NCBI GenBank assembly: GCA_023137195.1 | Contig: JAGLPV010000009.1 | Location: 1 to 24,546 of the forward strand | Reading direction: 5' to 3' | Length of the DNA stretch: 24,546 nt | Source: Candidatus Aenigmatarchaeota archaeon | Lineage (GTDB): Archaea; EX4484-52 | Shown: positions 1 to 24,546 of the stretch, piece by piece | How positions within the stretch are numbered: position 1 is the stretch's first letter | How the letters are laid out: each line of letters begins with the position of its first letter | The notes under the pieces: generated by a model | Databases searched by the model: none | What the model was told of the DNA's origin: nothing | Seen by the model: only the letters and a program-made list of their open reading frames with translations | Position numbers and translations under genes: made by a program

Positions 1-64
1 TTTGTTTGATTGTTGGACAGCCTGTAATCTGTGGATTAAACCAGATTCCTATGAGTTCAGTGGA

Positions 65-2944
65 TTACTTATCCTCCGTTCTGTGGACAGGACCGGATTT
101 TTTAACTTTCTCAGGAATGTCTTCAAATTTGGAAATATTTTTAGAGAACAAAGCCGCCAGCTCCTTTGCCTTTTTTTCATAAAGTTCTTTATCTTCCCAT
201 AGGCTTTTTGGATTTAGCACAGCATCCTCAACACCCGGACAGCTTTTTGGAACCATCAGGTTAAATATTTCATCCAGGACAAACTCAACATCTTTCAAAT
301 CCCCTTTTATCGCCGCATTGACCATCGCCCTGCTGTATGGAATACTAATTCTCTTACCGACCCCATAAGGTCCGCCAACCCACCCTGTATTTACGAGGTA
401 AACATCTGTGTTATGATCAGTGATATATTTTTCCAATAAAGAAGTATACACATTTGGTTTATGTGGCATAAACGGTTCGCCAAAAAACATAGAGAATACA
501 GCGACAGGTCGGACAATGCCCTGTTCAGTTCCTGCCAGTTTGCTCGTGTACCCGGAAATGAAATGATACATCGCCTGATTTTTGTCTAATTTAGCAATGG
601 GAGGCAGGACGCCAGAAGCATCAGCAGTCAAAAAGATTATCGTTTTTGGATGCCCTCCAATGCCGTCGACTTCTGAATTATCTAAATGTTCTATGGGATA
701 TGCAACTCTTGAGTTTTCAGTATGCCTGTCGTCGCTAAAATCAAATTCAAGTGCATCATCCAGGACAACATTTTCAACAACAGCCGCATTCTTTATTGCC
801 TTATGAATCTGCGGCTCTTTTATAGGGCACAAATCAATGCATTTTGCATAACATCCTCCTTCAATATTAAATACCCCGGCAGGAGACCATCCGTGTTCAT
901 CATCTCCAATCAGTTTTCTGGTGACATCTGTTGACAAAGAGGTTTTACCTGTGCCGGACAACCCCAGGAACAAGGCAACATTTCCTTCTTTATCTGTATT
1001 TGCAGAGCAATGAAGAGGCAATATTCCTTTCAGCGGAAGAAAGTAATTCATGACTGAAAAAACAACTTTTTTAATTTCCCCAATGTATCTTGTACCGCCG
1101 ATGATGGCAATTTTTTTCTCTAGGTTTATCAGAATAAATGCTTCTGAATTAATATTGTGGACAGAAGAATCCGCCTCACAATGTGGCGCACAGATAAGCG
1201 TGAACTCCGGTTTGTAGGTTTTTAATTCCTCTTTTGTCGGTCTTCTCAATAGGTGTATCATGCTCAAATTTTGACTGGCTAATTCATTGATGACTCTCAC
1301 ATTCATCGAATGCTTCTTATCGGCTCCGGCAACCCCGTCGCAGACAAAGACTTCTTCTTTTTCGCCCAGGTATTTCGTGATTTTTTCATACATTTTGTCG
1401 AAATCTTCAACATCGATAGGCACATTTATATCACCCCAGTGGATTTTGTCATGAACAGAGGGAGTGTCTACTATATATCTGTCGTTAGGCACCCTTCCTG
1501 TGTATTTTCCGCTAAGGACACGTAAGACACCGCTTTTGGAAAGAATTCCTTCTTTTCTCTCAACAGCTTTTTTAACAAGGACATCTGCATCCACATTATG
1601 GTATATTTTTCCTTTTGTCTTTATCCCTATATCTTCTGTTATATTATTCTCCCCTTCAACCATTCTTTTACACACAGTGTAAACATTATCGAACAATTCC
1701 GGCAGCAATTCCTTTTTTACAGAAGAATAAGAAACTCTCAACAAATCGCCTATTGAAATCAACCCGGTGCTGTATTCATCAAGCAGAAGTTTCCTGACCT
1801 TGTTTGCATCCAGGTTATTTTTTAATTTCACGCACATAAAGTACCCGGAATTAAATGGCAATGCCTCAAAATATTGCCTGTACTCTGTATGTTCTTCAAG
1901 AATTTTTACAACTCCATCATATCTACTCTTCAAAAGCCCATATTTCTCTTTTTTCTCCAACCAATAAGAATCAGATTTCATTGCCTCAACTATCAAGGTT
2001 TGCGACAGGTTGCATGCATTTGACACATTTCCACGGACAGCACCACCCGTTTTGGATTCAAGCACATTGCATATTTCAGGAGTCATATCTTTACATCCAT
2101 AAGTCATAAATCCAACTCTCAGTCCCCAGACATAGTCTTCCTTTGTAGCCCCGTCAATTTTAACTGCCAGGACATTTTCCCCGATATCGCATAATTTTGA
2201 AAAGAGTGATTCAGTATATATTCCCTTTTCATAGACAAGACCAAAATAAGCATCATCTATTATTACAACAATATTCTTTCCCAAATCCGCTGATTTTTTT
2301 ATTGCCGCAACTATTCGCTCAACCTCTTCATCAGATGGCGTAAACCCGGACGGGTTGTTTGGAAAATTCAAAACAAGAATTTTTTTAGTGCCTTCAGAAT
2401 TTAATTTTTCTTCCAGTCCCGCAACATTAAACCCGTTATTTTCAAAACAGGGAAAGGTAGTTATCTTCCCGCCATACGCATTTTCATACACCAGTTTATA
2501 ATTACCCCAGAATAAATCCGGCATAATCACTTGGTCGCCTTCATCTACGAACAAATACCCTGCAATGCTAAGAGCATGTGTCAGCCCGTTAGTTACAACA
2601 GGATTTGAAATCAAAGGAGCAACAAGTGAAGGATTTTTTTTAAATATCATCTCCTTCCATTTAGTTCTCAAATCATCCCTTCCAAAACTGGGAGCATAAG
2701 GAAATACAGTCCCCGGCGCAAGCGAAATATTTTTTTCAATTGATTTCAATCGCATCGGGCTGTTGTCATCTTCAACAGCAATTCCAATTGTCGCATTTAT
2801 TTTTTTCCCTTGAGCTTCTTTTGATTGTGCTAATATCCCTTGCTTTGGAAAAAATATAGATTTACCTTTTAATGAGAGCATGTCTAAAATAGCAATATTG
2901 GATTTCTCCAACAAGCTATTTAGCTCGATTGCCTGTGGATTCAT
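65..2944 (-). CDS. pckA: Fusion: N-terminal class I/II PLP aminotransferase (aspartate transaminase-like, ~1664-2944) + C-terminal ATP-dependent phosphoenolpyruvate carboxykinase (~65-1642)
   Basis: N-half has NFPNNPSG, DDAYFGL and KIDGATKEDYVWGLRVGF (PLP lysine); from memory it resembles the staphylococcal aspartate transaminase family. C-half has YTGR, IGGTRYIGEIKK, HCSAN, P-loop GLSGTGKTSLS, LIGDDEHGW and FNIEGGCYAK. Start moved from GTG 2953 to ATG 2944 because AGGTG (2951-2955) is an SD 6 nt upstream. Confidence 0.93.
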   Translation of the reverse strand: MNPQAIELNSLLEKSNIAILDMLSLKGKSIFFPKQGILAQSKEAQGKKINATIGIAVEDDNSPMRLKSIEKNISLAPGTVFPYAPSFGRDDLRTKWKEMIFKKNPSLVAPLISNPVVTNGLTHALSIAGYLFVDEGDQVIMPDLFWGNYKLVYENAYGGKITTFPCFENNGFNVAGLEEKLNSEGTKKILVLNFPNNPSGFTPSDEEVERIVAAIKKSADLGKNIVVIIDDAYFGLVYEKGIYTESLFSKLCDIGENVLAVKIDGATKEDYVWGLRVGFMTYGCKDMTPEICNVLESKTGGAVRGNVSNACNLSQTLIVEAMKSDSYWLEKKEKYGLLKSRYDGVVKILEEHTEYRQYFEALPFNSGYFMCVKLKNNLDANKVRKLLLDEYSTGLISIGDLLRVSYSSVKKELLPELFDNVYTVCKRMVEGENNITEDIGIKTKGKIYHNVDADVLVKKAVERKEGILSKSGVLRVLSGKYTGRVPNDRYIVDTPSVHDKIHWGDINVPIDVEDFDKMYEKITKYLGEKEEVFVCDGVAGADKKHSMNVRVINELASQNLSMIHLLRRPTKEELKTYKPEFTLICAPHCEADSSVHNINSEAFILINLEKKIAIIGGTRYIGEIKKVVFSVMNYFLPLKGILPLHCSANTDKEGNVALFLGLSGTGKTSLSTDVTRKLIGDDEHGWSPAGVFNIEGGCYAKCIDLCPIKEPQIHKAIKNAAVVENVVLDDALEFDFSDDRHTENSRVAYPIEHLDNSEVDGIGGHPKTIIFLTADASGVLPPIAKLDKNQAMYHFISGYTSKLAGTEQGIVRPVAVFSMFFGEPFMPHKPNVYTSLLEKYITDHNTDVYLVNTGWVGGPYGVGKRISIPYSRAMVNAAIKGDLKDVEFVLDEIFNLMVPKSCPGVEDAVLNPKSLWEDKELYEKKAKELAALFSKNISKFEDIPEKVKKSGPVHRTEDK

Positions 2945-2955
2945 AAATAACACCT

Positions 2956-3966
2956 TTATAGATCCATTGCCCTGTCCGTCATCGCTATACTTTCATCTGC
3001 ATCTTTTGTTAATTCAAACATCGCCCGTATGCAGTCTATATTTTCAGGCACAACATCTGATTCCTGGTGTATTGCCTGTATATAAAATAATTCATTTCCA
3101 ATTACATTGATGCTTTCATCCCACACAGCAATTTCATTAAGGTCTCCTCTTTTTCTCCCTAAATCTCTTGCGTGCTCCATAATTTCCGCGGTAGATGTAA
3201 TGCCTTCACTTGCCTTCACAAGAATAATTCGTGGTGTGCTTTTGAACAATTGTTTTATTTCCGCTGTTGTTGCAGGATTATTCATTTCAACAATAACTGT
3301 ATGAAGATGCATAAGTGTTGTAGGAACAATCACAGCAGAAGTCATGATGTCCATGTCAGGAAAAATTGTATTAACATCCGGTCCGTGATGGCTTGGAACT
3401 GTAACCGGATTAGGAACAATAGCATTTACTGGTCCTTTTTTGGAATTACCTGGGTCTGGTCCTCTCCTGATTAATGTCACTCTTGCCTTTTTGACACCAT
3501 ATTTTTTCTCAACAGCTCCAATAGTTCTGCAAAGCCCTGTTGTATTGCATGAGACCACTCGCACATAATCTTTACCCAAACAGGTCGCATAATTGCCCTG
3601 CGCATTAAAAGACACATCTCCTGTGCCTGATTTCTCGCCACCCTGGAAAATTGCCTTCACTCCTTTAGATTCATAAAGAGGCCTATTCATAGCCCCTATT
3701 TTGCCGGGAGTACAGTCAACAATAACATCACATTTATCAAGTAAATCATCAAGAGTGCCGGAAATTTCAAACCCTTCATTGATGAAAGTCTGCACATTTT
3801 CCATGTTGTTGGCATATAAGGCATACTCATTTTTTATCGCATGTCTCGCCTCATGAGTTGGTCTTGTCTTTACTACACCCACAACTTCCATATCCGGTTG
3901 TTTTGCTACTGCATCTGCTACTCGCTTGCCTATAGTTCCGTATCCATTTATTCCTACTTTTATCAT
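2956..3966 (-). CDS. gap: Glyceraldehyde-3-phosphate dehydrogenase, archaeal type II (phosphorylating)
   Basis: INGYGTIGKRVADAV, catalytic VSCNTTGL, PSHHGPDV, IHQESDVVPENID; SD GAGGAG upstream of ATG. Confidence 0.97.
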   Translation of the reverse strand: MIKVGINGYGTIGKRVADAVAKQPDMEVVGVVKTRPTHEARHAIKNEYALYANNMENVQTFINEGFEISGTLDDLLDKCDVIVDCTPGKIGAMNRPLYESKGVKAIFQGGEKSGTGDVSFNAQGNYATCLGKDYVRVVSCNTTGLCRTIGAVEKKYGVKKARVTLIRRGPDPGNSKKGPVNAIVPNPVTVPSHHGPDVNTIFPDMDIMTSAVIVPTTLMHLHTVIVEMNNPATTAEIKQLFKSTPRIILVKASEGITSTAEIMEHARDLGRKRGDLNEIAVWDESINVIGNELFYIQAIHQESDVVPENIDCIRAMFELTKDADESIAMTDRAMDL

Positions 3967-3999
3967 TTTATCTCCTCTTTAATGAACATAATTAACTAT

Positions 4000-5235
4000 T
4001 CAACTGACTCTTGTAATCAAAGTGCTGTATTTTTTTGCTGAATTTACCAAAGCATCAACGCCGGGAAGACTTTTCCCTGAAATATACAATATAAATGCGC
4101 CGCCGCCTGTTGAAAAATGATCCATCTTGTCCAGCAAACCCATTTTTTCTGCCGCGATAGAAGAATCCCCTCCTCCGATGACAGCAAATGCTTTGCTCTC
4201 ATGCATTGCGTGAAAGAGCTCTTCAGTGCCCAGGGCAAATTGTTCTTTTTCAAATACACCTGCCGGTCCGTTACCCACGACAGTTCCCGCACCATCAATA
4301 ATCTCTTTATATAATTTGATTGTTTTCTTGCCAATATCCAATATTGGATAATCACTGGGAAGTGCCGAAAAAGGAATCTCCACTCTTTTTCCTTCTACTT
4401 CAATTGCAAAATCAATAGGCATCACAATCTTGTCCTTGTATTTTTTTAAAATTTTTTTTGCACTTTTAATTTCTAAATCTGCTTTTTTGTCAACCAAAAC
4501 ACTATGTGTTGCATTGCCAATATAATCCCCGTTTGCCGCTAAAAAAACCATAGAGACAAGCCCTGATGTAAGCACAGTATCCACTGCATCATTAGACAGC
4601 ATTTTTTCAATCACCATAATTGAATCATCTACTTTTCCTCCCCCGAGGCAAAGCACAGAAGGTCTCTGTGGATTTTCCATAAGTTTTGTCAATACCTCAA
4701 GTTCTTTTTGCAGTATTCTACCGGCAAAGGACGGTAAAACAGCAGGAAACCCAATCAAAGAGACATGTTCTCTATGATTCACAGCAAATGAATCATTAAC
4801 ATAATAATCAAAAAGACCGGACAATTCACGAACCATATGCGTTTTATGATGATCTTTTTTGACAGCAGTCTCTTCCACGGAAAATCTTACATTTTCCAGC
4901 AATATTATATCTCCTTTTTCCATCTCCTTGATGGACTTTTTTGCATAGCTTCCAAAAATATCGTCAATATATTTGACATCTTTTTCTATGTGCTTTGACA
5001 GGAGCTCAGCATGCTTTTCAAGGCGAATAAAATCATCGCCATTTAGCCTCCCCTGGTGGGCAAGGATAACAACCTTGGCTCCTTTATCAGACAACTCTTT
5101 TATGGTCTTTGAATGATGTTTTATCCGTATATTATCCACAGGTTCTTTATTTTCATCCACTCCTGAATTTATATCTGTTCTTACCAAAATGGTTTTCCCA
5201 TCAACTTCAAAATCATCGATAGTCAAAAAATGCAT
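4000..5235 (-). CDS. pgk: Phosphoglycerate kinase
   Basis: VRTDINS, AHQGR, LLENVRF, LGGGKVDD, NGPAGVFE, IGGGDS, HFSTGGGA. Confidence 0.97.
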   Translation of the reverse strand: MHFLTIDDFEVDGKTILVRTDINSGVDENKEPVDNIRIKHHSKTIKELSDKGAKVVILAHQGRLNGDDFIRLEKHAELLSKHIEKDVKYIDDIFGSYAKKSIKEMEKGDIILLENVRFSVEETAVKKDHHKTHMVRELSGLFDYYVNDSFAVNHREHVSLIGFPAVLPSFAGRILQKELEVLTKLMENPQRPSVLCLGGGKVDDSIMVIEKMLSNDAVDTVLTSGLVSMVFLAANGDYIGNATHSVLVDKKADLEIKSAKKILKKYKDKIVMPIDFAIEVEGKRVEIPFSALPSDYPILDIGKKTIKLYKEIIDGAGTVVGNGPAGVFEKEQFALGTEELFHAMHESKAFAVIGGGDSSIAAEKMGLLDKMDHFSTGGGAFILYISGKSLPGVDALVNSAKKYSTLITRVS

Positions 5236-5238
5236 AGT

Positions 5239-6033
5239 CTAATTGCCTCCATTCCCATTCCCTATATGCGTCCATCTACCGTCATAGACATAACCTGCCA
5301 GTTTTCCTTCATTGCAAAGGTTTGTGAATATATTTTCAAGCATGATTTTATTGTCTTCATGAGGAAGAAGTTCCAGTAATCTTGGCTCAATTATGAACAG
5401 CCCTGCATTTATCAAATGACTTGGAGATTCTTCAGCAGATGGTTTTTCTATAAATTTAGTGATTTTTTCTCCCTTTAATTTTACTACCCCGTAAGAACTT
5501 GTATCTGTTGAAGTAGTAAGTGCCATAGTAACGGTTGCCTTATGATTCCTATGAACTTTCAGCATATCATTTACATCGACATTGAATAAAATATCCCCGT
5601 ATAAAAGCATAAAAGTATTATTTATCATCCCCTTGGCTGATTTTAAAAAACCAACTGTCCCGAGAGGTTCATCTTCAATAATATACCTTATATTAATATC
5701 ATATTTTGTTCCTTTCCCAAAATAAGATATTATCTTATCATAATTATAATTTACAATCAAAATAATATCTGTAATGTCCTGCTTTTTTAAATATTCTATT
5801 GTATGTTCCAAAGCAGGTTTTTTATCAATAAGTGTCATTGCCTTGGGAGTTTCATCTTTATTCCCCCCGCAAAGAATAACTGCCTGGTTAAGACATTCTT
5901 CATTCATAGCTTTTAGCAAAAGCTTCTCTATCGCGTGCGACCTGTTCTTTATGCTGTATCCATTCACTCTTTTATCCAGCCAGCGAATCAAATTTTCATC
6001 TAAAGTTATAGATATGTGTTCTTTATTAGTCAT
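5239..6033 (-). CDS. Ribbon-helix-helix DNA-binding domain fused to a degenerate sugar-phosphate nucleotidyltransferase domain; putative regulator
   Basis: Residues 1-45 (HISITLDENLIRWLD...NRSHAIEKLL) fit the CopG/Arc/MetJ RHH pattern. The rest has NTP-transferase motifs AVILCGG, EDEPLGT, YGDIL, YGVV, FIEKP, INAGLFI. SD GGGAG 6 nt upstream. Confidence 0.85.
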   Translation of the reverse strand: MTNKEHISITLDENLIRWLDKRVNGYSIKNRSHAIEKLLLKAMNEECLNQAVILCGGNKDETPKAMTLIDKKPALEHTIEYLKKQDITDIILIVNYNYDKIISYFGKGTKYDINIRYIIEDEPLGTVGFLKSAKGMINNTFMLLYGDILFNVDVNDMLKVHRNHKATVTMALTTSTDTSSYGVVKLKGEKITKFIEKPSAEESPSHLINAGLFIIEPRLLELLPHEDNKIMLENIFTNLCNEGKLAGYVYDGRWTHIGNGNGGN

Positions 6034-6161
6034 ATTTATCTCCCGTTTAATGTATTATATTAGGTTGTATATATTTTTCAAATCGTAATACTTTGTGTTA
6101 TAAACAAGAGTTATGTTTAAAAAACTATCGAATGTAATAATCTATTAGTTGGTGAGATAAC
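6034..6161. promoter_or_regulatory. Divergent promoter region between the RHH-pgk-gap-fusion operon and gdh
   Basis: Minus strand has BRE/TATA-like GAAAAATATATA (6068-6079); plus strand has TTTAAAAA (6117-6124) and SD GGTGA (6151-6155). GTA(A/T)TA boxes at 6052, 6085 and 6134. Confidence 0.55.
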
Positions 6162-7409
6162 ATGACAGAAAAAATAAATCCTTATGAAGACGCTCTTAAT
6201 CGTCTGAGCGAAGTAGCTGAAAAATTCAATATAGCTGAAAAAGATATTGAGATACTAAAACACCCTAAAAAAATATTGATGGTTAATTTCCCTGTTCATA
6301 CAAGCAAAGGACTAAAAATCATTAATGGATACAGGGTCCAGTACAATGATGCTTTAGGACCCACAAAAGGCGGTCTGAGATATCACCCTCACGTTGATAT
6401 CGAAGAAGTCAAAGCCCTTTCCTTCTGGATGGCATTAAAAAATGCAGTCCTTGATCTGCCTTACGGCGGAGCAAAAGGAGGCATAACAATAGACCCGAGA
6501 GAATACACAAAAGAGGACCTGGAAAAGATAAGCAGGGAGTTCATAAGGCAGATTCATTTATTTATAGGACCCCAGATAGATATTCCTGCTCCTGATGTTT
6601 ATACAACCCCCCAGATAATGGCATGGATGATGGACGAATACAGCAAGATAAAAGGAAAGCACGTTCCCGGAGTGATTACAGGAAAACCATTGTCTGTCGG
6701 CGGAAGCTTAGTGCGTTCGTACTCCACTGCAATGGGCGGCTTTTGTGTGTTGAGAGAAGCACTTGCAAAATACAAGATAAACCCTCTTGAAACAAAAACC
6801 GCAGTACAGGGTTTTGGAAATGCCGGTATGAATTTTGCAGAAATAATGAAAGGACAGAACATGAAAATAGTTGCAGTAAGCGACAGTAAGGGTGGTGTTT
6901 ACAATGAAGAAGGATTAAACATAGAAGCATTGGTAAAGCATAAAAAAGACACAGGAACTGTAGTTGATTTCCCTAGCGCAAAAGCAGTAACAAACAATGA
7001 GCTTTTGGAATTAAATGTTGATATTTTAGTTCCCGCAGCACTTGAAAATGCAATTACCGAGGCAAATGCAGGCAACATAAAAGCAAAAATAATTCTTGAA
7101 CTGGCAAACGGACCTGTTACCCACAAGGCAGACAAAATGCTTTATGAAAAAAACATAGTTGTTTTACCCGACATTCTTGCAAACGCCGGCGGAGTGACAG
7201 TATCTTATTTTGAATGGATACAGAATCTTTACGGTGACAGATGGACTGAAGAGGAAATATTAAAGAAACTGGACAGTAGGATGAAAAAAGCATTTGACAA
7301 CCTGTACGACAATTACGTAACTCAGTCATATGTTGATTTCAGAACAGCCGCTTATGCATATGCAATAAAAAAAATAATTGAAGCAGAAAAAGACAGGGGT
7401 CATATTTAA
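6162..7409 (+). CDS. gdhA: Glutamate dehydrogenase (Glu/Leu/Phe/Val dehydrogenase family)
   Basis: GPTKGGLRY, LPYGGAKGG, IPAPDV, TGKP, QGFGNAG, ELANGP, PDILANAGGVTVSYFEW. Confidence 0.96.
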   Translation: MTEKINPYEDALNRLSEVAEKFNIAEKDIEILKHPKKILMVNFPVHTSKGLKIINGYRVQYNDALGPTKGGLRYHPHVDIEEVKALSFWMALKNAVLDLPYGGAKGGITIDPREYTKEDLEKISREFIRQIHLFIGPQIDIPAPDVYTTPQIMAWMMDEYSKIKGKHVPGVITGKPLSVGGSLVRSYSTAMGGFCVLREALAKYKINPLETKTAVQGFGNAGMNFAEIMKGQNMKIVAVSDSKGGVYNEEGLNIEALVKHKKDTGTVVDFPSAKAVTNNELLELNVDILVPAALENAITEANAGNIKAKIILELANGPVTHKADKMLYEKNIVVLPDILANAGGVTVSYFEWIQNLYGDRWTEEEILKKLDSRMKKAFDNLYDNYVTQSYVDFRTAAYAYAIKKIIEAEKDRGHI

Positions 7410-7417
7410 GACTCCTC

Positions 7418-7431
7418 TTTTTATTTTTTTT
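7418..7431 (+). terminator. Oligo-T tract, putative archaeal intrinsic terminator of gdh
   Basis: TTTTTATTTTTTTT starts 9 nt after the stop codon. Confidence 0.45.
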
Positions 7432-7531
7432 GTTAAGAATAAATAATACCCAATTCCATAATCAAAGTATTATGCATCCGGGTCACAATTTCTTGACAAA
7501 AGTATAAATATTTATTTTGCATCATAAAGGC

Positions 7532-7981
7532 ATGAAAACAAAACCTAAAATTTTGCCGCCAACTTATTTTATGCTTTTATTGATTTTATCAATAGTAATG
7601 TATTTTCTAATTCCAAAAAAAATAATACCTTCTTCCTACACACACGCAGGAACCATATTAATCATATTCGGAATCACAATAAATATCTGGGCTGATGCAA
7701 TATTTAAAAAAAAGCAAACAACAGTAAAGCCGCACGAAACCCCAACATCGCTTGAGACAACAGGACCTTTTCGCATTAGTCGTCACCCAATGTACATGGG
7801 AATGGCAGCAATTTTACTGGGTGCATCCATTATATTAGGCTCAGCAATAACATTTATTTTCCCTGTAATTTTCATAATTTTAATAGAAATTATCTTCATC
7901 CCTCTGGAAGAGAAAAATCTTGACAAACAATTCAACACCAAATACATTGCCTACAAAAAGAAAGTCCGGCGCTGGATTTAA
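7532..7981 (+). CDS. Isoprenylcysteine carboxyl methyltransferase (ICMT/PEMT) family membrane protein
   Basis: TGPFRISRHPMYMG, EEKNL...Y..YKKKVRRWI and hydrophobic helices. ATG 7532 preferred over TTG 7517 because TATAAATA at 7503-7510 fits a leaderless transcript. Confidence 0.88.
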   Translation: MKTKPKILPPTYFMLLLILSIVMYFLIPKKIIPSSYTHAGTILIIFGITINIWADAIFKKKQTTVKPHETPTSLETTGPFRISRHPMYMGMAAILLGASIILGSAITFIFPVIFIILIEIIFIPLEEKNLDKQFNTKYIAYKKKVRRWI

Positions 7982-8040
7982 TCACACATAAATAACAAAG
8001 AATAAATAATATTATATACAATAATATACAGGTAAATAAT

Positions 8041-8505
8041 ATGGCAACAGATAAAAGAGAAGAATGCTTTAAAAGAGCCAGTTCCATTATCAACAAATAC
8101 AGAACCGTAGCAGGGAGCAGAGTAATAATTTTTGGCTTTGCTGTGAGCATCCTAATTGCATGCATAATACCCACTCTAACAGGAATAGGACTCATAGGAA
8201 TTGTAGTATTGACCACAATGCTGGTTGGCGGAAACATTCTATCAAAAGAGCACCAGCTGACAACAGGAGAAGTCAGGAGAGCTATAGCTGTTTCATGCAC
8301 AGCAGTATTATTTGGACTGCTGGCATTTGGAGATACTATTTTTACAAACAGTACTATTGTTAAATCAATCCTGGAAAAATTCTGGCTGATATATCTAACT
8401 ATAATTGGCTTTTATTTCGGAGGAAGATCCGCGGAAAAGATAGCCGAAAACATCGCCGCGAAAAAACCCACAGACAACAACACAGCATCTAAAAAAAGAA
8501 AGTAA
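8041..8505 (+). CDS. Small multi-pass membrane protein of unknown function
   Basis: About 4 hydrophobic segments, GEVRRAIA and IIGFYFGGRSAEK motifs, basic tail. Confidence 0.7.
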   Translation: MATDKREECFKRASSIINKYRTVAGSRVIIFGFAVSILIACIIPTLTGIGLIGIVVLTTMLVGGNILSKEHQLTTGEVRRAIAVSCTAVLFGLLAFGDTIFTNSTIVKSILEKFWLIYLTIIGFYFGGRSAEKIAENIAAKKPTDNNTASKKRK

Positions 8506-8523
8506 TTAGAATTATACAATCAA

Positions 8524-8964
8524 TCAACCCCTGTGATATTTCTTCCCGTCTATTATAGCAAGCCCCCTGTAAATCTGCTCCATCAAAAACAACCTTGCCA
8601 TCTCATGCGTAAACGTCATTCTCGAGATAGCAATAATTTTATCCACTCTTTCAAGCACAGTTTTGTCCAGCCCGTCAGGACCACCGACAATAAAGCAAAT
8701 ATCCACATCAATATTTTTTTTAAGAAATTCAGAAAAGCCCGTTGATGTAAATTCCGCTCCATGCTCATCAAGAGCAACCACTAACACATCATTCATTTTC
8801 TCAACAAGAGATATTATTTTTTCGCCTTCTTTTTCTTTAGACATGTCTTTTATTTCAATCAATTCAACTCTTTTGTTGGACAGTCTTTTTTGATATTCTT
8901 CAATTCCTGTTTGTATGTATTTTTCCTTTATCTTCCCGACCGAGATTATTTTTATTAAAGACAT
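8524..8964 (-). CDS. rlmH: 23S rRNA (pseudouridine-1915-N3)-methyltransferase, SPOUT family
   Basis: ISVGKIKE, EEYQKRL, LDEHG, FIVGGPDG, MTFTHEMARLFLMEQIYRG, KYHR. Confidence 0.93.
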   Translation of the reverse strand: MSLIKIISVGKIKEKYIQTGIEEYQKRLSNKRVELIEIKDMSKEKEGEKIISLVEKMNDVLVVALDEHGAEFTSTGFSEFLKKNIDVDICFIVGGPDGLDKTVLERVDKIIAISRMTFTHEMARLFLMEQIYRGLAIIDGKKYHRG

Positions 8965-8967
8965 AAG

Positions 8968-9549
8968 TTAAAAATTAAATTTTTCATTTACAACACCCAT
9001 AATGTTGTTGTAAACTTCATCAACACTCCTGCTCCCGTCAATTACAACAACCTTTTTAGTTGTTTTTGCAAATTCAAGATATTTTTCCTTTGCCTTTTTC
9101 TGGAACTCCATATTTTCAAAAATCACCTTGTTTTCCCCTCGCCTCTTGAGAAAATCATCAGCATCAACATCTATCAAAATAATCAAATCCGGCTCAATCA
9201 TGTATTTGTTTATTTCCTCGATCCATTTTTCTTCACATCCCTGGAGACTCTGGTAAATATAAGAAGAATAATAATACCTGTCACATAAAATAAAATCATA
9301 TTCATCTAAATTAGGAATAAGTGTATTTTTTACATGGTCAACCCTATCTGCCGCAAAAAGAAGTGCAATTGCCTCTTTTGGCGTATCATTAAATCGCACA
9401 AGATTTTTTATCAGATTCCCAATAGGTTTTTTCTGCGGCTCAACTGTCAACAAAACACTTTTATTTTTAGAAACCAGATATTTTTCAAGCAGTTTCACCT
9501 GTGTAGTTTTCCCGCTGCCGTCAATTCCTTCAAATACTATGAATACCAT
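8968..9549 (-). CDS. tmk: Thymidylate kinase
   Basis: FIVFEGIDGSGKTTQ, LLFAADR, CDRYYYSSYIYQ, PDLIILID. Confidence 0.96.
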   Translation of the reverse strand: MVFIVFEGIDGSGKTTQVKLLEKYLVSKNKSVLLTVEPQKKPIGNLIKNLVRFNDTPKEAIALLFAADRVDHVKNTLIPNLDEYDFILCDRYYYSSYIYQSLQGCEEKWIEEINKYMIEPDLIILIDVDADDFLKRRGENKVIFENMEFQKKAKEKYLEFAKTTKKVVVIDGSRSVDEVYNNIMGVVNEKFNF

Positions 9550-10216
9550 TTTTCAGGGCTTCTGCCTGCATAAGTCCTAGTTTTTCGCATGCAACTGTTG
9601 CTTGTTTTACGATTTTTTTCATCTCATCAACAGATGCAATTCCATCCATCTGGAGAAGAGTAATCTCTCCTGTTTTTGTAAGTATTGCAACAGGCACATC
9701 TATTGCATCAGGCGCATCTTCTTCTTCCTTAGTAAGGTCCACAAGTATTTTCCCGTTGGCTCTCCCGGCAGATACAGCCGAAACAAGACCTCTCATGGAA
9801 ATTCCTGCGCATGCAAGAGCAAGCGAAGCCGCGTTGATTGCAACAACCCTGGTTCCTGCATCTGCCTGCAATATCTGCATATCTACACGGATAATGCATT
9901 TTGGATATTCTTCCATAAATATTGCCGGTTCAAGCGATTCTCTTACCACTTTAGAAATCTCAACAGACCTCCTGTCATATCCTGGTCTCTTCCTGTCTCC
10001 TGCAACAGAAAAAGGCAGCATATTATAATTGCATGCCAGAACTCCTCTGTCTGACTTCTCAAGGTGTTTTGGTTTTACATCCTGCGGTCCGTAAGTTGCA
10101 GCTATAACCGCGGTTTTTCCCATTTCAAAATAACACGAACCAAGCGCTGATTTAACAACATTCAATTCTATTTTCACTGGACGAAATTCATCATCTGCTC
10201 TTTTGTCGCTTCTCAT
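9530..10216 (-). CDS. rrp41: Exosome complex exonuclease Rrp41 (RNase PH family)
   Basis: R.D.R...FRP, YGP, YNMLPFSV..RKRPG.DRRSVEISKV, QADAGTR, VDLTKEEE; overlaps tmk by 20 nt. Confidence 0.93.
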   Translation of the reverse strand: MRSDKRADDEFRPVKIELNVVKSALGSCYFEMGKTAVIAATYGPQDVKPKHLEKSDRGVLACNYNMLPFSVAGDRKRPGYDRRSVEISKVVRESLEPAIFMEEYPKCIIRVDMQILQADAGTRVVAINAASLALACAGISMRGLVSAVSAGRANGKILVDLTKEEEDAPDAIDVPVAILTKTGEITLLQMDGIASVDEMKKIVKQATVACEKLGLMQAEALKNGIHSI

Positions 10217-10330
10217 AATTATTCATCTTTTGATATTTTTTTGTAAATAAAGTATACAATGATAGTATATTTTCTTACAACCTTAAAAATCTTGCTATTT
10301 AAAACTCAAAAACTGCATAATTTTTGTATA

Positions 10331-11833
10331 TTAATTATCATTTCCAAGAATTGTAAACTCTGCTTCTTTTTCAGTTGAATAATAATAATCTACTGTGACT
10401 TCTATGATTATTTCTTGTGTCATTTCTGGTGCAGTACTGGTAAAATCATCTCCTTTTAGTTTCTCTTCAGCCTCTTCATGTTCTTCTTCACCACCATCAC
10501 CAGGACCAACACCCGTTTGTGTTACTACATAACTACGATCTAAGAAAAAACAGCCTTTCTTATCTTTGGTTTTATTCCAGGCTTTAAAATCAAATACATT
10601 TTCAGAATAATCTATCTTAAAATAACCGTTTTCTCCCCACCAACTGCCCCAGCTGTTTTTGCACAGCCAGTAGCTTTTAATGTCATTATAGCCTATAATA
10701 GATATCGCATGCGTTCCAGTATAAGTTCCTGTTGGATTATTATAAATTCCGCTGGAATAAAAATCAAAATTATCATAAACAACCATATATGCTATTACAG
10801 GACCATAATCCTTTATGGCCTGTTTGATCGCATCAGCCGATGCAGGAAGTTTTTCATAATTCACAACATTTATCATGTTGTCTTTCCAATTCAGGCATTT
10901 TTCACATACATATTCTTCAATACAATCTTTGCCTGTTGAATTCCAATCTTTACAGCCAAGATAAGAAAAACAACTTTCGTCAACAATTCCTTTATTTTTA
11001 ATATAATTCAACGAAAGTTTTGGAGAACCACCATCACAATTACCCGCATCACTGCATGAAACCAGAGTCTGTTCAGATAAATCAATATCATAATCAGGAT
11101 TGTTTAATTCTATTTTTCTTCTTGATTCAACAGCAGATATTGTTGTAAATGCCCAACAGGAACCACAAGCCCATTGATTCTTTACTGGAGTGACCCAGTC
11201 ACCACCATTATCTCTCCAGTCAAGAGAAGGAGGATAATCATATCCGCCCAAAGCCGCTATTTTTGTAGTTTTTTTCTCTTCATCATCTACAATCAAATCA
11301 TCCTTAGGTAAAAACCCATCTCCTTTAAACAAAGGCTCATTATTAGCATCCATCAACTCCAAAACAGGAATCTCTTTAGTCTCTGTAGTTTTCACACCAA
11401 GGGCACCACCCTCTGGAGCATCAGCAGGAACTACACACACAGCATATTTATATGTCGCCGAACCTATTTGTTCACTAATATATTTTGTTTCATATCCTTT
11501 TTTGGCGCAATAAGAATAGTCTTTGCCGCATTTTCCCCTAAAGAAATCCCATGCATTGCATTTAAATCCATCATTAAATACACACAACCCATAAGAAGAT
11601 TCATCTGTCCGGACAATTTCATATTCATATCCAAGATTCTGGCAATAAACAGCAGCAGGATTTGCAAAACCCATTGTTTTTTCCAAAGGCGCATCATCTT
11701 TTGGCTCTGTCGCATACACAATATCAGTGTCTGTCGAAAACAAACTAATAATATTTGGTCCTGCAAATACAACGCATACAATCAGCAAAGCAGTTGTTAC
11801 AATCAGAACATCATCATTTGCTTTCAAATCCAT
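10331..11833 (-). CDS. Secreted or membrane-anchored papain-family (C1A) cysteine protease with DUF333 domain
   Basis: N-terminal hydrophobic helix; DUF333 pattern ANPAAVYC..LGY...C.F.DG..C.AWDFFRG.C; LDWRD, VTPVKNQWACGSCWAF, DLSEQ, THAISIIGY, KNSWG..WGENGYF. Confidence 0.93.
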   Translation of the reverse strand: MDLKANDDVLIVTTALLIVCVVFAGPNIISLFSTDTDIVYATEPKDDAPLEKTMGFANPAAVYCQNLGYEYEIVRTDESSYGLCVFNDGFKCNAWDFFRGKCGKDYSYCAKKGYETKYISEQIGSATYKYAVCVVPADAPEGGALGVKTTETKEIPVLELMDANNEPLFKGDGFLPKDDLIVDDEEKKTTKIAALGGYDYPPSLDWRDNGGDWVTPVKNQWACGSCWAFTTISAVESRRKIELNNPDYDIDLSEQTLVSCSDAGNCDGGSPKLSLNYIKNKGIVDESCFSYLGCKDWNSTGKDCIEEYVCEKCLNWKDNMINVVNYEKLPASADAIKQAIKDYGPVIAYMVVYDNFDFYSSGIYNNPTGTYTGTHAISIIGYNDIKSYWLCKNSWGSWWGENGYFKIDYSENVFDFKAWNKTKDKKGCFFLDRSYVVTQTGVGPGDGGEEEHEEAEEKLKGDDFTSTAPEMTQEIIIEVTVDYYYSTEKEAEFTILGNDN

Positions 11834-11881
11834 ATATTTTTTTCTCGTTGAACTTTTTAAATGTTAATTTAACATTTGCAA

Positions 11882-12763
11882 TCAAACATACAATTCATCA
11901 TTACTACTGGTTTTCATTTTCTTATAAAACAAACACGGCGGAATACAATCAATCAAATCAGATGCAATAAGACCATAAGAATTATGCATAAATGCCATCT
12001 CCCCGGCTTTCCCGCAGATATGCGTTCCTGCGCACGCGCACAAAAATCCGTCATCACAAAAGCAAAACAAAGCTGAAATTATCCCTGCCAGAACATCCCC
12101 TGTCCCGCCGACAGTCATCCCGGCATTCCCTGTCTTGTTTTCTTCCATTTTTCCCTTCCAGGCAATCAAATCATGATTTCCTTTAATCACGACAACCCCG
12201 TCGAAATTTTTAAGGAAAGAAGTTGCTTCTGTCTTCAAATCTTTAACCCCATTCTTTAGACCGGTCAAATACTCAAACTCTCTTTTATGCGGCGTGATTA
12301 TGATATTTTGTGTCTTTTTGAGTTTGCACAGTTTCAACGCACTTATCCCGTCAGCATCAATCACAAGTTTTTTATCCGGGTATTTTTTGTTCAATCCCTC
12401 AATCAACTCTTTGGCAAAATCAATATTCTCTTTTCCAAGACCATTACCAATCAACACAACATCAAAAGATTCTGCCATTTGCATTATCTTCAAAACAGCA
12501 TCAGAATCATATTTTTCAACCTTTTTTACAATCAAATCAGGAGACATTGAATTTATTGCATAGCCAACATCCTTTAATGTAGTAATCACAGCCAGATCAA
12601 TTCCACATCGCAATGCAGCAAACCCGCTCAAAGAAGGGGCACCAACATAATCAGGACTCCCTCCGACAATCAAAAGCTTCCCGTTTTCACCCTTATGGCT
12701 CGTTTCTATCCTGCCTTCTATAATATCCTTCATTTTACTTAATTTTTCATCCATATTATTCAT
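11882..12763 (-). CDS. nnrD: ADP/ATP-dependent NAD(P)H-hydrate dehydratase (stand-alone NnrD/YjeF-C)
   Basis: HKGENGKLLIVGGS..YVGAP, IGNGLG, VIDADG, ITPHKREF, MTVGGTGDVLAG. ATG 12763 overlaps the upstream TGA (TGATG); ATG 12754 is an alternative start. Confidence 0.93.
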   Translation of the reverse strand: MNNMDEKLSKMKDIIEGRIETSHKGENGKLLIVGGSPDYVGAPSLSGFAALRCGIDLAVITTLKDVGYAINSMSPDLIVKKVEKYDSDAVLKIMQMAESFDVVLIGNGLGKENIDFAKELIEGLNKKYPDKKLVIDADGISALKLCKLKKTQNIIITPHKREFEYLTGLKNGVKDLKTEATSFLKNFDGVVVIKGNHDLIAWKGKMEENKTGNAGMTVGGTGDVLAGIISALFCFCDDGFLCACAGTHICGKAGEMAFMHNSYGLIASDLIDCIPPCLFYKKMKTSSNDELYV

Positions 12764-13764
12764 CAATTTTCAATCTTTACAATCACACCTTCAACCCCTG
12801 TTTTTGTTGCAAAAACTTTGGCTCCTGTAGCTTCCATCCGCGATTTCACTTTATCTTCATACGCGGATTTCACAAGAGCAAACATTATGCCGCCCCATCC
12901 ACTCCCGGACAGTTTCGCACCCAAAGCCCCTGCATTTCTTGCCTCATCAATACAGTCATCAAGTTTTGGATGAGACAAATACAATTTATCCAAAACATCC
13001 TGGTTTAAATTAATAAGATTCCCGAGCTGTTTTTCTTCTTCTTTCACTATTCTTTCCTTTGAAAGTAAAATCACCGCTTCATCCACAATGCGCCCGATTT
13101 CATCAAACTTAGCGAACACATCATCCTTTCTCCTCTTTATCAGGCTAGGCACATGAAAAGCAACTGTATTTTTTGTAGGCGATTTAATAAGTGAGTCTGC
13201 AATAACAACATTCAATTCCACATTGCCCAACTGTGCTTTTTTTACATCATCACCTTCTTTTTTGATATAATTGAATCCCCCGAGCGAAGAAGAAATTATC
13301 TCATTCCCCGAAGCACTCCCGCCATGAATCTGCCTCTGTATAGGAAATATATAGTCAAAATAATCTTGGTGGTCTATTGACTTTCCGGCAAAAGTCGTCA
13401 GTGCCCCGAACAAAGAACACAAAACCGCCGTAGAAGAACTCATCCCGCTTCCGACAGGAATCTGTGATTTAACTTCCACTCTGAATCCGCTTTTAACTGA
13501 AAAATTTTCAACTGTCTGTTTCATAAAAAAATAGATAATCTCAAGTTCAGGATTGCTTATTACTTCATTAATAAGTTTTCCATCCTTTAATTCCGCCTCA
13601 ATTGTTCCCAGTTCCGAATGAAGAGAAATATTGTTTCCCAAAATACCTGTTAACTCAACAGTAGTCCTCCTGTCAACCGATGCGATGATTGCAGGATACC
13701 CATAAACAGATGCATGCTCTCCAAACAAAAAAATATTTCCCGGGGCAGATGCAATTATTTTCAT
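12763..13764 (-). CDS. mvk: Mevalonate kinase-like GHMP kinase with divergent active site
   Basis: SAPGNIFLFGEHASVYGYPAI, IPVGSGMSSSTA, IHGGSASGNE, GAKLSGSGWGG. ATG 13764 chosen; TTTATAAA at 13787-13794 fits a leaderless mRNA. Confidence 0.78.
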   Translation of the reverse strand: MKIIASAPGNIFLFGEHASVYGYPAIIASVDRRTTVELTGILGNNISLHSELGTIEAELKDGKLINEVISNPELEIIYFFMKQTVENFSVKSGFRVEVKSQIPVGSGMSSSTAVLCSLFGALTTFAGKSIDHQDYFDYIFPIQRQIHGGSASGNEIISSSLGGFNYIKKEGDDVKKAQLGNVELNVVIADSLIKSPTKNTVAFHVPSLIKRRKDDVFAKFDEIGRIVDEAVILLSKERIVKEEEKQLGNLINLNQDVLDKLYLSHPKLDDCIDEARNAGALGAKLSGSGWGGIMFALVKSAYEDKVKSRMEATGAKVFATKTGVEGVIVKIEN

Positions 13765-13822
13765 ATGTATCAAAGAGAATGTAATCTTTATAAATTATTT
13801 TTAAAGATGCCCAATAAAAAAA

Positions 13823-14233
13823 TCACTTCTTCTCAGTTTCCTTAATTGCTTTTTCTATATAATTTTTCCCTTCAAGTGTTAATTTTCGTCCCTTTGGTCC
13901 CTTTTCAACAAGCTTAAGTTTTTCAAGTTCCTGGAGTGCTTTCCTTATGTTATTTCCGCCTGCTTTTTTGAATCTTTCAGGAGCATGACCTCTGTTTTTT
14001 CTTCCGCCGTATTTTGTTCTTAATTTTTCAATACCAACCGGTTTTATTGAAATCTGCCTTAAAATAGAACCCATCCTGCAATACCACCAGTTTGTATCAG
14101 AAGGTATTTTTTCTCTGGAAATGCCCGTTGTTACTATATTTATCCATGTAGGAACAGTTATGTCTTTCTCTTTCTCTAAATCAACTGCCAACTGGTTGAT
14201 TAGGTTTTGTGTTTTTATGCTGTTTATATCCAT
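13823..14233 (-). CDS. rps19e: 30S ribosomal protein eS19 (S19e)
   Basis: P.W...V.TG..RE..P...NWWY.R..SILR, PVGI.KLRTKYGGRKNRG..P, GNNIRKALQ.LE, KGRKLT..G. Confidence 0.95.
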   Translation of the reverse strand: MDINSIKTQNLINQLAVDLEKEKDITVPTWINIVTTGISREKIPSDTNWWYCRMGSILRQISIKPVGIEKLRTKYGGRKNRGHAPERFKKAGGNNIRKALQELEKLKLVEKGPKGRKLTLEGKNYIEKAIKETEKK

Positions 14234-14234
14234 A

Positions 14235-14768
14235 TTATCTTTTATTGAATAATCGCCATTTGATATCTTCCTCCTCCAGTTCCTGGAGAATTCTCTTTTT
14301 TATTGCCTTTCTTATATCAATTCCAAGAGCGACTCTTTTATTAAAATCATCAAAACTTTTAAACTTATCCTTTTTTCGCTCACCTATCACATCCCACATA
14401 TGTTTTTTGCCAATTCCCGGCAAAAGTTCGCATTGGTGTTTTTTAGGGGTCAATGGAGCCATAGTATTTAGAAAATCAACGAAAAAAGGTTCTTTGTTCT
14501 CTACAATGAATGCTATTGCATATTCAAGTTCTTCTTCTGCAAGAGGGGTTAATTTTTCATGCCTGATAATACCCTTCACAGTCTTGATTTTATCTCTTTT
14601 TCCAAAGCCAATGTAGACCTTTTCCTGTATCTTTAATTCTGCATCAGGATAAGAAATTGCCTCAAGAAGATTAAAATTATCATAACCAACAAGCAACACA
14701 TTTTCTGCTGACTGCATTCCATAGCCTGTTTTTTTGACATCTAAAACAATTGCATATTCTTCTCTCAT
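14235..14768 (-). CDS. DUF655 family archaeal nucleic-acid-binding protein
   Basis: EEYAIVLD, F.LLE, VYIG.G.RDKI, FVDFLN...PLT.K.H..ELLPGIGKK (HhH), FKSF.D...RV. Confidence 0.9.
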   Translation of the reverse strand: MREEYAIVLDVKKTGYGMQSAENVLLVGYDNFNLLEAISYPDAELKIQEKVYIGFGKRDKIKTVKGIIRHEKLTPLAEEELEYAIAFIVENKEPFFVDFLNTMAPLTPKKHQCELLPGIGKKHMWDVIGERKKDKFKSFDDFNKRVALGIDIRKAIKKRILQELEEEDIKWRLFNKR

Positions 14769-14842
14769 ACTCCTCTCCTTTCATTTATTAATTATCTATT
14801 CAATTAATAGAACTTAATTTATTTAAATGTATATATTTGATT

Positions 14843-15592
14843 TTATTCTATAGAAAAATCCTCTGCTTTTAAATATTCTATTGTGCCGCTAAACACAATG
14901 CTGTTTTTTGTCATATTAACATATCCTTCAAAATACTCGATGTGCATCGGTTTTTTACCAAACGCAATATTCATTATATTATCCCCGCTAATTATGACAT
15001 TGCCCGTTATGTTTTTCATGTCAAGGTCTTTGATTTTTACATAATTTATAAATACTCCATCTTTGTCTTGTTTTTTGCCCTCGACATTTATTTTATTTAT
15101 GTCTTTTTCAAGAGATATTCTGTTGTTGTTTAACAAAAAAGAGGAACATTGTCCCTTATAGTTGAATTCATCATTTATGACTGCAATGCCCGTGAAATTG
15201 TTAAATAATAAAACATCTCTTTTATTCAAATCCATAAGCAGTGGAGATATCTTCAATATGCTTTGTTCTTTATAGGCAATATTCATTTCAACAGGGACAT
15301 CAAAAGAAACAGGCAGTCTTTCATCCATCTCTGTTATAGTCAGGATAATCACTTTTTTTTCTCTTTCTTTTTTACCGATTAAATGAGAACTCACCTTTAC
15401 CAGACTGTCTTTTATCCCCATAACATGGTCTAAGATAGAAGAGCCGGCTGAAGATATTTCACTAAATGTTTTTGAGATGTTTAATGATTCTGCTGCCGGA
15501 TTATAAAAGAAAAATAAAACAATGCAGAATACAGATAGTAGAATCAATAATGGTTTATATTGGTTTCTTCTATTATTAAAAATATATTCCAT
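14843..15592 (-). CDS. Hypothetical protein with a single N-terminal transmembrane helix and beta-rich ectodomain
   Basis: 249-aa ORF filling the gap in the same orientation as its neighbours; LLILLSVFCIVLFFFY segment; no recognisable family. Confidence 0.7.
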   Translation of the reverse strand: MEYIFNNRRNQYKPLLILLSVFCIVLFFFYNPAAESLNISKTFSEISSAGSSILDHVMGIKDSLVKVSSHLIGKKEREKKVIILTITEMDERLPVSFDVPVEMNIAYKEQSILKISPLLMDLNKRDVLLFNNFTGIAVINDEFNYKGQCSSFLLNNNRISLEKDINKINVEGKKQDKDGVFINYVKIKDLDMKNITGNVIISGDNIMNIAFGKKPMHIEYFEGYVNMTKNSIVFSGTIEYLKAEDFSIE

Positions 15593-15628
15593 AAACTATA
15601 TTTTAAACATCAAAATATATAAAGGTCT

Positions 15629-15877
15629 TTATTCTTCGACAGGCGAAATGAATATTATTGTATCTCCCCTTATCAAAATTCTTCCGAATTTTGTATTTTT
15701 ATCGTCTGTCTGCACTTCAGCATCATCCACCCACATATTTAGGTGTATATCCAGAGCCCTCAGAATCCCGGAGATTATTGTTTTGTTTTTTAGGTACACA
15801 ACAACCTTTTTGTTTTTTGCGTAATTAAGTACATCTAACGGCCTTTTGTTCTCTTCAAAATTGTTTTTTTTAAGCAT
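15629..15877 (-). CDS. Sm-like archaeal protein (LSm/SmAP)
   Basis: RPLDVL, V.V.LKN...ISG.L.A.DIHLN, GRILIRGDTIIFISP. ATG 15877 chosen because SD AGGTGA is at 15883-15888. Confidence 0.93.
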   Translation of the reverse strand: MLKKNNFEENKRPLDVLNYAKNKKVVVYLKNKTIISGILRALDIHLNMWVDDAEVQTDDKNTKFGRILIRGDTIIFISPVEE

Positions 15878-15944
15878 GTTTTTCACCTTTTTTGATTGTA
15901 TATAAAACATAATTATATAAATATAACAACAAAATCCGGAAAAA

Positions 15945-16005
15945 TCACCAGAGAAAGCATGCGTTGTGGAAATTTTCCATTGCCATCCGGAGCATGCCTT
16001 TTTTT
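15945..16005 (+). other. GC-richer bulged stem-loop followed by T7; candidate small RNA or terminator
   Basis: GCATGC 15957-15962 pairs with GCATGC 15992-15997; inner stem GTTGTGGAA/TTCCATTGC; T-run 15999-16005; TATA-like TTATATAA at 15913-15920. Confidence 0.35.
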
Positions 16006-16157
16006 GCAGGACTATCTAAAAAGAAACATATATCTATACAGAACTATCAGTTCCTGTATTATCTATGGTTTTTAATACTCCTATTATATATTTAAATAGT
16101 TTTCTTTTAATTCTTTTCATGGTGTTCTCAGACTTTTGAGTTTTCCAGGACAAGAAT

Positions 16158-17735
16158 ATGAGTAAAAAGACAACTAAAAAAAACAAAAAACAAAAACCGG
16201 AGATGGAAAAACAGGAAACTAAAAAAATAAAATCAAATTCGGGGATAGAGGATTTTTTCAGCAATAAATACAATATGGGTTTTCTTATTGTAATAGCGTT
16301 TACCCTTTGGTCAAGATTAAAGTTCTTCCATATCGAAAGCACATGGATTGATGCATATTCATATTATCTCTGGGGCGGATATAACATGATTTACAATCAT
16401 GTAATCACATCAGAGGTCATACGGACTTTTTCTTATATGCCTTCTCTTGCAATAGGAATAATATCCTTGTTTTCAGACGGATGGATAGCAGGAAAGATAA
16501 TGAATCTGCTTTATGCAATTGTCGGCATAACATACATCTATTTTCTCGGGAGAGAAATTAAAGATGAAAAGGTCGGTCTTTTTTCTGCATTGATGCTGTC
16601 CTGTAATTATCTTTTCTTCTTTTTGTCAACAAGACTGATTGCCGATGTTCCTATGACCACGATGTATATAGTTTTCGCATATTATTTTTTGAAATTTGAA
16701 AAAGAGAAGACAACAAGATCCGCCCTCTATCTATCTGCTGTAATGATAATGACAGTGCTCACAAAAATGACAGGTCTTTTGATTTATGGAATTTTTATAG
16801 TTTATTACCTCATGTACTATAGACTGAAGATTTTATCTCTATTAAAAGAAAAGAGAATTCAAATTGTCGTTTTTATCAATATCGTTTTGGTTTCCCTGGT
16901 ACTTTTATTTGCGCAAGTTAAAACAAATTTTATCCAATTCATGCTTGTCAACTCAAAAGGCGCTATTTTTACTTTTGGAAAATTTTTTTATCCAAAGGAA
17001 TTCCTGACTTTTTTAGGAATTTATTTGTTGCCTTTTCTATTGATTGGTTTTTATCTTGTATTCAAAACAACTAAAAAAAAGAAAGAATTGTATTTGCTTT
17101 TTTCATGGATGAGTGTATATTTAGTCATATATACTTTCTTTATGGCAGAAACGGTGTCAAGATATTTGATGCCTCTACTACCTGCAATGATATTGCTGGT
17201 TACATACACATTATTTTCAATAACGAAAAATAAATACATAAATTTTGGCTTTATTATTTTGATTTTATTTAGCTGTTTCCAGTCATACAATATGGGGGAA
17301 GGAATAATACTCTCTAAAGAATATTCTTACATCGGGCATAAAGGAGCAGGGGAATGGATGGAAAAAAATATTGAGAAAAATGCAATAGTTTTCACCGGTT
17401 CACAAACATCCACAAGATTTTTCTTAAGAAATCATCTGGTGGATTCAGCCACTCAAACAAAAACATTGCCCAAGAACCTGACAGAATTAGCCAAAGAGGC
17501 AGAAAAATACAATTCCAATAATATCCCTGTTTACGTCCAAATAGATGCATGGGAATACACCCAGCCAAGTTGGGCTTATCCTTTCTTTAATCAGGAGTTC
17601 GGAGGTAAAATAAAAAAAATAGAGGAAAATAATTTTACAATAGCAACAGGCATAGAAAAAGAACTTCCTACAGAACAAGGTCTTATGAAGAATTCAGTTG
17701 TATTAATATTCAAATACGAGCACAATATCAAGTAA
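16158..17735 (+). CDS. GT-C fold membrane glycosyltransferase (ArnT/PMT_2, GT39/GT83-like)
   Basis: About 12 hydrophobic helices; W.D..SY, IYFLGRE, GLFSA, LIADVP, LTKMTG, RYLMPLLP, AGEWM. Confidence 0.85.
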   Translation: MSKKTTKKNKKQKPEMEKQETKKIKSNSGIEDFFSNKYNMGFLIVIAFTLWSRLKFFHIESTWIDAYSYYLWGGYNMIYNHVITSEVIRTFSYMPSLAIGIISLFSDGWIAGKIMNLLYAIVGITYIYFLGREIKDEKVGLFSALMLSCNYLFFFLSTRLIADVPMTTMYIVFAYYFLKFEKEKTTRSALYLSAVMIMTVLTKMTGLLIYGIFIVYYLMYYRLKILSLLKEKRIQIVVFINIVLVSLVLLFAQVKTNFIQFMLVNSKGAIFTFGKFFYPKEFLTFLGIYLLPFLLIGFYLVFKTTKKKKELYLLFSWMSVYLVIYTFFMAETVSRYLMPLLPAMILLVTYTLFSITKNKYINFGFIILILFSCFQSYNMGEGIILSKEYSYIGHKGAGEWMEKNIEKNAIVFTGSQTSTRFFLRNHLVDSATQTKTLPKNLTELAKEAEKYNSNNIPVYVQIDAWEYTQPSWAYPFFNQEFGGKIKKIEENNFTIATGIEKELPTEQGLMKNSVVLIFKYEHNIK

Positions 17736-17774
17736 TACATTAAAAAAATTATCTTAAATATAATATTGACGACT

Positions 17775-18701
17775 ATGGAAATAAAAAAAATATTAGTTAC
17801 CGGAAGCAGCGGCACTATAGGCACAAGACTGTGTGAAAAACTTTTAGAGCAAAATTATGAAGTTGTTGGCGTAGATTTAAAGCCAAATCAATGGGATGAA
17901 AAAATCAACGAATTAACCATCATTGGAGATTTATGCAAAAAAGAAACCATTGAGAAATTACCCAAAGACGTAGATATAGTTATCCATCTGGCAGCAAATG
18001 CCCGTGTTTATAATCTGGTAGTGGATCCTTCCCTGGCAAGAGATAATTTTGAGAGCGTCTTTAATGTCTTGGAGTATTGCAGAAAAAACAACATAAAGCG
18101 GTTTGTTTTTTCTTCAAGCAGAGAAGTGTATGGAAACATCGAAAAAACAGTTATTTCAGAAGACGAAGCTCGTATTGCAAATTGCGAAAGTCCTTATACT
18201 GCATCTAAAATCGCGGGAGAGGCATTAGTGCACAGCTATAATCAATGTTACGGGATGGATTTCATCATATTGCGGTTTTCAAATGTTTATGGAATGTATG
18301 ATACCAGCGATAGGATGATACCATTATTTATCAAGTTGACAAAAGACAATTCAGAGATTATAGTTTATGGAAAAGAAAAACTATTGGATTTTACCTATAT
18401 TGATGATACAGTTTCCGGCGTTATCAAATGCATAGAAAATTTTGATAGCGTCAAAGGAGATATATATAATATCGCTTCCGGCAAACATATTTCAATTATA
18501 GAAGTGGCTCAAATGCTTCAAAAACACATGAACGCAAGCAGTGAACTTAGACTGGAAGAAAACAGGACCGGTGAAGTCGTAAGATTCGTTGCAGATATTT
18601 CAAAAGCAATAGACAAATTAGATTATGAACCAAAAACACCAATCGATGTAGGACTTAAAAAATCAATAGATTGGTATATGGAGAATGTATATAATGAATA
18701 A
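17775..18701 (+). CDS. NAD-dependent nucleotide-sugar epimerase/dehydratase (extended SDR)
   Basis: ILVTGSSGTIG, IHLAANA, FSSSREVYG, YTASK, RFSNVYG, DFTYIDD. ATG 17775 preferred to TTG 17766. Confidence 0.92.
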   Translation: MEIKKILVTGSSGTIGTRLCEKLLEQNYEVVGVDLKPNQWDEKINELTIIGDLCKKETIEKLPKDVDIVIHLAANARVYNLVVDPSLARDNFESVFNVLEYCRKNNIKRFVFSSSREVYGNIEKTVISEDEARIANCESPYTASKIAGEALVHSYNQCYGMDFIILRFSNVYGMYDTSDRMIPLFIKLTKDNSEIIVYGKEKLLDFTYIDDTVSGVIKCIENFDSVKGDIYNIASGKHISIIEVAQMLQKHMNASSELRLEENRTGEVVRFVADISKAIDKLDYEPKTPIDVGLKKSIDWYMENVYNE

Positions 18702-20112
18702 AGATGTTTTGATTCTTGGCGGCGGTCCGGCGGGCATGGCGTCAGCTTTCGAGTTGCATAAAGCCAATAAATCATTTGACCTTATTGAAAAAAACACCAA
18801 GATTGGCGGGTTGGCAAAAACATTTCAATACGGGGAATTTAGGACAGACATAGGACCCCACAGATTTTTTAGCCAAAATCAATATCTATACGACCTGATA
18901 GAAGATTTAATTGGAAAGAGATGGATAAAAGTAAACAGACTGACAAGGTTTTACATAAATAATAAATTCTACAATTATCCTATAGAATTGAAAACTGCAT
19001 TATATAATGTCGGAATTTACAAAGCATTTAGAATCATTTCTGATTATCTTTATGAAAAATCCAAAAAAATATTTATTAAAAAACCCCCTTCTTCCTTTGA
19101 AGAACAGATTGTCTCTGATTTTGGAAGAACTTTAGCTGAGTTAAACATGCTCAATTATACAGAAAAAGTATGGGGTTTGCCGTGTTCCCAAATATCAAAT
19201 GATTGGTCAAAACAGAGAATAAAAGGTCTTTCTATTAGAGCAATAGTTAAAAAAATAATCCTAAAGTCCAGGTCCCAGCCAAAAACGCTTGTCGATCAGT
19301 TTTATTACCCCGATACAGGAACTGCATTGATTTACGAAAAAATTAAAGAAAAAATTTCTTCAGGCAACAAGGGCGCCGTCAAAACAAAGAGCAGTCCTGT
19401 CAAAATAAACCATAGCAAGGATAAAATAACAGGCGTTGTGGTAGAATCCAACGGGAAAAAAACAACATACAAATCAAAAAACATAATTTCATCCATACCC
19501 ATAACAGAAGTTATTGCTCTTATGCAGCCAAAAGCACCGGGAGCTGTTTTAAAAGCGGCAAAAAAATTAAAATTCAGATCTCATGTTTTTCTTTTCATTA
19601 CACTCAATAAAGAATCTGTTTTCCCCGACCAGTGGTTATATTTTCCTGACAGAGAAATTCCTTTCGGCAGGATAATGGAGCCAAAAAACTTCAGTAAAAA
19701 ATTATGCCCTCCAAAAAAAACATCCATGCTCATTGAATTTTTTTGCTGGGAAAATGACAATGTTTGGAACATGAGCAAAGAAGGTTTATTTGATTTAAGC
19801 ATAGGACCACTGGAAAAAGCAGGTTTTATCAAAAAAAAAGATGTCATTGATATTTATGTGCATAGAGAAAAATATGCTTATGTTGTTTACGATTTAGACT
19901 ATAAAAAGAATCTAAAAAAAGTCAAGGATTATCTAAAGAAATTCAAAAATTTACAATTAATAGGCAGGGCAGGCAGTTTCAGATACAATAATCAGGATCA
20001 TGCCCTGGAAATGGGAATCTTGGCAGCAAGAAGCATACTTGAAAATAAAAAATACGATATTGATGAAGTCGGCTCAGAAGGCAAATATTTTGAAAGAGGA
20101 TACGTAAAGTAA
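18694..20112 (+). CDS. FAD-dependent oxidoreductase, UDP-galactopyranose-mutase-like / HemY-like family
   Basis: ILGGGPAG, EK...IGGLA, DIGPHRFF, YTEKVWG, FYYP..G, GRAG.FRYNNQDH. GGAG at 18680-18683 favours ATG 18694. Confidence 0.82.
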   Translation: MNKDVLILGGGPAGMASAFELHKANKSFDLIEKNTKIGGLAKTFQYGEFRTDIGPHRFFSQNQYLYDLIEDLIGKRWIKVNRLTRFYINNKFYNYPIELKTALYNVGIYKAFRIISDYLYEKSKKIFIKKPPSSFEEQIVSDFGRTLAELNMLNYTEKVWGLPCSQISNDWSKQRIKGLSIRAIVKKIILKSRSQPKTLVDQFYYPDTGTALIYEKIKEKISSGNKGAVKTKSSPVKINHSKDKITGVVVESNGKKTTYKSKNIISSIPITEVIALMQPKAPGAVLKAAKKLKFRSHVFLFITLNKESVFPDQWLYFPDREIPFGRIMEPKNFSKKLCPPKKTSMLIEFFCWENDNVWNMSKEGLFDLSIGPLEKAGFIKKKDVIDIYVHREKYAYVVYDLDYKKNLKKVKDYLKKFKNLQLIGRAGSFRYNNQDHALEMGILAARSILENKKYDIDEVGSEGKYFERGYVK

Positions 20113-20189
20113 TCAACCAACAACTACTTCGAATAACATTTTTCTCTCAGGATTTGATAAACTTATAAATGTTAAGTAAAGATAAAATT

Positions 20190-20867
20190 ATGTTTCTCGA
20201 AAAACCAATAATTGCAATTAATTTTAAGACGTACAAGGAGTCTCTTGGCGACAATGCCTTGGAGATTGCAAAGGCAATAGAAGAGATAAACCCGCATTTA
20301 AAAGCTAAATGCCTGCCTGTTGTTGTGCCGCAGACAGTAGATATTCGACTCATCGCAAAAGAGACAACCATTCCTGTTTTTGCCCAGCACGGGGAAGCTT
20401 TTGATTACGGGAAAAACACAGGATACACCACAATCAAGAGTCTGAAAAACGCAGGCGTAACAGGTATGCTAATCAACCACAGCGAGCACAAACTCGCATT
20501 AAACAAGATTGAAGAGACAATCATTGCAGCAAAAAAAGAAGACCTGTACTCAATCTGCTGTGTAGACACAATAGACCAGGCAAGAGCAGTTGCCTGCTTC
20601 AGTCCAACCTATATCGCGCTTGAGCCCCCGGAATTAATCGGCACAGATGTTTCAATCGCTCAAAAAGACCCGGAAATAATAGAGAAAGTAGTAAAGAAAA
20701 TCAAATTCATACAGCCAAATGCCCATGTTTTGATAGGAGCAGGAATAAAGACAAGAAAGGACGTTGAAATCTGCATCGAGAACGGAGCAAGCGGTGTTTT
20801 ACTGGCATCAGGAGTTACAAAAGCAAAGGACATTCCGACCGTGCTTTTTGATTTCTTCGGCAGATAA
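20190..20867 (+). CDS. tpiA: Triosephosphate isomerase, archaeal type
   Basis: INFKTY, AQH, LINHSE, ALEPPELIG, GAGI, GVLLASGV. TTATAAA at 20163-20169 favours a leaderless ATG 20190 over ATG 20169. Confidence 0.96.
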   Translation: MFLEKPIIAINFKTYKESLGDNALEIAKAIEEINPHLKAKCLPVVVPQTVDIRLIAKETTIPVFAQHGEAFDYGKNTGYTTIKSLKNAGVTGMLINHSEHKLALNKIEETIIAAKKEDLYSICCVDTIDQARAVACFSPTYIALEPPELIGTDVSIAQKDPEIIEKVVKKIKFIQPNAHVLIGAGIKTRKDVEICIENGASGVLLASGVTKAKDIPTVLFDFFGR

Positions 20868-21122
20868 ATCCACGGAACGCACGGATGCGATAAAATCTCT
20901 ATGATTTTCTGCACATTCAATTTCATTGAATGACACACAAGAACCCACAGAACCGTTAAAATTATAGAGATTACAAAAAACAAAAAGTATTCTATTATCT
21001 CTTCACAAGAGGTAATAATAACTTAAATTGAGTGTGACCAGACTGTTTTTTATAGAGTGAACCAAAAATGCAATTTTTTTCTCCCCTTTTTCCCTGTGTC
21101 TTCTTGTGCGTTCCTGTGGATT
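20867..21122. repeat. Intergenic element bounded by imperfect terminal inverted repeats, with several internal hairpins (MITE/REP-like or structured RNA)
   Basis: Left AATCCAC-GGAACGCACGGA (20867-20885); right end (21102-21122) reverse-complements to AATCCACAGGAACGCACAAGA. Internal stems of 15, 8 and 11 bp. Confidence 0.65.
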
Positions 21123-22302
21123 AGTATTCCCCGATAATAAAGCAATGGTCTTTTTCAAGAGGGTCAAGATTTTTCCAGTCAAGTATTTTGAAATGCTTTT
21201 TTAACTCATCCAAAGCATAATCATATACTTCATATGGATTTTTTGTAGAATCAACAGACCGTGCCTTTAAAGCCAGCATAAACCGACCTTTTTTTTTCAG
21301 GAACAGTTTTGCATTCCTTATCAAAATATCAATCTGGTCTTTTTGTGCGACATCTTCAAAAATAATATCTACTTTGGAAACAAGATGGGCGTAATTGCCG
21401 GGAAGTTTTGCATTGTCGTATATCGGGACAATGTTATTTCTCTTGTGCATCTTTATGACAGAGAGCAGGTTCTGTATCGGCTTGAATGCAAATTCAACAC
21501 CGTAAATCAATCCGTTTTCTCCTATTAAATCAGATATATGCGATGCGGTTGTGCCGTCCGCTATGCCAAGATACAATATTTTAGACCCCTGCGGAATATC
21601 CCAGCAGGAAATGCCTTTTTTGATGGCAGCGCCAAGCTTTGATTTTTTCTCGTCCCATGTCCTGAATTCATCATTGCCTTTTTTTATCAGATTTTCAGAA
21701 TAGACCCTAAATCCAGGAGTAAGGCTTTTTGTTGTAAGTCTTCCGCTGATAGAAGAAAAATTAGGATTTGATATTTTGTACTGGGCTATGTTCTCTTTTT
21801 CTTTTTTTGGTTTGAATTTTTGTTTGTCATGGTGGTGTTCAAAGCGTTTTTTGTTTGGCGAGGTCGTTGAAAAGTCTTTATTTGAATCTTCGAAATTGTG
21901 TGATTTTTTCTTGTCGTGGTGGTGTTCAAAGCGTTTTTTGTTTGGTGGGGTCGTTGAATGTCCCTTATTGGAATCTTCAAAATCACGGGATTTTTTCTTG
22001 TCGTGGTGGTGTTCAAAGCGTTTTTTGTTTGGTGTGTTCATCGAGAATCCTTTATTAGAATCTTCAAAATCACGGGATTTGTTTTTGTCATTGGGTTTAA
22101 AGCGTTTTTTGTTTGATGGTTTAGAATGGTTCGTTGAGAATTCTTTATTATAATCTTCAAAAGAGCTGGATTTGTTTTTGTCATTAGGAGTAAAGCGTTT
22201 TTTGTTTGATGGTTTAAATCCGGAATTAAAGGATTTTTTATTTGAATTTTTGAAGTCACCGGATTTTTTCTTGAATTTTGGATTATATCTATTTTCGCCC
22301 AT
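21121..22302 (-). CDS. flpA: Fibrillarin-like rRNA/tRNA 2'-O-methyltransferase with long repetitive N-terminal extension
   Basis: FRTW...KSKLGAAI, ILYLGIADGTTASHISD, YGVEFA, NIVPI, DIIFEDVAQ.DQ, LKARSVD, LDPLEKDH. ATG 22302 preferred over 22341 because a T/A-rich TATA-like tract lies about 25 nt upstream. Confidence 0.93.
   Translation of the reverse strand: MGENRYNPKFKKKSGDFKNSNKKSFNSGFKPSNKKRFTPNDKNKSSSFEDYNKEFSTNHSKPSNKKRFKPNDKNKSRDFEDSNKGFSMNTPNKKRFEHHHDKKKSRDFEDSNKGHSTTPPNKKRFEHHHDKKKSHNFEDSNKDFSTTSPNKKRFEHHHDKQKFKPKKEKENIAQYKISNPNFSSISGRLTTKSLTPGFRVYSENLIKKGNDEFRTWDEKKSKLGAAIKKGISCWDIPQGSKILYLGIADGTTASHISDLIGENGLIYGVEFAFKPIQNLLSVIKMHKRNNIVPIYDNAKLPGNYAHLVSKVDIIFEDVAQKDQIDILIRNAKLFLKKKGRFMLALKARSVDSTKNPYEVYDYALDELKKHFKILDWKNLDPLEKDHCFIIGEY
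21820..22270 (-). repeat. In-frame tandem repeat, about 5 copies of 84-93 bp (28-31 aa)
   Basis: Anchor AAAGCGTTTTTTGTTTG at 21841, 21928, 22015, 22099 and 22192 (spacings 87, 87, 84, 93); encodes NKKRF...DKxKSxxFEDxNK. Confidence 0.95.
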
Positions 22303-22407
22303 GATTAATAATGGATAAAGAAATAATAAAAAGATGTTCATTTTTTTGGGTGTTTTGTATTAACTATCGTGCTTTTGAAAAGTCAGTCCGCAGAAATAAT
22401 ACATATA

Positions 22408-22574
22408 TGGCGTAGCGGAACCTTAAAATCACTTCTTAATTTCTCATCTACCCGATAGCAAGGAGTTTTAGTGACGAAGAGTAAATATTTCCTATAATCT
22501 CCGCGAAGCAAACCACCTATCTATAAGACATAAGAGTTTTCTTTTAAAATAATATCAGGGGGTTCCGCACACCA
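22408..22574. repeat. Imperfect inverted repeat pair enclosing about 135 nt of non-coding DNA
   Basis: TGGCGTAGCGGAACC (22408-22422) versus GGTTCCGCACACCA (22561-22574; reverse complement TGGTGTGCGGAACC). Confidence 0.45.
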
Positions 22575-22674
22575 ATTCGAAGGTTTATTTACAGGAATAA
22601 TAAAGAATATTTTGTTTTTTTGAGAAAAGTAAGGTTTATAATATCTTATTTATGTCCATTAAATACGGTAAATT

Positions 22675-22980
22675 ATGCAATGTAATAATCAAGATAGTAA
22701 TAATGAGTTAGTTTTATTTACGCCAGAATCGGTGAATGTAGCAGAGCGTGTGAGAGGGGCAATTTGCAAACAAGATGCATCTCATAGAGAAGATGATTTT
22801 AATTGTCTGCTCAAGGGTATAGAAGATAAGCCTCCAAAGCATTTTGAAAGTAGAAATACTGTAAGTTACAGAGCGGTTGTAATAACTGGCTCGGGAACGT
22901 CGGCAAACAAGTCTATCATTTCTTCAGTAGTTGGTGATAAAAATATGCTCCCATTGTCCAAGAATGGAGGAATGAGATAA
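22675..22980 (+). pseudogene. Truncated, decayed class V PLP aminotransferase (2-aminoethylphosphonate transaminase / AGT-like N-terminus)
   Basis: LFTPESVNV (family LFTPGP), HRE.DF, AVVITGSGTSAN. Ends at 101 aa where the NGxxG motif should be and lacks the PLP lysine region. Confidence 0.8.
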
Positions 22981-22985
22981 TCGGT

Positions 22986-23555
22986 GTGAAAAAAAAGTTT
23001 GAAAATTTAACTATTCCCAATGGTATTACATATTGCGGTCTGTTGTTTGCGCTAGTTGGCATTTATTTATTGGTCAAAAACCAGATTATTCTGGCAATAA
23101 TCTTCTTAACACTAACAGATGTATTTGATATGCTGGATGGATATATTGCACGAAAATATAAAATGTTTTCTCCCCTTGGAGCTGATTTAGACTCTCTGGT
23201 GGACATGGTTGCTTTCGTTATTCCCCCTTTCATCATAGCACTGGTTTTCAATAATAATCTATTGATCGCATCTTCTGTCTTTTTAGTTGCTTGTGGTATT
23301 TATAGGCTTGCCAGATTCAATATAGAAAAGAAAGTTCCTGGTCATGTTAAAGGTTTAGTTGCCTCATTACCCCCTCATTTCATTTATACTGCAATTTTAC
23401 TCAATGTTTCTTTAGGTTTTTTAGCAATTTTTTATGTTATTTTTGGCATTATGATGGTATCTAAAATTTTAACAAAAACCAAATATATGTATCTTACGAC
23501 AATATCAATTATGAGTATAAATCTCATATTGGCAACTATTGTCTTGGTGGTGTAA
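22986..23555 (+). CDS. CDP-alcohol phosphatidyltransferase, PssA/archaetidylserine-synthase-like
   Basis: IPNGIT, DMLDGYIARKYKMFSPLGADLDSLVD (DG-x2-AR-x7-G-x3-D-x3-D), RLARFN; GTG start. Confidence 0.9.
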   Translation: MKKKFENLTIPNGITYCGLLFALVGIYLLVKNQIILAIIFLTLTDVFDMLDGYIARKYKMFSPLGADLDSLVDMVAFVIPPFIIALVFNNNLLIASSVFLVACGIYRLARFNIEKKVPGHVKGLVASLPPHFIYTAILLNVSLGFLAIFYVIFGIMMVSKILTKTKYMYLTTISIMSINLILATIVLVV

Positions 23556-23558
23556 TTA

Positions 23559-24546
23559 ATGTCGGACAATAAATTCATTAAAGTAAAAGATGCAGGTATA
23601 ATTTTAGAGAAAGGAAAAAAGTATATTCTTTGCATTTCACCGGATATTCCGAATATTCTTCCAATCATTAAACTTTTTGAAAATTATAATCCTATATTTA
23701 TTAGTGCCGGAGAACATTTAGACATACAGGAAAACGACTTTATTTGTTTAAGGAAAGAACCATTTTTTAGTGTCAAAGAATTGGTGGAAGAATTATCACA
23801 TTCAAAAACAGTATTAAATTTAATAGAAGCTTTACGCATCCACCAAGAAAATATCTGGGTCAAGACATGGTGTAATCATAAACTCTTCCAACCTTTTTTT
23901 GATAAACCCGGAATAAAATCTTTGGGATTTTCTCCAGATGAGGCACAGTGGATGAACAATAAGATTTTCCAATATGAACTATTAAAGGATGTTGTGCCAA
24001 TTGCTGATTTTATCCTAGCTGACAAAAAATGTTGTCTTGATCAATTTGAAAAATTCAAAACAGAAAAAGGTGTACTTACAATATTGGCATTTGGCGGTGC
24101 AGGATCAGGTGTAAAAATACATGCTACAAGAAAAGACTTAGAGGAATATTTTGAAAAAATAGATGATGAAAAATTAATACTTGCAAGAATCATTGAGAAA
24201 AAAGCTTCACCAAGCATCGACATATTAGTTGCAAATGAAAAAGAAATTATTGTTTTTGGTCTTGCAGATCAAATACTTAATGGATTGCAGTGTTTGGGTG
24301 CAACATATCCAACAATTTTAGATGATAAAACAAAAAATCAATGTTATGAACTTGCTAAAACCGTTGGGAGCGAAATTGCAAAAAAAGGTTTACGCGGATA
24401 TTTTAGCATTGATATAATTGTTGATGAAAATAATAATCCATTTTTCAGTGAAATTAACGGAAGATATGCAGGAACAACTGCCAATAGACTTTTGGCCATG
24501 GAACAATCCAGACCACAAAATCATCCTTCAATACTGGATTTAGAAG
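23559..24546 (+). CDS. ATP-grasp fold protein, 3' end beyond window (absent from the supplied ORF track)
   Basis: Manual translation from ATG 23559 (MSDNKFIKVK...) stays open to the window end; contains NNKIFQY, FGGAGSGV, GLADQIL, GATYP, GLRGYFSIDIIVD and FSEINGRYAGTT. GGTGG SD upstream. Confidence 0.85.
   Translation, partial: MSDNKFIKVKDAGIILEKGKKYILCISPDIPNILPIIKLFENYNPIFISAGEHLDIQENDFICLRKEPFFSVKELVEELSHSKTVLNLIEALRIHQENIWVKTWCNHKLFQPFFDKPGIKSLGFSPDEAQWMNNKIFQYELLKDVVPIADFILADKKCCLDQFEKFKTEKGVLTILAFGGAGSGVKIHATRKDLEEYFEKIDDEKLILARIIEKKASPSIDILVANEKEIIVFGLADQILNGLQCLGATYPTILDDKTKNQCYELAKTVGSEIAKKGLRGYFSIDIIVDENNNPFFSEINGRYAGTTANRLLAMEQSRPQNHPSILDLE

What the first reader, a model, noticed from the sequence alone, without database searches (positions are those of the whole stretch)
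65..2944. Aspartate aminotransferase-like domain fused in frame to ATP-dependent PEP carboxykinase
Seen: one ~959-aa ORF with two apparently complete enzymes joined by a linker of about 10 aa (KRMVEGENNITED). Established: aspartate transaminase and PEPCK share oxaloacetate, which is chemically labile. Inference: a bifunctional Asp <-> OAA <-> PEP enzyme that may channel oxaloacetate; the fusion also supports aspartate as substrate for this aminotransferase family. I do not know this fusion as a described enzyme, but cannot confirm novelty without a search. Both halves look like mainly bacterial families, hinting at horizontal acquisition.
Basis: partly seen in the sequence, partly recalled or inferred. 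Interest (0 to 1): 0.85.

Follow-up and report, generated by a model that had tools for sequence, protein, structure and literature searches.

The report
Aspartate aminotransferase fused to PEP carboxykinase
A tiny cold-seep archaeon has merged two neighbouring central-metabolism genes, an aspartate aminotransferase and an ATP-dependent PEP carboxykinase, into one protein; the same aminotransferase family has been joined to other oxaloacetate-using enzymes many times elsewhere, yet no such fusion appears to have been studied.

Summary
A single 959-codon gene on the minus strand (ATG 2944, stop 65-67) encodes a complete PRK08637-type class I aminotransferase and a complete ATP-dependent PEPCK. 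Independently assembled contigs from 4 of 4 runs laid (two studies) cross the junction without indels.

The fusion arose from an operon. A same-order genome has the two genes separate, collinear codon for codon with three in-frame stops. A same-genus genome keeps the linker but has lost the PEPCK part.

This aminotransferase family sits beside a PEPCK in 15 of 80 loci from other genomes. Among 74 long database relatives it is fused to ATP-PEPCK (3, window included), GTP-PEPCK (69) and malate dehydrogenase (1). The three ATP-type fusions are independent.

I read it as a bifunctional Asp <-> oxaloacetate <-> PEP enzyme, probably feeding PEP to the co-transcribed PGK and GAPDH. Substrate, direction and channelling are inferred.

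No paper describing it was found in 5 text searches. This scan has noted GTP-type and PEPCK-like aminotransferase fusions before on other DNA. Verdict: new variant of a known kind; interest 0.55.

The parts
65..2944 (-). Fused coding sequence, 959 codons plus the stop at 65-67
   Evidence: (P0002, 959 aa, 100% identical)
2951..2955 (-). AGGTG, a Shine-Dalgarno-like motif 6 nt upstream of the ATG at 2944, just after the GAPDH stop
   Evidence: read from the sequence, function inferred
1661..2944 (-). Aminotransferase half (residues 4-431, GTG numbering), PRK08637/NF006388 family
   Evidence: 522 bits, cut-off 301, profile 1-431 of 433; PDB 2x5f, E 2e-100, aligned over 4-425
2141..2143 (-). Lys271 in the invariant DGATKE motif; presumed PLP Schiff-base lysine
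   Evidence: Invariant in 35 of 35 aligned family members, coordinates. The role is inferred from general knowledge of class I aminotransferases.
1643..1660 (-). Linker VEGENN (residues 432-437). It is collinear with the stop codon plus intergenic spacer of the split gene pair in genome G008.
68..1642 (-). ATP-dependent PEPCK half (residues 438-962). Ile438 (ATA) aligns with the ATG start of the separate PEPCK gene in G008.
   Evidence: NF006820 755 bits, TIGR00224 649.5 bits, both over cut-off; PDB 1j3b, E 2.3e-155
941..964 (-). Nucleotide-binding P-loop GLSGTGKT of the PEPCK half
   Evidence: Invariant in 24 of 24 aligned PEPCKs, coordinates
2956..3966 (-). Type II (archaeal) GAPDH, 11 nt upstream of the fusion, same strand
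   Evidence: NF003251, 517 bits
4000..5235 (-). Phosphoglycerate kinase, 33 nt upstream of GAPDH, same strand
5239..6033 (-). Sugar-phosphate nucleotidyltransferase, first gene of the same-strand run, 3 nt from PGK
6162..7409 (+). Glutamate dehydrogenase, divergently transcribed. It could recycle the glutamate/2-oxoglutarate pair of the aminotransferase.
   Evidence: the functional link is inferred

Best explanation
This is a real, intact gene for a bifunctional enzyme in a DPANN (Aenigmarchaeota-like) archaeon from cold-seep sediment. The N-terminal half is a PLP-dependent aspartate aminotransferase of the PRK08637 family (Asp + 2-oxoglutarate <-> oxaloacetate + Glu). The C-terminal half is an ATP-dependent PEP carboxykinase (oxaloacetate + ATP <-> PEP + CO2 + ADP). 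The gene arose when the stop codon and short spacer between two adjacent operon genes (aminotransferase, then pck) became sense codons. The two consecutive enzymes are therefore made 1:1 and tethered by about 6 residues. Since class I aminotransferases are dimers, the product is probably a dimer carrying two PEPCK lobes. The most likely physiological direction is aspartate -> oxaloacetate -> PEP, feeding the co-transcribed PGK and GAPDH (lower gluconeogenesis towards triose phosphates), with the neighbouring glutamate dehydrogenase regenerating 2-oxoglutarate. Tethering keeps the unstable oxaloacetate close to the second active site. Shown: gene integrity, domain identity, origin from a split pair, and recurrence of the linkage. 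Inferred: aspartate specificity, direction of flux, quaternary structure, and any kinetic benefit.
For: Integrity: one open frame. The junction is bridged without indels by contigs of 4 of 4 runs from two studies. All invariant columns of both families are kept: 27 in the aminotransferase alignment, including Lys271, and the P-loop and DDEH motif in the PEPCK alignment. The AlphaFold2 model has mean pLDDT 91, with both halves folded.

Origin: genome G008 (same order, other family) has a 430-aa aminotransferase and a 527-aa PEPCK as separate adjacent genes, 66% identical to the window. They are collinear codon for codon: TAA, TAG and TGA stand where the window has GTT, GAA and AAT, and its PEPCK ATG stands where the window has ATA. 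G001 (same genus, 87% identical) keeps PGK-GAPDH-aminotransferase and the linker, then has a 1-nt deletion and a stop. Homology continues about 17 nt further and is then lost.

Functional link: in the 80 best loci of this aminotransferase family, a same-strand PEPCK lies downstream in 13 (of 73 with at least 1.7 kb of flank), 12 of them within 360 nt and L016 1.9 kb away. A PEPCK lies upstream in 2 (of 69 with such flank), within 275 nt. Across the 15 loci, 11 are GTP-type and 4 ATP-type. One further locus has a malate dehydrogenase 841 nt downstream. Among 74 long relatives there are 3 ATP-PEPCK fusions, 69 GTP-PEPCK fusions and 1 malate dehydrogenase fusion; a further 761-aa malate dehydrogenase fusion and a reversed PEPCK_GTP-aminotransferase fragment were also seen.

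Substrate: the closest solved structure is MRSA Sar2028, named an Asp/Tyr/Phe aminotransferase by its depositors.

Direction: the operon holds PGK and type II GAPDH. The genome has a separate archaeal-type PEP carboxylase for PEP -> oxaloacetate.
Against: No activity has been measured for any member of the fusion family, and none could be measured here. The direction is open: no fructose-1,6-bisphosphatase of three families was found (the genome is only 85% complete). The genome does have pyruvate kinase and aspartate consumers (adenylosuccinate synthase, two carbamoyltransferases), so PEP -> oxaloacetate -> aspartate is also sensible. The genome holds 7 other class I/II aminotransferase matches, so this is not the only candidate aspartate aminotransferase. 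The relative position of the two halves is not confidently predicted (pTM 0.61, linker block pLDDT 75). G001 apparently lives without the PEPCK part, so the fusion is dispensable in a close relative. The junction was checked on assembled contigs, not raw reads.
Confidence: 0.72

Rival explanations
1. Same bifunctional enzyme, opposite physiological direction. PEPCK carboxylates PEP (conserving ATP) and the aminotransferase pulls the reaction by converting oxaloacetate to aspartate for nucleotide and lysine synthesis.
For: The genome has pyruvate kinase, adenylosuccinate synthase, two carbamoyltransferases and DapF plus a DapL-like aminotransferase. No FBPase of three families was found. Many bacterial owners of the aminotransferase-pck pair belong to groups that I recall using PEPCK in the carboxylating direction (Bacteroidales and Fibrobacter-type fermenters; record titles, physiology recalled).
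Against: A dedicated archaeal-type PEP carboxylase is already present. The fusion is co-oriented with PGK and type II GAPDH, 11 and 33 nt apart; from recall, these serve gluconeogenesis in many archaea. The genome is 85% complete, so a missing FBPase proves little.
Confidence: 0.3
2. The fusion is selectively neutral. A stop codon between two tightly packed operon genes was lost in a compact genome. Both enzymes work as before, with no channelling or kinetic gain.
For: The ancestral spacer is only 15 nt and in frame. Most family members keep the genes separate: 0 of the 16 loci with an adjacent partner among the 80 are fused. G001 later lost the PEPCK part. The inter-domain geometry is not confidently predicted (pTM 0.61).
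Against: Fusions of this aminotransferase to oxaloacetate enzymes recur in several separately supported clades and with three different partner families. The GTP-type fusion persists across 69 clusters at 90% identity, which suggests it is maintained.
Confidence: 0.3
3. The aminotransferase half does not use aspartate/oxaloacetate (for example it is an aromatic, alanine or other aminotransferase, or has a regulatory role), and the fusion links PEPCK to a different pathway.
For: The NCBIfam model for this family is still named 'hypothetical protein'. The depositors' name for 2x5f includes Tyr and Phe. No substrate-binding residue was assigned here.
Against: Adjacency or fusion to ATP-PEPCK, GTP-PEPCK and malate dehydrogenase, whose only shared metabolite is oxaloacetate. 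In S. aureus, aspA is the aspartate aminotransferase by genetics and isotope tracing (passages of PMC7275739). That aspA is the 2x5f protein is my recollection and is not verified.
Confidence: 0.08
4. Assembly or gene-calling artefact: two separate genes wrongly joined.
For: The source is a metagenome-assembled genome (57 contigs, 85% complete). The gene ends 64 nt from the start of the window.
Against: 4 of 4 independently assembled runs from two studies bridge the junction identically. The same-genus genome G001 keeps the same linker codons. Two other, divergent ATP-type fusions exist.
Confidence: 0.02

Closest known systems
Sar2028 of methicillin-resistant Staphylococcus aureus (PDB 2x5f), 'Asp/Tyr/Phe PLP-dependent aminotransferase'
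   Same: Same family as the N-terminal half. Aligned over residues 4-425 at E 2e-100, with the DGATKE lysine motif and the NFPNNP and DDAY motifs conserved.
   Different: Stand-alone 430-aa protein with no PEPCK attached. I could see its biochemical characterisation only as a title in a reference list; the paper itself is not held.
ATP-dependent PEPCK of Thermus thermophilus (PDB 1j3b) and E. coli PckA (1aq2)
   Same: The C-terminal half matches end to end: 1j3b at E 2.3e-155 over residues 4-519, 1aq2 at E 1.5e-127. The P-loop and catalytic motifs are kept.
   Different: These are stand-alone enzymes of about 530-540 aa. Here the initiator Met is replaced by Ile438 and the enzyme is tethered to an aminotransferase.
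Aminotransferase-PEPCK(GTP) fusion proteins in public databases (e.g. P0315, named 'PEPCK (GTP)' from an Armatimonadetes MAG; P0299 cluster with a Pirellulaceae member)
   Same: Same aminotransferase family at the N-terminus (39-60% identical) and the same logic of joining it to an oxaloacetate decarboxylating kinase.
   Different: The partner is the GTP-type PEPCK (PF17297 + PF00821), a different Pfam family. They are much commoner (69 clusters against 3). As far as my searches reach, they are also uncharacterised.
Mitochondrial aspartate aminotransferase - malate dehydrogenase metabolon
   Same: Physical association of an aspartate aminotransferase with an oxaloacetate-using enzyme, proposed to channel oxaloacetate (mentioned in PMC8100219, passages seen, citing Fahien et al. 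1988).
   Different: That is a non-covalent, transient complex of eukaryotic subgroup Ia enzymes. Here the link is covalent and the partner is PEPCK.
Mycoplasma penetrans MetRS with an appended aminotransferase domain (PMC7694997; only the search listing and start of abstract seen)
   Same: A natural fusion in which an aminotransferase domain makes the substrate of its fused partner.
   Different: Different partner enzyme and pathway. No sequence comparison was made here.

Membership tests
ATP-dependent PEP carboxykinase (PF01293; TIGR00224 pckA; NF006820) | Full-length match above the curated cut-offs | tested here: met
   PF01293: 664.6 bits (cut-off 26.5), profile 2-464 of 465. NF006820: 754.9 bits (636). 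TIGR00224: 649.5 bits (590).
ATP-dependent PEP carboxykinase (PF01293; TIGR00224 pckA; NF006820) | Nucleotide P-loop GLSGTGKT and the conserved catalytic residues (GDDEH, Arg/Lys/His of the oxaloacetate/PEP site) | tested here: met
   The window's sequence carries every invariant column of a 24-sequence alignment, including G228-T235, D248-D249-E250-H251, R51, K192-K193, H212 and R313 in half-protein numbering. The assignment of roles is recalled from E. coli PckA.
ATP-dependent PEP carboxykinase (PF01293; TIGR00224 pckA; NF006820) | Catalyses oxaloacetate + ATP <-> PEP + CO2 + ADP | not testable with these tools
   Needs an enzyme assay.
PRK08637 / NF006388 class I PLP aminotransferases (structure 2x5f) | Full-length match above the curated cut-off | tested here: met
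   NF006388: 522.2 bits (cut-off 301), residues 4-431 on profile 1-431 of 433. 2x5f: E 2e-100.
PRK08637 / NF006388 class I PLP aminotransferases (structure 2x5f) | PLP-binding lysine and the family's invariant residues | tested here: met
   27 invariant columns in 35 sequences, all present in the window by construction, including K271, D233, Y236 and R406. Their roles are inferred by analogy to class I aminotransferases (recalled).
PRK08637 / NF006388 class I PLP aminotransferases (structure 2x5f) | Aspartate:2-oxoglutarate specificity | not testable with these tools
   Support is indirect only: adjacency or fusion to three oxaloacetate enzymes, and the depositors' name of 2x5f.
Substrate-channelling bifunctional enzymes (tryptophan synthase or DHFR-TS type; named from recall) | Two consecutive catalytic activities on one polypeptide | tested here: met
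   Both domains are complete in one frame. That the reactions are consecutive rests on the shared intermediate oxaloacetate (established biochemistry).
Substrate-channelling bifunctional enzymes (tryptophan synthase or DHFR-TS type; named from recall) | A defined tunnel or electrostatic path between the two active sites, and kinetic evidence of channelling | tested here: inconclusive
   The AlphaFold2 full-length model has pTM 0.61, so the inter-domain geometry is not confidently fixed. No coordinates were available to measure site-to-site distance. Kinetics are not testable here.

The most novel reading that the evidence does not exclude
The PRK08637-type aminotransferase and oxaloacetate-consuming enzymes form an ancient, portable 'oxaloacetate hand-off' module found in both bacteria and archaea. 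In the fused forms, including this one, oxaloacetate passes directly from the aminotransferase site to the PEPCK site without equilibrating with the cytosol. That would be a hard-wired natural metabolon that evolved independently with ATP-PEPCK, GTP-PEPCK and malate dehydrogenase.
Probability: 0.25. Interest if true: 0.75.

Novelty: new variant of a known kind. Interest (0 to 1): 0.55.

Why it matters
Oxaloacetate is scarce and chemically unstable. Whether cells channel it between enzymes is an old, mostly indirect debate based on the mitochondrial aminotransferase-malate dehydrogenase and TCA metabolons.

This case offers a covalent aspartate aminotransferase-PEPCK enzyme together with natural controls. 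There is a split pair at 66% identity in a related genome. There are independent fusions to a second PEPCK class and to malate dehydrogenase. That makes the question directly testable with simple coupled assays.

The recurring linkage also gives a functional annotation (aspartate/oxaloacetate) to a widespread aminotransferase family that NCBI's model still calls 'hypothetical protein'.

Finally, it shows that a reduced DPANN archaeon can connect amino-acid carbon to PEP, a capacity found in only 3 of 42 genomes held for its phylum.

Tried and rejected
1. Complex prediction with the two halves as separate chains, using alignments A1 and A2: no verdict (score 0.00, controls not run). It says nothing either way about binding.

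2. Expression: no RNA holder was listed among the 9 runs returned, so transcription could not be examined.

3. Raw reads: only Logan contigs were available for the runs laid, so minority variants at the junction cannot be excluded.

4. The paper on Sar2028 biochemistry (PMC2335000) is not held. The link S. aureus aspA = SAUSA300_1916 = Sar2028 could not be confirmed: the main text of PMC7275739 has no locus tag, PMC13227979 lists SAUSA300_1916 only as 'aspB, aminotransferase', and supplements, which may hold the tag, are closed.

5. Idea that an ATP-type PEPCK displaced a GTP-type one in the same operon slot of a vertically inherited aminotransferase. The window's aminotransferase is 57-61% identical to those of Woesearchaeota/Nanoarchaeota, which are paired with GTP-PEPCK, against 50-54% for the CPR ones paired with ATP-PEPCK. 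But the deep nodes of the aminotransferase tree are weak (SH-aLRT 81-91, quick search), so this is not established.

6. Deciding the direction from the gene inventory: FBPase families PF01950, PF00316 and PF03320 were not found, but the genome is 85% complete.

7. Internal start at Met431 to make a free PEPCK: no Shine-Dalgarno-like motif precedes it (by eye), so I did not pursue it.

8. Literature: text searches and word look-ups in the PEP-pyruvate-oxaloacetate node review PMC8100219 ('fusion' 0 hits, 'fused' 2 hits on other enzymes) found no description of an aminotransferase-PEPCK fusion. This covers open-access text only.
Full report
OBSERVATION. On the minus strand, one frame is open from 2953 to the stop at 65-67. 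The probable start is the ATG at 2944: an AGGTG motif lies 6 nt upstream, directly after the stop of the preceding GAPDH gene. That gives 959 aa, the length of the identical database record P0002.

Pfam finds Aminotran_1_2 at residues 72-421 and PEPCK_ATP at 449-910. NCBIfam covers both halves end to end and above curated cut-offs:
- NF006388 (PRK08637, still named 'hypothetical protein'): residues 4-431, 522 bits against a cut-off of 301.
- NF006820: residues 437-956, 755 bits against 636.
- TIGR00224 (pckA): 649.5 bits against 590.

The strand is minus.

JUNCTION. The linker codons lie at 1643-1660. Logan contigs from 4 of 4 runs laid cross 1640-1666 with no inserted or deleted letter (tables 4 and 8):
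- X2, 428-1722, 0 differences.
- X3, 1052-1886, 0 differences.
- X4, 1568-1990, 1 difference, which is Thr426Ser.
- X5, 1563-1758, 0 differences.

X2-X4 come from one cold-seep study and X5 from another. X1, the possible source of the window, was left out. These are assemblies, not raw reads, so rare variants cannot be excluded.

THE TWO HALVES. The aminotransferase half aligns over residues 4-425 with PDB 2x5f (E 2e-100). This is MRSA Sar2028, named by its depositors an Asp/Tyr/Phe PLP-dependent aminotransferase. In a 35-sequence family alignment, the window carries all 27 invariant residues, including Lys271 of the DGATKE motif.

The PEPCK half matches Thermus thermophilus ATP-PEPCK 1j3b (E 2.3e-155) and E. 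coli 1aq2. It carries every invariant column of a 24-sequence alignment, including the P-loop GLSGTGKT and GDDEH.

AlphaFold2 on the full length gives mean pLDDT 91. The last helix of the aminotransferase runs on through the linker (that block has pLDDT 75) into the first strand of PEPCK. With pTM 0.61, the mutual orientation of the halves is not fixed.

ORIGIN. The phylum as held has 42 genomes. Only three have a strong match (relatives also).
- G008 (same order, other family) has a 430-aa aminotransferase gene, a stop, 15 nt, and then a 527-aa PEPCK gene, 66% identical to the window. The DNA is collinear codon for codon. G008 has TAA, TAG and TGA where the window has GTT, GAA and AAT, and the G008 PEPCK start ATG aligns with the window's ATA (Ile438).
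- G001 (same genus, 87% identical) has PGK-GAPDH-aminotransferase and the same linker. A 1-nt deletion then brings a TAA into frame. Homology to the window continues about 17 nt further and is then lost, and unrelated genes follow on the other strand.

So the fusion arose from an adjacent pair by loss of the stops. It predates the G000/G001 split, and G001 later lost the PEPCK part, if its 57%-complete assembly is right. GTP-type PEPCK occurs in 1 of the 42 genomes. PEPCK of any kind is therefore a rare accessory trait in this phylum, which fits horizontal acquisition.

A WIDER PATTERN. I searched one genome per GTDB species with the aminotransferase alignment and kept the 80 best loci. By record title 6 are archaeal and the rest bacterial (Bacteroidota, Fibrobacterota, Spirochaetota, Kiritimatiellia, CPR groups and others). 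Partner genes on the same strand were as follows:
- PEPCK downstream in 13 of the 73 loci with at least 1.7 kb of downstream flank. In 12 it lies within 360 nt; in L016 it is 1.9 kb away.
- PEPCK upstream in 2 of the 69 loci with such upstream flank, within 275 nt.
- Of these 15 loci, 11 are GTP-type and 4 ATP-type. All 4 ATP-type loci are Peregrinibacteria/Patescibacteria.
- A malate dehydrogenase 841 nt downstream in 1 locus.

Pfam confirmed five of these PEPCK neighbours and the malate dehydrogenase neighbour. None of these 16 is fused.

Fusions appear in the protein collections. There are 74 relatives of at least 763 aa at E <= 1e-30:
- 3 aminotransferase + PEPCK_ATP (the window's own, P0003 and P0004).
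- 69 aminotransferase + PEPCK_GTP.
- 1 aminotransferase + malate dehydrogenase.
- 1 sulfatase + aminotransferase.

A 761-aa malate dehydrogenase fusion and a reversed PEPCK_GTP-aminotransferase fragment were seen among the representatives.

INDEPENDENT FUSIONS. The trees used IQ-TREE quick searches with SH-aLRT support. In the PEPCK tree (39 rows):
- The window's half groups with split G008 (support 100).
- P0003 groups with two Peribacteria split genes (support 100).
- P0004 stands alone on a long branch.

The PEPCK halves of P0003 and P0004 are only 44% and 42% identical to the window's, against 65% for G008. An AU test rejects the three fused halves as one clade (p = 3e-57), although I named the group after seeing the tree.

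In the aminotransferase tree (63 rows):
- Window, G001 and G008 form a clade (support 99).
- P0003 lies in a different supported clade with a Peribacteria locus and the malate dehydrogenase fusions.
- GTP-type fusions fall in at least two separately supported clades plus singletons.
- Deep nodes are weak.

P0004's cluster includes a Kerfeldbacteria member, and a GTP-type cluster includes a Pirellulaceae member.

HOST AND CONTEXT. The window carries archaeal markers: type II GAPDH, fibrillarin, ribosomal protein S19e and an RNase PH-type exosome subunit. The named relatives of its GAPDH at 68-72% identity are Aenigmarchaeota MAGs, though the single closest named one (79%) is labelled Nanohalarchaeota. 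This agrees with earlier notes of this scan on the same genome. The genome has 1.42 Mb in 57 contigs and is 85% complete.

The fusion is the last gene of a same-strand run: nucleotidyltransferase, PGK, GAPDH, fusion, with gaps of 3, 33 and 11 nt. A glutamate dehydrogenase is transcribed divergently. Elsewhere the genome has:
- an archaeal-type PEP carboxylase;
- citrate synthase;
- one Ldh/Mdh;
- pyruvate kinase;
- adenylosuccinate synthase;
- two carbamoyltransferases;
- seven further class I/II aminotransferase matches.

No FBPase of three families was found.

HOW IT MOST LIKELY WORKS. Aspartate and 2-oxoglutarate give oxaloacetate and glutamate at the PLP site. Oxaloacetate and ATP give PEP, CO2 and ADP at the PEPCK site. 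Glutamate dehydrogenase can return 2-oxoglutarate. PEP then enters the lower gluconeogenic steps, whose PGK and GAPDH genes are co-transcribed.

I prefer this direction for two reasons: the operon partners, and the fact that a separate PEP carboxylase already covers PEP -> oxaloacetate. The reverse, aspartate-forming direction keeps about 30%. The fusion guarantees 1:1 synthesis and proximity. Whether it channels oxaloacetate is not shown.

COMPARISON WITH WHAT IS KNOWN. Both halves pass the membership tests of their families. The combination was not found in print. Text searches and word look-ups in the 2020 review of the PEP-pyruvate-oxaloacetate node returned no aminotransferase-PEPCK fusion. 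These searches reach open-access text only.

Databases label the GTP-type fusions simply 'PEPCK (GTP)'. This scan has noted related fusions before on other DNA: a PEPCK(GTP)-AspC fusion, and aminotransferases fused to remodelled or giant PEPCK-like domains. Those are unchecked AI notes and not independent support. By sequence look-up, no earlier window resembles this aminotransferase.

VERDICT. The gene is real and ordinary in its parts, but it is an uncharacterised architecture with unusually good natural controls. The ATP-type fusion is rare (3 clusters). The general principle, this aminotransferase family tied to oxaloacetate enzymes, is widespread. Novelty: new variant of a known kind. Interest: 0.55.

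Noticed in passing
L004 (G001:C51) 1440-1547, minus strand: The same-genus genome keeps the fusion's linker codons. It has a 1-nt deletion that creates a stop, about 17 nt of residual PEPCK 5' sequence, and then unrelated DNA. This looks like a fresh scar of domain loss from a formerly fused gene.
   Followed up: partly
window 21121-22341 (-): The fibrillarin ORF has 406 aa. The Pfam fibrillarin domain covers only residues 197-406, and the ~195-residue N-terminal extension had no Pfam match at E <= 0.001.
   Followed up: no
window 5239-6033 (-): The sugar-phosphate nucleotidyltransferase begins with about 50 extra residues ahead of the Pfam domain (the match starts at residue 61). It heads the PGK-GAPDH-fusion gene run.
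   Followed up: no
window 10331-11833 (-): A 500-aa protein combines DUF333 (residues 55-100) with a papain-family cysteine protease (201-412). This fits a peptide- or amino-acid-based lifestyle.
   Followed up: no
G000:C2 5700-12156 (L099, L101): An archaeal-type PEP carboxylase gene lies just upstream of diaminopimelate epimerase (DapF) and a DapL-like aminotransferase on the same strand, with a fumarate hydratase beta subunit nearby. This is a second cluster in this genome that pairs an oxaloacetate enzyme with an aminotransferase.
   Followed up: partly
P0124, P0276, P0346 (database proteins); L047 114-3131: The same aminotransferase family is fused to a malate/lactate dehydrogenase (761-787 aa). 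One locus, titled as a Methanosarcinales MAG, has the two genes 841 nt apart.
   Followed up: partly
P0085 (database protein, 746 aa): An ATP-PEPCK with an N-terminal ribulose-phosphate 3-epimerase domain (PF00834), another PEPCK fusion architecture.
   Followed up: no
P0189, P0208, P0238, P0266 (database proteins): The aminotransferase also occurs in single predicted proteins with a sulfatase, an EamA transporter, a UbiE-type methyltransferase or a trypsin-like domain. These could be real fusions or merged gene calls.
   Followed up: no
L036 3501-5373: In this MAG the GTP-PEPCK next to the aminotransferase is split over two frames (query residues 7-497 and 503-603). This is probably a frameshift or an assembly error.
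   Followed up: no

Follow-up and report, generated by a model that had tools for sequence, protein, structure and literature searches.

We found that the locus at positions 65..7409 of a 24,546-nt stretch of DNA from a tiny uncultured archaeon (the window, meaning all of the DNA that was analysed) joins a core of RHH-NT, pgk and gap to an aminotransferase::PEPCK fusion gene and a divergent gdh. We give an even chance to the reading that an older self-regulated operon, RHH-NT, pgk, gap, was extended recently and in this lineage alone: a horizontally acquired aspartate aminotransferase::PEPCK fusion would have been gained behind gap, with gdh back to back with the operon. The two-in-one enzyme is rare, and both the fused enzyme and the predicted enzyme-derived DNA-binding switch are so far undescribed; the other enzymes are ordinary.

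The open-reading-frame list and family profiles confirmed the gene content and spacers of the locus (Table 1). All four spacers given in the first-pass annotation were found as described: 3 nt between RHH-NT and pgk, 33 nt between pgk and gap, with GAGGAG inside, 11 nt between gap and the fusion gene, and 128 nt (6034-6161) between RHH-NT and gdh. The 11-nt value applies to a start of the fusion gene at ATG 2944, which is preceded by AGGTG and is likely its start codon; with GTG 2953 the spacer is 2 nt. The short spacers of the operon, the Shine-Dalgarno-like sequences and the lack of a T-run suggest one transcript. Between the divergent genes, the TATA-like element may act as a promoter for either strand.

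Table 1 Features of the aminotransferase::PEPCK, gap, pgk, RHH-NT and gdh locus
Feature	Position	Strand	Basis
Aminotransferase::PEPCK fusion, 962 aa	65-2953	-	PF00155 + PF01293, one frame
PEPCK (ATP) domain, residues ~447-962	65..1615	-	PF01293 664.6 bits; NF006820 754.9 bits
15-residue linker (VEGENNITEDIG...)	1616..1660	-	alignment with split G008 pair
Aminotransferase domain, very likely aspartate aminotransferase	1661..2953	-	PF00155; NF006388/PRK08637 522 bits
gap, archaeal type II phosphorylating GAPDH	2956..3966	-	NF003251 516.9 bits (cut-off 185)
pgk, phosphoglycerate kinase	4000..5235	-	PF00162 400.5 bits, full profile covered
RHH-NT (P0001), 264 aa, predicted autoregulator	5239..6033	-	N-terminal ~48 aa, then NTP_transferase PF00483
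Operator-like palindrome GTAATACTTTGTGTTAT, 2 mismatches to GTAATAC-N3-GTATTAC	6085..6101	.	pattern search of window
A/T-rich TATA-like element (TTTAAAAAA) between divergent genes	6117..6125	.	read from sequence
gdh, hexameric-type glutamate dehydrogenase, divergent	6162..7409	+	PF00208 and PF02812

The aminotransferase::PEPCK gene was borne out, with both domains in one 962-aa frame. In contigs of three further runs (X2, X3 and X4), the fusion junction (about 1600-1660) is bridged without any indel and with 0, 0 and 1 differences, so a single faulty assembly does not account for the fusion. These runs all come from the study to which the probable source run belongs. The protein scores above the NCBIfam cut-offs of both NF006388/PRK08637 (301 bits) and NF006820 (636 bits). 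PF01293 spans residues 449-910 and NF006820 residues 437-956, and the PEPCK domain carries the motifs TGRVPND (485), GLSGTGKT (664), GDDEHGW (683) and EGGCYAK (698). This part shares 65% identity with the free PEPCK that genome G008 encodes and 56-59% with free bacterial PEPCKs. In G008 the aminotransferase and PEPCK are neighbouring but separate genes, and in alignment A1 the linker of the fusion lines up with the stretch that runs from the end of that aminotransferase across the 15-nt spacer to the first residues of PEPCK.

The closest solved structure to the aminotransferase is 2x5f, the S. aureus Sar2028 'Asp/Tyr/Phe aminotransferase' (E 2e-100); the aminotransferase domain of the fusion carries the motifs NFPNNPSG (196), DDAYFG (233) and GATKEDY (268). 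Members of this family are fused elsewhere to PEPCK_GTP (P0302 and, in reversed order, P0450) and to malate/lactate dehydrogenase (P0303). In the P0005 fusion, the PEPCK part shares 63-67% identity with free Bacteroidota PEPCKs and just 44% with the PEPCK here, so that fusion had a separate origin. These repeated fusions to three oxaloacetate enzymes (ATP-PEPCK, GTP-PEPCK and malate dehydrogenase) tie the aminotransferase to oxaloacetate, and it is very likely an aspartate aminotransferase.

Of the 15 genomes with an RHH-NT orthologue, 12 carry it on the same strand of the same contig as gap, and a pgk-like gene separates the two in 11 of these 12; two further genomes are broken at contig ends and are consistent with the order RHH-NT-pgk-gap. 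This core occurs in two families of the DPANN phylum. The five-gene module proposed at first pass is not conserved: the whole set was seen in the present genome only, and the unit kept is regulator-pgk-gap. Among 42 genomes of the phylum, the fused PEPCK is confined to this one, the aminotransferase stands behind gap in two, and gdh is present in 28 and adjoins the operon in only 3, all of one genus. The G001 locus has the aminotransferase behind gap but no PEPCK, and a TrmB-family gene lies just downstream of it.

Such a distribution, with conservation limited to the three-gene core, gdh present in 28 genomes but next to the operon in 3, a G008 pair on a contig other than that of the operon and a G001 locus that works without PEPCK, would also be expected if there were no dedicated module. 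The conserved operon would then be the sole source of PGK and GAPDH for glycolysis and gluconeogenesis, and the fusion and gdh would be adjacent by chance or through loose co-regulation, without stoichiometric coupling of reductant. The gene complement fits this as well: gap is the only match to the GAPDH protein within the genome, which also encodes pyruvate kinase, a PFK-family protein and a class II aldolase-like protein; no GAPOR was found in the genome, and its single aldehyde dehydrogenase is not clearly GAPN. Glycolysis must therefore run through this pgk and gap as well, which also weighs against the favoured reading. We nevertheless think this explanation somewhat unlikely, given the tight spacing and ribosome-binding-like sequences of the operon, the operator within the control region that gdh shares, and an operator-like promoter site at the unlinked G008 pair, which suggests that a shared regulon is older than the physical linkage.

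The operator is a 17-bp palindrome, GTAATAC-N3-GTATTAC, placed between the TATA box and the start codon of the RHH-NT gene. The present copy is the most degenerate, and a search of the window that allowed up to 3 mismatches gave no other site. We observed the perfect palindrome at the same place in 12 related genomes from 4 genera, and a copy with 1 mismatch in G019. By chance, about 0.017 perfect sites would be expected per genome; a control with the reversed pattern gave 0-2. Within a genome the palindrome is close to unique and always lies at the RHH-NT gene, and its presence tracks that of the RHH-NT orthologue. Between genera, its ungapped flanks are 29-39% identical, compared to 100% for the site itself. 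A canonical nucleotidyltransferase paralogue has similar sites immediately ahead of it in G000, G036, G038 and G039, and the G008 aminotransferase-PEPCK pair has a 3-mismatch site 32 nt upstream, with no other of this kind in 20 kb. In G000, a 2-mismatch site precedes enolase by 39 nt; this genome has 6 sites with up to 2 mismatches, compared to about 13 expected by chance, so its extra sites count only through their positions.

RHH-NT has two parts: residues ~1-48 form a ribbon-helix-helix head, and residues 50-259 a nucleotidyltransferase-like domain without the GxGTRxxPxT loop. A 7-residue deletion takes out this catalytic loop in P0001 and P0123-P0126 (alignment A3), and P0001 matches the Pfam nucleotidyltransferase profile only from position 20 onward. 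By sequence and by fold, chains of 7d72 rank among the best matches of P0001. Full-length RHH-NT clusters number about 45 and come from DPANN archaea, Halorhabdus and one CPR bacterium. More distant relatives retain a canonical GGxGTRLRPxT loop, and a phosphomannomutase/phosphoglucomutase gene directly follows RHH-NT in 44 of the 61 more distant loci with enough downstream sequence; in 4 of 63, GlpX FBPase immediately precedes RHH-NT. Of the 80 more distant metagenome relatives, L151 is the sole one with pgk and gap next to RHH-NT.

That distant members with an intact loop stand ahead of PMM/PGM like ordinary pathway enzymes raises the alternative that RHH-NT is not a transcription factor here but a sugar-nucleotide enzyme, active or relic, that carries a short extension at its N-terminus, the palindrome belonging to another factor or to the promoter. 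P0001 itself indeed gave no Pfam RHH_1 match at E 0.01. However, its N-terminus is alignable to homologues that do match: in a scan of 17 sequences at this threshold, 3 of them without N-terminus, RHH_1 was detected in 8 of the 14 aligned full-length homologues (best E 2.3e-6). In the structure model, the P0001 N-terminus has an extended segment and, after it, helices at 13-23 and 31-45. Together with the deleted catalytic loop and the co-occurrence of palindrome and RHH-NT orthologue, this makes the enzyme explanation very unlikely. The annotation's notion that the locus has its own regulator is thus well supported by the RHH head, the lost loop and the conserved operator at its own promoter, as is an origin of this probable regulator from a sugar-activating enzyme. 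We infer that RHH-NT is a repressor-type protein whose RHH head binds the palindrome at its own promoter. Its sensor would be a sugar-1-phosphate nucleotidyltransferase domain that lost the catalytic loop in this genus and may bind a sugar phosphate or NDP-sugar.

Several known regulators resemble this arrangement in part. The TrmB-family regulators Tgr/TrmBL1 of Thermococcales are one-component and sugar-responsive and recognise a palindrome close to the TATA box at glycolytic or gluconeogenic genes. RHH-NT is likewise a predicted archaeal regulator with a palindrome near the TATA box, but Tgr/TrmBL1 have a winged helix instead of RHH and a different sensor fold, and we found no sequence relation between the two. 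In Bacillus subtilis, the cggR-gapA-pgk operon continues with tpi, pgm and eno. Its repressor is also the first gene of a gap/pgk operon with a repeated operator at its own promoter, and a sugar-phosphate effector tunes cooperative, multimeric DNA binding; CggR is reported to sit as a tetramer on tandem operators, with FBP lowering cooperativity (PMC2943609). CggR belongs to the SorC family, unlike RHH-NT with its RHH head and nucleotidyltransferase-like sensor, and the RHH-NT operon differs in gene order and content, carries aminotransferase::PEPCK downstream and has an archaeal promoter (TATA, then operator, then start). For the sensor, GMPPA offers a precedent of a nucleotidyltransferase fold without catalysis: this non-catalytic paralogue of the GDP-mannose pyrophosphorylase GMPPB senses the pathway product GDP-mannose (PMC11228364). 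GMPPA is eukaryotic, however, and regulates its enzyme by direct protein contact, without the DNA-binding domain that RHH-NT has.

The chemistry set out in the first-pass annotation is correct: Asp + 2 ATP -> GAP + CO2 + NH4+, redox neutral. The aminotransferase would convert aspartate and 2-oxoglutarate to oxaloacetate and glutamate, and the fused PEPCK would receive the unstable oxaloacetate, possibly by channelling, and form PEP. GDH would regenerate 2-oxoglutarate with a yield of NAD(P)H, which would be spent as PEP passes via enolase, phosphoglycerate mutase, PGK and GAPDH to triose phosphate. Triose carbon would feed sugar and glycan synthesis, and a sugar-nucleotide signal would shut the operon off. 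Enolase and phosphoglycerate mutase (two candidates), which the route needs, are encoded elsewhere in the genome, and pyruvate kinase and PEP synthase/PPDK are both present. From the annotation's list of further genes, the PFK-family and aldolase-like genes were found, but an aspartate importer (of SDF, APC or Opp type) and FBPase were not (the latter by PF01950, PF00316 or GlpX query in a genome 85% complete); both absences weigh against this route.

The two dehydrogenases look compatible in cofactor use. GAPDH matches the NADP-bound M. fervidus structure 1cf2 (E 6e-128); its SCNTTG and VVKTRP stretches align with their 1cf2 counterparts, and the K-T-R-P stretch of 1cf2 is retained. GDH matches 1bvu, 1gtm and 1euz (E 1e-133 to 4e-135) and is nearest to Thermococcales GDHs, with GxGNAG and AVSDSKGG stretches common to both; against NF040817 it scores 522 bits, under the cut-off of 750. 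Both thus resemble NADP-preferring archaeal enzymes, although the coenzyme of GDH is not safely readable from sequence, and this resemblance makes a 1:1 redox balance plausible.

We favour flow from aspartate via PEP to triose phosphate, since anaplerosis is covered by an archaeal PEP carboxylase encoded in the genome (PF14010, 604.6 bits), and the regulator family adjoins sugar-nucleotide genes. The likeness of GAPDH and GDH to NADP-preferring archaeal enzymes also speaks for this direction. Where an ATP-type PEPCK occurs alongside PEP carboxylase, it usually works in the decarboxylating direction and serves gluconeogenesis, E. coli being an example. Flow from triose phosphate via PEP and oxaloacetate to aspartate, with PEPCK fixing CO2 and making ATP and GDH supplying glutamate, for biosynthesis or as a redox-balanced, ATP-yielding fermentation, appears improbable. 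Every step is reversible in principle, the fusion would protect oxaloacetate either way, and the pyruvate kinase, PFK-like and aldolase-like genes give glycolytic capacity. The cell also needs aspartate, as its aspartate-kinase-like::ADH-synthase fusion and 3-dehydroquinate synthase II (aromatic amino acid synthesis) indicate, and no importer of the SDF, AA_permease_2 (APC-type) or SBP_bac_5 (Opp-type) families was found in 4 genomes of the genus (57-85% complete). PEP carboxylase, however, already makes oxaloacetate, no aspartate exporter is known in the organism, and the genes linked to the regulator family supply sugar nucleotides rather than fermentation. The favoured direction has a counterpart in Pichia pastoris, whose cytosolic GDH2-AAT2-PEPCK glutamate utilisation route likewise brings amino-acid carbon to PEP through GDH, aspartate aminotransferase and PEPCK (bioRxiv 10.1101/2021.03.10.434748), but with separate unlinked genes under post-transcriptional control and no fusion or pgk/gap link.

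The contig, 24.5 kb long and present here in full, comes from the 1.42-Mb genome (57 contigs, 85% complete) of an archaeon present at cold-seep sites. It also encodes S19e, fibrillarin and an Sm-like protein. We confirmed the gene order of the first-pass annotation, with its operon spacers of 3, 33 and 11 nt and the gdh gene diverging at a 128-nt spacer. The operon spacers carry Shine-Dalgarno-like GAGGAG and AGGTG stretches and no T-run, and the gene for the aminotransferase::PEPCK fusion likely starts at the ATG at 2944, which gives a protein of 959 aa.

Genes of the minus-strand operon and the divergent gdh gene (window positions)
Feature	Position	Strand	Basis or remark
RHH-NT, 264 aa, short N-terminal head + nucleotidyltransferase domain	5239-6033	-	ORF + profile search
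pgk	4000-5235	-	ORF + profile search
gap, type II	2956-3966	-	ORF + profile search
aminotransferase::PEPCK gene, 962 aa	65-2953	-	ORF + profile search
gdh	6162-7409	+	divergent, reads away from 128-nt spacer

The same annotation had proposed these five genes as a candidate redox-balanced module linking aspartate and triose phosphate under its own regulator. The gdh gene is widespread across the phylum (28 of 42 genomes) and adjoins the operon only in the window's genome and in G001 and G003 of the same genus. We consider the five-gene set an accretion of one genome and not a new pathway. What is kept in other genomes is the RHH-NT gene with gap and pgk: of the 15 genomes that encode an RHH-NT orthologue, 12 have it on the same contig and strand as gap, 11 of them with a pgk-like gene in between, and in two genomes (G035 and G036) the genes are split by contig ends in a manner compatible with the order RHH-NT-pgk-gap. 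The arrangement is genuine and stands out from the average finding, though redox balance is not what makes it do so.

The proposal that the operon has its own regulator gained support upstream of the RHH-NT gene. We observed there a palindrome, GTAATAC-AAA-GTATTAC, located 2-20 nt past a TATA-like box, with 13-51 nt left to the start codon. Twelve genomes from 4 genera carry the perfect form; G019 departs from it at one position and the window (6085-6101) at two, and it is absent from G002, a genome of the window's genus in which gap lies on another contig. About 0.017 perfect palindromes are expected per genome, the ungapped flanks share 29-39% identity when genera are compared, and a control with the reversed pattern returned 0-2 sites per genome at one mismatch or fewer. 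Archaeal repressors typically act just downstream of the TATA box. The half-sites are 10 bp apart, a spacing that would suit two RHH dimers bound to one face of the DNA. DPANN archaea are mostly uncultured and, to our knowledge, the control of their central carbon flow is almost unexplored; a predicted regulator whose putative 17-bp target is exactly conserved before pgk and gap provides a directly testable handle on it.

Further perfect sites for the pattern are present in G023 and G020. Other one-mismatch matches, such as GTAATACAATGTAATAC in genomes of genus g6, were set aside as direct repeats. They lie in long non-coding stretches of genus g6, close to a conserved ORF of ~193 aa (contigs G027:C43, G037:C34, G029:C44, G041:C143 and G008:C11).

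The RHH-NT family comprises ~45 full-length clusters from DPANN archaea, Halorhabdus and one CPR bacterium, and its N-terminus (…HISITLD…NRSHAIE…) is conserved. The window's protein has no match to Pfam RHH_1 at E ≤ 0.01, and 8 of 14 aligned homologues do match, the best at E 2.3e-6. Its structural model (pLDDT 83) shows an extended N-terminus and helices at 13-23 and 31-45, followed by a nucleotidyltransferase fold. Many members keep the GGxGTRLRPxT loop, which reads GGKGQKLKPIT in the f6 orthologues. In the window's clade, a 7-residue deletion takes out the pyrophosphorylase loop (GxGTRxxPxT) and leaves GGNKDETPK; the Pfam and PDB alignments begin only past this point, the overall fold is kept, and the C-terminal helix is also missing. 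The protein therefore lacks the loop expected of an active sugar-1-phosphate nucleotidyltransferase and, because both the loop and the C-terminal helix are gone, we read the nucleotidyltransferase part as a putative sensor domain rather than an enzyme. The resulting prediction, an undescribed enzyme-derived RHH regulator whose operator-like site before pgk and gap is exactly conserved, is one of the two lasting results of the analysis. The family would represent an enzyme turning into a sensor, with active-looking members beside phosphomannomutase and members without the catalytic loop in the window's genus. The operon resembles the autoregulated gap operons of the CggR type in that the regulator gene comes first, glycolytic genes follow and an operator-like site lies at its own promoter. 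It differs in the regulator, since CggR is a SorC-family protein with FBP as effector, whereas RHH-NT has no SorC or DeoR domain and matches PF00483 only. G002 encodes two RHH-NT paralogues in tandem (C47:3043-3816 and 5108-5851), which share 64% and 39% identity with the protein of the window.

Operator-like sites were also found away from the operon. One precedes a canonical nucleotidyltransferase paralogue in each of four genomes, with a single mismatch in G036, G038 and G039 and 2 mismatches in the window's genome. In G008, a genome of another family, a site with 3 mismatches is found 32 nt upstream of the aminotransferase-PEPCK pair, which is unlinked there, and in the window's genome a site with 2 mismatches precedes enolase by 39 nt. 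The sites in the window's genome are weak on their own, with 6 at two mismatches or fewer against ~13 expected. Divergent from the nucleotidyltransferase paralogue, and having the operator-like site in common with it, is a gene for the alpha subunit of an ADP-forming acetate-CoA ligase (contig C33, L150:2432-3805, + strand).

Among 80 metagenome relatives, distant RHH-NT members (37-47% identical) are not beside pgk or gap, with the exception of locus L151. A phosphomannomutase/phosphoglucomutase gene directly follows in 44 of the 61 loci with enough downstream sequence, and a GlpX FBPase gene lies upstream in 4 of 63; these neighbours thus tie the family to sugar-nucleotide supply. In the metagenome loci L152-L230 the distant relatives often have a direct repeat, (A/G/C)TCATAC-N3-(A/G)TCATAC, instead of the inverted repeat. 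Such repeats, e.g. ATCATACTTTATCATAC and CTCATACTTTGTCATAC, lie ~60 nt upstream of the genes and may be the older operator form of the family.

We then asked whether the aminotransferase::PEPCK fusion is a genuine protein. The linker between the domains is 15 residues long. G008 encodes counterparts of both domains (69% and 65% identity) in separate genes 15 nt apart; in the alignment the linker corresponds to the end of the G008 aminotransferase, the spacer and the first PEPCK residues. Contigs of three further sequencing runs from one study span the junction free of indels, two of them with 0 differences and the third with 1. The same protein is also carried by a 130-kb contig from a longer assembly of the organism. 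In G001 (57% complete), the aminotransferase reaches only slightly into the linker (…VEEEINTTKI) with no PEPCK behind it, which we read as a secondary loss of the PEPCK part. The PEPCK domain scores 754.9 bits against NF006820 (cut-off 636) and covers profile positions 2-464 of 465 in PF01293, placing it by profile among full-length ATP-dependent PEP carboxykinases (PckA). It carries GLSGTGKT 664, GDDEHGW 683, EGGCYAK 698 and TGRVPND 485, the last with Val at a position where relatives have Ser; we take these to be the P-loop and the metal or substrate motifs.

The pairing of aminotransferase and PEPCK is rare. In a search of 5.8 billion proteins, both domains were present in 3 of the best 120 matches, namely the query and two other proteins, P0004 and P0005. 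The PEPCK parts of these two are 44% identical to the window's and 38% to one another. Compared with free PEPCKs, the window's PEPCK part reaches 56-59% identity, and the P0005 part reaches 63-67% with free Bacteroidota PEPCKs. At least two of the fusions therefore have separate origins. A 50%-clustered protein library gave no two-domain match among those listed, nor the query's own cluster, and was not used as a fusion count because fusions may sit behind single-domain representatives. Of the 80 nearest aminotransferase loci across 185,579 species genomes, L049 alone, apart from the locus of the same genus, has PEPCK beside the aminotransferase. Within the phylum, the aminotransferase occurs in 3 and PEPCK in 2 of 42 genomes, which points to horizontal acquisition. 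In the literature covered, which scarcely extends to subscription journals, we found neither an account of an aminotransferase-PEPCK fusion nor a description of an RHH-nucleotidyltransferase regulator.

To which substrate the aminotransferase belongs is suggested by its fusion partners. By profile it is a class I enzyme of the PRK08637/Sar2028 group (522.3 bits against NF006388, cut-off 301), and the PLP-lysine context GATKEDY, NFPNNPSG and DDAYFG are invariant in the aminotransferase alignment A2. NCBIfam names PRK08637 only 'hypothetical protein'. The best solved relative is Sar2028 of S. aureus (2x5f, E 2e-100), deposited as an Asp/Tyr/Phe aminotransferase and presumably the aspartate transaminase of that organism. 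Members of the family (56-60% identical) are also joined to GTP-type PEPCK (P0302, 1073 aa; in reverse order in P0450, a 570-aa fragment) and to malate/lactate dehydrogenase (P0303, 761 aa). Oxaloacetate is common to all three partner enzymes, and the aminotransferase would therefore make or use oxaloacetate and, by extension, be an aspartate aminotransferase; the gene fusions are a stronger argument for this function than the likeness to Sar2028. The fusions to ATP-PEPCK, GTP-PEPCK and malate dehydrogenase would thereby assign a function to a widespread group labelled 'hypothetical', the other lasting result of the analysis, and would allow the channelling of unstable oxaloacetate to be studied in natural proteins. 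Public data also contain an FBPase::PEPCK_ATP fusion of 1233 aa (P0347).

The pathway partners that the annotation called for were recovered in part. Enolase, two phosphoglycerate mutase candidates, pyruvate kinase, PEP synthase/PPDK, citrate synthase and an archaeal PEP carboxylase are encoded in the genome, and a TIM gene lies inside the window. A PFK-family gene, below the cut-offs of both the ATP and the PPi models, and a class II aldolase-like gene are present and divergent. FBP aldolase/phosphatase, class I FBPase, GlpX, RuBisCO, GAPOR and importers of the SDF, APC and Opp types were not found in this 85% complete genome. Two candidates were rejected: an aldehyde dehydrogenase on contig C56, considered as GAPN, is best matched as lactaldehyde dehydrogenase and is under all cut-offs, and a DeoC-family match, considered as archaeal class I aldolase, is an ADH synthase, no aldolase scoring above cut-off. 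An ADH synthase (TIGR01949, 349 bits, above cut-off) forms part of a 518-aa protein with an aspartate-kinase-like N-terminal half (contig C55, L123:1481-3037, +), followed by 3-dehydroquinate synthase II (L123:3055-4047, +). The two synthases make up the archaeal aromatic amino acid route from aspartate semialdehyde, to which the kinase is possibly fused.

The gap product scores 516.9 bits against NF003251 (cut-off 185) and 485.7 against TIGR01546 (232.9), and its SCNTTG aligns with the catalytic Cys stretch of 1cf2, placing it among the archaeal type II phosphorylating GAPDHs. It matches the NADP-bound M. fervidus enzyme 1cf2 at 429.9 bits and has the K-T-R-P stretch after the first beta-strand in common with it. 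The gdh product has clear PF00208 and PF02812 domains and scores 522 bits against NF040817, under the cut-off of 750. It matches the Thermococcales GDHs closely (454.5 bits to 1bvu; same GxGNAG and AVSDSKGG stretches), and we infer its substrate and coenzyme from them. We take both 1cf2 and the Thermococcales GDHs to prefer NADP. The proposed 1:1 cofactor balance is chemically right and plausible here, and these likenesses do not contradict it.

The annotation had left open whether the operon runs towards sugars or towards aspartate. Run backwards, it would be an energy-yielding fermentation that gains 2 ATP per triose phosphate (PGK, PEPCK), fixes CO2 and ammonium, uses GDH as electron sink and releases aspartate from the fused enzyme, the aspartate counterpart of alanine fermentation in Thermococcales. 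A symbiont living in this way would excrete aspartate or pass it to its host. We regard this fermentation as highly improbable. The decarboxylating, gluconeogenic direction is the probable one and the reverse direction unlikely, with both or neither making up the remainder, because a separate PEP carboxylase covers anaplerosis, the regulator family is associated with anabolic sugar genes and a papain-like protease, possibly secreted, is encoded 3 kb away. Since glycolysis must rely on the single gap and pgk as well, the gluconeogenic direction is probable rather than proven.

The protease (10331-11833, -) is a papain-family cysteine protease of 500 aa with an N-terminal DUF333 domain. In G008, the neighbourhood of the aminotransferase-PEPCK pair includes a gene for a trypsin-like peptidase. 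The aminotransferase gene of G001 has, where PEPCK is missing, a convergent neighbour that encodes a sugar regulator of the TrmB family (L014:5346-6083, +), and gdh of that genome is followed by an MFS transporter gene. The fibrillarin ORF of the window (21121-22341, -) encodes 406 aa and matches Pfam over residues 197-406 only; the rest is a long N-terminal extension, unless the upstream start goes unused.

Follow-up and report, generated by a model that had tools for sequence, protein, structure and literature searches.

The window, a stretch of 24,546 nucleotides from a Candidatus Aenigmatarchaeota archaeon, carries on its minus strand a gene (5239..6033) for a protein of 264 amino acids, in which a ribbon-helix-helix (RHH) DNA-binding head precedes a nucleotidyltransferase-like body. 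Judging from the sequence, we consider it likely that this protein is an autoregulated repressor with a pseudoenzyme as its sensor, which would serve as a metabolite switch for the downstream genes of central sugar metabolism. The in silico support for this reading covers the fold, the loss of catalytic motifs, the synteny and the conservation of an operator candidate. The host is a tiny uncultured archaeon with a genome of 1.42 Mb (assembly 85% complete).

An RHH head on a degenerate nucleotidyltransferase

The RHH domain comprises residues 1-48 (5890..6033, minus strand). Taken alone, the N-terminus of the window protein matched Pfam RHH_1 with an E-value of 0.011 and 16.1 bits, below the cut-off of 20.5 bits. 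RHH_1 was found in 16 of 23 N-termini of the family at E<=0.01, and a profile of the 23 sequences of this domain matched the solved RHH proteins Rv0298 (4.7e-9), E. coli NikR (8.3e-9) and CopG (3.3e-5). The AF2 model of the head has an extended N-terminus followed by helices at residues 13-25 and 31-45, and its best fold match was E. coli NikR (TM 0.85, rmsd 0.7 Å, 43 columns). The sequence-only reading had called this N-terminus RHH and named structure prediction as a check; both the family profile and the NikR-like model agree with the call. The predicted base-reading residues are H6, S8 and T10, which align to R3, T5 and T7 of NikR.

Residues 49-259 (5257..5889, minus strand) show the sugar-1-phosphate nucleotidyltransferase fold in Pfam and in fold matches, and are here read as a putative pseudoenzyme sensor. 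NTP_transferase (PF00483) aligned residues 61-259 with profile positions 20-231 of 245 (E 1.2e-29); since the match begins at profile position 20, it starts past the G-loop. Besides this domain, Pfam returned NTP_transf_3 and the sub-threshold RHH_1, and nothing else. None of the best 25 of 34 NCBIfam matches to the window protein reached its cut-off, with scores far below. In Foldseek, tlr0611, RmlA, VTC1 and GMPPB matched the body (E 1e-17 to 5e-19; TM 0.72), and the GMPPA/GMPPB complex (7d72) was among the fold matches. The absence of a C-terminal hexapeptide-repeat domain, observed earlier, was borne out, as the protein stops 6 residues past its WTHIG motif.

The catalytic motifs were compared in 15 orthologues from four genera (g1-g4) of one order, hereafter group 1, in which G000 is the window genome. 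The GxGTR loop holds the NTP phosphates, and the role of its arginine is known from work on RmlA and GlmU. In the window protein, the G-loop remnant L54-K64 (LCGGNKDETPK; 5842..5874, minus strand) has lost GxGTR and is exactly seven residues shorter than in the nearest full-length orthologues. This deletion is common to 4/4 genomes of the window's genus and is therefore not an assembly error. GxGTR is kept in none of the 15 orthologues: the loop reads GQ[KR] in g2, G[AT][DT] in g4 and GIGN in g3, and is deleted in g1. The lysine of the PK motif is E in g3 and K, R, T or V in g1. At W254-T-H256-I-G258 (5260..5274, minus strand), where PDB enzymes align W[IM]D[IV]G, the second metal-ligand Asp is replaced by His; all g1 and g2 orthologues share this His, whereas g3 and g4 have Asp there.

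The shortened loop and the WTHIG motif had both been pointed out from the sequence, together with a retained sugar-phosphate pocket, and all three were confirmed. The window protein contains YGVV, LINAG and FIEKP, the last including the sugar-phosphate-binding E196-K197-P198 (5440..5448, minus strand). EKP, YGVV and LINAG are conserved in 15/15 group-1 proteins, and the pocket motifs retained in the group are E..P.GT.G, YGD, YGV, EKP, LINAG and GYVY.G.W. GKGTRL, EKP and W[IL]D[IV]G are all present in the three unfused paralogues that were compared, one of which is encoded on C33 of the window genome. The catalytic signature is thus degenerate in the window protein and all 15 orthologues and intact in the unfused paralogues, as the earlier suggestion of a dead enzyme implied. 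Beside the intact C33 enzyme, the window genome has four further NTP_transferase genes. Of the 150 best cluster representatives, 86 are RHH-fused and 64 unfused; GxG[TS]R was present in 14 of the former and 39 of the latter. From these motifs, the window protein is most likely a pseudoenzyme that lost the G-loop and one metal ligand. It may have some residual chemistry, as K64 (the PK lysine), D147 (the first metal ligand) and EKP are still present.

The pgk-gap operon and a conserved palindrome

The regulator gene has a Shine-Dalgarno-like GGGAG motif 8 nt 5' of its ATG and is followed on the minus strand by phosphoglycerate kinase (pgk, 4000..5235), which starts 3 nt past the regulator stop codon. 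Type II (archaeal) GAPDH (gap, 2956..3966) lies 33 nt past pgk, and 2 nt further on the operon ends with a 962-aa fusion of an aminotransferase and ATP-PEPCK (65..2953). A glutamate dehydrogenase gene (GDH, 6162..7409, plus strand) is divergent from the regulator, an arrangement also found in G020 and G021. The 128-bp intergenic region (6034..6161) is common to the promoters of the regulator operon and GDH and holds the candidate operator.

The proposal that the regulator heads a pgk-gap operon held for 14 of the 15 orthologous loci from the four genera, where pgk is directly downstream and gap usually next; in the 15th the contig ends first. This linkage extends even to g4, whose PGK belongs to another type (24% identity) and where gap is followed by FBPase and FBA. 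The comparison of homologue neighbourhoods and catalytic residues that had been suggested thus gave a conserved pgk linkage alongside a GxGTR motif lost throughout. Pyruvate kinase and a PFK are also encoded in the window genome, and FBPase was not found in its 85%-complete assembly. For this reason, it is uncertain whether the regulator senses an 'end product of gluconeogenesis'.

Across the order, a 17-bp palindrome, GTAATAC-AAA-GTATTAC (7-3-7), precedes the regulator gene just downstream of a TATA-like box, which is the usual position of operators for archaeal repressors. The order-wide form of this candidate operator is GTAATACAAAGTATTAC; the window's own variant is 6085-6101. On the minus strand this copy reads ATAACAC-AAA-GTATTAC, with a degenerate left arm and two mismatches to the consensus, and it is separated from the start codons of the regulator and GDH by 51 and 61 nt, respectively. 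Twelve of the 15 orthologue promoters have the palindrome without mismatch, G016 has it with one and the window with two; the G019 promoter has no site within three mismatches. Its distance upstream of the regulator ATG is 13-51 nt among the orthologues. Between genera, the left and right flanks are 40% and 29% identical, compared to 100% inside the site. The autoregulation proposed earlier gained a near-invariant palindromic operator candidate at the regulator's own promoter. That gene and site occur together is trivial, given that the site is part of the gene's own promoter. In the window, TATA-like boxes flank the site on both sides, so that repression and activation cannot be told apart from the sequence.

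Several other sites and one residue were considered and rejected. The g2 genomes have extra one-mismatch sites, but these belong to direct repeats in an ORF-free region elsewhere and do not qualify as operators of this type. In G033 and G034, where the group-1 gene was not detected, perfect arms occur with different spacers, away from relevant promoters: one such site falls within an ORF adjacent to OapC, and another lies between two convergent genes. Within group 1, His versus Arg at reading position 6 did not co-vary with the operator.

Within two mismatches of the 17-mer, the 1.42-Mb window genome has only two sites: that of the regulator promoter, and a second that precedes enolase by 39 nt. 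Enolase has a two-mismatch site in its promoter in G006 (at -33) and in G004 (at -32) as well, and a PPS/PPDK-like gene of G006 has one at -6; these enolase and PPS sites are absent from G019, G021, G002, g3 and g4. Genome-wide matches with up to two mismatches were not commoner than those of the reversed-pattern control (6, 11, 2, 5 and 1 versus 17, 17, 3, 8 and 4), so the case for the enolase and PPS sites is one of position and context only. In the window genome, the PPS/PPDK, PK, PFK, TIM and PGM/PMM-like genes have no upstream site within four mismatches. Of ten sites examined outside the window, six lie inside ORFs.

The unfused C33 enzyme was weighed as a second target and set aside, the support being weak. 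The only perfect TAATAC-N3-GTATTA of the window genome abuts its ATG, with 0-1 matches in shuffled-arm controls, and the g3 genomes have GTAATACAA[TC]ATATTAC upstream of the orthologue. The orthologues in G019, G020 and four g4 genomes have no site, and those in g2 have the left arm only. An alanine dehydrogenase gene (C15; three mismatches, 15 nt upstream) and an acyl-CoA-synthetase-like gene next to C33 were discarded as targets, because three-mismatch sites are too common.

Proposed mechanism and alternative explanations

We infer DNA binding, repression, the identity of the ligand and the sign of its effect from the features above. The protein would be a one-component transcription factor, in which a NikR-like RHH head reads the 7-3-7 palindrome. 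Two RHH copies would have to pair to form the DNA-reading beta-sheet, and since the arm centres are 10 bp apart, probably two such dimers, i.e. a tetramer, bind on the same face of the DNA. Binding downstream of the TATA-like box at its own promoter would make the protein a repressor. The body has lost the loop for NTP phosphates and one metal ligand and has kept the sugar/nucleotide pocket, which points to a ligand sensor that would tune DNA binding. The ligand would most likely be an NDP-sugar or a hexose-1-phosphate. The hints at a sugar-1-phosphate or NDP-sugar are limited to the retained pocket and to the genes near sister subfamilies, which belong to NDP-sugar, PGM/PMM and EMP functions. 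The predicted regulon comprises its own operon (pgk, gap and the aminotransferase-PEPCK fusion) and, probably, the divergent GDH and enolase.

Two alternatives concern what the protein does. It could regulate a true nucleotidyltransferase at the protein level, with the RHH serving only for dimerisation and another factor binding the palindrome. GMPPA, a non-catalytic, GDP-mannose-binding paralogue, is reported to regulate GMPPB in this manner (PMC11228364); its complex with GMPPB was one of the fold matches, and gene-site co-occurrence is not independent evidence. However, each subfamily conserves its RHH reading residues, which across distant lineages co-vary with the operator specific to the subfamily, and the gene heads pgk-gap rather than a nucleotidyltransferase gene, which makes this explanation unlikely. 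We find it quite unlikely that the protein is a bifunctional enzyme-repressor like BirA, NadR or PutA, in which the body makes an NDP-sugar and the RHH couples catalysis to transcription. Seven loop residues including Thr-Arg are deleted, WxD has become WxH, the PK lysine varies within a genus, the full catalytic set is kept in no group-1 lineage and the genome has an intact unfused enzyme besides the four further NTP_transferase genes. These losses stand against the K64, D147 and EKP kept in the window protein, and against a part of the wider family that keeps every catalytic motif (10 of 10 metagenome loci with GGKGTR[LM], in a set selected for this loop).

Two further alternatives would take away the operator or the function altogether. 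Situated 13-51 nt 5' of the ATG and in principle able to fold into a 7-bp stem closed by an AAA loop, the site might be an RNA hairpin in the 5' leader, acting on stability or translation. This is very unlikely, as all 17 positions including the loop are invariant across genera without any compensatory changes, the variants in G016 and the window genome alter one arm only, and the AU-rich stem is weak. The least probable explanation, which we regard as barely credible, is a decaying, now functionless relic of a fused enzyme. The loop deletion, the C-terminal truncation and the degenerate operator copy in the window genome would fit decay, but 15 genomes of four genera have an undisrupted frame, save for one TAA inside the G019 match, and both the pocket motifs and the gene order are conserved. 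A repressor with a pseudoenzyme sensor thus remains our preferred reading.

The wider family and known systems

Of the best 150 matches, clustered at 50% identity, at least 86 are RHH-fused nucleotidyltransferase-like proteins. Sister subfamilies, whose genes flank NDP-sugar, PGM/PMM or PFK/PGK genes, have candidate operators of their own that co-vary with the residues of the DNA-reading strand. The strand R-V-T-I-T goes with ATCATAC-ATA-GTATGAT, K-I-S-x-T with GTAGGATA repeats and R-x-S-x-T with GTAATA arms. Such co-variation is useful for studying how RHH specificity evolves. All ten full-length metagenome loci read GGKGTR[LM], although they were retrieved with a canonical-loop alignment and the pattern includes that loop. 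The loop deletion arose at least twice, and the family displays stages from enzyme to sensor: a canonical loop, a degenerate full-length loop and a deleted loop.

We tentatively suggest, at somewhat less than even chances, that these fusions with pseudoenzymes are a large undescribed family of one-component regulators of ultra-small archaea and bacteria, in which one branch was rewired from NDP-sugar operons to lower EMP/gluconeogenic genes. If so, the rewired branch in the window's order would cover pgk, gap, eno and PEPCK (and FBPase and FBA in one genus), and central carbon flux would be under feedback from the amount of activated sugars. For DPANN archaea, in which, to our knowledge, gene regulation is almost unexplored, this would make it the first proposed regulator dedicated to central carbon metabolism. 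The RHH code would be readable as R/H-x-S-x-T for GTAATAC, R-x-T-x-T for GTATGAT and K-x-S-x-T for GTAGGAT. The predicted regulator, operator and small coherent regulon are precise enough for testing without culturing the organism. Public records name such proteins 'sugar phosphate nucleotidyltransferase' or 'NTP transferase domain-containing protein', and metabolic reconstructions of DPANN and CPR would therefore count probable non-enzymes as enzymes. Our literature search found no paper on an RHH-nucleotidyltransferase regulator.

The nearest known regulator in the head is NikR. Its half-site is GTATGA and its operator arms are about 16 bp apart, compared to 3 bp in our candidate site. Both proteins have an N-terminal RHH with the same beta-strand pattern and a C-terminal ligand-binding domain (predicted for the regulator; NikR in PDB 1q5v, 2hzv and 2bj1), and both palindromes, ours being predicted, have GTAT-containing arms; the sister subfamily with the NikR strand R-V-T-I-T has GTATGAT arms. 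The sensor is a nucleotidyltransferase fold in the regulator and an ACT-like nickel-binding domain in NikR, a nickel-responsive repressor, whereas carbon-metabolism genes are the predicted targets here. In the body, the PF00483 enzymes (RmlA, GMPP/VTC1, GalU-like tlr0611 and the N-domain of GlmU/ST0452) have the same fold, 24-30% identity to the regulator and likewise E..P.GT.G, YGD, YGV, EKP and INAG. In contrast to these enzymes, the regulator has GxGTR deleted, WxD changed to WxH, no C-terminal helix and an added RHH head.

A nucleotidyltransferase fold reused as a product sensor has a precedent in GMPPA, the GDP-mannose pyrophosphorylase paralogue without catalysis that reportedly binds GDP-mannose and controls GMPPB (PMC11228364). 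Unlike the regulator, GMPPA is eukaryotic, acts via protein-protein contact and has no DNA-binding domain. The gapA operon controlled by CggR includes pgk. CggR, a SorC-family protein of Bacillus subtilis, is the repressor of this operon and is reported to bind tandem operators as a tetramer and to answer to FBP (PMC2943609). It is a functional analogue only, being bacterial and without homology to the regulator; its architecture of an HTH head and a SorC-type sugar-phosphate domain was not found in the window protein by Pfam. In the archaeon Haloferax volcanii, GfcR is reported to regulate central sugar catabolism, GAPDH included, and to combine an enzyme-derived sensor with a DNA-binding motif (PMC10838023), as is proposed for the regulator here. 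GfcR is an activator and has an HTH instead of an RHH and a phosphoribosyltransferase instead of a nucleotidyltransferase fold.

An RHH head on a degenerate nucleotidyltransferase body

The minus-strand ORF 5239..6033 of the window encodes a putative regulator of 264 residues. Its N-terminus alone matches Pfam RHH_1 below threshold (E 0.011). A profile built from 23 family N-termini matched the solved RHH proteins Rv0298 antitoxin (4.7e-9) and E. coli NikR (8.3e-9), as well as CopG (3.3e-5) and P. horikoshii NikR (6.6e-4), and RHH_1 was found in 16 of these N-termini at E<=0.01. In the AF2 model of residues 1-48 (pLDDT 83), an extended N-terminus is followed by helices 13-25 and 31-45. The top PDB match of this model was apo-NikR (TM 0.85, rmsd 0.7 Å, 43 columns, 35% identity) and the next were other RHH proteins; the small size of the domain accounts for the weak Foldseek E-values (0.04). 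The sequence-only reading had called this head RHH, with an N-terminus that is not RHH in structure prediction as the counter-case; profile, Pfam and a model that best fits NikR settle the assignment.

The motif features listed in that reading are all present. Residues 51-66 with the short loop read AVILCGGNKDETPKAM; YGVV, FIEKP (E196-K197-P198) and LINAG are found, and residues 254-258 are WTHIG, after which just six residues are left, leaving no C-terminal hexapeptide-repeat domain. The Pfam NTP_transferase profile aligns from position 20 to 231 of 245 with residues 61-259 (E 1.2e-29), and the match therefore begins past the G-loop and ends at the WxD position. Alignments with solved enzymes run from the 'PK' motif on and place W[IM]D[IV]G against WTHIG. 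In RmlA and GlmU enzymes, the Arg of the loop and the Asp of WxD take part in NTP and Mg binding. Among the 25 NCBIfam matches seen of 34, none was close to its curated cut-off, the best being Arch_glmU with 125 bits against 292. An AF2 model of the protein (pLDDT 87.6) matched UDP-glucose, dTDP-glucose and GDP-mannose pyrophosphorylases in Foldseek (E 5e-19 to 1e-15), and the GMPPA/GMPPB complex was also among the matches. The host genome (G000) carries five further NTP_transferase genes, the best of which, on contig C33, is unfused and has all canonical motifs (GGKGTRLRPLT...PKP, GGDN, REKP and WIDIG).

A profile search of 42 genomes of the phylum (one order) recovered 15 high-scoring full-length orthologues from four genera (group 1: g1 with four genomes including the host, g2 with five, g3 and g4 with three each). 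It also recovered unfused enzymes and a second set of fused proteins that scored lower (group 2). GxGTR was kept in none of the 15, which, with the canonical C33 enzyme, upholds the degenerate catalytic signature. The G-loop has a 7-residue deletion in g1 and reads GQ[KR] in g2, GIGN in g3 (GN plus a 2-residue gap in G009) and G[AT][DT] in g4. The 'PK' lysine is K, R, T or V in g1, Lys in g2 and g4 and Glu in g3, and the WxD position is His in g1 and g2 and Asp in g3 and g4. E..P.GT.G, YGD, YGV, EKP, LINAG and GYVY.G.W were retained in all group 1 orthologues; group 2 is further decayed, with EKP, INAG and Trp gone.

In a wider search of 1.84 billion representatives, the best 150 were examined and the head was called by an N-terminal HMM; 86 had an RHH head and 64 were unfused. 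GxG[TS]R occurred within the first 130 residues in 14/86 fused compared to 39/64 unfused proteins, some of the latter being N-terminal fragments. A quick ML tree, built on 79 rows once 19 near-duplicates and non-RHH outliers had been set aside, made g1 (100) and g2 (97) sisters and left g4 outside. A separate clade (99; labels Nanohaloarchaea, Asbonarchaeaceae and Halorhabdus) has a loop deletion of 8-10 residues, and the G-loop was therefore lost at least twice.

Linkage to pgk and gap

The host assembly comprises 1.42 Mb in 57 contigs (85% complete), the window being contig C57. Type II GAPDH, S19e and fibrillarin mark the window as archaeal, and the closest named proteins are those of MAGs with the labels Nanohalarchaeota, Aenigmarchaeota or DPANN. 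The putative regulator is the first gene of a tight minus-strand operon, in which its stop codon lies 3 nt from the pgk ATG, pgk and gap are spaced by 33 nt, and 2 nt separate gap from the last gene, a 962-aa fusion (65-2953, minus strand) of a class I/II aminotransferase (residues 72-421) with an ATP-dependent PEPCK (residues 449-910). If it is real, such a fusion could pass aspartate on to PEP by way of oxaloacetate. G021 encodes the aminotransferase as an ORF of its own (441 aa), which is not followed by a PEPCK part. Glutamate dehydrogenase (GDH) is divergent from the regulator across a 128-bp spacer in the window, and is divergent in three g1 genomes.

As proposed with the sequence-only reading, homologues were compared by residues and neighbourhoods, and the position at the head of a pgk-gap operon held beyond the window: pgk directly follows in 14/15 group 1 loci, the contig of the remaining one (G010) stopping 98 nt past the regulator gene, and gap comes next in 12 of the 13 loci long enough to tell. 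In G019, inorganic pyrophosphatase takes the place of gap. The g4 PGK is of another type (24% identity to the window PGK; Pfam PGK E 9e-42) in the same operon place (L041-L043), a non-orthologous displacement under conserved regulation. In these loci, two small ORFs (74 and 84 aa) without a family match lie between regulator and pgk, and in g4 FBPase class I and FBA class II come after gap.

Some further observations concern gene content. Locus L048 of G019 (contig C47) carries two RHH-nucleotidyltransferase paralogues (3031-3816 and 5111-5935) on one strand, 1.3 kb apart, with an SRP54-type GTPase and a PQ-loop/SWEET-like gene between them. In the window, a 406-aa protein (21121-22341, minus strand) has its fibrillarin domain in residues 197-406 only, the N-terminal 196 residues having no Pfam match, and a 500-aa papain-family cysteine protease with an N-terminal DUF333 domain (10331-11833, minus strand) is unusual in a small DPANN-type genome.

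A candidate operator and its occurrence

A palindrome, GTAATAC-AAA-GTATTAC, lies upstream of group 1 regulators and is perfect in 12/15. The window copy (6085-6101, minus strand ATAACACAAAGTATTAC) has two mismatches and that of G016 one, while the promoter of the G019 group 1 copy has no palindrome within three mismatches, the site being lost. The palindrome stops 13-51 nt short of the ATG and has a TATA-like box on its upstream side. Anchored at the palindrome, between-genus identity (23 comparisons) was 100% for the site compared to 40% for the 30-nt left flank and 29% for the 13-nt right flank. With at most one mismatch and a free spacer, the 42 genomes held 34 sites compared to 15 for a reversed-pattern control.

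Within two mismatches of the 17-mer, the host genome has two sites only, the one in the window and a second at C17:32926-32942 that precedes enolase by 39 nt. Enolase promoters also carry a site in G006 (GTAATACAACATATTAA at -33) and G004 (GTAATACAAGGTATTTA at -32); G001 has 3-mismatch sites only, and none was found at the enolase promoters of G002, G019, G021, g3 and g4, the enolases of the last two being of a different type. G006 has six sites at this threshold. One each stands before the regulator operon, enolase and, at a distance of 6 nt, a PPS/PPDK-like gene; the others are intergenic without a nearby gene start, before a 95-aa ORF and inside an ORF. Counts at two mismatches (6, 11, 2, 5 and 1) lie below those of the control (17, 17, 3, 8 and 4), and the enolase and PPS-type sites therefore carry weight through position only. 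No site within four mismatches was found upstream of the PPS/PPDK, PK, PFK, TIM and PGM/PMM-like genes of the host genome. Its PPS/PPDK promoter region (contig C7) has a tandem direct repeat, ACAATATAC ACAATATAC ACAAT, ~60-90 nt upstream of the start at 55189, which is not the palindrome.

Extra g2 sites were rejected as operators, being direct repeats within an ORF-free region of ~0.5-1.1 kb (L080 3790-4660, L081 3851-4415, L083 3788-4859, L086 3653-4238 and L087 2192-2745). These regions hold several GTAATAC-N3-GTAATAC repeats, some 10 nt and others ~440 nt apart, and adjoin thymidylate kinase and a Hel308-like helicase. They are unrelated to the inverted operator and may serve as a replication origin or encode a non-coding RNA. 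Perfect arms with other spacers in G033 (L091 3636-3652 and L092 4017-4033) and G034 (L093 1-17), where the fused regulator was not found, were likewise rejected, not being at relevant promoters; one is inside an ORF beside the origin-associated OapC gene and one between convergent genes, ~420 nt before an enolase-like gene.

Sister subfamilies have their own candidate sites adjoining TATA-like boxes. The NikR half-site is GTATGA. L116 and L118 combine ATCATAC-ATA-GTATGAT with the RHH strand R-V-T-I-T, the same as in NikR; L111 and L113 combine (A)TATTAC-N3-GTAATA(T) with R-[IV]-S-x-T; group 2, L187, L170, G022 and G018 combine TATC[CT]TAC / GTAGGATA repeats with K-[IV]-S-x-T; and the group 1 strand is [HR]-I-S-x-T. 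A palindrome script found arms of at least 6 nt in 8/17 upstream regions, some irrelevant (one region has tRNA genes), and visual inspection was used for the direct repeats.

The probable signal and known systems

Full-length fused relatives elsewhere do not adjoin pgk or gap and lie beside NDP-sugar genes. In L111, L113, L114 and L115 (labels Nanohaloarchaea or Asbonarchaeaceae), the gene close downstream is an epimerase/dehydratase, with a small opposite-strand ORF between in the latter two. In L116, L118 and L187 (from an Iainarchaeum MAG, another archaeon and Methanosarcinales MAGs), the divergent genes are clustered and encode, by Pfam, UDP-glucose dehydrogenase, an unfused nucleotidyltransferase and epimerases, and L170 (3.7 kb), judged from ORF size and BLAST only, has the same arrangement. 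Group 2 loci of this order lie in NDP-sugar clusters with carbamoyltransferase, UDP-Glc dehydrogenase and GT4 genes. Among ten canonical-loop members recovered from metagenomes (L191-L200), L200 has PFK-GAPDH as its divergent neighbour and L198 has PFK, L199 is downstream of PGK, FBA II and PfkB, with trigger factor encoded on the same contig, PGM/PMM comes after L191 and L193, and L192 and L194-L197 have uninformative neighbours.

The observation made from the sequence alone is confirmed, and its sensor-regulator interpretation is supported in silico. We consider it quite likely that the protein is an autoregulated repressor, in which the RHH head would repress its own operon and the pseudoenzyme body would sense an NDP-sugar or hexose-1-phosphate. 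The pocket is common to the loop-deleted clade that adjoins epimerase genes, which points to an activated sugar rather than a glycolytic intermediate as the ligand. PEPCK, GDH, FBPase and PPS suggest end-product control of gluconeogenesis, but pyruvate kinase and a PF00365 PFK are encoded in the host genome and FBPase was not found in its 85%-complete assembly, both of which count against this logic.

Full-text searches of literature readable without a subscription turned up no paper that describes an RHH-nucleotidyltransferase regulator. The protein would belong among one-component regulators with an enzyme-derived sensor, a kind already known. The closest relatives of the body are RmlA and GMPP-type enzymes, and NikR is the closest known system for the head and the overall architecture. 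GMPPA offers a precedent for a dead nucleotidyltransferase acting as a sensor (PMC11228364), and CggR (PMC2943609) and GfcR (PMC10838023) are functional analogues.
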